Shown one piece after another: positions 1-39,680 of a DNA stretch of 39,680 nucleotides. How positions within the stretch are numbered: position 1 is the stretch's first letter; every line of letters begins with the position of its first letter. This DNA comes from an uncultured archaeon (GTDB taxonomy: Archaea > Asgardarchaeota > Thorarchaeia > Thorarchaeales > Thorarchaeaceae). Under the pieces are notes generated by a model. It was not told the DNA's origin. It was given only the letters and a program-made list of their open reading frames with translations, and made no database searches. The position numbers were made by a program, and so were the translations under genes. The stretch lies in NCBI GenBank assembly GCA_964590575.1, contig CAZPWM010000023.1, positions 1-39,680 on the forward strand, written 5' to 3'.

Positions 1-219
1 CAGTAGGTTTACGAGTCTATTCCAGCTTACATCGCCCTCGAGGCAGTTACCGCGGTCGCTGAATATATTGTACTGTCCTGAATCATATGGTGAAGCTACA
101 TCTGCTGGATCTTTGAACTTACTAGTGAGCTCTACTATCGTATCTTTCAGAGTATAAACAGTCTGTTTCAACTCATGAACTTCCTTTCGGAGTTCCTTCA
201 GTTCTTTATCTTCTGTCAA
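1..219 (-). CDS. hypothetical protein with N-terminal coiled coil, partial (runs off window start)
   Basis: Read manually: TTG at 219 preceded by an AGGGGG RBS-like run; open frame MTEDKELKELRKEVHELKQTVYTLKDTIVELTSKF...WNRLVNLL to position 1; lies 17 bp downstream of 237..584 on the same strand. Confidence 0.7.
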   Translation of the reverse strand, partial: MTEDKELKELRKEVHELKQTVYTLKDTIVELTSKFKDPADVASPYDSGQYNIFSDRGNCLEGDVSWNRLVNLL

Positions 220-236
220 GCGTAATCCCCCTAATT

Positions 237-584
237 CTAGCACTTTTCATAATCTGGTCGAAACTCGATATAATTCCTCTTCTTTTTCTTCTTCTCCAGA
301 CATTCTTTGATCTCATCAGCCTCAAAATCAATCTCTTGTGTTGATTCGTATGTCTCCATATTATCTATGTTCTCTTCATCGTGTGACAAAGAATCAGCTT
401 CACTAGGCAAGACATTGGTCCTATCGGGCCGCTTATGACCGCTCGGTTTGGAAGTAATTGACTCTGTCGAGGATTCTAGCAGCTCATAATCAGATTTCTC
501 CATTCGAAGGATATTGTCGAGAATCTCTCTTGTTTCCTTCATACAAGGGTCTCGTTTATGATGATACGTCACTGATTCCGACAA
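237..584 (-). CDS. hypothetical acidic/low-complexity protein
   Basis: 115-aa ORF filling the gap between trmI and the partial ORF; acidic middle, basic KKKKKR tail; upstream BRE/TATA-like AAAGGCTTATAT on the minus strand. Confidence 0.6.
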   Translation of the reverse strand: MSESVTYHHKRDPCMKETREILDNILRMEKSDYELLESSTESITSKPSGHKRPDRTNVLPSEADSLSHDEENIDNMETYESTQEIDFEADEIKECLEKKKKKRNYIEFRPDYEKC

Positions 585-657
585 CCGTCAACAATAATCA
601 ACAATCAACACACATAGAAATCAAGAGAATATAAGCCTTTAGTTGGACGTTTTTCCT

Positions 658-1443
658 CTACAAGTGTTCTTGAATCATGGTTCTGGCGAAGGTGATGTAT
701 CCCGTATGAGCAACCATCCAGGTCGTAGGTCGGGTCTTGTTCTCGCGTACCATGATCTCTCTCTGCAAGACTTCAAGGGTCTTTATCATACCCCATTTTC
801 CCTCAGTCCCGAGCGCCTTACAAGTTTTCATTGTCTGTTCAATGGTTGGACTGTAACTTGCTATGTAGCGACTTGGCTTTAGGACTCGGTGTGCTTCATC
901 AGTTAGTTCCCATGGTGTGGCTAAGTCTAGGACCACTGCATCAAGATTCTCTTCTTTGATACCCTCAAGAATGTCTTGGTGATGCATTGTAATGTTCTCA
1001 GTTAATCCAAACTTTTCAAGATTCTTTTTCGCTCCGATGTACATGTCTTCCCTGATCTCGTATGTATAGACCTGCCCAGAAGGGCCGACAGCTCTTGAAA
1101 GAATGCTTGTGAGTGCACCAGAACCAGTACCCGATTCGACAACCCGCGCCCCCGCACCTATACCTGCTTCAACAAGAATAGTACCAGCATCTTTCGGATA
1201 GACGATCTGAGTGTTCCTGCCCATGGCAATCTGGATGTCTGTGGGACTTGGTCGGTGGATTTGGAATATGATTCCAGAATGACTCTCAATCTTGATTCCG
1301 TAAGGTTTTCCAATCAGGTCATCAAACTTGATTATTCCCTTGTTGGAGTGAAACTCTGTGCCGGCGACGACTTTTCGTATCCAATTCCGTTTAGCATCTA
1401 GGAATATGAATACGTGACTGCCATCCTGAATCAAGTCTTGCAT
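658..1443 (-). CDS. trmI: tRNA (adenine-57/58-N1)-methyltransferase
   Basis: TQIVYPKD motif, SAM-binding ESGTGSGALT, LDLATPW, YSPTIEQ and C-terminal RP..MVAHTGY, all typical of TrmI/Gcd14. Confidence 0.95.
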   Translation of the reverse strand: MQDLIQDGSHVFIFLDAKRNWIRKVVAGTEFHSNKGIIKFDDLIGKPYGIKIESHSGIIFQIHRPSPTDIQIAMGRNTQIVYPKDAGTILVEAGIGAGARVVESGTGSGALTSILSRAVGPSGQVYTYEIREDMYIGAKKNLEKFGLTENITMHHQDILEGIKEENLDAVVLDLATPWELTDEAHRVLKPSRYIASYSPTIEQTMKTCKALGTEGKWGMIKTLEVLQREIMVRENKTRPTTWMVAHTGYITFARTMIQEHL

Positions 1444-1520
1444 GATGTGTCCCTCATAGGTTCTTGTTTTGAGTGTTGCTAACCAGCTGTTCTAATTAAA
1501 AATAGAATCGCGCGGTGCTA

Positions 1521-1561
1521 CAAAGATTTATCCGAAGTCAGATTCGAGTCGTCCGGAGGTG
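1521..1561 (+). promoter_or_regulatory. putative archaeal BRE/TATA (AAAGATTTAT) and Shine-Dalgarno GGAGGTG for the HerA-like gene
   Basis: AAAGATTTAT at 1522-1531; GGAGGTG at 1555-1561, 5 nt before the TTG at 1567. Confidence 0.5.
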
Positions 1562-1566
1562 CTCGT

Positions 1567-3750
1567 TTGAGAAAACCATCCACGCCAGATGAAGATGAAA
1601 TTGATGCCGCCAGTTTTGCAGACAAACCAGTAGACCTCCTACCAAAATCCGCACTTCCGTACCACCCACGGGTTGGAGACTCACTTGACCTACTTGTTGA
1701 CCTCAGTGTTGGAGTCGTACTTGGTCGTTCAGAGTCTTTCCATCGAAAGTACCACGCAGGTGGTCTAGGAACAATCGGTGGAGTATCAGAGACCTCTGAT
1801 GATATTCTCACTACTTTGATGGGAATGCCTGTCAATTTGGACTTGATGAGCCCGCACGTAATGTTTGTAGCAGGTAAGCGAGGCTCAGGGAAAAGCTATA
1901 CCCTCGGCATCATTGCCGAAGAACTCGCTCTTGCCATGGAACGCAGGGAAATCGAAGTTGCTGCAGTTGTAGTGGATACAGTTGATGTCTTCAGACAGAT
2001 GGTAGATTCAAATGACGAGCAGGTTGATCTCCTGAAGAAGTGGAACCTTGAAGCTAAGGGATTCCCAGTTGCAGTCTACATTCCTCGTAGAACCTATGTA
2101 GGACTTCCAGATGAGGTAAAGAAGAAAGCTAGACTATTCCCCCTATCTATCGGACCCAAGGAACTCACAGTATCAGACTGGGGTTATGTCCTTGAGAAGG
2201 GAGGCACTCTGAGTACTACTATGGAGAATCTCATAGGAGAGACCTTGGACAGTGTTCGAAAGGGCTACACCTTAGATTCTGGTGAAAAAGTTACCCTCAA
2301 ACGTGACTTCAGTATTAAAGACATGATAAAGTGTATTGAAGTCAATCCTCAGATAAACGAGCTCTATAAACCATCCACGAGGACTGCCCTGATTCAGCGA
2401 TTGAAACGTGCAGATAGGCTCGGTGTATTCCACCCCGGAGGAACAAGTGCTCAGGACCTCGCAATTGCTGGACAGATCACTGTGATTGATGTTGCACCTC
2501 TTGGTTCTGACGCTGAATCAGTTCTTGCCATCTTGACAAACATGCTCTGTCGTCAAGTGCTGACATACAGAATGGCATGGACCGATGAGGGAGCCAGCGC
2601 CCGTGAGGAGTTGCCTCCTACTTGGTTGATTATAGATGAGGCTCACACTCTTGTCCCAAGGGCTGGTAGCACACCAGCAAAGGATGCGATCATAGGATAT
2701 GCAAAACTGGGTCGTAGGTTTGGTTGTAGTCTGGTGCTCTGCACTCAGCAACCATCAGCTGTGTCAGATGACGCCATATCTCAAGCGGATATCATTATCT
2801 CACACTCCCTCTCACATGACAATGACATTCGTGCTCTCCAGCAGAGAGCTCCTGCCGTCATGCCTGAACAATTTCGTGACAAGGTTTTCATCAGTAGCTT
2901 ACCGCGTGGAGTGGCTCTCGTCTTTGACCAGAGCACTGAGAACAAACGTGGTTTTATCATGCAGGTGCGCCCCCGGCTCTCACAACATGGCGGCACTGAC
3001 AGGCTATCAGGACTCTTCGAAGCAGTTCGTCTTTTGGTTCCAGAGAATATTGAGGATGAGCTCGAACCGGAAGTTGTTGAAGAGGAAGAACCTGAGATTA
3101 TTGAGGAACCAGAGGGTGTGATTGATGATGACCTTCCCGAAGGCCCAAGGCCTCCCTTGAAGCTCAGCAAAGAGGATTGGAAGGTCCTTGATAGCTGGAT
3201 GAAGGAATACATCAAGACCCTCTTCGACCAAGAGAAGCAGGAGTATGACATCATTGATGAACCTGCACCTCGAGTGGAAGAACCGCCTCCAGAACCCAAA
3301 TCCACCCCCATGGAGTGGGATCTTGAACGAGTCCCAATCACCGAGCTTGATGTTGATCAGATTCGCATACGGCGATTTGGCCCATTATCAGCAATACTTC
3401 TAGGGAAAGCAATGACCCGACAGGTTTTGTATAGTCGTGCTTCACATGAGTTTCTTTTCAATTCTGAGAAGGATGTGCGGGAAACCCTTCTTGTTGAACG
3501 AGGGGGTGTAGACCCACTCGAAGTGATAGAGGATGTGACCTCCGGACTAGTATCCGCGGGAATGACACTGGAAGAACTGATTCATGAGCATGATTTCACT
3601 TTCGTCTGTTTTAGAATGGATGCCTTGAGAGCCGCCTTTACTGTTGGTATTAGTGAGGACACTGTATCCATCCCCATCGTTGTGATTGGAGGAAACAAAA
3701 ACACAGTGGGGAAGCTCGCAGGTAGAATACGAGGTATTTTGCCTTCCTAG
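1567..3750 (+). CDS. HerA/FtsK-superfamily (DUF87-type) P-loop ATPase with acidic linker and unknown C-terminal domain
   Basis: Walker A GKRGSGKS, Walker B LIIDEAH, Arg-finger GRRFG and motif CTQQPS; Glu/Pro-rich linker at about aa 495-590. Confidence 0.88.
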   Translation: MRKPSTPDEDEIDAASFADKPVDLLPKSALPYHPRVGDSLDLLVDLSVGVVLGRSESFHRKYHAGGLGTIGGVSETSDDILTTLMGMPVNLDLMSPHVMFVAGKRGSGKSYTLGIIAEELALAMERREIEVAAVVVDTVDVFRQMVDSNDEQVDLLKKWNLEAKGFPVAVYIPRRTYVGLPDEVKKKARLFPLSIGPKELTVSDWGYVLEKGGTLSTTMENLIGETLDSVRKGYTLDSGEKVTLKRDFSIKDMIKCIEVNPQINELYKPSTRTALIQRLKRADRLGVFHPGGTSAQDLAIAGQITVIDVAPLGSDAESVLAILTNMLCRQVLTYRMAWTDEGASAREELPPTWLIIDEAHTLVPRAGSTPAKDAIIGYAKLGRRFGCSLVLCTQQPSAVSDDAISQADIIISHSLSHDNDIRALQQRAPAVMPEQFRDKVFISSLPRGVALVFDQSTENKRGFIMQVRPRLSQHGGTDRLSGLFEAVRLLVPENIEDELEPEVVEEEEPEIIEEPEGVIDDDLPEGPRPPLKLSKEDWKVLDSWMKEYIKTLFDQEKQEYDIIDEPAPRVEEPPPEPKSTPMEWDLERVPITELDVDQIRIRRFGPLSAILLGKAMTRQVLYSRASHEFLFNSEKDVRETLLVERGGVDPLEVIEDVTSGLVSAGMTLEELIHEHDFTFVCFRMDALRAAFTVGISEDTVSIPIVVIGGNKNTVGKLAGRIRGILPS

Positions 3751-3818
3751 AGGTCATTTTGCACCTAATGCTTGGTCTTATAAGGCTCTGACTGAAATCG
3801 GCACATCGGTGCAAGAAC

Positions 3819-4178
3819 ATGACTAGGGAAGATATTCAACCTCCTGTCAACCTGAAAATTGCTTCAATGACAGATCTAGCACGAATGCTTGTATCATGGT
3901 CTCAGAGAGACCGCCCTGCAAGCATGTTGTATTTTGAGCACAATGGTAAGCACATCTATGGGACTTTGATCTCCAATCATGGCTACTACCAATATTATGG
4001 AATGCCTCTCTGGGTCCATGCTGAAGGCGATGGCCCACCAGAGGGTAGCTTTCTAGCTTACAAGGCTCGAGACAAGGAATCTCTGACTTGGGTAGAATCC
4101 TTGGAAGGTTCAGAGCCTATGACGGTCCATTTACCTATCATCAAGTTAGCTGGAAAGCTTGAGATTCTTGATATGTAG
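3819..4178 (+). CDS. conserved archaeal hypothetical protein (resembles the TACK 'cren protein' family)
   Basis: Pattern S..DLAR...; K.HIYG...GYYQYYGMPLW...; C-terminal LPIIKL. Recognised from memory of the family only. Confidence 0.65.
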   Translation: MTREDIQPPVNLKIASMTDLARMLVSWSQRDRPASMLYFEHNGKHIYGTLISNHGYYQYYGMPLWVHAEGDGPPEGSFLAYKARDKESLTWVESLEGSEPMTVHLPIIKLAGKLEILDM

Positions 4179-4304
4179 GACCGACTTTGGGATCTAAAAC
4201 CATCACGTGATTTCTCTGCAGAGGTTCAATATAGCACGCACCAATCATCGAGTTCATAGGCAAATCTATTTTGTAGAACTTGTTTATTTTTTGAGGTTAC
4301 CAAA

Positions 4305-6224
4305 TTGGTTTCCAGTGATGAGGCTACACCCCGAACAGCTCGGGTGGCTTTGAAGAGGGATATTGGCTGGTTTGGGTCCTTCTCCATGGGGTACGCCGAC
4401 GTAGGTGCAGACATCTATGTAGCCCTTGGTCTGGTGGTTGCATATGCAGCTGGATGGGCGCCAGTTGCTTTCCTCATTGCATCAATCACGTACATAGCCA
4501 CAGGTCTTGCATATGCTGAGCTTGCCACCGCATATCCCTATGCGGGTGGTGCTCAAGTATATTCTATGAAGGCATTCAATGACTTTGCAGGTTTTCTTGC
4601 TGGTTGGCTTGTGATGTTGGACTATACAGTCTGCACAGCCCTATTTGCAATAGCCACAACTGGCTATCTCACGTTCTTCTTTCCAATACTTGTCCAGACA
4701 AGTTTCATTGTTTCAATTCTGGGTTTTCAACTGACAATCAGTGCCATCGGAGCCATCGCGTTTTTGATTGTAGTCCTTCTCATTGGTATCAATCTCGTAG
4801 GAATCAAAGAAGCGTCGAATCTCAACATTGTCATGGTAAGCCTCAATATCGGTGTGCTTTCATTAATCATCATTCTAGGTTTATTCCTATCTTTCAATAT
4901 TGGCTTATTCAACGCACAAGTTGTAATCCGTGGTTTGCCTGATCAGGTTGGACACATTTCCTATATCTGGAGCGCTGATTATAGTAATCAAAACTTTCTA
5001 TATGCTGTGACCCTGGCAATGAGCTCTTTCATTGGCATAGAGTCAATTGCGCAAGCTGCAGAAGAAACAAAGCGTCCTGACAGAACTATTCCCCGGGCTA
5101 CGAAAATGTCCATAATCTCTGTTCTTGTCTTTGCAGTTGGGCTATCTTTCATATGTCTCGGGATGATACCCTGGGAAACATTAGCGGCAAACCTTTCCAA
5201 TCCGATTTCAGCCTTAGTTCAGTCTATCCCATTTTTCGGACAATCTGTCTATTTCCTCGCAATCATAGCATTCACAGGATTTGCTATATGTCTTGTATCC
5301 TCTAACACAGGAATCATTGGAGTGTCAAGAGTTGTCTTCTCAATGAGTAACTTCGGCCTACTTCCTAAATGGTTCTCAAAGATTAATCCCAAGACAAGGA
5401 CGCCTGTGAGAACAATAATTGTCTTCGGTTCTATTGGCGCAATACTGGCACTTATTGGACACCTAGACTGGGTTGCAGACCTTTACAACTTTGGCGCCCT
5501 TCTTTCATATTTAATGGTTAATATCTCTCTCATTGTTCTAAGACAAACAGATCGTGAAACCTATCGTTCGTGGAAAGTCCCATTCTCCTTTAGATTGAAT
5601 TACAAAGGTCGAAAATATGAGATTCCACTTCCCAGCTTTCTTGGAATTATAGCATGTTCTTCTATTTGGGCTCTTGTCGTACTCTTTCATCCAATGGGCC
5701 GGCTCTTAGGATTTAGCTGGACTGGTATTGGCATCATCATCTACGTCTTACACCGTCGTCATATTGGGATGCCGCTCATAAGCAATGATATTGGCTCAAC
5801 AATCAAACCCATGACCTACAAGATGAATGCCTTGGTGCTGCTCCGTCCAGAAGAGAAGGAAGAAGTCGCTGAATCAATCTCAAGTAGTCTAGATGCAAGA
5901 TTCCGCTTAACTCTGATGAGTATAATCTCAACGGATAAGTGGGAACTGTCCCTATCAAAAGCTGACGAATATAAGCGGCTTCTTGAATCCGATCTTAAAG
6001 AAATAGCTCAAAGCCTTGAATCATCTGGGTTCGAAACAGAATTGAATGTGCAATTGGGTTCACTAAAAAGAATAGTAGCAGAGGCTGCTGCTTCTGAAAA
6101 CTACGATTTCATTGTCTTGCTACGGGGAAAGGTGTTTAAGAAAGGGAAGAGAAATGGCTTCGAAGATATGATATCCTTTGTTTCTACAGTCGCTCCTGGA
6201 AAACTAATGGTGGTACGCAGATAA
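4305..6224 (+). CDS. APC-superfamily permease with C-terminal soluble USP-like domain
   Basis: About 12 TM helices; YAELATAYPYAGG, GIESIAQAAEET..P, SRVVFSMS..GLLP.WFSKI.P...TP; about 130-aa cytoplasmic tail. Confidence 0.92.
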   Translation: MVSSDEATPRTARVALKRDIGWFGSFSMGYADVGADIYVALGLVVAYAAGWAPVAFLIASITYIATGLAYAELATAYPYAGGAQVYSMKAFNDFAGFLAGWLVMLDYTVCTALFAIATTGYLTFFFPILVQTSFIVSILGFQLTISAIGAIAFLIVVLLIGINLVGIKEASNLNIVMVSLNIGVLSLIIILGLFLSFNIGLFNAQVVIRGLPDQVGHISYIWSADYSNQNFLYAVTLAMSSFIGIESIAQAAEETKRPDRTIPRATKMSIISVLVFAVGLSFICLGMIPWETLAANLSNPISALVQSIPFFGQSVYFLAIIAFTGFAICLVSSNTGIIGVSRVVFSMSNFGLLPKWFSKINPKTRTPVRTIIVFGSIGAILALIGHLDWVADLYNFGALLSYLMVNISLIVLRQTDRETYRSWKVPFSFRLNYKGRKYEIPLPSFLGIIACSSIWALVVLFHPMGRLLGFSWTGIGIIIYVLHRRHIGMPLISNDIGSTIKPMTYKMNALVLLRPEEKEEVAESISSSLDARFRLTLMSIISTDKWELSLSKADEYKRLLESDLKEIAQSLESSGFETELNVQLGSLKRIVAEAAASENYDFIVLLRGKVFKKGKRNGFEDMISFVSTVAPGKLMVVRR

Positions 6225-6490
6225 TGTCAAAGATACGCGTCATTCTTAACGTAACAATCGAATCCCGAGACCTGGACGATGTTTCAAAAGCTCTCGCAGA
6301 ATTACCTGAGGTTACTGATGTCTATGAAGTTACAGGAGAGTCCGACATAGTTGCGATCGTGGAGGCTGATGACGTAGTAGACTTCAGAAACATGCTAAAG
6401 AACAAGATTCTGAAAATTGATGGTGTAAAGACCACGGTTTCAAGCGTCATCATGTATGTTCACAAGAAAGATGGTGAAAGTGTCGACTAG
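6224..6490 (+). CDS. stand-alone Lrp/AsnC ligand-binding (RAM) domain protein
   Basis: LPEVTDVYEVTGESDIVAIV...ILKIDGVKTT signature with no HTH; TAATG overlap with the permease stop. Confidence 0.9.
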   Translation: MSKIRVILNVTIESRDLDDVSKALAELPEVTDVYEVTGESDIVAIVEADDVVDFRNMLKNKILKIDGVKTTVSSVIMYVHKKDGESVD

Positions 6491-6506
6491 TTCAGGAGGG
6501 TGATAT

Positions 6507-6935
6507 ATGGGTAGTATAGATGATGCTGTTCTAATGCCCGTATCGGGGCAGATTGAGTACTCAGACATGGTCGCTGCGATGCTTCCCTTATTGAAGTTTC
6601 AAACAAGTCATATCACACTACTTCATGTTATTGAAGCACCAATCTCCACCCCCTTACAGTCAGAGGGCATGGAGGAGATATTCAGAGAGGCCGAGATGCA
6701 GGTTCAACCATTACAAGACTGGTTGAACAAGCAAGGGTACATTGCTGAAATAAAACTCGTCACAGCACGTAATGTATCTTCAGCAATAGCAGAAGAAGCA
6801 GGCACCACCAAGTATTCCCTAATATTCATGATGAAGCGGCGGAGGAAAAAGGGCATTCTTGGGCTCTTTTCTAAAAGCGTCACTGAATCTGTGATTCGAA
6901 ATGTTGACTGTCCTGTCGTAACTATCCTCGTTTAG
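6507..6935 (+). CDS. universal stress protein (UspA family)
   Basis: ITLLHVIE and SVTESVIRNVDCPVV signature; RBS AGGAGGGTG upstream. Confidence 0.9.
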   Translation: MGSIDDAVLMPVSGQIEYSDMVAAMLPLLKFQTSHITLLHVIEAPISTPLQSEGMEEIFREAEMQVQPLQDWLNKQGYIAEIKLVTARNVSSAIAEEAGTTKYSLIFMMKRRRKKGILGLFSKSVTESVIRNVDCPVVTILV

Positions 6936-7036
6936 AAGTCTGACAGATCCTGCTGAGATCCACAAAATACTCTATCTAACTCTGATTCTTTCAGTTTCTT
7001 ATCCTATCGAGTTTCTCTCTAGTATCTTCTAAGAAT

Positions 7037-8077
7037 TCAGTAAATCTCCCTAGAAGATGCACGAAGATAGCTCACAGCTGTGAGTCCGGCGTATACCAAG
7101 AAAGCAAGCCAGATGATTGCTGTAATGAGCAGTAGATTTGTCTTAAAGAACAGCTCGACAACGAGAAAGAGACCTATCACAAAGAGGTTTGAAGCCCCTC
7201 CGATTGTCGTATCATTTCTTACCTTGAGCGCGAATTTCACAATGTACATGATTGCCACTATAGATAACGAAACCCAGTTGATGAAACTCGTGAACAAGAT
7301 TGACTGATTTAAGAATGGAATAACCCCCAATGGCGTTGGGATTGGTGGGAGATACAGTATCAGGAACACAATGAAGAGAATGAACTCTCCTATCCGTATC
7401 CACTTTGTCGGTGTCTTCGTATAGATTTCACCGTAGAGCCCCTTGTCATACTCCTGCGCACCGAAATAGATGAAGTAGATTGGAGCTCCAAAACTGAGTG
7501 AGTTGACAAGACACTGAGCAAAGCCGTACACGACCTGCAACCAGAATGTTTCCCATGTGGCAAGGATGTATTCCCACACATCTATGTAGTTCGGAAGGAA
7601 CTCCAACATGACAAATGTTGGGAGGATGCAAAGGGCAAGAGCCCCTATTATCGCGAGTAACGCGCCAGGTTTTCCCCCTCCGAATTTTCCTAAACCAATT
7701 CTGAAGAACACAGTCCCAGCAACATAGAGGCCGAGGACTATCGCTAAGGGTGGAGTTGTCATTGGAAGTACAAACAACATCAGTACGAAGGCGGCGTTTA
7801 TTCCATAGAACACACGCCATCGAAGTGGAACACTTGAGATGGTGTCATCCATGATGTAAACAGTGTTTGCCAATCTGAAGCGCTGGTAGTAGATGAGACC
7901 AAGCCAGGGTGCGGAGAATACGATTGGTACCGCGATGTAATGGAAGAGCCAGTCAAACATTGGATCCCCAAATGGAGTCATCTGTGGAATGAACAACATC
8001 AGTAGGAAGAAGTAGATGGGTCCAATGAATGCTAGTAGAACAACAGCAATTCGAGTAGGTATCCAATCGGGGCTCAA
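7037..8077 (-). CDS. multi-pass integral membrane protein of unknown function
   Basis: About 9-10 hydrophobic segments. Start moved from 8230 (which overlaps pyrF) to the TTG at 8077, preceded by GGAGAGG. Confidence 0.8.
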   Translation of the reverse strand: MSPDWIPTRIAVVLLAFIGPIYFFLLMLFIPQMTPFGDPMFDWLFHYIAVPIVFSAPWLGLIYYQRFRLANTVYIMDDTISSVPLRWRVFYGINAAFVLMLFVLPMTTPPLAIVLGLYVAGTVFFRIGLGKFGGGKPGALLAIIGALALCILPTFVMLEFLPNYIDVWEYILATWETFWLQVVYGFAQCLVNSLSFGAPIYFIYFGAQEYDKGLYGEIYTKTPTKWIRIGEFILFIVFLILYLPPIPTPLGVIPFLNQSILFTSFINWVSLSIVAIMYIVKFALKVRNDTTIGGASNLFVIGLFLVVELFFKTNLLLITAIIWLAFLVYAGLTAVSYLRASSREIY

Positions 8078-8196
8078 TGTGACCTCTCCACTTTCCTGTG
8101 TGTTAGATACGATATAAGTGTACACGAGATTTATTTGGAAGTATATTGAGGGGTTACCTATTCCATTGGAACATGTGTAAATCCTGTGGAATAGGT

Positions 8197-8988
8197 GTGG
8201 GTCGCGTGTATAAGAGGAAACTTTCAGCATCGAGTTTTGTGAGAAAGAGCAAGTTGATTATCGGACTTGATCTTGTAGCTAACATGGCAGGAAAAGATGG
8301 GCCTGGAGTAACTGTAGAGAAAGAACGACTTGAACGAGAGGCTCTGAAAATTGTTACTACCACAGCTGAACATGCTGTCGCTTTCAAAATCAATCGACAT
8401 CTGATTCTACCTGTCGGTCTTTTCGAAGGAATACCGCGCATTATTGATGCGATTCATGATGCAGGTATAACAGCTATAGCTGACATTAAACTGAATGATA
8501 TTGGAAATACAAACAAGGTCCTTGCCAAGTACTATTTTGATGCAGGTTTTGATGCCCTCATTGTGAACCCACTTGTTGGGATGGAGGGTGGACTGAGTAG
8601 TGTCTTTGAGATGGCTACTCTTCGGAAGCGTGGTATAATCACACTATGCTACATGTCCCATCCTGGAGCGAGGGAAGGATACGGACTATATGTTTCTCCT
8701 GACGGAAAGCAGAAAGCTGAACCATTCTATCATCACTTCGCTCGTATAGCAAGGAAATGGGACACTGATGGGGTAATAGTAGGAGCAACTCATCCTGAGA
8801 AGATTACAGAAGTCAGAGAAATCCTGGGACCAGAGATTCCCATCATAAGCCCTGGAGTTGGAGCTCAGGGTGGTAGTGCACGAACTGCCGTTGACGCCGG
8901 TGCTGACTTTGTCATCGCAGCTCGTTCAATTGTGGAAGCTGCTGACCCTGCAGCCGCAGCTTTGTCTATTGCAGCAGAGATTCGCTGA
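8197..8988 (+). CDS. pyrF: orotidine-5'-phosphate decarboxylase
   Basis: Catalytic DIKLNDIGNT, IIGLD, MSHPG, VGAT, PGVGAQGG, ARSI. Start uncertain (8146, 8173 or 8197). Confidence 0.93.
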   Translation: MGRVYKRKLSASSFVRKSKLIIGLDLVANMAGKDGPGVTVEKERLEREALKIVTTTAEHAVAFKINRHLILPVGLFEGIPRIIDAIHDAGITAIADIKLNDIGNTNKVLAKYYFDAGFDALIVNPLVGMEGGLSSVFEMATLRKRGIITLCYMSHPGAREGYGLYVSPDGKQKAEPFYHHFARIARKWDTDGVIVGATHPEKITEVREILGPEIPIISPGVGAQGGSARTAVDAGADFVIAARSIVEAADPAAAALSIAAEIR

Positions 8989-9122
8989 CCTTGTTTCGAG
9001 TTTCAGTTTGTGCAAATGCACGTAATGGACGTCCACTTGTGTACATCGCAGTTCAGAAGGGAACAATAAAACCAACACCATTGCGGAAAAGGATAAAGGC
9101 TAGACTTCGCATTTCATGTACA

Positions 9123-9169
9123 GAAGTGTGCATGCTTCGAAACCTGAGGATTAGCTTCAAATCCTCTGG
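9123..9169 (+). promoter_or_regulatory. tandem stem-loops in the leader of the aminotransferase
   Basis: GAAGTG-TGCA-TGCTTC (9123-9138) and CC-T-GAGGATT-AGCTTCA-AATCCTC-T-GG (9143-9169), which abuts the GGAG RBS. Confidence 0.35.
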
Positions 9170-9180
9170 AGCGGAAACAA

Positions 9181-10458
9181 ATGGCAAACACAATAGGTAA
9201 CGGCTATGGCTTTGCTACATGGACTAATTTTATTGAAGAATCTCAGATACGGTCTCTTCTGAAGTATCAAGTCAAGTACTACTTTGCTGGTGGAAAACCT
9301 GGTATCATCCCTACTGATATCTTCGCAGATATCATGGCAGACCTCAGTGTCAAATACAAGGAAGATCCTAAGCTAGCTCTTGAAGATTTCAACTATGGTC
9401 CAACAGGGGGTCAACCCTGGTTCTTGAAGACTTTGGCAAAACGCCTTCATGATGTCCGAGAAATCCCAATCGATTGCGAAAATGACTGGGATTGCGTTTC
9501 CATCACAAATGGATCACAACAGGCACTCTATGCATTGCTTGATACCTTGATTGATCCTGGTGATGTAATAATCACACCTTCACCTGCGTACCTAGGATTT
9601 CTTGTTCCCGCTGTGAAACTTGGCGCGCGTGTGATTACAATTCCAACAGATCTTGACGGAATCATTCCGGATGAGGTTGAGAGTGCTGTAGAGATTTCTA
9701 AGAAGAAGTTTGGCAAGGTTCCAGACATGATCTATGTAGTACCCGATTCAGACAATCCGAAAGGTACAACACTTCCAATGAAGCGACGTCAGGCACTTTT
9801 CGATATTGCTGAGGCTGATGACATCCTTCTTCTTGAAGATTCAGCCTATGCAGAGATTCAGTTCAAGAAGAATCCGAAAGCCATCAAGACGCTTGATAAG
9901 GAAAACAATAGGGTGGCATATCTTGGTACAAGTAGCAAGGAGGCAGCAGTACTCCGAGTTGGATATTCTGTACTTCCACCAACTGTGAAAGAACAAGTTC
10001 TCAAAGATAAGGGGTATCTTGATCTTTGTACTGCAACCTTGGTTCAACGGATTCTTGATGAGTATTATCGCAAGTATATCGATGAGGCAATGCGTGTTGG
10101 AATTCCACAATATGAGGTACGCTGCAAGGCTATGGCAAAGGCGATTGATGACTCATTTCCTGCAGGCGTTCGGACTGACCCCACTGGAGGTTTCTTCATC
10201 TGGTGGCAGAGTGAAGACAAAAAGTTCGACGCTGGCAAGTTCATGGAACGCATAGCAATTCCAAATGAAGTACTCTACGTTCCAGGGACTGCGTTCTATC
10301 CAATAACTGGACACAGACTAACCAAGGATAAGAAAGGTCTCAGAGAGAGTCTTCCAGAGCACAATACAATGCGACTTGGATTCTCCTATGTTCCTCCTGA
10401 AATCATCTCAGAAGGAATTGAACGCCTAGGGAAACTTCTGACAAAGGAACTTGGATAG
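9181..10458 (+). CDS. PLP-dependent aminotransferase class I/II (LysN/ARO8-like)
   Basis: ITNGSQQAL, DNPKG, LEDSAY, Schiff-base Lys in GTSSK..LRVGY, PTGGFF, MRLGFS. Confidence 0.92.
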   Translation: MANTIGNGYGFATWTNFIEESQIRSLLKYQVKYYFAGGKPGIIPTDIFADIMADLSVKYKEDPKLALEDFNYGPTGGQPWFLKTLAKRLHDVREIPIDCENDWDCVSITNGSQQALYALLDTLIDPGDVIITPSPAYLGFLVPAVKLGARVITIPTDLDGIIPDEVESAVEISKKKFGKVPDMIYVVPDSDNPKGTTLPMKRRQALFDIAEADDILLLEDSAYAEIQFKKNPKAIKTLDKENNRVAYLGTSSKEAAVLRVGYSVLPPTVKEQVLKDKGYLDLCTATLVQRILDEYYRKYIDEAMRVGIPQYEVRCKAMAKAIDDSFPAGVRTDPTGGFFIWWQSEDKKFDAGKFMERIAIPNEVLYVPGTAFYPITGHRLTKDKKGLRESLPEHNTMRLGFSYVPPEIISEGIERLGKLLTKELG

Positions 10459-10460
10459 AC

Positions 10461-12176
10461 TCAGATTGAGAAGTTTGCGAACACCGTAGCACCATTCTTC
10501 ATCGGACCGACGTATGCTCTCTCATAGGCTCCAAACAGGTCTGAGAAACCAGAGTTTATTGCCCACTCTATCCAAGCCCATGAAGATTCTTGACCAAGTT
10601 TGTTCTCTGCATATTGACCAAAAGCCCATGACAAATATCGTTCTACGTCTAGTTTCTGGAGTTGGAGTGTTTCAGTAGCCTTTCCTGAAGATTCCCCGAT
10701 TTTACTGCTGAGCTTTTCAAGACTGCCATTCAACGATTTGTGAGTTTCAAGAATCAGCTTTTTCAACTCAACAAGTTGGTCGTTCATTGCATCAAACTCA
10801 TTCTTTCTTCTAGCCTTCGCAATCGTACCCATTATACTGAACATTTCCTTTCGTTGAAGGACCTCAAAGTTCTGCTCTTCTAGACTCTTTGCTAGTTGTT
10901 CATTCCAAGGTGTGTTGAAGTAAACTCTAGGATATTTGATAAATTGTGGGAATGGTATCTCAATTGCTCTCGCGGATGGAATAACCTGAGCATAATATGC
11001 TGTTTCACCAGGACCTCCAATATGCGCCACAGTAGGAATTAAGGTGTCAATCAACGCCTGCCTAGAATCTACACGTGGTGATATTTGGTGAGCAATCTCA
11101 CCGAGATACGGACTGTCAGCAGAAGTTTCGATCTCGATAGATTCTAAACAAGATGGACACCTACCAGTCAAGAGAACTGTAGTTCCCAGGTCCTCATAGT
11201 GAAGTTCTGTTCGGCTCTTGTTGCATTTAGGATTAGTACATTCATAGAAGAAAGGCACATAATCCGGGCCTCTGAGCCCGATTCCAGGGTCATAACCCTT
11301 AGCAAGAATCAAATTCGTCATTTCATCGAAAGTCTTGAGGAACCGTTCTCTGTTTTTTCGTGCAAGTAGAAACTCCATGCCTTCTACGAGAAGCTCGCGG
11401 ATTTTTCTCTCCGATGCTGTCAATAGAGGAATGCCAAGATTGCCTATAACATTGAACAGATACCCCATAATCCTTTGTGCCCACTCTCCGAGGGATTCAG
11501 AATTGAAGAAAGAATGTCTGATTATAGTGAGTGACTGCTCAAGCCGCTCTTCGAATAACAAGCGTGCATGTCGTTCTAAATTCTTAAGCATTGGATGGTA
11601 GCTACTTCTGATATCAGCCTCTACCTGACTAAGCCAATCGCCATCTGGGAGGGGTAGTACACTTACTGGTGAATTTTCAAAACCCTGTGGAACTGGGAGG
11701 CTGATTAGATTGCCACCTTGACCCATTATTGGTGTTCGGATGTTTGTCAGCTCTGATTGTACAGTATCATAGTCTGCTACATAAAAGAAGGGTGTGAGAG
11801 GCACACCGTTCTCAGTAGCAAGGGACGCCACTTGTTTGGCAGTTATTGCCTTGTTTAGGATATATGCAGGACCACCCAGCACGACAGTCTGGTGAGCGGA
11901 TTCCACAGCTCCATGCTCGAGGTTGTCTATACTATCCCTGACCTTAGGTGTCAAGCAACCAAGTTTCTTGTTGGTTTCAGTAAGAACATCCTTGAGAATG
12001 TTTGTTCTCTCAGATATGTGCCACAACGTATCTTTGTACGATTTGAGAAGACTAGGAACTCTGCTAGCAAGTGTATCGAGAGTTAGTGGTGGTATACCAT
12101 ATAGCTTCTCAGCTAGGTCTGTATTCTGTCCATTCCAGATGAAATCTTCATAAATTTCGTAAACACTGGGTTTCAA
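10461..12176 (-). CDS. bshC: bacillithiol biosynthesis cysteine-adding enzyme BshC homolog
   Basis: GGPAYILNKAITA (cf. GGPLY..K), PFFYVADYD, ISPRV, HIGGPGETAYYAQ (cf. GGPGE.AY.AQ), YPR, helical C-terminal region; directly downstream of bshA. Confidence 0.85.
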   Translation of the reverse strand: MKPSVYEIYEDFIWNGQNTDLAEKLYGIPPLTLDTLASRVPSLLKSYKDTLWHISERTNILKDVLTETNKKLGCLTPKVRDSIDNLEHGAVESAHQTVVLGGPAYILNKAITAKQVASLATENGVPLTPFFYVADYDTVQSELTNIRTPIMGQGGNLISLPVPQGFENSPVSVLPLPDGDWLSQVEADIRSSYHPMLKNLERHARLLFEERLEQSLTIIRHSFFNSESLGEWAQRIMGYLFNVIGNLGIPLLTASERKIRELLVEGMEFLLARKNRERFLKTFDEMTNLILAKGYDPGIGLRGPDYVPFFYECTNPKCNKSRTELHYEDLGTTVLLTGRCPSCLESIEIETSADSPYLGEIAHQISPRVDSRQALIDTLIPTVAHIGGPGETAYYAQVIPSARAIEIPFPQFIKYPRVYFNTPWNEQLAKSLEEQNFEVLQRKEMFSIMGTIAKARRKNEFDAMNDQLVELKKLILETHKSLNGSLEKLSSKIGESSGKATETLQLQKLDVERYLSWAFGQYAENKLGQESSWAWIEWAINSGFSDLFGAYERAYVGPMKNGATVFANFSI

Positions 12177-12193
12177 GCCGAGTCACAATCCTC

Positions 12194-13357
12194 CTACTTG
12201 GATACTACATCTTCGAATACTTTCTCGTACATTTTTACAATACGCTCTGCAGAGAACGATTCTTCTACTCTCTTTCTCCCAGCTAGTCCTAGTTTCTTGC
12301 GTTTTGTATCATTCTCAAGCATCTCAATGACAACCTGTGCATACTCCTCTGACTCGAATCCATTGGTGACCATCCCATCCTTCCCTGGACGCACCAGCTC
12401 TGGAATACCTCCCGCTGGTGTGGTCACAACAGGAAGACCGCATGACATTGCTTCGAGTAGTACCAAAGGCATACCTTCCAAAGTGGAATTCATCAGGAAT
12501 AAGTCCACTGAACACATAATCTCCTGCATGTTGCTTTTTACGCCGAGTAGATGCACATTATTGCATAAGTCAAGAGCCTCAATCTTTCTCTCTACTTCAA
12601 TGCGAGTGGGACCATCGCCCGCAATGATCAGTCTGGTTTTTGGGTAGTGGTCGACCACGATTCTCATTATTTCAACGAGTTCAACTACACGCTTCACCTT
12701 GCGGAAATTAGATGCATGAAGGAGGATTCTCTCTTCAGGTTGTAACTCGACCACTTCCTCTGCCTTTCGAAGACCTACACAACCATTCTCAACATAAAGC
12801 CGCACACCATTGAGGTGCGAGAACTTAGATGTGTCTATAAAATTTGGAATAACGTGAATCTCCCGTTCAATCCCGAGTTCCTCATGAGCCTTCTTCATCA
12901 AGTACTCAGAGACAGCTGTGACTGCGTCTGCGTGTTCAACTGTGTATTGCACTACTGGTTTGTAAGCTGGGTCTTGTCCCAAAGTATGAACATCTGATCC
13001 GTGCAGGGTCACGACATAGGGTACGCCTATAATCTCTCTAGCCATGTATGCTGACATAGCATGAGGAATTGCATAGTGTGCATGTACAAGATCAAGTTTG
13101 GAATCCCTTGCGCACTTGATGATCTTAGACGTTAGAGCCATTGTGTATGGTGAACCTGTTTCTTTGAAGAGCGGATAATCAAAACTATCCACAAGGTCTA
13201 CATGAACTCCTTTCGTTTGCTCCCACATAAGAGAAAATGGTCTCTGATATGTGATGAAGTGGATAATGTGGTCTCTGCCTGCTAGCTCTTGACCTAGTCG
13301 TGTTGCTAGGTAGCCGCTACCACCCACTGTCGGATAAAGATTGACTCCAATCCTCAA
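12194..13357 (-). CDS. bshA: N-acetyl-alpha-D-glucosaminyl L-malate synthase (GT4)
   Basis: RIG..YPTVGGSG..AT.LG..LA, HFITY..PF, HAHYAIPHA, TLHGSD, HASNFRKVKR and E...LVLLEAM are BshA-specific. TTG start at 13357 (GTG at 13366 is an alternative). Confidence 0.92.
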   Translation of the reverse strand: MRIGVNLYPTVGGSGYLATRLGQELAGRDHIIHFITYQRPFSLMWEQTKGVHVDLVDSFDYPLFKETGSPYTMALTSKIIKCARDSKLDLVHAHYAIPHAMSAYMAREIIGVPYVVTLHGSDVHTLGQDPAYKPVVQYTVEHADAVTAVSEYLMKKAHEELGIEREIHVIPNFIDTSKFSHLNGVRLYVENGCVGLRKAEEVVELQPEERILLHASNFRKVKRVVELVEIMRIVVDHYPKTRLIIAGDGPTRIEVERKIEALDLCNNVHLLGVKSNMQEIMCSVDLFLMNSTLEGMPLVLLEAMSCGLPVVTTPAGGIPELVRPGKDGMVTNGFESEEYAQVVIEMLENDTKRKKLGLAGRKRVEESFSAERIVKMYEKVFEDVVSK

Positions 13358-13464
13358 GAAATACACCTTCTGTCCCCCTATGATGATTGCACCTTTAAGG
13401 CAAATGGTTTGGACAAGTGACGTGTTGCCAAACCTTGATTAGACTGCATTTGAAAGGTGATTCT

Positions 13465-14133
13465 ATGAGCGAATCGGATACAGGAACAATCCTCATGGTC
13501 GTAGCACATCCAGACGACGAGTCAATAGGTGCTGGAGGTACCATCAGGAAACACGTAGACCTAGGCGTGAAGGTTGACGTTCATTGTATGACTGGGAATG
13601 AAGAGCGAAATGAAGAGTTGAAAGCCGCCTGCGGACTCCTTGGAGTGAGAAGCCTGTACCTGAGCGAGCGTGACGATTTTTCTATTGGTGAAGAGCTCAC
13701 AAACGAGGTTATCGGAGCTATTTTGAAGTCTCGTCCTTCCATCATTATCACGCACCATTCTTCGGATTACAATCGCAACCACCAACAATGCGCAATGGTT
13801 GTGAACCAAGCTGTCGAATGGGCATCTCACACAACGGTCTTTGATGATGCACATAGGGTGGAACGCATCTACAATATGGAAATCAATACAATGATCTCCC
13901 GACCTAATGTTTATGTTGACATAACAGAGTCATATCCGGTCGCCCTAGCTGCTCTCAAGAAACATAAATCGCAGATCAAGAAAGCATGCTCTTTCTATGT
14001 GAATTTGTATGACGCTAGAACACAACTGCGTGGAGTTCAAGCAAATTGCAAAAGAGCAGAAGCCTTCTCAATCACTCTTACAGAACATGCTGGCCCCTTC
14101 TATGAAAGGAATAGTGTAGACAGTCTGATTTAA
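13465..14133 (+). CDS. bshB: PIG-L/LmbE family deacetylase, probable BshB
   Basis: AHPDDESIGAGG, VDIT...K..AL..HKSQ, RAEAF; divergent from bshA; ATG at 13465 follows AGGTGA. Confidence 0.8.
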   Translation: MSESDTGTILMVVAHPDDESIGAGGTIRKHVDLGVKVDVHCMTGNEERNEELKAACGLLGVRSLYLSERDDFSIGEELTNEVIGAILKSRPSIIITHHSSDYNRNHQQCAMVVNQAVEWASHTTVFDDAHRVERIYNMEINTMISRPNVYVDITESYPVALAALKKHKSQIKKACSFYVNLYDARTQLRGVQANCKRAEAFSITLTEHAGPFYERNSVDSLI

Positions 14134-14148
14134 TCGGAGAAATTATTC

Positions 14149-14550
14149 CTAGCCATCAGCTTTTCTTCTACGTGCTGCTAAGAGGGCTTTCAGTTCGCCC
14201 ATCATGCTCATACCGCCGCCCGGAGCTCCTCCTGCTGGCTTTGGAGTAGGGGCTCTTGCCATTGTCGGGATTGGTCCTCCGCCTACAGCTTGAGATGCCG
14301 CTGATGGTTCTCCTGCAGCTGCCGCGGGACCACGAGCTGCCATTGATGACATCCTGCTTTCCAAAGCATCTACTTTACTCTCTAAATCCATGACAGAAAT
14401 CTGAAGATGGGTTATAGCCTCGGTCAGTTTAGTAGTAATTATACTGATAACTTCACCGAGTTGCCGGATTTTCTCTTCGTTTGGATCTTTTAGAGCCCAT
14501 TCGAATTCTTCCATGATTTCTGCTTCAAGCTCTTTCTTCTCATCCGGCAT
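14149..14550 (-). CDS. hypothetical coiled-coil/Pro-Gly-Ala protein with C-terminal Ena/VASP FAB-like motif
   Basis: ATG at 14550 after a GGGGT RBS; heptads in LTEAITHLQISVMDLESKVDALESRMS; tail GGGMSMMGELKALLAARRRKADG. Confidence 0.8.
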   Translation of the reverse strand: MPDEKKELEAEIMEEFEWALKDPNEEKIRQLGEVISIITTKLTEAITHLQISVMDLESKVDALESRMSSMAARGPAAAAGEPSAASQAVGGGPIPTMARAPTPKPAGGAPGGGMSMMGELKALLAARRRKADG

Positions 14551-14628
14551 GATTTTTACCCCGTAGTTCAAAATGTGTTGATGCGTTTTCGCTATAAACA
14601 TTGTCTGCATAAGAACGATTGTCTAAAA

Positions 14629-16005
14629 TTAGGCTGAGGCTATTGTAACCCTCACTACCTCTTCAGTTGACCGGAGGATCTTCTTCACAATATCTTCTGT
14701 GGGGCCCTCACATGTTATTCTAATCACAGGCTCAGTCCCTGAAGGCCTGACAAGCACCCATCCTTGCGTCAGTGTGATTCCCAGGCCATCGATCGTCAGG
14801 ATTTCCTTCACATCACTCAAATTCTTTGGGAGGTCCTCAGTAAGTGCCTTCATTACACTCTGCTTCTTTTCATTTCCACACTCTATCTTAGCCTGGAGTA
14901 GTGGGTACTGTGGAATGGTCTTAATCAAATCTCCAAACGTCTTTCCGGTCGACGCCATCAGTTCAAGGACCTTGCAGGCTGCGAGAAACGGTTCAGGGGC
15001 GAGATGCATGTCAGGGAAGATAAACACTCCACAAGCTTCTCCTCCCATGATTCCTTTTGATTCGACGACTTTGATAGCTACCTGAATGTCTCCCACCGGC
15101 GTTCGCACGGTGTTACCACCAGCCTTCTTGACGGTTTCATCCAGAACAAGTGAACTATCAACAGTCGTAACCACTGTCTGACTCTTGGATGTTTCTAATG
15201 CTTGCTGTGCAAGATGGGCGTTCGTTCGGTCCCCTATAATTATGTCTCCCTGCTCATTTAAAAAAACGACCCTGTCCGCATCCCCATCGTGTGCAATTCC
15301 TAGATCCGCTCCAGTTTTCTTGATCATCTGTATGAGGTCTCCAAGAGAATCTTCATCAGGTTCAGAGCGCCGTCCAGGAAAGTGTCCATCTAATTGACCG
15401 TTTAAGGTCACGACTTGACAATTGAGCTGCTGCATCAAATATGGTGTGTGCACGCAGGCTGCGCCATTTCCAGGATCGACAATCACTCTGAATGATTTTG
15501 ATCTAATGGCTTCAGCATCGCATCTCTCAAGGAGCGCTTCGATATGTTCGTCAACAGCACTCTCAATCCGCGTTTCCTTCCCCAATGCATCCCAGCTAGC
15601 TACTTTGAAATTCTTGGAATTGTAAATCTCCTCCAGCTTTGTTTCTTCCCTGAGTGTAAATCCCATGCTATTCCGGGACCAAAACTTCACTCCTGTATAC
15701 TGAGGTGGATTGTGAGATGCTGTGACCATGAGCCCTGCATCGAAGCCATGCTTCATCGTGATGAATGCAAGGGTCGGAGTTGGAATAATACCTGCACGTA
15801 CTACATTGATCCCTGTTGACAGAACTCCTGCAGTCAAGGCATCTGCCACCATGAGTCCGGTGGTGCGAGCATCTCGCGCAATTATGACTGTTCCTTCACC
15901 CAGGTATGTCCCTAAAGACTTGCCAAGATTGAGCGCCATCTCTAGGTCAAATTCCTCACCATAGACCTTTCTTACGCCTGTTGTTCCAAAGAGTTTTCCA
16001 GTCAT
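14629..16005 (-). CDS. glmM: phosphoglucosamine mutase / phosphohexomutase
   Basis: LFGTTGVR, catalytic TASHNP, metal-binding DGDADR, GGE, VRPSGTEP. The exact sugar-phosphate specificity is uncertain. Confidence 0.85.
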   Translation of the reverse strand: MTGKLFGTTGVRKVYGEEFDLEMALNLGKSLGTYLGEGTVIIARDARTTGLMVADALTAGVLSTGINVVRAGIIPTPTLAFITMKHGFDAGLMVTASHNPPQYTGVKFWSRNSMGFTLREETKLEEIYNSKNFKVASWDALGKETRIESAVDEHIEALLERCDAEAIRSKSFRVIVDPGNGAACVHTPYLMQQLNCQVVTLNGQLDGHFPGRRSEPDEDSLGDLIQMIKKTGADLGIAHDGDADRVVFLNEQGDIIIGDRTNAHLAQQALETSKSQTVVTTVDSSLVLDETVKKAGGNTVRTPVGDIQVAIKVVESKGIMGGEACGVFIFPDMHLAPEPFLAACKVLELMASTGKTFGDLIKTIPQYPLLQAKIECGNEKKQSVMKALTEDLPKNLSDVKEILTIDGLGITLTQGWVLVRPSGTEPVIRITCEGPTEDIVKKILRSTEEVVRVTIASA

Positions 16006-16113
16006 GGGGGTCACTGTTTTACTCGCTGCAGATTCAGAGAAAAAGATACCTACTGATGAAAGTGATTTCGAGCAACAAACCTCTATATTGTGAGTTCCAG
16101 TATATTGAACATA

Positions 16114-16908
16114 ATGCTATTCTTTGAGCACGATGGGACCAAAATTCACTATGTCGATGTTGACCATAGAGAGGATAAAACTGCTGGAGTGCCTTTGATA
16201 TTCGTTCATGGAGCTGGCTCTTCACACCTTATATGGGCACTTCAACTACGGGAGTTCTCAAAGGATTATCGAACAATTGCCTTTGACCTCTCTGGACATG
16301 GGAAATCTGGAGACCTCAAGGGTGAACCGTCAATCGAGATGAACTATGCTGAGGAAGTCGTCGCGCTCGTTCATCATTTGAACCTCGACAGCTTCATTCT
16401 TGTGGGTCACTCTATGGGCGGTGGTGTGGTGATGTCCTACACTCTAAAAGAGAATGTGCTGAAACCCAAGGCACTTGTGCTTGTAGACACTTCCTGTAAT
16501 CTTGATCTCTCGAAGCTTAGAAGTGGTTTCCTCAAGGAATCTATCCAGGACCGGGTATACTTCTTTAAGAGTCGGTTGTTCGAGCATTACACAGAGACCT
16601 ACCAACTGAAGAAACTAGACGATGATATGAGACTGTCCAATCCTCTTGGCATGATGCGAGACCTTGCAGCATGTAGTAAATTCAACATCACAGACAGGTG
16701 CGGTGAGATTGATATCCCTGTTTTTGTGTTGGTAGGTTCCAATGATGATATCATCACGCCTTCGATGGCTGCAGAGTTTAAGATGAAATTTCCCCGTGCT
16801 GATATCGCAGTGGTGAAGGATGCTGACCATATCCCGATGGTGGAACAACCCGACGAGTTCAATCGTCTTTTTAGAAAATTTGTCGAGTGGGTCATTGAAA
16901 ACGCATGA
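16114..16908 (+). CDS. alpha/beta fold hydrolase
   Basis: FVHGAG, DLSGHG, nucleophile GHSMGG, GSNDD, ADHIP; ATG at 16114 is the likely start. Confidence 0.92.
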   Translation: MLFFEHDGTKIHYVDVDHREDKTAGVPLIFVHGAGSSHLIWALQLREFSKDYRTIAFDLSGHGKSGDLKGEPSIEMNYAEEVVALVHHLNLDSFILVGHSMGGGVVMSYTLKENVLKPKALVLVDTSCNLDLSKLRSGFLKESIQDRVYFFKSRLFEHYTETYQLKKLDDDMRLSNPLGMMRDLAACSKFNITDRCGEIDIPVFVLVGSNDDIITPSMAAEFKMKFPRADIAVVKDADHIPMVEQPDEFNRLFRKFVEWVIENA

Positions 16909-16969
16909 ATCTCTTATGCGCAGACAAAAACCCTGATAGAATGCAATGAGGAGCATTGACAATCTTTCT

Positions 16970-19006
16970 TCATCTATACTTCCGGAAATAGATTACAACT
17001 GCTATGACAAGAACGGCCCCCGATACTCCCACGATTATCATGGTTGTTAGTATCTCCAAGCCCAGTGTATAGGGTCCAACAACGAATGCTGATACTGCAA
17101 TCTGCATATTATATATTATGGGCTTGACTCCAACATAGCGCGCGAACCCAACATATGCAAGTCCATTGTCACATATATCCAACTTCGGTTCGGATCCCGG
17201 CACGGGCCAGTGGTCATCTCCTATTATCTTGTCCCAGAGAAGATTCCCACTTGAATCGAACTTTACTAGATGATACTCGAATGTGAGCTGCATTCCGTGC
17301 AGTATTACTAGGACGCTTCCATCCGGTGTTACATCAACAGATTTGCACTGGAAAAACCACGAACTACCATCTGATAATGGAATTGTGTAATTTGTGTGCC
17401 ATAATTGGACGCCGTTCGAACTCCACTTGCTGACCATGACTTGCCATTCATCCGCGTGTTCTCCTGACCCCCCACCCTGAGTGGCAGTGTAGATATTTCC
17501 ACTATCATCGAAATTAACAGCCCAGGCGGGCAGGCTAATATTCCAAACAGGCTCACATGTGAGATCACGTTTCTCCACTAAGCTCGAATCCCAACTATAC
17601 ATTCCATCAGGCTGCATCTCTAATTCTGCAATACCGGGTAATAATGCAATTAGATTGTTGGTCTTATTCCACAGCAATGCTCCTGATGAGTCGAACTTGA
17701 GAAACGAGGATTTCCAGAACTCTGGGTCAAATCGTAAATTGTAGTAAACTGACCAAACAAAGACACTCCCGTCAGAAGCGACCGCGATGGCATTTCCTTC
17801 CTCATCATAAATCCCGCCCCACTCAGTCTGCCAGAGAACATCGCCATTTGGTGACCACTTTGTAACTACAAGGTCCTTACTCTGAGTTTCATCGGAGGTC
17901 CTGATATATCCCGTAGTGTAGATATTCCCATCATGAACTGTCATTGCATGACCATACGTCATATTTTCGAGATGCTTCGCCCAGATCAACTCCAACCTCG
18001 AATTGTATTTCAACAGGAACTGGTACGAAAAACGTTTCCCCTCTTCTTCATAGTACTCATAACCTGAAGAAGAATAACAGAGAACGTAGACTGAGCCATC
18101 TGTATCTGTTTCAATATCGCTGAACATCTCTGTGGTGTTCTCAAATTCATCAGGAACATCAGGAAACACATCACGAACCGAATATTCCCACGTACTGTTG
18201 AATAGTGGTAGAAGAACTTGTGACGGGTCTGGGTCTTCTTCCATGTACACCCAGAGTTCCATACTCTTTATTCTGATACTGACTGACCCTTCGTAAAACT
18301 CCCAAGGGTGGCCTCCCGAGAACGATTCAAACTGAAATCTAGGTGCTAGACCAATGGCTGCCTGAACTATATCTTCAGGGTCCTCTTGGAAACCGGTGGC
18401 ATTTTCAATCATCCCTCCCCAAGTCCCATTTAAATCGAAGTAGTTGAAGTTTGGTCTACGTTCTTGATAGATCTCGCTATACAGTGCATCTCTCGATTCA
18501 TATACTTGTATCCAGTTTCCTGATGAATCAATCATCCAAACATAAACTCTAAACATGAGGTTTCCATAATCCTCGGTTGCAAAAGAACCAGTTAGAGTTG
18601 TGCTAAGATTAAACTGGAACACAGCATCTATTGGCATTTCATTTGAAAGCCATTCAAACTCTTGGTAGAAGTAGATGAAATCAAAGCAATCAGGTAGGTT
18701 TTCATCTTCCCCGATTCTAAAGTCAAGAGATGTGTTAGCAACATGGTCCCACGTCAGTTCTATATAGTTGAAATCCTCATCATCGACCGCTTGGTGATAG
18801 CTGGATGAAAACTCATCTGAAGTCCCCTCAATCACTGTTACCGGTTCTGTAGTGAAGTATGGGTCATCGATGAAATTTTCAATCGATACACTTGATGGTA
18901 CACTATTGGAATTGCGTACCAATCCACCAGTTGCAATTTCGCTGACTACGCCAACTTGGCCAATCAGTATGAAGATTACAAGAAGCACCGCTAGATACAT
19001 ACGCAC
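16970..19006 (-). CDS. secreted/surface glycoprotein with beta-propeller (SBBP-like) repeats and C-terminal TM anchor
   Basis: N-terminal hydrophobic signal; repeats K(W/F)(S/D)..G..LW; acidic composition; many N-x-S/T sequons; C-terminal TM followed by RKYR. Confidence 0.85.
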   Translation of the reverse strand: MRMYLAVLLVIFILIGQVGVVSEIATGGLVRNSNSVPSSVSIENFIDDPYFTTEPVTVIEGTSDEFSSSYHQAVDDEDFNYIELTWDHVANTSLDFRIGEDENLPDCFDFIYFYQEFEWLSNEMPIDAVFQFNLSTTLTGSFATEDYGNLMFRVYVWMIDSSGNWIQVYESRDALYSEIYQERRPNFNYFDLNGTWGGMIENATGFQEDPEDIVQAAIGLAPRFQFESFSGGHPWEFYEGSVSIRIKSMELWVYMEEDPDPSQVLLPLFNSTWEYSVRDVFPDVPDEFENTTEMFSDIETDTDGSVYVLCYSSSGYEYYEEEGKRFSYQFLLKYNSRLELIWAKHLENMTYGHAMTVHDGNIYTTGYIRTSDETQSKDLVVTKWSPNGDVLWQTEWGGIYDEEGNAIAVASDGSVFVWSVYYNLRFDPEFWKSSFLKFDSSGALLWNKTNNLIALLPGIAELEMQPDGMYSWDSSLVEKRDLTCEPVWNISLPAWAVNFDDSGNIYTATQGGGSGEHADEWQVMVSKWSSNGVQLWHTNYTIPLSDGSSWFFQCKSVDVTPDGSVLVILHGMQLTFEYHLVKFDSSGNLLWDKIIGDDHWPVPGSEPKLDICDNGLAYVGFARYVGVKPIIYNMQIAVSAFVVGPYTLGLEILTTMIIVGVSGAVLVIAVVIYFRKYR

Positions 19007-19223
19007 CTACGAATCCTCCATCCCTCTGGACACTCTATCCCAGATTTAAGTGTCGCGAACCATGGAAGTGGATGAAAAGGAATAGCATTACTCTCTTAAT
19101 CACAAGTGTGTCTTCAATTCATGGACCAACTAGATTCTCCTGCTGAATCAATACTGCTGATTGGCGATAGTTTCCAACTTGCTATCTCAAACAACCGTTG
19201 ACTCGCGTGTGAGCTAAATCTTA

Positions 19224-19237
19224 CGAAACCTTATTAG
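19224..19237 (+). promoter_or_regulatory. putative BRE/TATA for the Rab-like GTPase
   Basis: CGAAACCTTATTAG about 115 nt upstream of the start, implying a long 5' UTR. Confidence 0.35.
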
Positions 19238-19351
19238 TGCCATCAGACTTCTTTCGCTTTACATGCCAACCGCCCATCACATGCAGGTGACTAGACAGAT
19301 GAGCAGCTCGCACAGAGAACAAGAATGTTTATTCAAAGGGGGGTCTATTCT

Positions 19352-19900
19352 TTGAGCTCAGCGTATGATTTTTTGTTTAAAATTGTTGTTTTGGGCGAGG
19401 GTGCTGTTGGTAAAACTGCTATAGTGACCAGATTTTCTCACGGCTTCTTCAGGACTGACTATAAAACTACCATCGGAAGTCAGTTCGCAGTGAAGAATGT
19501 TGATATTGCCCGCGATAAGGGCAATGTCACCGTGAAGTTGCAGATCTGGGACGTGGCTGGGCAAAGCCGGTTTCAAATCCTGAGACCCATGTACTACAGG
19601 GGCTCAAGTGGGGGTCTCTTGGTGTTCGACGTGACCCGGAGAAGGACCTTCATCGTGCTTGAGGAATGGTTAGATGAGCTATACAGGGCAATCAACAAGA
19701 AGATCCCCTTAGTACTTGTGGCCAATAAGACAGACCTTCCTGACCGAGTTGTCGAGCCATCTGAAGGGCATGAGTTTGCTGACAAGCATGATATGCCATA
19801 CATCGAATCTTCGGCAAAGACCGGAGAGGGGATTGTTGACATCTTCCAGGAGCTCGCAGAGGTTCTAGTGATTAATCGCGAGCAGAGTAACAATTACTAG
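19352..19900 (+). CDS. Rab-like small GTPase (Ras superfamily)
   Basis: G1 GEGAVGKT, G2 TIG, G3 WDVAGQ, G4 NKTD, G5 SAK; RabF-like IGSQF, KLQIW, RF, YYRGS, LVFDVT; no C-terminal Cys. TTG at 19352 follows GGGGGGT. Confidence 0.95.
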   Translation: MSSAYDFLFKIVVLGEGAVGKTAIVTRFSHGFFRTDYKTTIGSQFAVKNVDIARDKGNVTVKLQIWDVAGQSRFQILRPMYYRGSSGGLLVFDVTRRRTFIVLEEWLDELYRAINKKIPLVLVANKTDLPDRVVEPSEGHEFADKHDMPYIESSAKTGEGIVDIFQELAEVLVINREQSNNY

Positions 19901-19968
19901 ACTGATATCTTTACTAATTGTTCCCATCCCAACGAATATCAGTGAGAGTTGCATGGTGAAATAGAGCA

Positions 19969-20550
19969 ATGAGCAAGCCAGATGAATCACATCCAGTAAA
20001 TGCAATCCCTCCATTAGCTTGGGCTTTAGAACTCTACATGAAAGCTGGTGGAAAATTCAAGGAAGGAAAGACGATAGAGCTCATCTTTCCGGTTGAGGAC
20101 CATAAGGAGATGATGCGTAAGAAGGGGACCCATGAGATCTCCATGTGGTTTTCGAAGGGCAAGCTTCACCTCAGAGCAAGATGCAATTATGATAAAGCTT
20201 GCTCCTTCAACTCTGAGAGGATCAACGGCGCAAACAGAGACGCCGTGAAGAAACTCGTGTGGGGTGAAGCTAGGTCGGACACTTTCTTCAAGGCTCTGCG
20301 AAAGTGGGTGGTACGTCTAGATCTTGATTTTGTGACATTCATCAGGGCTCTCAACACAGTCTGTGACAAACGAGTCGAGATACCATTAACAACAAAGTAT
20401 GGTCGAACGTTCCAAAAATTCGATGAGTACAGACGGAACAAATGGCCAGAAGATGCCACACCAGACAACCGAGAAAGATTCATCGAAGAAGTATTGGTTC
20501 GTGTTTCGTTCTGGATTCAGTCAGCAAATCAGGTTGGCGCGTTGAAGTAA
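19969..20550 (+). CDS. hypothetical protein
   Basis: 193-aa ORF with GGTGA RBS; basic and Trp-rich; no family recognised. Confidence 0.8.
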   Translation: MSKPDESHPVNAIPPLAWALELYMKAGGKFKEGKTIELIFPVEDHKEMMRKKGTHEISMWFSKGKLHLRARCNYDKACSFNSERINGANRDAVKKLVWGEARSDTFFKALRKWVVRLDLDFVTFIRALNTVCDKRVEIPLTTKYGRTFQKFDEYRRNKWPEDATPDNRERFIEEVLVRVSFWIQSANQVGALK

Positions 20551-20620
20551 GCATACTTAGACCAATCAAAACTGCTTTAGAGCATGCGTGTTCGTTAGGG
20601 GATGAGGTTGTATCAAGCTA

Positions 20621-21757
20621 ATGAACATTGGCCTACTTGTGAATCCTATAGCTGGAATGGGCGGTCGTGTCGGTCTAAAGGGCACTGATGGAGTTGTAGA
20701 GGAAGCCATCAAGAGAGGTGCTTCTCCTGTGGCTCCCGGTAGGGCTCTCGAATTTCTTACAGCCCTAGAGTCAGTCATCTCATCCTCAAAGCTTAGAGAT
20801 GATATACGAATCATCACCTGTCCCGGAAAGATGGGTGAGGATGTCGCACAGGAGGCTGGTTTGAAGCATGAAGTTGTTGCTCTTGATATCGAGAATTCCA
20901 CTGATGCTGATGATACAAAGGATTGTGTCTTATCACTCTATGAAGCTGATGTACGACTTCTGATTTTTGTAGGTGGAGATGGCACTGCCCGGGACATCCT
21001 TGACGCAGTTATAGCCTACGAGCTTGAAGATCTTCTAGTTCTTGGAGTTCCATCAGGAGTCAAGATGTACAGTGGGATTTTCGTGGTGAATCCCGCTGAT
21101 GCTGCGGAGGTTGTTCGGCTTGTTTATGATGGAACTGCACAGACTGCAGAGTTTGAGATTATGGATACTGACGAGGAAGCAATCAGGAAAGACCAGTTCA
21201 TTATCAACCTCTATGGCTATCTGACAGGTCCTTCTGTCCCTGCAAGATTTCAGGGAGCTAAGCAAGCAAGTCCAGAAACCACTGACGAATATGAGGCACA
21301 GGAAGCAATTGCCAAGTACATCATTGAGGAAATGGATCAAAATGGAACATATATCCTCGGTCCCGGAACTACTGTGAAGACTGTTGCTGATATGCTCAAG
21401 GTAAAGAAGACCACACTTGGTGTTGACGTGTACAAACAAGGCACGATATACAACGATGTTAACGAAGAACGAATTCTGGAATTGGTTGTTGACTTCAGCA
21501 AGACGTGGATTATTGTGTCCCCAATCGGTCATCAAGGAATTCTGTTCGGAAGAGGGAACCAACAAATTAGCCCAGGAGTGATTGAACGTGTTGGGCGAGA
21601 CAAGATCATCGTGATCAGTACCCCTTCAAAACTCAAAGGAATCGCTGGTGAAATTCTACGAGTTGATACCGGTGACATCAAAGTAGACGACATTCTTCGA
21701 GGGTATATCAGGGTAATCACTGACTATAATGAAATACGCCTAACAAAAATCGGATAG
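20621..21757 (+). CDS. ATP-NAD kinase family protein (COG3199-like)
   Basis: GLLVNPIAGMGGRVGLKGTDG, GGDGTARD, GVPSGVKMYSG, GRGNQQIS, LRVDTGD. Confidence 0.9.
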   Translation: MNIGLLVNPIAGMGGRVGLKGTDGVVEEAIKRGASPVAPGRALEFLTALESVISSSKLRDDIRIITCPGKMGEDVAQEAGLKHEVVALDIENSTDADDTKDCVLSLYEADVRLLIFVGGDGTARDILDAVIAYELEDLLVLGVPSGVKMYSGIFVVNPADAAEVVRLVYDGTAQTAEFEIMDTDEEAIRKDQFIINLYGYLTGPSVPARFQGAKQASPETTDEYEAQEAIAKYIIEEMDQNGTYILGPGTTVKTVADMLKVKKTTLGVDVYKQGTIYNDVNEERILELVVDFSKTWIIVSPIGHQGILFGRGNQQISPGVIERVGRDKIIVISTPSKLKGIAGEILRVDTGDIKVDDILRGYIRVITDYNEIRLTKIG

Positions 21758-21767
21758 GGGTGGCTGC

Positions 21768-22502
21768 ATCATAATTGTACTAATGACAGACTTTGGAGCG
21801 TCTGAATACGCAGGGGTACTACGTGGGGTAATATACTCAATCAATCCCGATGCTCAAATAGTGGACCTCACTCATTCAGTGCCGTCTCAGTCGATTCGAG
21901 AGGGTGCATGGATTCTCCTTCAGAGTTACAAGTACTTCCCCCAAGGAACTGTGTTCGTTTCAGTTGTGGACCCTGGCGTTGGAACGGCTCGTGATGCTGT
22001 TGTGGTAGTGACAAAGAATTATATCCACATAGGTCCTGACAACGGGTTACTATATCCAGCTGCATCTGAAGACGGTATTGAACGAGTCTACCGGATACTG
22101 ATTGACGAAGGTGTGTCAAAGACATTTCACGGTCGGGATATATTTGCAAAGGCTGCTGCTTACCATGAAGCGGGAACTCTCGGAGTGATGTCAACTGAAT
22201 TAAAACCAGGTCTTGATCAGTTGCTCGTGTTTCATCAGGAAGGACGAGAGGGGGAGGTTGTTCGCGTAGACAAGTTTGGAAACATAATAACGAACATCCC
22301 TGCAGTTCAGAAGAAGAAGTATCTCCTTTCAGTTCGGGGTGAACAACGTGAACTGTCCTTCTCTGAAACCTACGAGTATGGTCCTGAGGATGGGGTTTTC
22401 CTGGTCCTCGGTAGTTATGATACGCTGGAAATCGCTGCTAAGAACAGACCTGCCATAGATATCTTAGCGCTGGATGTTGGTGAGCGGATTACAATAGAGT
22501 AA
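21768..22502 (+). CDS. SAM hydroxide adenosyltransferase / chlorinase-fluorinase family (DUF62)
   Basis: TDFG, VDLTH, VVDPGVGT.R, GPDNG, TFHGRDIFA, VDKFGN..TN, LEIA. The start is ATG at 21783 or an upstream ATC/ATA codon. Confidence 0.92.
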   Translation: MIIVLMTDFGASEYAGVLRGVIYSINPDAQIVDLTHSVPSQSIREGAWILLQSYKYFPQGTVFVSVVDPGVGTARDAVVVVTKNYIHIGPDNGLLYPAASEDGIERVYRILIDEGVSKTFHGRDIFAKAAAYHEAGTLGVMSTELKPGLDQLLVFHQEGREGEVVRVDKFGNIITNIPAVQKKKYLLSVRGEQRELSFSETYEYGPEDGVFLVLGSYDTLEIAAKNRPAIDILALDVGERITIE

Positions 22503-22504
22503 GT

Positions 22505-23239
22505 CTATGAAGTATCTCCCTTGTAATAGGGACAGGACTTCTCCTCACAATCTCTACTTTTTGGAGAAAATTTGCAGGATTTGTATTCTGGAACCTCCCC
22601 TAGATCGATATCATACTCCTTTCGAAGGAGGTCCATAGCAGCAGTCAGTCCAATGTATGTAGCCCTCTTACAGCATCGCCTGAGTCCATCCTGTGATAAA
22701 ATCAATGCTGCTGAGGTGGCTTTATGTGCAACCGTTCTTTCCGGACCTTTTGTTGGAGTAGAACCAAGGAAAAGGGCAACCGCAACGCCAGCTCCAACGC
22801 AAGCTCCACATGTGCCTGCATATCCACAGAAACCACCTGGGATTTTCATACCTCGCCTGATGCCTTCAAGAACCATTTCGTATGTTATTGGGGACCCATC
22901 AGGTCTGGATAATCCGCGATTCTTCATTGCGATAAGTATCGCTGCAGGGACTAAACCATGGTGTTCAGGACCATGAAACTTGAAACTTGGATGCGACATT
23001 GCTTTCTCTGCCACATCTTTTGGGTCCTTGCTTTTGTCAAGCTCAGCGAGTCTTTGTAAGAATTCAACAGCATCGCTAGAATGACAGGAATCACAAACAA
23101 AATGCCCATCAGGACAGTAGATTGGGGAAGATTCACTCTCTCCACAGTAAATGCATACTTGTTCTTTAGCAGTCTTGTCATATACAAGGTCAGAGCCACA
23201 TACCATGCATGCAATATTGTGTTCTGTGTCTCCAGTCAT
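22505..23239 (-). CDS. Cys-rich DUF5714-like metal-binding protein
   Basis: Three N-terminal CxxC pairs plus C..GH, HGPEHH, PGGFCG..G.CGA..G, RCCKR, C-terminal C..C..CPY. Confidence 0.75.
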   Translation of the reverse strand: MTGDTEHNIACMVCGSDLVYDKTAKEQVCIYCGESESSPIYCPDGHFVCDSCHSSDAVEFLQRLAELDKSKDPKDVAEKAMSHPSFKFHGPEHHGLVPAAILIAMKNRGLSRPDGSPITYEMVLEGIRRGMKIPGGFCGYAGTCGACVGAGVAVALFLGSTPTKGPERTVAHKATSAALILSQDGLRRCCKRATYIGLTAAMDLLRKEYDIDLGEVPEYKSCKFSPKSRDCEEKSCPYYKGDTS

Positions 23240-23343
23240 GATACTTCTTCACCAGATATGCTAGTCCGTTTTATAGTGGACAAAAACCTATTGATATAAC
23301 GGAACTAGCTCATGAAATCCGAGAGACTCCTTTTACTATTGGT

Positions 23344-23967
23344 ATGGGTTTGGCCAACTTCATGTACTATTCAATATTTGACACCAAGTTTGGTACCTGT
23401 GGGATCATCTATAGGAGTATCGAAGATGCTGGAATAGTGCATATTCTATTACCTCGGTCTAAGAAGGACATCATAGCGCGAATCAAGCAACTTCATACTG
23501 ACGCTACGGAAGCAGAATCATCAAAGATTCAGGGTTTAAGCAAGGCCATCGTTCGATACCTAAAGGGAGAACGTGTGACCTTCTCAATGGACCTTCTTGA
23601 TACATCAGTATGTTATCCTTTCCAGCTCAAAGTCATCAAGACTGAAAGAACAATCCCCCGCGGGAAGACTGCAGCCTATGGATGGGTGGCCCGTAAGATC
23701 GACACAAAAGGAGTTAGGGCTGTTGGGAGTGCTCTGGCTCGAAATCCCTTTCCTCTGGTTGTGCCCTGTCATCGTACAATTCGCTCAGATCGGACACTTG
23801 GAGGGTTTCAAGGCGGTCTTGAGATGAAACGGGTATTGCTTGAGATGGAAGGTGTTGAGTTTGATTCGAAAGGTCGTGTGCAACCAGATTTCATCTTGAA
23901 TAAAGATTCAAAGATAGGTAGAATGGACACGGGTCTCCATTTCAGTTTCTTGTCCTTAACGATATAG
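23344..23967 (+). CDS. ogt: methylated-DNA--protein-cysteine methyltransferase
   Basis: FQ.KV...IP.G...YG, RAVG.A...NP...VPCHR, GGF.GG..MK..LL..EG. Start may be the ATG at 23362. Confidence 0.93.
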   Translation: MGLANFMYYSIFDTKFGTCGIIYRSIEDAGIVHILLPRSKKDIIARIKQLHTDATEAESSKIQGLSKAIVRYLKGERVTFSMDLLDTSVCYPFQLKVIKTERTIPRGKTAAYGWVARKIDTKGVRAVGSALARNPFPLVVPCHRTIRSDRTLGGFQGGLEMKRVLLEMEGVEFDSKGRVQPDFILNKDSKIGRMDTGLHFSFLSLTI

Positions 23968-24043
23968 CTATTCATTGATGACAATGTCGTACGTGCAGAA
24001 GATGATGTAAGTAACTAAATACCGGGATGTCTTTCTGCAGGAT

Positions 24044-25258
24044 ATGTCTCGCGTCATTGTCTTAGGTGGTTGCGGAATTGTTGGTATTCAAGCAGTGAAG
24101 GCACTGGTTGCAACCAATGACTTCGATGAGATTGTAATTGGCGACATCAATTTGGAGAAGGCAAACAAGTACATTGAGGAGATTAGAGACCCACGCCTAT
24201 CCTCATACATGGTTGACCTGACAGACTCTAAAATGATCGAGGAGGCGATTGAAGCCGCTGATATTGTTCTCAACTGCTCAGGACCTTTCTATAAGCTCGG
24301 ACCAATTATTCTCAAGACGGTGATTGACTCGAAGATTGACTATGTTGATGTTTGCGACGATTTAGATGCAACCAAGAAACTTCTTGATATGCATGAGGAG
24401 GCAAAGACAGCAGATATCTCAGCACTCATAGGGATGGGTAGTTCACCCGGTGTTGCCAACCTTCTGGCAAAGTTCTGCGCTAACCATATGCTTGATGAAG
24501 TAGAGTCTATCGATATTCTTCACACTCATGGTGGTGAACCCTCTGAGGGTCCTGCTGTAGTTGCTCATCGGATTCACAGCATGACCTCTCCCATTCCTGT
24601 GTTCCTTGAAGGTAAATACACCACAGTGAACTATTTTGAGGAGGACGGTGTTGCGCTTCGCGAAGAAGTAGATTTCCATCAGATTGGAAAGTACACTTGC
24701 TATCCATACCCCCATCCCGAAACGATAACACTACCGAACTACATTAAATGCAATAGAGTCACCAATCTCGGCTGTGTCCTTCCCCCTGAATACTATCAGC
24801 TCACACAAGATGTTGTTCGAGTTGGAATCATTGATGAAATCCCAATTGATGTGAGCGGACAGCAGATTACACCTCGAGACTTTGCAATTGCCTATGTCAT
24901 CAACGAGAGAGACCGTATCCTCCAAGAAACTGACTTTGGTGAACAACGAGGTTGTCTCAAAATAACAATAAAGGGCATTGAGGATGGTGAGTTTAGGCAG
25001 TATAATTTCCAGATGTCATCAATTGGACAGTCCATGGGTGAAGGGACAGGCATCCCCGCTGCATTTGGAGCAATCTTAATGCAACGTGGGAAAATCACTG
25101 AAAGGGGTGTATTGCCTCCTGAGGCATGTGTCAGTCCACTTGATTTTCTTGGTCTTATGCAGGAGCATCTCAAGCTCGACAGCATGACTAGTGGGGGGTC
25201 TCCACTGATCATTGAATCAATAGATAAAGATGGCAATTTAAAACAACTAGAGATGTAA
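24044..25258 (+). CDS. saccharopine dehydrogenase-like NAD(P)-dependent oxidoreductase
   Basis: Rossmann VLGGCGIVG, NCSGPFY, YVDVCDD, GMGSSPG, HPETITLP, TGIP, GVLPPE. Confidence 0.88.
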   Translation: MSRVIVLGGCGIVGIQAVKALVATNDFDEIVIGDINLEKANKYIEEIRDPRLSSYMVDLTDSKMIEEAIEAADIVLNCSGPFYKLGPIILKTVIDSKIDYVDVCDDLDATKKLLDMHEEAKTADISALIGMGSSPGVANLLAKFCANHMLDEVESIDILHTHGGEPSEGPAVVAHRIHSMTSPIPVFLEGKYTTVNYFEEDGVALREEVDFHQIGKYTCYPYPHPETITLPNYIKCNRVTNLGCVLPPEYYQLTQDVVRVGIIDEIPIDVSGQQITPRDFAIAYVINERDRILQETDFGEQRGCLKITIKGIEDGEFRQYNFQMSSIGQSMGEGTGIPAAFGAILMQRGKITERGVLPPEACVSPLDFLGLMQEHLKLDSMTSGGSPLIIESIDKDGNLKQLEM

Positions 25259-25318
25259 AATTAGCTTAGAGTCATTCTATATATGGCGGTTTGCCTATCA
25301 GGAATATTGGGTTAGGAT

Positions 25319-26899
25319 ATGACCGCGGAGCAAAGCGAAAAGAAGTATGTGATAGCTGTCGACCATGGTACTTCTGCCATGAAGGTAGCACTTGCTGATA
25401 CATGTGGTGAGATTTTTGGGTTTGAGTTCGAGGAAACCCCGCTCTATATTTTCGAAGGCGGAGGTGCGGAGCAAGATCCAGATGAATGGTGGAACGCATT
25501 CATCAAAGCCACAAAACGACTTCTATCTCGAGGAATTGTCCCCATTGAAAAAATAGTAGGTATCTGTGTGTCAAGCCAATGGTCTGGGACGGTAGCTGTT
25601 GACGAGGATGGTCGCCATCTGTATAACGCGATCATCTGGATGGACTCTCGTGGAGAGCCTTATATCAGAAAGATAAACGAAGGCATCATCAACGTTTCAG
25701 GTTACGGAATCCTCAACATTGCTCGCTGGTTAAGAAGTACTGGAGGTCTCCCAGCAAAAGCTGGAAAGGATTCCATAGCACATATTCTATTTCTGAAACA
25801 CGAACATCCTGATGTATACAAATCCACGTACAACTTTCTCGAACCGAAGGACTACATGAATCTTAGATTGACTGGACAATTCGCAGCCTCATATGACTCA
25901 ATCATGCTCCATTGGGTTACTGACATTCGCGATATTAACAATGTACACTATAACAAGGGTCTCATTAAGAAAATGGGTATTGATGCCGATAAACTGCCTC
26001 GGCTGATGAGTTCTGTTGACATTCTTGGTCCGGTGAAACCAGAGATTGCTCAGGAGTTGGGGATTCGTCAAGATACTCAGGTGGTCGTAGGGTCCCCTGA
26101 CCTTCAGTCTGCTATCATAGGCTCAGGTGCAGTGCGTGACTTTGAAGGCCACATCTACATTGGAACGAGTAGTTGGACTACATGTCATGTTCCTTTCAAG
26201 AAGACTGATATCTCGCACAATATGGCGGCAGTCCCCTCGTCGATTCCAGGGAAATACTTCGTGGCTAATGAACAGGAGAGTGCTGGAGCCTGTTTGACTT
26301 TTCTAAGGGACAAAGTATTCTATACAGGAGATGAATCTCGAGAAGGAAATCCTGAGGTGTATCAGGAATTTGATGAAATCGTACCCCAATCTCCACCTGG
26401 GAGCAATGGACTGATTTTCACCCCTTGGCTCTATGGAGAACGAACTCCCGTAGAGGACCATACACTCCGAGGGGGTTTCCACAACATGTCACTTCATGTG
26501 AACAAGGAGGACATAGTCCGCGCAGTCTTTGAGGGTGTGGCTTTCAACACTCGTTGGCTGTTCGAGCTGGTTGAGAAGTTCATCAAACGTAAAATGGACC
26601 CCGTGAATATTATCGGTGGCGGTGGGAAGTCCGATATTTGGTGCCAAATCTTTGCAGATGTCCTCAATAGGACCATCAGGCAGGTCAAGGATCCAATATT
26701 GGCTAATGCTCGCGGAGCTGCTTTCATTGCAGCGTCAGGCCTTGGTTTTTGCACCTTTGATGACATCCCAAGCCTCATTCAGTACTCAAACACATTCAAG
26801 CCCAATCCCGATAATAGAAACCTCTATGATACACTCTTCAAGGAGTTCCTTAATATTTACAAGAACAATAAATCAATGAATAAACGACTGAATGAATAG
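25319..26899 (+). CDS. FGGY-family carbohydrate kinase (xylulokinase-like)
   Basis: AVDHGTS.K, EQDPDEWW, IIWMDSR, IGTSSW, PWLYGERTP, RAVFEG, GGGGKS..WCQIFADV. Confidence 0.92.
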   Translation: MTAEQSEKKYVIAVDHGTSAMKVALADTCGEIFGFEFEETPLYIFEGGGAEQDPDEWWNAFIKATKRLLSRGIVPIEKIVGICVSSQWSGTVAVDEDGRHLYNAIIWMDSRGEPYIRKINEGIINVSGYGILNIARWLRSTGGLPAKAGKDSIAHILFLKHEHPDVYKSTYNFLEPKDYMNLRLTGQFAASYDSIMLHWVTDIRDINNVHYNKGLIKKMGIDADKLPRLMSSVDILGPVKPEIAQELGIRQDTQVVVGSPDLQSAIIGSGAVRDFEGHIYIGTSSWTTCHVPFKKTDISHNMAAVPSSIPGKYFVANEQESAGACLTFLRDKVFYTGDESREGNPEVYQEFDEIVPQSPPGSNGLIFTPWLYGERTPVEDHTLRGGFHNMSLHVNKEDIVRAVFEGVAFNTRWLFELVEKFIKRKMDPVNIIGGGGKSDIWCQIFADVLNRTIRQVKDPILANARGAAFIAASGLGFCTFDDIPSLIQYSNTFKPNPDNRNLYDTLFKEFLNIYKNNKSMNKRLNE

Positions 26900-27431
26900 T
26901 CAAACATCTGGAGGAGTGAACATGGCTCGGTTTACTTTTGAGTTCGTTGAGAAGAAAGTGAGAAAGAAGTCCTTTGGAGTGTTGACCACAATCGACTCTA
27001 AAGAGAGACCCCATAGTACTGGGATTATCTATGTAGTTGGGCCTCCAGAGAAGCCATTTGCCCTGTATAGTATTGTTGGAGCAAACTATGCAAAGGTCCG
27101 GAACATCAAGAGGAACCCCAATGTGTCTCTTGTCGTGACTTTCCCACATTACTGGATCAGATTTGCACCTGCTAGCTATGTCATGTTCCGAGGAACTGCA
27201 GAAATACTTCCGGCCAGTGATGTAGATGGTCGTTGGGCGATGAGTCAAACACGAATTGGGCGAATGAATCTACAGACTGAAGCTGAATCAATAGGAACTG
27301 AAATCGTCTACATCAAGATGACTCCTGAACCAACTGTATTCTGTTTTGGAGTTGGCTATGGTCTAATGGAACTAAGGGGTCATATTGAAAGTGCAATGTA
27401 CAAAGTGACCGTTCCTGAAAACCGGAGGTAG
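26892..27431 (+). CDS. pyridoxamine-5'-phosphate oxidase-like (split-barrel flavin/F420-binding) protein
   Basis: GVLTTIDSKERPHS...K.RNIKRNPNVSL...RGTAEI. Start may be the ATG at 26922, after GGAGGAGTG. Confidence 0.8.
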   Translation: MNSQTSGGVNMARFTFEFVEKKVRKKSFGVLTTIDSKERPHSTGIIYVVGPPEKPFALYSIVGANYAKVRNIKRNPNVSLVVTFPHYWIRFAPASYVMFRGTAEILPASDVDGRWAMSQTRIGRMNLQTEAESIGTEIVYIKMTPEPTVFCFGVGYGLMELRGHIESAMYKVTVPENRR

Positions 27432-27435
27432 ACAA

Positions 27436-28428
27436 TCATCCCAAGTATCGCTTCAGCACTCGCGCTGCTCTGAGTGTAATCCACTTTGATGGTTTATTCT
27501 TCTCATCAATCTCGCATAGCATCTTTCCATTGAATGTGTTCTTGAGAAGCCATTTGCCATCTACTTGGCTACCAATGAGAAGATCAATAGAATCTTGCAT
27601 TCTCTTATCCTTAATTCCAAGTTCGGTCAAGATATCTAAGACCTCAAGAGCGTCAGATTGATAGAAGAGCGGAAACCCAAACCTCTTCCATCCTGCCTTG
27701 TCCTTCCTGCTGCCATCTGGATTTCGAAGATATCGATAAATCTCGTTGGAAAGTATGATCTCAACCTCTTGCTTAATGATTCGATTGAGATTCCTTGACT
27801 TCTGAGCTTTTGGAATCCTAGACAAAGCTCTGAGCATCTTCACACCTCCCATGTAACAGTTCTCCGGATATACTGCGTTCCTATCTATGGGATATGCCCG
27901 ACAATTCCACCCTCCGACATCATCAGAGTGGTAATCGACCTGAAAATCAATGAGCTTCTGAGTTCTGTCATCGTTTAGATACCCAAAATGAATGAGATAA
28001 TACAGAATGTTCCCATCTAGGCAACATGCATCTTTGACAATGCTTGCTTTTCCTTTCTCTGTCTTTGGCAATTCTATCAGAAAGTGTCCTGAGTTTCTTT
28101 GAAACATGAAAAGATGTTCAATACCCTTCTCAATCTTCGGTGTTCTCTTCGCTCCGAGTTCTGCAAGAATGAGTAGCGTATGAGTTGTCGTCACATACTT
28201 AGGCTCATACATGTTCTCATAGTGTCCCCAATGCCCTTCAGCCTTCTGTGCTTTAAGAATCGCTTTTACACAAGGTGTGGCCATCACAACATCCTGAGTT
28301 TCCTTTACTTCCTGATCATTTATCGATCTATCTTCTAGTTGCTGCAGAGCCCAGAATCGGATGCTTGGATTCTCCGGTCCAAGCAACCAATCTATTGTCT
28401 TCTGGCTGACAATCTCCTTCCAACGCAT
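27436..28428 (-). CDS. prenyltransferase/squalene-cyclase-repeat (alpha/alpha barrel) protein of unknown function
   Basis: QW-like repeats QKAEGHW, QRNSGHF, DVGGWNC, QVDGKW; FGFPLFYQSD.L; PSKWITLRA. Confidence 0.75.
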   Translation of the reverse strand: MRWKEIVSQKTIDWLLGPENPSIRFWALQQLEDRSINDQEVKETQDVVMATPCVKAILKAQKAEGHWGHYENMYEPKYVTTTHTLLILAELGAKRTPKIEKGIEHLFMFQRNSGHFLIELPKTEKGKASIVKDACCLDGNILYYLIHFGYLNDDRTQKLIDFQVDYHSDDVGGWNCRAYPIDRNAVYPENCYMGGVKMLRALSRIPKAQKSRNLNRIIKQEVEIILSNEIYRYLRNPDGSRKDKAGWKRFGFPLFYQSDALEVLDILTELGIKDKRMQDSIDLLIGSQVDGKWLLKNTFNGKMLCEIDEKNKPSKWITLRAARVLKRYLG

Positions 28429-28588
28429 ATTTTGTCATTCTCACAATTTTGTAATAAAAGCTAGCTACACCACTCCTTCATTCTACCCAAAAAGATTAAT
28501 CCTCCAAGCTCGCCCTCGACCTATCACTCTGGGAGTTGTTTGAAAACTGCAGGACATATTCTATGAATTCGTTGAGTATCTTAGGAGT

Positions 28589-29452
28589 TTGCTCTCCCCT
28601 TGGGGCTTAGGAGATTACGCTGGTTTCATAGCTCTTATACCATTCATCATGTTTCTCTATTTTGTTTACCTGATAGTGATCCGCTCAATCAGAGTGTCTT
28701 TCAAGAAGGTTGGAATGCCCAGAGAGGCAACAGGAGGTACAATCTTTGGAGTACGACTGTTCTTCTTTTCAGTCGCTCTTCTGATTCTTCTCTCTGCAAT
28801 CGGCGAATCCATATCACAGTATGTGGTTGCAGGGGGTGCACTCATTGGTACAGCTATTGGTCTTGCATTCTCTAGAGCTCTCTCTAACATCGTCAGCGGT
28901 CTCTATATCTTGGTAGCGCGACCCTTCCGTGTTGGTGACTATATCCGACTGGGTGATACCGAAGGAATAGTTCTTGAAATTACTCTCAACTACACACGAG
29001 TTCTGCGAACAGACCATACAAGACAGTTTGTACCAAACTCAACAACAATCGATTCAAGGCTAACGAATTTTCGGATTAGAATTGATGACTATTTTGACGA
29101 ACGTGGCATGAGCTACCATCGAGAAATCTTTGACCCTGATGATGCTGAGGACTCAAGGTTTCAGAATGCGGTAGAGAAGTTAAAGTTCCTCACAAGGGGC
29201 GATGAGGTATATCGGTACACTTTTGATGTTGAGGTAGAACGAACATGTTCTCAACCAAAGATACAGGAGTTCTTTAATTCGCTCTGTATCAAATGGAGTG
29301 AGTCTTTTATTCTACCTCCAGAGTATTTCTTTTGGTCAAGCAGCGCTATAACTATGACCTATCGGTTTGCATTCATTGTGACAGACCCAAAGGATATTTT
29401 TGTTGAAGGACAGAATTTCCGAGCTGAGGCAGCTAGATTCCCTGAGATGTGA
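28589..29452 (+). CDS. mscS: small-conductance mechanosensitive channel (MscS family)
   Basis: Three TMs, IGLAF...LSNIVSGLYIL..RPFRVGDYI, EG.V.EI.L.YT, VPNS. Confidence 0.85.
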   Translation: MLSPWGLGDYAGFIALIPFIMFLYFVYLIVIRSIRVSFKKVGMPREATGGTIFGVRLFFFSVALLILLSAIGESISQYVVAGGALIGTAIGLAFSRALSNIVSGLYILVARPFRVGDYIRLGDTEGIVLEITLNYTRVLRTDHTRQFVPNSTTIDSRLTNFRIRIDDYFDERGMSYHREIFDPDDAEDSRFQNAVEKLKFLTRGDEVYRYTFDVEVERTCSQPKIQEFFNSLCIKWSESFILPPEYFFWSSSAITMTYRFAFIVTDPKDIFVEGQNFRAEAARFPEM

Positions 29453-29454
29453 CG

Positions 29455-30498
29455 TCAGTCTTTCCAAGGAATGATGTCTTTCCCTCGTCCCTCTAGTATC
29501 TTCTGAACGAAGTATGGATCAGCCAACAGACCTCTCCCAATACCCAACATGTCACACATGTCGTCTTCCATGACTTTCTTCACGAGTTTTTCGTCACGAA
29601 TCTCTCCAACTCCAATTACTGGTACATTCACGCGAGGTTTGATTTTTCCAGCAATAGGAATACAGGAATCAAATGGATAGTCTTTGAGAAAATCAGGCTG
29701 AGAATCTTTATCAAAAATATGAGGAATCCCTGGATTGAAAGTAGCATCAACAACACAGGATATATGAAGCACATCAATACCAGCTCGTTCCACAAGCTTG
29801 GCAATCTCAATTCCTTCATCCATTGAGATACCGTCAACTACATTCTCGAATCCATTCATTCTGAAGATTATTGGATAGTCCCCTAACTCTTCTCGTATTC
29901 TCTTTATGACTTCTACAGAGAGTCTTGCCTTATTCTCAGTCGATCCTCCGTACTCATCATCCCGTCGATTAGTGTATGATGACAGGAATGCACTCAGTAG
30001 ATAGTAATGCGCACCATGAACCTCAACACCATCAAATCCTGCTTCTTGGCATCTCCGGGCTGCATCCACAAACCACTGCTTGACTTCCTCGATATCATCG
30101 ATAGTGAGGGGTTCTGGAATTTTACCCTTCATAACTGGCACAGTAGATGGTCCCGCGAATTTTGTCTTGCCATGACCTTTTGGTCCTGAATGATTGATTT
30201 GGATGAACGCTTTTGCGCCATGTTTTTTGATTCCATTTGCGAGTTTCCTGAGTCCAGGAATTAGCTTATCATCATAGACTCCGATGTTCTTCGACATAAT
30301 ACGATGTTCCCATGTGATTGCCGTGGCCTCCACTATGATGAGCCCAACTTGTCCCTTGCTGCATTCCTCATAATGCTGAACAACCTCGTTTGTGACATAA
30401 CCCACCTCAGTAGCAAGATTACGTACCATTGGGGGCATGACGAATCGATTCTTGACTTTAAGACCTGCAAACTCAATTGGTTCTGAAAAATCAACCAA
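29455..30498 (-). CDS. NADH:flavin oxidoreductase (Old Yellow Enzyme family)
   Basis: KNRFVMPPM, GLIIVEAT, IQINHSG, AGFDGVEVHGAHYYLL..FLS..TNRR.DEYGGS.EN, GRGLLADP. Confidence 0.95.
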   Translation of the reverse strand: MVDFSEPIEFAGLKVKNRFVMPPMVRNLATEVGYVTNEVVQHYEECSKGQVGLIIVEATAITWEHRIMSKNIGVYDDKLIPGLRKLANGIKKHGAKAFIQINHSGPKGHGKTKFAGPSTVPVMKGKIPEPLTIDDIEEVKQWFVDAARRCQEAGFDGVEVHGAHYYLLSAFLSSYTNRRDDEYGGSTENKARLSVEVIKRIREELGDYPIIFRMNGFENVVDGISMDEGIEIAKLVERAGIDVLHISCVVDATFNPGIPHIFDKDSQPDFLKDYPFDSCIPIAGKIKPRVNVPVIGVGEIRDEKLVKKVMEDDMCDMLGIGRGLLADPYFVQKILEGRGKDIIPWKD

Positions 30499-30515
30499 TG
30501 CATATCACCTTTGAA

Positions 30516-31829
30516 CTAGAAGTCTGCGCCAGTCTTTCCCGAGCCCCATGATTCCATTGCAGCTTTCAGTTCTTCATGTCCTTCCTCTTTGGAATATTTA
30601 CTCACAGGGATACCCTGCATCTTCGCATCAAATGCCTGTCGGAATGCTATAGCTCCCGCACGTGGGCCCATAGGATGAGCATGAATTCCAGCTCCAGTGC
30701 CAATCACAATATCTAAGCCTAGATCATCAACGACTTCCTCAACATGTCCTGGACTGATTCCACCACTGGGCATTGGTGCGGTCTGCTCGATATTATGCAA
30801 AGGCATAATCATATCGTGTGCGATATTAAGAAAACGCTCCTTGAGAATCGGAGCCTTTCCATAGGGTGCGGGAAATACTGTGATATCTGAACCACAGATT
30901 CTGGGCAGTTTTCCAGTCACAATGTTCGATGATATGCCTACTATTGGCGAGTAGGATAACGCTCCTGTGACGTCCATGTGTGCTAGTAGAGGCACTTTTG
31001 GTGCTAGATTTTCACTGACATGACGGAATGCCGAATAACCAACTGCAAGAAAGTTGATCATCAGTCCATTTGCGCCCAGTTCGATGGCTCTCTCTGCATT
31101 CTCGAATATCCTTGGCAGACGATCGGTGATGTTGACTGTATAGATAGTCTTCTCACCTTTCTCTGAGTCTGCACGATCAAGTGCCTCCATGAACCTTGGA
31201 ATTCTATCTTCAAGGGTATTGAAATCAGGGTTTGCTAGCAACTCATCATCCTTGATAATGTCTGCTCCTCCAGAAGCCGCTTCATAGGCAAGATCTGCTC
31301 CCATCTGGCAAGAGGTATAGACACACGGTTTGACCATGTTGTTCAGGATAGGTCTCTTCTTTATCTTCAACAACTTTCGGAGACCCTTGATACCAAATTT
31401 TGGTCCCTTGAATCCCTTAAGCCAGCTCTTTGGGAATTTCATGTCAAGACACTTGATTCTCCCATAGAGTGAGATGTTCCCTATGACTGTACTAAGTAGC
31501 ATCGGGATTTGTTGCCCAAAGTTCTCCCAAGGATAGGCGACCTGCATGATGTATTCTCTTCTCTCAAGGTCCTTGGGATAACTATACTCATGTTGAGGCA
31601 CTTCATAGACCCCAATAACTTTAGCAACGTGTTTCCTTCGAATTTCTGGTGTTTCTCCTGGGACTAGAGTCCAGGTGCCAGTGCTCTGTTCAATAGCTGC
31701 AGCATGTGCCATCTCCCTCGCGTCCATGAACGGCGGGAGTCCAACATAATAGGTACAGATGACATACTTGTCCTCATCAATTGCATCGGGTAATGCATCA
31801 GGTAATGCATCGAGTGGAAGCTTTTCCAT
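30516..31829 (-). CDS. RuBisCO-like protein (form IV RLP)
   Basis: EQSTGTW, GPKFG..G.R, GADIIKDDE, YTVNIT, PSGG, G.GIHAHP. KPC replaces KPK and HM replaces HR, which argues against a true carboxylase. Confidence 0.9.
   Translation of the reverse strand: MEKLPLDALPDALPDAIDEDKYVICTYYVGLPPFMDAREMAHAAAIEQSTGTWTLVPGETPEIRRKHVAKVIGVYEVPQHEYSYPKDLERREYIMQVAYPWENFGQQIPMLLSTVIGNISLYGRIKCLDMKFPKSWLKGFKGPKFGIKGLRKLLKIKKRPILNNMVKPCVYTSCQMGADLAYEAASGGADIIKDDELLANPDFNTLEDRIPRFMEALDRADSEKGEKTIYTVNITDRLPRIFENAERAIELGANGLMINFLAVGYSAFRHVSENLAPKVPLLAHMDVTGALSYSPIVGISSNIVTGKLPRICGSDITVFPAPYGKAPILKERFLNIAHDMIMPLHNIEQTAPMPSGGISPGHVEEVVDDLGLDIVIGTGAGIHAHPMGPRAGAIAFRQAFDAKMQGIPVSKYSKEEGHEELKAAMESWGSGKTGADF
31782..31812 (-). 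repeat. short 12-bp tandem repeat encoding DALP-DALP-DA at the RLP N-terminus
   Basis: tgcatcgggtaa tgcatcaggtaa tgcatcg. Confidence 0.6.
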
Positions 31830-32005
31830 AACAATCAACCACACTATTCAGTGCATACCCGTCTTATGTTCTTTTGGAGAGAACACGTGTTTGGTTAGTC
31901 TAGAATTATTGTCTACAGAAGACCTTAGTTTTGCCAAAGAGCGAGTTTTATCAGGGTGTAAAACACATTGTGGCACGTTCGACAATTGACAAGGCGGGTG
32001 ATAAT

Positions 32006-33607
32006 TTGATTCCAATATCTGATATCGCAAAAAAAGCCGGTATTGATGAGAAGTATCTGGAACATTATGGGAATTATATGGCCAAAATCGACCTGAAAAT
32101 TAGGAAGGTTCTTGGAGAACGCAAAGGAAAACTCATACTCGTCACCGCTACAAATCCCACTCCTGCTGGTGAGGGCAAGACGACCAACTCAATAGGTCTC
32201 TCAATGGCACTGAATGCTTTGGGTCACAATGCAGTGGTCGCACTGAGACAACCTTCGCTAGGTCCCGTCTTTGGTATAAAGGGTGGAGCTGCAGGAGGAG
32301 GCAAGTCCACTGTTGAGCCATTTGAACAAGTCAACTTGATGTTTACTGGGGACTTTCCTGCTGTTTCTGCTGCTGGTAACTTGCTTTCAGCAATGATTGA
32401 TAATTACATCCATCATGATAATCAACCTGAAATTGATGTTAGGAGGACCTACTGGCCTCGTAACCTGGATATGAACGACCGTGCCTTACGTAAGGTCATT
32501 ATTGGATTGGGTGGCCGATTCGATGGATTTCCCCGTGAGGACACTTTTGTAATAACCTCCGCCTCAGAGGTAATGGCTATTCTTGGACTTTCGAAAGACT
32601 ATATTGACCTGAAAGAAAGATTAGGCAACATTCTCATTGCCCGTTCTGAACAGCTGAAGGAGATGTTTGCAAGGGATGTCAAAGCTGAGGGAGCAATGGC
32701 TGTAATTTTGAGAGATGCGCTCAAACCAAATCTTGTACAGACACAAGAGGGAACTCCCGCAATAATCCACACTGGGCCTTTTGCGAACATAGCCCATGGC
32801 ACAAGCTCGATTATTGGAACTGATATCGCTCTTCGTATGTTTGACTATGTGGTTATCGAAGCTGGATTTGGTGCTGACCTTGGTGCAGAGAAGTTCTTCA
32901 ACATAGTCACCAGAGCAGGTGACTTCGATGTAGACGCATGTGTTGTAATCACTACTATCCGGGCTCTCAAATATCATGGATTTGACAATCTCGAAGAGGG
33001 CTTTCCTAACTTGGAGAAACATATGGAGAATATCAATAACTTTGGAACTCCTGCAGTCGTCGCTCTCAACCGTTTTCCAGATGACACGGATGAAGAAATA
33101 GACCAACTTCGAAAGTTCTGTGAAAAGAAAGGTTGGAAGATGGAGGTTTCAGAGGTCTTTACAAAGGGTGGTGAAGGTGGAAAAGATCTTGCTCAAGCTG
33201 TACTTGAAACAATCGCTTCGAATCCTACTAAAGGAATCAATTACACTTACGACCTGGAAGACCCAATCAAGACAAAGATATTGAAAGTGGCTCAGAAAAT
33301 CTATGGTGCCAATGATGTCCTTTATACAACTGGGGCTAAAGGAAGAATCAGATCTCTTGAGAAACGAGAATATGGAAATATGCCAATATGTATCGCAAAG
33401 ACCCAATTCAGCCTGTCAGATTCTAAGAGTCTCCGAGGAAGACCAAAGGGTTTCGATGTAGAAGTTAATGGTGCAGATGTCAGCAACGGTGCTGGATTCA
33501 TTGTTATCTATATGGGCGACATCAGTCTTATGCCTGGCCTCCCTGAAGAGCCATCTGCGCATGGAATGGACATTGATGCTGAGGGCAATATTAGTGGAGT
33601 ATTCTAA
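32006..33607 (+). CDS. fhs: formate--tetrahydrofolate ligase
   Basis: PTPAGEGKTT, LRQPSLGP.FG.KGGAAGGG, KPNLVQT.EG.P, GPFANIAHG, EAGFGADLG.EKF, CIAKTQ.S, MPGLP. Preferred start is the TTG at 32006 after GGGTGA (ORF track gives 31931). Confidence 0.97.
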   Translation: MIPISDIAKKAGIDEKYLEHYGNYMAKIDLKIRKVLGERKGKLILVTATNPTPAGEGKTTNSIGLSMALNALGHNAVVALRQPSLGPVFGIKGGAAGGGKSTVEPFEQVNLMFTGDFPAVSAAGNLLSAMIDNYIHHDNQPEIDVRRTYWPRNLDMNDRALRKVIIGLGGRFDGFPREDTFVITSASEVMAILGLSKDYIDLKERLGNILIARSEQLKEMFARDVKAEGAMAVILRDALKPNLVQTQEGTPAIIHTGPFANIAHGTSSIIGTDIALRMFDYVVIEAGFGADLGAEKFFNIVTRAGDFDVDACVVITTIRALKYHGFDNLEEGFPNLEKHMENINNFGTPAVVALNRFPDDTDEEIDQLRKFCEKKGWKMEVSEVFTKGGEGGKDLAQAVLETIASNPTKGINYTYDLEDPIKTKILKVAQKIYGANDVLYTTGAKGRIRSLEKREYGNMPICIAKTQFSLSDSKSLRGRPKGFDVEVNGADVSNGAGFIVIYMGDISLMPGLPEEPSAHGMDIDAEGNISGVF

Positions 33608-33618
33608 GGGGTGAATTG

Positions 33619-34503
33619 ATGTCGGATGATGAATTAAAACCAATCTGTGAAGATCATGAGATTAAAGGTCGGCGTCTTTCAAACCGATTACGAAATGAAG
33701 TAGAGGCTGAGGTTGCTGAGCTTGTTGCAAAATATGGTGTTTCTCCTAAACTTGTCACTGTAATCGTCGGTGAGGATCCTGGGTCACAGATGTACATACG
33801 GATGAAGCATAAGGCATCAAACAAGGCTGGTATTCTATCCGATCATTACGACCTTCCTGAAACCACGACTCAAGAAGAATTACTGAAGCTAATACACAAA
33901 CTCAATGAAGAAAGAACCGTGCATGGAATTCTTGTGCAGTTACCTCTCCCAAAGCAGATTGATGAGAAGACAATTATCAGGGCGATTGATCCCCTGAAAG
34001 ATGTTGATGGATTTTCTCCTGCTAATGTATACCGCCTCTTCTATGGAGAGGAGGACTTGAGTGCAGCAACACCCCATGGAATAGTCACAATATTAGACCG
34101 TATTGGATGGAATGACCTATCTGGGAAACAAGCAGTTATTATCAACCGCTCCAACATTGTAGGAAAACCACTCATCATGCTTCTTCTCAATCGCAATGCC
34201 ACAGTTACAGTCTGCCACTCACGTACGAAGGATTTGTCATCCTTCACAAGTCAAGCTGATGTTCTGATTTCAGCTATTGGTAGAAGAAATACAGAGGAAG
34301 ACCCGTTCTTCATCACCGAAGACATGGTCAAAGAAGGTTCTGTCGTTATAGATGTTGCCACACCTCATGGTGACGTGGACTTTGAGAATGTTAGGAGGAA
34401 GGCACTGTGTGTCACCCCTGTGCCTGGCGGCGTGGGTCCAATGACCATTGCTATGCTTCTAGAGAATGTACTAGCAGCCTATAGGGTCCAGATTCAACAA
34501 TGA
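33619..34503 (+). CDS. folD: bifunctional methylene-THF dehydrogenase/methenyl-THF cyclohydrolase
   Basis: YxxxK (YIRMK), GILVQLPLP, KDVDG, RSNIVGKP, ATVTVCHS, GDVDF, TPVPGGVGPMT. Confidence 0.97.
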   Translation: MSDDELKPICEDHEIKGRRLSNRLRNEVEAEVAELVAKYGVSPKLVTVIVGEDPGSQMYIRMKHKASNKAGILSDHYDLPETTTQEELLKLIHKLNEERTVHGILVQLPLPKQIDEKTIIRAIDPLKDVDGFSPANVYRLFYGEEDLSAATPHGIVTILDRIGWNDLSGKQAVIINRSNIVGKPLIMLLLNRNATVTVCHSRTKDLSSFTSQADVLISAIGRRNTEEDPFFITEDMVKEGSVVIDVATPHGDVDFENVRRKALCVTPVPGGVGPMTIAMLLENVLAAYRVQIQQ

Positions 34504-34552
34504 GAGGATGTTCCCAAACGCTTTTGTAGACTGATGTCCCGAGCGGGCAACG

Positions 34553-36124
34553 GTGAATCTTGTGAAGGTAGTTGAATGCGTCCCTAACTTTTCAGAAGGG
34601 CGAAACAAGAAAACCATAGACGCTTTGTCTGAGGTTATCAAGAGCGTTGAGGGGGTCCGACTTCTGGACGTAGAATTCGACCCTGACCATAATCGTTCGG
34701 TCTTCACCTTCATTGGTGAGCCTCAACAGGTAAAGAAAGCCGCATTAAAGGCTGCAGAACTTGCTGTTGAGAAGATTGACATGACCATACATGAGGGAGC
34801 TCACCCAAGGATGGGTGCGGTTGATGTTGTACCCTTCATTCCACTTCATGGCGTAACAATTGGGGAATGTATCGAGCTCTCAAAGGAATTTGCTGAGGAG
34901 TTTTCCAAGAAGTGTAATGTACCTATCTTTCTTTACTCAAAGTCAGCAACACGCAGAGATAGAGTCGATTTACCAAACATTCGAGAGGGTGAATTCGAAG
35001 GACTAAGAGAGGAAATTGGCTCAAATCCTGAGAAAAAGCCTGATTATGGACCAAACAAAATACATCCAACAGCTGGTGCAACAGCCACCGGAGCTCGTAA
35101 TTTCTTGATTGCAATTAACTTCAATCTAAGTACAACTAATCTTGAGGTCGCAAAGGTCTGTGCGGATGCAGTGCGTGGGACAACTGGCGGCTTTGTTAAC
35201 GTTCAAGGAATTGGTTTGGACCTACCTGCTAAGAACTGTGTTCAGGTATCTCTGAACTTGACCCATCCTAGACGCACTAAGATTCACCAAGTGCTTGAGG
35301 TTGTGCGAAACGAGGCACGCAGGTTCGGAGCGACTGTCATTGAAACTGAGATTGTTGGAATGGTGCCCCTCTTTGCACTTCTGGATGCTCTTAGATATTA
35401 TATTCAGCCCGAGAAATTAGATGAATCTATGATTCTTGATCTTTACTACCTTGGTGGTGGTGTTGATCCCACAGAGAAGACGTTCACTGAGATGTCAATG
35501 ATAGAATTCGGAAATGAGGTTCGCAAAGCTCGCGCTACTCCGGGCGGTGGTAGTGTTGCTGCTGCTCTCGGTTCATTTGGAGCTGGTTTGGTTTGCATGG
35601 TCACCGGTCTCTCACTGTCTGGACGAAAATTCGCTGGAATCAAGGACGAAATGATTGAACATCGACATGCATGTGATTACGATCGAGGTGTCTTGATGGA
35701 CTTAATCGAAAAGGACTCCAAAGCTTTCGATGTTGTAATGGATGTTATGAGATCTCCAGCAGAAACCACCGCTGAAAAGAAGAAGAAGGATGCTTCTATT
35801 GAGAAGGCAACAATTGAGGCTGCCAAAGTACCGTTGACAACAATGCAACACTCATTCAATGCATTAACTCATGCCCGAGTGGCAGCTGAGAAGGGCAACA
35901 TAAACTCAATCACAGATGCTGGTGTTGCTGCTCATGCACTCATGGCGTCTATTGAAGGGGCCGCTCTGAATGTGAGAATCAATCTCGGAAACATTAAGGA
36001 CAAATCATTTGTCGATAAGACTGCAAAAGAAGTAGAGAAACTCCTTTCAGATGGGGCCAAGCTGAAGGCTGAAGTTCTTGAGATTGTTGAAGCTCGTATG
36101 AAGGAACTCGCTGGAAGCAGCTAG
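34553..36124 (+). CDS. ftcD: fused glutamate formimidoyltransferase / formimidoyl-THF cyclodeaminase
   Basis: VECVPNFSEGR, DPDHNRSV, HPRMGAVDVVPF, PDYGP, GAR; cyclodeaminase half TPGGGSVAA...GA.LNV.INL. Confidence 0.95.
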   Translation: MNLVKVVECVPNFSEGRNKKTIDALSEVIKSVEGVRLLDVEFDPDHNRSVFTFIGEPQQVKKAALKAAELAVEKIDMTIHEGAHPRMGAVDVVPFIPLHGVTIGECIELSKEFAEEFSKKCNVPIFLYSKSATRRDRVDLPNIREGEFEGLREEIGSNPEKKPDYGPNKIHPTAGATATGARNFLIAINFNLSTTNLEVAKVCADAVRGTTGGFVNVQGIGLDLPAKNCVQVSLNLTHPRRTKIHQVLEVVRNEARRFGATVIETEIVGMVPLFALLDALRYYIQPEKLDESMILDLYYLGGGVDPTEKTFTEMSMIEFGNEVRKARATPGGGSVAAALGSFGAGLVCMVTGLSLSGRKFAGIKDEMIEHRHACDYDRGVLMDLIEKDSKAFDVVMDVMRSPAETTAEKKKKDASIEKATIEAAKVPLTTMQHSFNALTHARVAAEKGNINSITDAGVAAHALMASIEGAALNVRINLGNIKDKSFVDKTAKEVEKLLSDGAKLKAEVLEIVEARMKELAGSS

Positions 36125-36125
36125 T

Positions 36126-37199
36126 TCATTTCGTTATCATATTGAGAGAAGCTCCTTTGCCCACATTAACTATGTATGCAGTTCCTCCAGCCTGTTGAAT
36201 AGCAGACGCTGCTTCTTTCTCACAACCTGGTGCATAAGCCATCATAGATCCGCCTCCACCACTTCCATTGATTTTACATCCAACAGCACCAGCTCCTAGT
36301 GCTGCTTGTATCATTCTCTCAATCTTTGGCGTGGACCGGTTTAAGTCATCTCTTAGAATTTCATGATGCTCTTGTAACATCTCCCCTAACAAGTATAGGT
36401 CTGGATTGCTTATTGAAAGAAGATCGAGGGCTCTATTTGTGAGGTCTCTATTTCGTAGTGTGGCTTCAGCCATGCATCTCTCCTTGGTTGGCTTTCTTCC
36501 AGTTAATTCGTATACCAGATTTGCAGGAGTTGTTCTGCGGTTAAACGAGCTAATTTTCTTGGTTATTGCATCATACTCCTTCTCTACGGTTGTCCTGATG
36601 TATCGAAGGTCTCCAACCGTGTCCTTCTTTTTCTCACCAGAGTCACCGATGACAATTGAATCAAGGTGAGCTGGAAGCTTCGTGATTTTCTTACTCTCCA
36701 TATCAACATGAATTATCCCTCCAATAGCTGAGGCGAAGTGATCCATGGTTCCTCCACTCTCACCAAACTCTGCCACTTCTGCTTCGTATGCTGTAACTGC
36801 AACCTCTTCTTTGGAGAGTTTCTTCCCTTCCATTTCTGCAATTGCAATTATTACGCCAACAGTCATTGCTGAGGAACTAGACAATCCTGCAGCGATTGGA
36901 ATGGTTCCACTTACTTCTAGATTCCAACCATGCCTTGGTTTGAACCCCTTCCTACGCATCACATTGAATGCGCTTCTGATGTAGTCTCTGCTGTTGCGAT
37001 ATTTGAACTCTGAATCCAGTGAGAATGAATCCTTCTCTCCCAAGTCACTATATTCAACACAAATCAAATCATCCTCTCGAGGGGAAGTGACTATCTCTAT
37101 TGTCATATCTATGGCTGCAGCAATCACATCCAAACCCAGATAGTCACTGTGTTCCCCAAATAGACAAACACGACCAGGAGCTCTCACTCGAAATGCCAT
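36126..37199 (-). CDS. GHMP kinase, galactokinase-like
   Basis: APGRVCLFGEHSDY, PIAAGLSSS, G.MDH, GCKINGSGGGG. Confidence 0.88.
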   Translation of the reverse strand: MAFRVRAPGRVCLFGEHSDYLGLDVIAAAIDMTIEIVTSPREDDLICVEYSDLGEKDSFSLDSEFKYRNSRDYIRSAFNVMRRKGFKPRHGWNLEVSGTIPIAAGLSSSSAMTVGVIIAIAEMEGKKLSKEEVAVTAYEAEVAEFGESGGTMDHFASAIGGIIHVDMESKKITKLPAHLDSIVIGDSGEKKKDTVGDLRYIRTTVEKEYDAITKKISSFNRRTTPANLVYELTGRKPTKERCMAEATLRNRDLTNRALDLLSISNPDLYLLGEMLQEHHEILRDDLNRSTPKIERMIQAALGAGAVGCKINGSGGGGSMMAYAPGCEKEAASAIQQAGGTAYIVNVGKGASLNMITK

Positions 37200-37294
37200 T
37201 CATCTCACCAGTTACTTGAGTCATCTTGTATGACCTCCTTATGGCTTCTTTGTGAAATCCCAAGCCCAAAATAGTTGGACCTGTGGTAAAGTGA

Positions 37295-38389
37295 CTATTT
37301 TTGTTCAAAGGCTTGTTTTACTGCCGATTCGACATCTTCAGGCGTGACACCGGGCGATTCAATTTTGAACTTAGAATATGCCTCATTGATCTTCTTGAGA
37401 AGGTCACCAGTCTCTACTGTTGCACCTTTGAGCGACATCTCAAGGTTAGAGATAGCATCGACTGGTAGCATGAAGAAGTCGCCACTGATTACAACCTCGT
37501 TTAGCTTTCCTTCGACCTCTTCAGCAGTCACTCGCATGAGCCCGCCTGGTGCTTTGTAATTGGAAGTTCCTAGTCTGGTGGTAGCTGAGATTGTGACTGT
37601 GCGAGCATCCAGTCTTCCACCGCGCCTCCAGTGAAGCCACTCATCAGACATGTACTTAGGCTTGAGTTCATTCACTTTGCTGATTTCCCAGCTGTTGAAG
37701 TTACCAGGAACCAGCTCTATATCGAGAGTTTCTTCGTAGAGTCGAATTAGGTCTTCCTTCACCTTAGTTCGGTCAGGCATTGAACCAGTTTCGTGAAGGA
37801 TTGTGGACATTCTCTCACGGAGACTTTGGGCAACCTTGTCCCTGAACTTCTCATCAGGAACCTTGAGGACCTTCACCATCATATCGAAGTTGAAATCAAA
37901 TATCATATTACCGACAAGAATTCGAGCATCGCCGATATCTCCGGCACCATTACCCGAGATCTTCTTTCCATTTGCAATGATATCGTTCACCGGTTTGAAC
38001 TCTGCAGGGATTCCAAGATTCTTGTAAGCTTGCACAGGTGCCTCCAGAAACTTGGCATAGTAATCATCGATTCTTTTCGGCGTAGTGGGGCTATCCTTCC
38101 GGCCAATCAACTGGTAGAACATCTGTCCATTGTCGAGGTACACTCCACCACCACCGACCATTCGACGTGTGTAGAATATATCATTCTCCTGGCAGAACTT
38201 AGTATCTAGGTCTGCCTCAATTTCCTGAAAGTACCCCAAACTCACAAGTGGTTTTGCAGGCCAGCAGATAATGAGAGTATTCTCGGACTCTCCCTCAGTT
38301 ATCCCTTGAGCAATCATATCGTAGTTAATTTGGGTCTCGATCGGGGCTATTGGTCCGAGATCAAGAAGTCTCCAACTCTCAAGTGTCAT
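37295..38389 (-). CDS. lplA: lipoate-protein ligase A (catalytic plus C-terminal domain)
   Basis: VSLGYFQ, RR..GGG.VY, NDI..NGKKISG, C-terminal KAPGGL.RV...ISGDFF. Confidence 0.9.
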   Translation of the reverse strand: MTLESWRLLDLGPIAPIETQINYDMIAQGITEGESENTLIICWPAKPLVSLGYFQEIEADLDTKFCQENDIFYTRRMVGGGGVYLDNGQMFYQLIGRKDSPTTPKRIDDYYAKFLEAPVQAYKNLGIPAEFKPVNDIIANGKKISGNGAGDIGDARILVGNMIFDFNFDMMVKVLKVPDEKFRDKVAQSLRERMSTILHETGSMPDRTKVKEDLIRLYEETLDIELVPGNFNSWEISKVNELKPKYMSDEWLHWRRGGRLDARTVTISATTRLGTSNYKAPGGLMRVTAEEVEGKLNEVVISGDFFMLPVDAISNLEMSLKGATVETGDLLKKINEAYSKFKIESPGVTPEDVESAVKQAFEQK

Positions 38390-38500
38390 GACCTATTGCC
38401 AATTCTGTTCTCTTATATCCGTTACCAAATGAAACCAAATTTGTTTTGTGTAGGGATGCTAAGGCATAAATGGCTCCTAGGGAAATGACGCTCGATTCTG

Positions 38501-39265
38501 ATGATTGAAGCCATTGGTCTAAAGAAAATGTTCAGTGAGTTCACTGCTGTTGACAACCTATCATTTCAGGTTAACCCAGGAGAAATCTACGGGTTGTTAG
38601 GCCCCAATGGGTCTGGAAAATCAACCACAATGCGAATGCTCTTGGGACTACTAAAACCAACAGAAGGTACAGCTAAGGTGATGGGCTTCGACATTAGAAC
38701 TGAGATCGTTGAAGCAAAACGCATGATGGGCTATGTCCCAGAGGAACCTATTCTACCCGAGCGTTTGACCGGTTGGGAGTATGCAAACTATGTCAGCGAC
38801 ATTTGGCGAATCCCCCGAGGTCCACGGAGGGAAGAGGAACTAGATGAGCTTATGGTCCTGCTTGACATCAAGGACGCTAGTGATGATCTCATAGAAACAT
38901 ACTCGAAAGGAATGTCACGAAAGACTAGTCTTGTTGCCGCATTGATTCATGAACCGAAAGTCTTGATCTTAGATGAGGTCCAGGCTGGAATTGATCCAAG
39001 AGGAGCAGCTACGATTAAGGAGATTCTCAATGGTTTACGCGCAAAAGGCGCAACAATTCTGATGAGTACCCACATCTTGGAGATTGCTGAACAACTCTGT
39101 GATAGAATAGGTATAATCAACGAAGGTAAGATGGTTGCTGAGGGTTCAATGGATGAACTAAGAGTTCAGGCGAAAGGGGAGAAATCCCTTGAGGAGATAT
39201 TTCTGTCTTTGACAGGTGGACCTGATATGCAAAAGATTGCTGAATATCTTGGTGACGTGAAGTGA
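38501..39265 (+). CDS. ABC-2 type exporter ATP-binding protein
   Basis: GPNGSGKST, signature YSKGM, Walker B LILDE, switch STH. Confidence 0.95.
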   Translation: MIEAIGLKKMFSEFTAVDNLSFQVNPGEIYGLLGPNGSGKSTTMRMLLGLLKPTEGTAKVMGFDIRTEIVEAKRMMGYVPEEPILPERLTGWEYANYVSDIWRIPRGPRREEELDELMVLLDIKDASDDLIETYSKGMSRKTSLVAALIHEPKVLILDEVQAGIDPRGAATIKEILNGLRAKGATILMSTHILEIAEQLCDRIGIINEGKMVAEGSMDELRVQAKGEKSLEEIFLSLTGGPDMQKIAEYLGDVK

Positions 39266-39680
39266 CACTCAATGACCTATGGGTACTGTTGAAACAGGAC
39301 CTGACCCAAACTTTCAGAGTTTCCGGAGCAAAAGGAAAGAGAACTAAACAAAGGAGTGCACTTCGTCGTTTGTTCATTCCCATTGCAGCTGTGGCCTTTG
39401 CAATTCTGATAATTTGGGGTATTACTTGGGTTGTTCCCCGGTTTGGATGGGATATTCTTGATACAATACTTACAGACAATATTGGGACTGGGTCCTCACT
39501 TTTCAATGTCCTCCTACTTTTCTCGTTTATTGGGTCGATAATGGTTAGTGCCACAACGGTGGGGAATTCCTCAAGAATGGAATACCTCATGACGATGCCT
39601 CTCTCTCTTCGTACCCTGTTCCTCGAGAAGACTATCATAGTGATTCTATACAGCTCTGCATTCTTCCTTGTGATTGGAAC
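39262..39680 (+). CDS. ABC transporter permease, partial (runs off window end)
   Basis: Read manually: GTG at 39262 overlapping the ATPase stop (GTGA), GGTGA RBS; MTLNDLWVLLKQDL...TM segments...MEYLMTMPLS.R.LF..K, typical of ABC-2 permeases. Confidence 0.85.
   Translation, partial: MTLNDLWVLLKQDLTQTFRVSGAKGKRTKQRSALRRLFIPIAAVAFAILIIWGITWVVPRFGWDILDTILTDNIGTGSSLFNVLLLFSFIGSIMVSATTVGNSSRMEYLMTMPLSLRTLFLEKTIIVILYSSAFFLVIG

Follow-up and report, generated by a model that had tools for sequence, protein, structure and literature searches.

A cluster of three genes in a Thorarchaeota-like contig encodes members of the protein families that make bacillithiol (BSH) in bacteria, and we consider it likely, with a probability of roughly 0.7, that the cluster is a native archaeal-type BSH biosynthesis pathway, yielding BSH or a closely similar analogue; within that reading, the odds that the product is BSH itself are about even. 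The cluster lies in a 39,680-nucleotide stretch of DNA that was analysed as a whole (the window), is conserved across two archaeal phyla, and is real and native to the archaeon. BSH, a protective sugar-cysteine thiol, has to our knowledge been measured so far in bacteria only, and we know of no major low-molecular-weight thiol measured in Asgard archaea or Bathyarchaeota. Both are abundant sediment archaea, and the Asgard archaea are the closest known prokaryotic relatives of eukaryotes. The conserved BSH-type cluster supplies a concrete, testable candidate compound.

The BshC-like gene (10461-12176, minus strand; 571 aa, TTG start) is archaeal-type and lies downstream of bshA (12194-13366, minus strand), a 390-aa open reading frame assigned by TIGR03999 as a homologue of the GT4 N-acetylglucosaminyl-L-malate synthase. 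The bshA stop and the TTG start of the BshC-like gene are separated by a 17-bp spacer (12177-12193, minus strand) that carries a GGAGGA Shine-Dalgarno-like box. Divergent from this pair is a gene on the plus strand (13417-14133; 238-aa open reading frame) for a BshB-like zinc deacetylase of the PIG-L/LmbE family. The true start of bshA is likely the TTG at 13357, residue 4 of the listed open reading frame, which aligns with Met in 29 of 30 bacterial-type BshA rows, and the likely start of the deacetylase gene is the ATG at 13465, with an AGGTGA box 5 nt upstream. With these starts the divergent intergenic region (13358-13464), presumed to be a promoter region shared by both genes, is 107 bp long; it is 50 bp long with the longest open reading frames. 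The original prediction had described three open reading frames with a 17-bp gap and a divergent gap of about 107 bp, together with the motifs YPTVGGSG, HAHYAIPHA and SNFRKVKR in the GT4 and GGPAY..K (GGPAYILNK in the sequence) and GGPGETAYYAQ in the BshC-like protein, and all of these were recovered in the sequence. The probable Asgard origin that it had proposed is also confirmed by the closest named homologues, which are from Thorarchaeota (56-88% identity).

The glycosyltransferase is a clear match to the NCBI equivalog model of BshA (TIGR03999; 377.8 bits against a cut-off of 273.7, E = 5e-113), and its second-best model scores 146.7 bits. It reaches only 63.1 bits on the MshA model (cut-off 462.5) and at most 75 bits on models of lipid-linked GlcNAc transferases, and it groups neither with MshA nor with generic GT4s. 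Its closest PDB matches are the BshA entries 2JJM/3MBO (254 bits) and 5D00 (246 bits), compared with 77 bits for the top GT4 that is not a BshA. The window protein keeps 75 of the 93 columns that are near-invariant in the 30 bacterial-type BshA rows, including those of GGSG, HxHYAIPH, TxHGxD and SNFRxVKR, and the BshA-specific motifs are intact in both domains. Its clade also carries fixed substitutions of its own: ESFG is replaced by E[GS][MA]P near the donor-binding EX7E motif (EGMP in the window), with G300P in 20 of 20 rows, and E23R is found in 20 of 20 rows.

The BshC-like protein is more distant from its bacterial relatives, with ~17% identity to canonical BshC. It passes the Pfam model PF10079 (71.6 bits against a cut-off of 27) and falls well under the cut-off of TIGR03998 (77.8 against 265.8 bits, E = 8e-22). 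The fold is nevertheless that of BshC: the AF2 model (pLDDT 94.4) has as its top PDB match B. subtilis BshC (4WBD; E = 6e-22, TM 0.68/0.71), followed by a class I LysRS (E = 9e-8). When compared with 40 canonical BshC sequences by hhalign, the protein aligned over 486 columns with a probability of 100% (E = 5e-42), and the GxQxxxxGGPxxxxxK, acidic, SPxVxxR and GPGExxYxAQ motifs of the catalytic core were conserved. We describe it as a putative cysteine-adding enzyme, built from a class-I-aaRS-like Rossmann core, a Cys-rich segment and a C-terminal helical domain. The Cys-rich segment, a ribbon in which C313, C318, C340 and C343 would presumably bind zinc, is absent from 39 of the 40 canonical sequences. 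In the phylogeny, the archaeal BshC-like proteins are split from canonical BshC by one long branch (SH-aLRT 100, ~1.95 changes per column). According to PMC5790435, the canonical BshC reaction has never been reconstituted in vitro, and the donor substrate is unknown even in bacteria.

The deacetylase shows a similar combination of family membership and divergence. It scores 70.5 bits on PF02585 (cut-off 28.2), and lies below the cut-offs of BshB1 (TIGR04001; 81.6 against 182.5 bits, E = 7e-23), BshB2 (55.3 against 195.25) and MshB (30.8 against 224.35). The top PDB match is 2IXD (E = 2.9e-15), the BshB of B. cereus; H31, D33, D34 and H122 align with its H12, D14, D15 and H113, so the His/Asp/His zinc triad (H31, D34 and H122) and the Asp general base are kept. 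The H-x-[DE]-H motif, by comparison, is incomplete and reads Y-N-R-N-H in the window. Asn replaces its first His, a proposed catalytic residue in MshB and BshB, in 63 of 63 Thorarchaeota orthologues, whereas this His is kept in the Bathyarchaeota-type proteins (13/13) and in the Asgard families f12 (9/9), f26 (2/2), f14 (1/1) and f27 (9/9). The numbering of the BshB zinc ligands follows PMC5790435.

Could the low scores reflect models trained on bacteria? The Heimdallarchaeota-labelled Asgard family f27 (locus L049), of the same phylum and with the same presumed product, has a canonical bshC-bshB1-bshA operon that passes all three models (BshC, 386.5 against 265.8 bits; BshB1, 222.5 against 182.5; BshA, 423.8 against 273.7), so that the low scores of the window's BshC-like protein and deacetylase are real divergence rather than an archaeal bias of the models. 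The f27 BshA groups with FCB-group bacteria (99) and its BshC with canonical bacterial representatives; this operon looks like a separate acquisition of bacterial type. The window's set is of the archaeal type. The complete BSH pathway that had been announced from the sequence thus stands at the level of families: the three genes do belong to the BshA, BshC and PIG-L/BshB families and form a conserved cluster in a Thorarchaeota genome, whereas on the models suggested for scoring them only BshA clears its equivalog cut-off, the other two falling far short and having altered motifs.

In bacteria, bshC was originally identified through its co-occurrence or co-localisation with bshA, an association that is seen here too. 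Of 63 Thorarchaeota-type GTDB loci, 58 have bshA immediately upstream of the BshC-like gene and 51 have the divergent PIG-L gene, the remaining 12 being cut by a contig end or, in a single locus, rearranged; apart from L108, every locus of this type that lacks a member of the trio is a contig end. Bathyarchaeota-type loci hold the trio in a different arrangement (BshA in 14/17, PIG-L in 14/17). All three genes also occur together in the Asgard families f12, f14, f18 and f26, and the BshA/BshC pair is kept in f5. Across 301 Asgard genomes, BshA was found above cut-off in 134 and the archaeal-type BshC-like protein in 164. The BshC-like gene is present without an above-cut-off BshA in 19/21 genomes of f22, 4/7 of f24, 2/2 of f29 and a few of f9, so this enzyme family does work with other partners as well. 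No gene for an additional tailoring step (a methyltransferase or acyltransferase, for instance) is shared by the clusters of the two phyla.

In the proposed pathway, BshA would transfer GlcNAc from UDP-GlcNAc to L-malate, the divergently transcribed zinc deacetylase would then remove the acetyl group to give GlcN-malate, and the BshC-like enzyme, made from the same transcript as BshA, would join cysteine to the free amine; malate and cysteine as substrates and the order of the steps are inferred. The same three protein families make BSH in Bacillus subtilis, B. anthracis and Staphylococcus aureus (5D00, 2JJM/3MBO, 2IXD, 6P2T, 4WBD), and the window shares with them an equivalog-level BshA, the BshC fold and core motifs, the BshB zinc-ligand triad and the clustering of the genes, seen for bshB1 and bshA in Bacillus (PMC5790435). 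It differs in its separately branching, ribbon-bearing BshC-like protein and its sub-cut-off, Asn-substituted deacetylase, and also in gene order, with bshA and bshC co-directional and bshB divergent. The logic of the pathway is common to mycothiol synthesis by MshA, MshB and MshC in Actinomycetota, where a GT4 is followed by a PIG-L deacetylase and then by a class-I-aaRS-like cysteine ligase. The window's GT4 and deacetylase fall far below the MshA and MshB cut-offs, however, and its ligase has the BshC fold rather than being a CysRS paralogue, CysRS structures being weak fold matches.

The original prediction that the organism uses BSH as its redox buffer finds no support in recycling genes. 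In the window's genome (G000, 91.45% complete), the best match to the Bdr/YpdA model TIGR04018 scores 80.5 bits against a cut-off of 339.9, and neither BrxA/B (TIGR04019) nor BrxC (PF06491) gave a match, so that the Bdr and Brx partners of the bacterial systems were not found there. The genome does contain five DinB_2 open reading frames above the Pfam cut-off, with none in four archaeal control genomes. The role of the thiol would probably be detoxification of electrophiles and metals, and thiol buffering, through DinB-type transferases, and any recycling would be carried out by a reductase unrelated to Bdr.

The altered enzymes also raise the question of whether the product is a related, chemically distinct cysteinyl-aminosugar thiol, in which a different aglycone replaces malate or the sugar or amino acid is modified. 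Each of the three enzymes has diverged from its bacterial counterpart, two of them to below their equivalog cut-offs, and the long, fully supported BshC-like branch with its Cys-rich ribbon, the substitutions fixed in the BshA clade next to EX7E and following the GGSG loop, the altered HxxH of the Thorarchaeota deacetylase and the genomes of f22, f24 and f29 that have a BshC-like gene but no true BshA would all fit such a compound. Set against this, BshA is a clear equivalog match with its motifs intact, the BshC-like protein retains the motifs of the catalytic core, and the cluster has no additional tailoring gene conserved across phyla; we regard a distinct thiol as unlikely. It is also unlikely that the archaeal branch goes beyond a copied bacterial pathway and is an older or independently specialised system making an undescribed cysteinyl-aminosugar thiol, in which the zinc-ribbon BshC-like enzyme uses a different cysteine donor or partner. 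Were this true, the archaeal enzyme could at last make the never-reconstituted BshC reaction accessible in vitro, since it is compact, folds confidently and is conserved widely.

Pairs of a GT4 and a PIG-L deacetylase are known from GlcN-inositol-lipid pathways too, and are what would typically be needed to make a non-thiol glucosamine conjugate such as a GlcN-lipid or GPI-like anchor, or else a glycoside that belongs to the cell envelope or acts as a compatible solute, with the BshC-like enzyme ligating something other than cysteine. The unknown reaction and donor of BshC (PMC5790435), the failure to find BSH-specific redoxins and reductase in the 91.45%-complete genome and the GlmM-like mutase conserved next to the cluster in Thorarchaeota leave room for such a product. 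We nevertheless consider it improbable: the GT4 is above the BshA cut-off and scores poorly as a lipid-linked GlcNAc transferase, no membrane segment was evident on inspection of the three translations, and the three-gene association is identical to the bacterial BSH set. Bacterial contamination, or a mis-binned contig whose cluster was acquired horizontally only very recently, would leave the cluster with no bearing on Asgard biology, but this reading deserves hardly any weight. BSH genes are overwhelmingly bacterial, and 2 of the 80 related GTDB loci have bacterial labels (L124, Desulfaltia; L131, Krumholzibacteriaceae). Against this, within the window's family the same neighbourhood is found around the BshC-like orthologue in 73 of 76 genomes and around BshA (E <= 1e-30) in 72 of 76, and the genomes carrying the cluster include complete or near-complete chromosomes (L092). 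Thorarchaeota form a single, well-supported group (99) in both the BshA and the BshC-like trees, the GC content of the cluster region (0.443-0.449) is within the range of the window (0.425-0.476), and flanking genes are conserved alongside the cluster. Synteny, trees, GC and flanks thus all contradict contamination or mis-binning.

As the original prediction had allowed, homologues had been noted bioinformatically before: a 2020 review reports BshA and BshC homologues in Asgard archaea, and NCBI product names do so as well. With Asgard BSH genes already published, the novelty of the cluster is modest, and the window is one more member; its BshC-like protein and deacetylase are nonetheless unstudied archaeal variants. 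What the present analysis adds is that the archaeal and canonical types are cleanly separable, that both occur inside the Asgard phylum, and that the active-site motif of the deacetylase is changed lineage-wide in Thorarchaeota. The archaeal BshC-like branch is also fresh material for solving the BshC reaction.

Metatranscriptome contigs from two libraries of two studies match bshA and the 5' end of bshC with at least 95% identity, weak support for the BSH-type reading given that DNA carry-over is possible. One RNA-library contig (run X19, 255 nt) covers 12020-12273, across the junction of bshA and the BshC-like gene, and is a weak hint of their co-transcription. Among the flanking genes, a 153-aa protein (14149-14610, minus strand) has no Pfam match; tblastn shows it at a conserved position, between the phosphomutase and deacetylase genes, in Thorarchaeota only, and its membership of the pathway is doubtful. 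The neighbouring phosphoglucomutase/phosphomannomutase-family (GlmM-like) gene (14629-16014, minus strand), matched by all four PGM_PMM Pfam domains, likewise keeps its neighbourhood in Thorarchaeota only, and the mutase may supply hexosamine-1-phosphate for UDP-GlcNAc. On the other side, a class I/II aminotransferase (9181-10458, plus strand; PF00155, 67 bits) is convergent with the BshC-like gene, their stops lying 2 bp apart; it is kept beside that gene in Thorarchaeota only (70-89% identity in Thorarchaeota-type loci), is absent from Bathyarchaeota-type loci, and is probably outside the pathway.

The bshA-bshC pair with a divergent bshB that the original prediction placed in this window was found exactly there, as three open reading frames in whose translations every quoted motif can be read. 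A 571-aa BshC-like gene with a TTG start (10461..12176, minus strand) follows bshA (12194..13366, minus strand; a 390-aa ORF), and a PIG-L deacetylase gene (13417..14133, plus strand; a 238-aa ORF) is divergent from both. The predicted spacing of 17 bp holds from the bshA stop to the TTG of the downstream BshC-like gene, and this spacer contains a GGAGGA box. The divergent gap, put at about 107 bp, is exactly 107 bp with starts at 13357 for bshA and 13465 for the deacetylase, and 50 bp for the longest ORFs. The TTG at 13357 aligns with the initiator Met in 29 of 30 rows of bacterial-type BshA, and the ATG at 13465 has an AGGTGA box upstream; we consider these two starts more likely than those of the longest ORFs. 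The surrounding genome comprises 3.40 Mb in 194 contigs, of which the window is contig C23, and is an estimated 91.45% complete; Thorarchaeota MAGs are the closest named relatives of the window, in line with the proposed Asgard origin. Contamination or recent transfer as the source of the cluster was rejected, as the GC content of the cluster region is ordinary relative to the window and the neighbourhood is conserved across the Thor family.

This is a genuine, native and conserved gene cluster. A search of GTDB loci with an eight-sequence alignment of archaeal BshC-like proteins returned 80 loci, 63 of a Thor type and 17 of a Bathyarchaeota type. Among the Thor-type loci, BshA lies directly upstream of the BshC-like gene on the same strand in 58/63 and a divergent PIG-L gene is present in 51/63, the misses of either being contig ends save for one apparently rearranged locus. 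The order throughout the Thor family is mutase, 153-aa ORF, PIG-L, then BshA and the BshC-like gene, and then an aminotransferase; in the window the flanking mutase (PGM/PMM) is at 14629..16014 on the minus strand and the aminotransferase at 9181..10458 on the plus strand. The Bathyarchaeota-type loci likewise keep the trio together (BshA and PIG-L each in 14 of the 17), with PIG-L and the BshC-like gene co-directional and BshA convergent. All three genes are also clustered in the sampled Asgard families f12, f14, f18 and f26, and the BshA/BshC-like pair in f5. The case for a joint function of these genes rests most strongly on this persistence of the trio through rearrangements, at 30-46% identity and in two phyla.

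The identification of the three enzymes stood up unevenly when scored against the curated equivalog models of NCBIfam. The GT4 protein passes as BshA (TIGR03999, 377.8 bits vs a cut-off of 273.7) and fails as MshA (63.1 vs 462.5 bits), whereas the 571-aa protein falls below the cut-off for BshC (TIGR03998, 77.8 vs 265.8 bits) and the deacetylase below that for BshB1 (TIGR04001, 81.6 vs 182.5 bits), these being, respectively, the sole and the best NCBIfam match of each. Both score above threshold with the less specific Pfam models, PF10079 and PF02585, respectively. In the PDB, the BshA structures of B. anthracis and B. subtilis match the window BshA with 246-254 bits, against 77 for the next GT4. 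In a quick-search tree whose bacterial side consists of FCB-group sequences only, without Firmicutes or Deinococcus rows, the window BshA clusters with those of Bathyarchaeota and family f12 (SH-aLRT 99).

The best PDB match of the deacetylase is 2IXD (E 2.9e-15), with which its zinc triad (H31, D34 and H122) and general base (D33) align; the zinc-ligand numbering of bacterial BshB was taken from PMC5790435. In place of a complete H-x-[DE]-H motif, however, the window has Y-N-R-N-H, with Asn119 at the position of the first His. Across 97 aligned deacetylase orthologues, the first position of this motif is Asn in all 63 Thor-family sequences and His in every other group (f12, 9/9; Bathyarchaeota type, 13/13; f26, 2/2; f14, 1/1; f27, 9/9). 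A catalytic role has been proposed for this first His in MshB and BshB. The window's genome (G000) also encodes two PIG-L paralogues, at G000:C77:568-1179 (locus L011) and G000:C115:33-362 (locus L012); the former keeps a complete H-Q-D-H and could serve as a backup for the Asn-variant deacetylase of the cluster.

The 571-aa protein is a true structural homologue of BshC, on a separate archaeal branch. By sequence, its match to 4WBD in the PDB is weak (E 2e-6). When all of 1.84 billion representatives were searched with phmmer, 976 matched at E <= 1e-3, and only 48 of these at E <= 1e-30; full-length matches from E 1e-103 to ~1e-29 are ~25-37% identical to it, and canonical BshC proteins (~540 aa) first appear near E 1e-13. 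Of ten archaeal-branch representatives that were looked up, five are named, all as archaeal (Bathyarchaeota, Ranarchaeia, Promethearchaeota, Hodarchaeales/Thorarchaeota and Odinarchaeota); of ten canonical ones, three are named, all as Acidobacteriota BshC. From 32 sequences of the archaeal branch a confident AF2 model was obtained (pLDDT 94.4, pTM 0.93), for which the closest fold in the PDB is that of B. subtilis BshC (E 6e-22, TM 0.68/0.71, 17% identity), followed by class I LysRS and then by weak class I aaRS matches. When the archaeal and canonical BshC alignments were compared with hhalign, the probability was 100% (E 5e-42, 486 columns), and the core motifs line up. A single branch with SH-aLRT 100 parts 32 archaeal-type rows from 19 canonical ones in a quick-search tree of 51 rows (LG+G4 without a mixture model), from which rows with <480 aligned residues, and with them all f12 loci, had been dropped.

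The archaeal branch carries a Cys-rich segment in its beta-hairpin region, represented in the window by C313, C318, C340 and C343. At least four Cys are found in this segment in 24/32 sequences, three in 7/32 and two in 1/32, with C313 and C340 invariant across the branch; a C-x(1-4)-C motif is absent anywhere in 39/40 canonical BshC sequences. We infer that this Cys-rich ribbon binds zinc.

The product of the cluster is most likely bacillithiol (BSH) or a close analogue: we put the probability of a BSH-type thiol at roughly 0.7, and consider BSH itself about an even bet. Neither Bdr/YpdA, BrxA/B nor BrxC, the bacterial BSH recycling proteins, was found in the window's genome (91.45% complete), nor was a convincing gamma-Glu-Cys ligase, the GCS2 match being a 27-bit fragment within a 1155-aa frame. 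A CoADR/Nox-family flavoprotein (C5:47056-48366), below its cut-off with 340 vs 578.8 bits, is a candidate disulfide reductase only. The DinB_2 superfamily takes in bacterial BSH- and mycothiol-dependent S-transferases. Five DinB_2 ORFs of the genome score over the Pfam cut-off (C105:7215-7574, C6:38790-39158, C3:3765-4091, C19:30117-30485 and C133:1171-1527), and 0/4 archaeal control genomes has a match; among the three of these five that were scanned with NCBIfam there is no named BSH or mycothiol transferase (best, 16.7 bits vs 170). We regard these ORFs as circumstantial evidence for the use of a BSH-type thiol.

Parts of the stretch are contained in 20 public runs, two of which are RNA libraries, from two studies. 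RNA contigs with >=95% identity to the window (three in run X19, one in X20) lie on bshA and the 5' end of the BshC-like gene, and one of 255 nt crosses the junction between the two, a weak hint of expression only, since libraries of this kind may also contain DNA. The deacetylase, mutase and aminotransferase genes are uncovered by these two runs, which, as they were available as contigs only, are uninformative on their expression.

Several observations on the neighbourhood may be added. The 153-aa ORF (14149-14610, minus strand), kept between the mutase and deacetylase genes across the Thor family, has no family match; its N-terminal half is helical, and after it comes an Ala/Pro/Gly-rich tail with a basic stretch at its end. 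Two further minus-strand proteins have no Pfam match, one of 678 aa with N- and C-terminal hydrophobic segments (16970-19006) and a 397-aa multi-pass membrane protein (7037-8230). In L108, the one exception among the Thor-type loci, on a near-complete Thorarchaeota chromosome (CP070658.1; G242:C1:356624-358015), the BshC-like match begins at residue 107 and lies within a 1240-aa open frame, and BshA and PIG-L were not found in the 5 kb upstream; this locus may be rearranged or fused. Bathyarchaeota-type clusters also occur on a 2.3-kb contig labelled Desulfaltia (L124) and an 8-kb contig labelled Krumholzibacteriaceae (L131), at the identities of Bathyarchaeota loci, and these are probably mis-binned archaeal contigs.

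The gene content of the cluster is already known, and the new elements are variant features of two enzymes only. Section 13 of PMC7278568 reports, from InterPro searches, 39 archaeal matches each for BshA and BshC, mostly Asgard, and close homologues bear the NCBI product name 'bacillithiol biosynthesis BshC [Candidatus Thorarchaeota archaeon]'. The BshC reaction has never been reconstituted, according to PMC5790435. Searches of the main texts of open-access papers turned up no description of the archaeal branch of BshC, of the Cys-rich ribbon or of the Thor deacetylase motif.

Among 301 sampled Asgard genomes, BshA scored over the equivalog cut-off in 134 (families f1, the window's own, f5, f12, f14, f18, f25, f26 and f27), and an archaeal-type BshC-like protein was found at E <= 1e-10 in 164. 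The latter is present in 73/76 genomes of f1, 27/28 of f5, 17/19 of f12, 11/11 of f14, 19/21 of f22, 4/7 of f24, 2/2 of f29, 5/68 of f9 and 0/11 of f27; in the f22, f24 and f29 genomes and the few of f9, the BshC-like gene occurs with no BshA over the cut-off. Family f27, which carries the Heimdallarchaeota label in NCBI names, instead has a fully canonical bshC-bshB1-bshA operon (L049:3702-7104 in genome G232; also L013-L021 and L050), with all three proteins over their NCBIfam cut-offs. This contrasts with the 2025 statement, in PMC12719100, that no archaeon of RefSeq has the complete pathway; that search was run on RefSeq, and these MAGs would therefore have escaped it. Unlike the window BshA, that of f27 groups with those of FCB-group bacteria (SH-aLRT 99).

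What the first reader, a model, noticed from the sequence alone, without database searches (positions are those of the whole stretch)
14149..14550. Orphan archaeal protein ending in an Ena/VASP-like F-actin-binding motif: candidate Asgard actin bundler or elongation factor
Seen in sequence: a 133-aa protein with an acidic N-helix, a heptad coiled coil (LTEAITHLQISVMDLESKVDALESRMS), a disordered Ala/Gly/Pro linker (GPAAAAGEPS...GGGPIPTMARAPTPKPAGGAPGG) and a terminal helix GGGMSMMGELKALLAARRRKA (14158-14220). Established knowledge, quoted from memory: the EVH2 F-actin-binding (FAB) segment of human VASP reads GGGGLMEEMNAMLARRRKA and that of EVL GGGLMEEMNKLLAKRRKA. The Gly run, M-x-E-phi, LL/ML-A and basic RRRK pattern are all shared. 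Ena/VASP also combines an oligomerising coiled coil, a Pro-rich linker and this actin-binding helix, although the order is rearranged here. Inference: in a probable Asgard genome (the group encodes actin, profilin and gelsolins), this could be a minimal oligomeric actin-binding or bundling protein. I do not know of such a family being described in prokaryotes. The motif is short, so convergence or chance is possible.
Basis: partly seen in the sequence, partly recalled or inferred. Interest (0 to 1): 0.9.

Follow-up and report, generated by a model that had tools for sequence, protein, structure and literature searches.

The report
Asgard coiled-coil protein, VASP-like tail
This small Thorarchaeota gene belongs to an undescribed protein family found across Asgard archaea; its near-invariant end helix resembles the filament-binding motif of animal VASP and also ends many Asgard GTPases, so it is a testable but unproven candidate actin or membrane adaptor.

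Summary
It is not an orphan. It belongs to an undescribed family that matched 302 of 400 Asgard genomes at E<=0.01, with no Pfam, NCBIfam or solved-structure relative.

The architecture holds across the phylum: N-terminal helix, heptad coiled coil, disordered arm, C-terminal basic helix with an invariant E-L-K core. The arm carries PPP+ runs in 14 of 17 non-Thor members, but not in this protein.

It scores 22 bits on a pan-Asgard tail matrix. None of 200,000 shuffles reached that score, and neither did any of 986,029 other windows of this genome.

Not supported:
- There is no WH2 match, no EVH1 domain, and the domain order is reversed relative to VASP.
- There is no synteny with actin genes.
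- The family is not named among the Lokiactin co-IP proteins in a paper's main text.

The same coil-arm-tail module ends many Lokiarchaeial Arf/Rag-like GTPases (13 of 15 ORFs examined), so it is a portable targeting unit.

Actin binding is the leading single reading (about 0.3). Membrane binding and another protein hub are close rivals. The actin-tail complex prediction was not folded. This scan has reported the family before on other DNA.

The parts
14149..14550 (-). CDS of the 133-aa family member (stop TAG at 14149-14151)
   Evidence: The start at 14550 is supported by 22 of 25 relatives beginning at the same M-P/S-D-E position. A GGGGT sits 8-12 nt upstream of the ATG (read).
14488..14547 (-). 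N-terminal acidic helix (residues 2-21) with the invariant F-E-W-x-L-x-D-P head
   Evidence: Helix 2-21 in the AF2 model. F16, E17, W18, L20, D22 and P23 are invariant in 17 diverse Thor-type members.
14317..14478 (-). Long helix (residues 25-78). The heptad coiled coil runs from L42 to M70 (14341-14427), with I/V/V/M at a positions and L/L/L/L/M at d positions
   Evidence: Helix 25-78 at pLDDT 79-89. The heptad register is my reading of the sequence. Profile hits to solved coiled coils only.
14212..14316 (-). Disordered Ala/Gly/Pro arm (residues 79-113), with no PPP run in this protein
   Evidence: pLDDT<50 for residues 76-113. Length and sequence are variable in the alignments. PPP+ runs occur in 3 of 16 Thor-type and 14 of 17 other members.
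14236..14271 (-). Thor-conserved I-P-T-M-x-x-A-P-x-P-x-P block inside the arm (residues 94-105); function unknown
   Evidence: I94, T96, M97, A100, P101 and P103 are invariant in 25 Thor sequences. The block is not conserved outside Thor.
14158..14211 (-). C-terminal basic helix ('ELK tail', residues 114-131)
   Evidence: M116 to K130 is nearly invariant in 25 Thor sequences. E-L-K is invariant in 18 tails from across the phylum. Helix 116-132.

Best explanation
The gene encodes a member of an undescribed, Asgard-wide family of small self-associating adaptors. A helical head plus heptad coiled coil pairs the chains; the a/d residues suggest a parallel dimer, which is inference. Each chain then carries a flexible arm ending in a near-invariant basic helix.

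My preferred mechanism is that the end helix docks on Lokiactin in the manner of the Ena/VASP F-actin-binding (FAB) block. The oligomer would then present two or more weak filament-binding helices and tether or bundle filaments. In lineages where the same module ends Arf/Rag-like GTPases, it would place those GTPases on filaments.

Shown here: the family, its architecture, its conservation, its Asgard range, the motif-level likeness to FAB, and the portability of the module. Inferred: the oligomer state, the partner and the activity. I do not claim a full VASP-like polymerase, because this Thor protein has no profilin-type polyproline and no G-actin (WH2) site.
For: 1) The tail is the best-conserved part of the protein. 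The E-L-K core is invariant in 18 tails from 18 loci across the phylum, while the arm varies freely. Such fixed polar residues suggest a specific protein surface. Lokiactin is comparably conserved: 72-95% identity to the window genome's actin in 12 genomes.
2) Human VASP FAB, as printed in PMC10340426, scores 22.05 bits on the tail matrix. None of 200,000 shuffles reached it, and 0 of 986,029 other windows of this genome did. The iid P is 1.8e-8 per window.
3) FAB function depends on its RRRK cluster and on tetramerisation; monomer and dimer showed no F-actin binding (PMC3003327 passages). The family pairs the same kind of basic helix with a coiled coil.
4) Range: 302 of 400 Asgard genomes at E<=0.01, and 71 of 90 high-quality ones. 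Only 12 representatives at E<=1e-3 were found among 1.84 billion proteins; the named cluster members are Thorarchaeota. The nearest ESM Atlas clusters are Thorarchaeota and Promethearchaeota.
5) 14 of 17 non-Thor members carry PPP+ runs up to 5 long and GPP/PPG repeats.
6) The genome has actin (435 bits), a profilin and gelsolins.
7) One protein carries three tail-like copies, as actin-binding short motifs often do; that comparison is recalled.
Against: 1) There is no direct test, because the actin-tail complex was not folded.
2) About half of the FAB score (11.2 of 22 bits) comes from the basic cluster. The family's invariant Leu and Lys columns are not matched by FAB (-0.5 and -1.4 bits).
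3) Pfam WH2 does not hit the window protein at E<=10 or 9 other proteins at E<=1 (3 family members, 6 tail-bearing). No WH2-bearing solved chain matches the tail profile at E<=10.
4) The same module ends Arf/Gtr1-RagA-type GTPases: 13 of 15 P-loop ORFs in L121-L132. GTPase end pieces are usually membrane anchors (established knowledge).
5) Neighbouring genes are unrelated to actin: bshC-bshA, bshB and glmM in 5 of 5 f1 loci; Elf1-like, hexapeptide-repeat or an unknown coiled-coil gene elsewhere.
6) The main text of the Lokiactin co-IP study names Lokiactin, one profilin, five gelsolins and an ARF GTPase as enriched, and no such coiled-coil protein (PMC13716822 passages). Its Supplementary Table 2 could not be seen.
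7) Loki and Odin profilins are reported not to bind VASP polyproline, while Thor and Heimdall profilins bind it weakly (PMC8410842 passages). That is the reverse of where the polyproline arms occur.
8) Ena/VASP is not pan-eukaryotic (recalled), so any likeness would be convergent.
Confidence: 0.3

Rival explanations
1. Membrane anchor. The basic end helix binds anionic archaeal membranes, like the polybasic or amphipathic ends of small GTPases, septins, MinD or FtsA. The family would be a membrane-tethered coiled-coil scaffold, and the arm a spacer.
For: The helix sits at the extreme C-terminus after a flexible arm, with net charge +3 to +4. The same module ends Arf/Gtr1-RagA-type GTPases in many Lokiarchaeial genomes: 13 of 15 ORFs, and GTPase homologues in 135 of 135 f22 and 14 of 14 f21 genomes. 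The co-IP authors note that their method under-represents membrane-associated proteins (preprint 10.1101/2025.11.30.690169, section 9). A polyproline arm works as a stiff spacer without profilin.
Against: The hydrophobic moment is only moderate (0.25-0.33) and mean hydrophobicity is low (0.22-0.25). An invariant Glu and a fixed E-L-K triplet across the phylum are unusual for helices selected only for amphipathicity; this is inference. A tail-like motif also lies inside a protein that already has a C-terminal hydrophobic stretch that looks like a membrane span (my reading of the sequence; L063).
Confidence: 0.27
2. Docking helix for another conserved Asgard hub protein, for example a GTPase regulator, ESCRT or Vps4, a tubulin/FtsZ-type filament or a chaperone. 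The family would be a bivalent adaptor, and the likeness to FAB only shared helix chemistry.
For: Sequence-specific conservation of the tail. Portability of the module onto GTPases and onto one HEAT-repeat protein, plus tail-like copies in two further proteins. No link to actin genes by synteny. The family is not named in the co-IP main text.
Against: No candidate partner emerged. The tail does not fit the MIM1 spacing (my reading against the recalled consensus). There is no conserved neighbour across classes. The FAB match is stronger than any other window in the genome.
Confidence: 0.25
3. Self-interaction. The tail folds back on, or binds in trans to, the family's own conserved head and coiled coil. 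This would give auto-inhibition or head-to-tail polymers, as in ESCRT-III or Vipp1-type proteins.
For: In the GTPase and HEAT fusions the tail travels with the helical module, not alone. Head and tail are the two most conserved parts. There is a weak profile hit to archaeal CdvB2 (E=0.015), among many coiled-coil hits.
Against: Tail-like motifs also occur without the head (L063, L067). There is no Snf7 or PspA family hit for the protein. The tail's pLDDT is only 53-69 (means of 10-residue blocks) in the monomer model.
Confidence: 0.08
4. The FAB likeness is coincidence, and the protein is a generic coiled-coil structural protein without a specific tail partner.
For: The motif is short and half the score is a basic cluster. 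The comparison was made after the fact.
Against: The tail is near-invariant across hundreds of genomes and is reused on other proteins.
Confidence: 0.05

Closest known systems
Ena/VASP EVH2 region: F-actin-binding block (human VASP 259-278) plus oligomerising coiled coil (PMC10340426, PMC3003327)
   Same: Both have a Gly run followed by a short helix with the pattern h-M-x-E-h-x-x-h-h-A and then four basic residues. The FAB scores 22 bits on the family's tail matrix, and 7 of 16 residues are identical to the window's tail in the ungapped register. Both have a self-associating coiled coil, and the other Asgard lineages add a Pro-rich region.
   Different: There is no EVH1 domain and no WH2-like G-actin site. 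The coil is N-terminal and heptad-type, not the C-terminal VASP tetramerisation domain. This Thor protein has no PPP run. No homology is detectable.
C-terminal modules of Lokiarchaeial Arf/Gtr1-RagA-type GTPases (unnamed; e.g. L072:1495-2433:-, and ORFs in L121-L132)
   Same: These are true relatives of the module. They carry a helical stretch, an arm and the same tail at the extreme C-terminus ([ED]-E-L-K-x-[LIV]-[FL] followed by basic residues). 13 of 15 ORFs have it, 11 of them at 15 bits or more.
   Different: They carry an N-terminal GTPase domain (Gtr1_RagA 75.7 bits, Arf 73 bits). None was found in 85 genomes of Thor family f1 with this query at E<=1e-25. In three single-contig f21 genomes only 1 of 26 GTPase ORFs has the tail.
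WH2 motifs (Pfam PF02205; thymosin, WASP, gelsolin-linker type; the Asgard 2DGel LRRV/LKDV motif in PMC7444086 and the preprint of PMC13716822)
   Same: A short amphipathic helix followed by basic residues, on a flexible arm next to Pro-rich sequence.
   Different: There is no L-K-K-V-type motif and no Pfam WH2 hit. No WH2-bearing solved chain matches the tail profile at E<=10.
Terminal membrane-targeting helices and polybasic ends (small-GTPase hypervariable region, septin amphipathic helix, MinD/FtsA; recalled, not from a call)
   Same: A flexible linker followed by a terminal basic amphipathic helix, also found on GTPases.
   Different: The tail has a fixed E-L-K core and only a moderate hydrophobic moment.
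Bacterial Ena/VASP mimics such as Burkholderia BimA (recalled, not from a call)
   Same: An oligomeric coiled coil combined with Pro-rich sequence and short actin-binding helices in a prokaryote.
   Different: BimA is a surface autotransporter that acts on host actin. No sequence relation was tested here.

Membership tests
Ena/VASP | N-terminal EVH1 (WH1) domain | tested here: not met
   No WH1 hit at E<=10 in Pfam. The whole protein is 133 aa of helix, arm and helix.
Ena/VASP | Central proline-rich region that binds profilin | tested here: not met
   The window protein has 0 PPP runs. 3 of 16 Thor-type and 14 of 17 other members have them. Binding to profilin was not tested.
Ena/VASP | G-actin-binding WH2-like block (GAB) | tested here: not met
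   No WH2 hit, and no second helix in the arm.
Ena/VASP | F-actin-binding block (FAB) with a basic RRRK cluster | tested here: inconclusive
   The motif-level likeness is strong: 22.05 bits, 0 of 200,000 shuffles, 0 of 986,029 other windows. However, two invariant family columns are unmatched, and function was not tested.
Ena/VASP | C-terminal tetramerisation coiled coil (VASP_tetra) | tested here: not met
   No Pfam hit. The coil is N-terminal with a canonical heptad (sequence).
WH2 motif (PF02205) | Amphipathic helix followed by an LKKV-type motif, recognised by the Pfam model | tested here: not met
   No hit for the window protein at E<=10 or for 3 other family members and 6 tail-bearing proteins at E<=1. 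The tail profile finds no WH2 chain in the PDB at E<=10.
ESCRT-III / PspA-Vipp1 superfamily | Helical hairpin core recognised by the Snf7 or PspA models | tested here: not met
   No Snf7 or PspA hit at E<=10. 0 NCBIfam families. CdvB2 appears at E=0.015, but only among generic coiled-coil hits.
Membrane-targeting amphipathic helix | High hydrophobic moment and hydrophobicity with a basic interface | tested here: inconclusive
   muH 0.25-0.33, mean H 0.22-0.25, z +3 to +4. Lipid binding is not testable here.
Undescribed pan-Asgard 'ELK-tail' coiled-coil family (defined here) | N-helix, coiled coil, variable arm, and C-terminal x-h-h-x-E-L-K-x-h-[LF] followed by a basic cluster | tested here: met
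   213.8 bits against the family profile.

The most novel reading that the evidence does not exclude
Asgard archaea possess a pre-eukaryotic oligomeric actin-filament tether or assembly factor built on the same logic as Ena/VASP: a self-associating coil, a proline-rich arm and a FAB-like basic helix. The same FAB-like tail would also place a large family of Arf/Rag-like GTPases directly on Lokiactin filaments. This would be a GTPase-to-actin coupling older than eukaryotes.
Probability: 0.25. Interest if true: 0.9.

Novelty: new variant of a known kind. Interest (0 to 1): 0.6.

Why it matters
Only profilins and gelsolins are established Asgard actin regulators. The papers read here say no formin or Ena/VASP-type factor is known for Asgard motility (PMC13716822 passages).

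This family is near-universal in Asgard archaea, highly conserved and of unknown function, and it carries a portable tail shared with Arf/Rag-like GTPases. That makes it a concrete, cheap-to-test candidate for one of two things: a missing filament tether or assembly factor, or the way Asgard GTPases, which lack lipid anchors, reach their site of action. Either answer bears on how cytoskeleton-membrane coupling arose before eukaryotes.

I found no description of the family in four literature searches; a fifth, unfocused search listed nothing relevant. Supplementary tables could not be seen.

Tried and rejected
- Complex prediction of Thor actin (alignment A4) with tail residues 88-133 (alignment A5): not folded, so no verdict. 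I did not try it any other way.
- Single-sequence and tail-only searches of solved structures: only coiled coils, or nothing. The family profile found generic, mostly trimeric coiled coils. The tail profile found one designed peptide.
- Pfam and NCBIfam: nothing above threshold. Sub-threshold CCDC53, BLOC1_2 and Syntaxin hits on a Loki member read as coiled-coil noise.
- Big-database search of the tail region among longer proteins: 1 hit at E<=10 among 158 candidates. It is a read-through of glmM into the family gene on a 2,127-nt contig. No Ena/VASP protein surfaced, which says little for a 40-residue query.
- Profile search with A5: 327 hits at E<=0.001 among 8,000 scored candidates, but the 120 listed rows are all Thor-type. 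It therefore adds nothing on range outside Asgard.
- Synteny: no conserved actin-related neighbour.
- MIM1 (Vps4-binding) reading of the tail: the spacing does not fit the recalled consensus.
- WAVE, Brick1 or WASH likeness of the head: no hit in the PDB or Pfam searches.
- RNA: two 151-nt contigs of one metatranscriptome library, 90-97% alike, cover 14251-14401 and 14408-14555. DNA carry-over cannot be excluded, so this is only a weak hint of expression in a relative.
- I did not test the oligomer state, and I ran no fold search, because a model of lone helices would not be informative.

Full report
**Observation.** The minus-strand ORF at 14149-14550 encodes the 133-aa protein exactly as quoted. 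A longer reading from an upstream ATG (153 aa) is unlikely. 22 of 25 aligned relatives begin at the same M-P/S-D-E position, and the three extensions are unrelated to each other.

An AlphaFold2 model built on 17 relatives gives helices 2-21, 25-78 and 116-132, with an arm of pLDDT<50 at residues 76-113. From L42 to M70 the sequence follows a canonical heptad, with I/V/V/M at a positions and L/L/L/L/M at d positions. By the usual rules this favours a parallel dimer. That is inference and was not tested.

**Not an orphan.** A word-indexed search found 303 proteins at E<=1 among 638 candidates. The listed ones are 62-100% identical, and every organism name given by a source is Thorarchaeota or Promethearchaeota, except one partial protein filed under Bathyarchaeota. 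An exhaustive phmmer scan of 1.84 billion cluster representatives found 12 at E<=1e-3 and 9 at E<=1e-10. The named cluster members are Thorarchaeota.

A profile of 17 diverse members matched 302 of 400 Asgard genomes at E<=0.01, and 71 of 90 high-quality genomes. By family the counts were 79 of 85 in the window's own family, 119 of 135 in f22, 11 of 14 in f21 and 17 of 19 in f14. Some families were weak or absent: f8 13 of 31, f11 4 of 22, f13 1 of 12 and f29 0 of 4. Even an E=1e-4 match (G002) proved to have the full architecture.

Pfam, NCBIfam and solved structures give no family. Only sub-threshold coiled-coil matches appear. The nearest ESM Atlas clusters are unnamed Thorarchaeota and Promethearchaeota proteins.

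**Anatomy across the phylum.** All 33 aligned members share four parts: a short N-terminal helix, a long heptad helix, a variable arm and a C-terminal helix.

In Thor-type sequences the head (F-E-W-x-L-x-D-P) and the tail (M-M-G-E-L-K-x-L-L-A-A-R-R-R/K-K) are invariant or nearly so, while the arm drifts. In other lineages the tail reads P-x-S-x-R-x-a-I-M-G/D-E-L-K-x-L-F-x-K/R-R, and E-L-K is invariant in 18 tails.

The arm is proline-rich there. 14 of 17 non-Thor members have PPP+ runs (up to five prolines, plus GPP/PPG repeats), against 3 of 16 Thor-type members. The window protein has none. One short member has almost no arm (P0129).

**The VASP comparison.** TIRF work shows that FAB function needs its RRRK cluster, and that monomeric or dimeric VASP did not bind filaments while the tetramer did (PMC3003327, passages).

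I built a 16-column weighted matrix from the 33 tails. The FAB scores 22.05 bits, against 33-42 bits for true tails. None of 200,000 shuffles of the peptide reached it (maximum 21.9). Among 986,030 windows of 3,529 ORFs of this genome, only the family's own tail did; the next best was 17.3. The exact iid probability is 1.8e-8 per window.

So the likeness is real at the motif level. It has limits:
- 11.2 of the 22 bits come from the four basic residues.
- The family's invariant Leu and Lys are not matched by FAB.
- The comparison was chosen after the fact.
- Ena/VASP is not pan-eukaryotic (recalled), so common descent is unlikely.

Pfam WH2 does not hit any of 10 proteins tested. The tail profile finds no WH2-bearing chain among 177,635 solved sequences at E<=10.

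**A portable module.** A tail-only profile searched in five complete or near-complete genomes found the family member in each. It also found:
- a 705-aa ORF with an internal tail-like motif after a Pro run (E=1.3e-8);
- a 310-aa ORF with three tail-like copies;
- a HEAT-repeat protein ending in the whole module;
- tandem 383-389-aa proteins whose N-terminal parts are Arf/Gtr1-RagA-type GTPases (73 and 75.7 bits) and whose C-terminal parts are the helix-arm-tail module.

Homologues of that GTPase occur in 190 of 400 Asgard genomes at E<=1e-25. The counts are 135 of 135 in f22, 14 of 14 in f21, 26 of 31 in f8, and 0 of 85 in the window's family.

In 12 fetched loci, 13 of 15 P-loop ORFs end in the tail within 10 residues of the C-terminus, 11 of them at 15 bits or more. 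In three single-contig f21 genomes only 1 of 26 GTPase ORFs does. This confirms a lead from earlier notes of this scan.

It cuts both ways. A shared terminal signal on GTPases is most simply a membrane or hub address. Yet the fixed E-L-K core and the modest amphipathicity (muH 0.25-0.33) look more like a protein-docking motif than a lipid-binding helix.

**Context.** In 5 of 5 loci of the window's family the order is bshC-like, bshA, bshB-like (divergent), the family gene, then archaeal glmM. One contig even reads glmM through into the family gene. In f21 the upstream gene is Elf1-like and the downstream genes are hexapeptide-repeat proteins. In f22 a 206-aa unknown coiled-coil protein lies upstream. 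Nothing actin-related is linked.

The genome does encode Lokiactin-type actin, a profilin and gelsolins. Two contigs from one metatranscriptome library, 90-97% alike, cover most of the ORF. This is a weak hint of expression in a relative.

**Literature.** Four searches found no description of this family, and a fifth, unfocused one listed nothing relevant.

The Lokiactin co-IP study names Lokiactin, one profilin, five gelsolin-homology proteins and an ARF GTPase as enriched. It says Ena/VASP-type polymerases are part of the more complex eukaryotic machinery (PMC13716822 passages; preprint section 9 read whole). Its full protein list is in a supplementary table that I could not see. I can therefore say only that the family is not named in the main text.

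Loki and Odin profilins are reported not to bind VASP polyproline, while Heimdall and Thor profilins bind it weakly, at 0.3-3.3 mM for Heimdall (PMC8410842 passages). This is the opposite of where polyproline arms occur in this family, and it argues against a profilin-fed polymerase.

**Verdict.** The feature is real and conserved, and I found no published description of it. It is not a member of Ena/VASP or of the WH2 class.

It may still work like the FAB-plus-oligomeriser half of VASP. I give that about 0.3. The rivals are a membrane anchor (0.27), another hub (0.25), self-interaction (0.08) and coincidence (0.05).

The one computation that could have moved these odds, the actin-tail complex, was not folded. 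The scan has reported this family several times on other DNA. My tests agree with most of those notes. They disagree with the note that judged the FAB likeness no better than chance.

Noticed in passing
window 10461-14133: A bacillithiol-type gene set lies next to the finding. BshA is above NCBIfam's cut-off (377.8 against 273.7 bits). The BshC-like protein (77.8 against 265.8) and the BshB1-like protein (81.6 against 182.5) are far below it, so they are divergent archaeal forms. The order is conserved in 5 of 5 loci of the same family.
   Followed up: partly
window 14629-16014 (-); P0156: Archaeal GlmM (521 bits) lies directly upstream on the same strand. On another 2,127-nt contig the glmM frame reads through the spacer into the family gene, giving a 472-aa fusion. 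This is a lost stop codon or an assembly or gene-calling artefact.
   Followed up: partly
L067:1315-2208:- (G128): A 298-310-aa protein with Cys-rich stretches that look like a zinc ribbon (my reading of the sequence; Pfam gave no zinc-ribbon hit) carries three tail-like motifs: at the N-terminus, internally and at the C-terminus. This repeat arrangement is reminiscent of multi-WH2 proteins.
   Followed up: no
L063:685-2775:+ (G143): A 697-705-aa protein has long acidic and Pro-rich disordered regions, an internal Pro-run plus tail-like motif (E=1.3e-8), and a C-terminal hydrophobic stretch that looks like a membrane span (my reading). It has no Pfam family.
   Followed up: no
L070:1492-2559:- (G128): A HEAT-repeat and winged-helix-like protein ends in the complete helix-coil-arm-tail module.
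   Followed up: no
L041:85-447:- and L041:599-973:- (G124): Two tandem paralogues of the family lie on one contig.
   Followed up: no
L108:5242-5859:+ and equivalents: A conserved 206-aa helical protein lies directly upstream on the same strand in 8 of 8 loci of f22 and of f21 genus g53. It has only a sub-threshold PspA/IM30 hit (16.2 bits, cut-off 33.9).
   Followed up: partly
L102:6459-10751:+ (G138): Four tandem hexapeptide-repeat (left-handed beta-helix) paralogues of 304-400 aa lie downstream of the family gene. The same cluster follows it in the other two f21 single-contig genomes.
   Followed up: no
window 14251-14555: Two 151-nt contigs from one sediment metatranscriptome library match at 90-97%. 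DNA carry-over is not excluded.
   Followed up: partly
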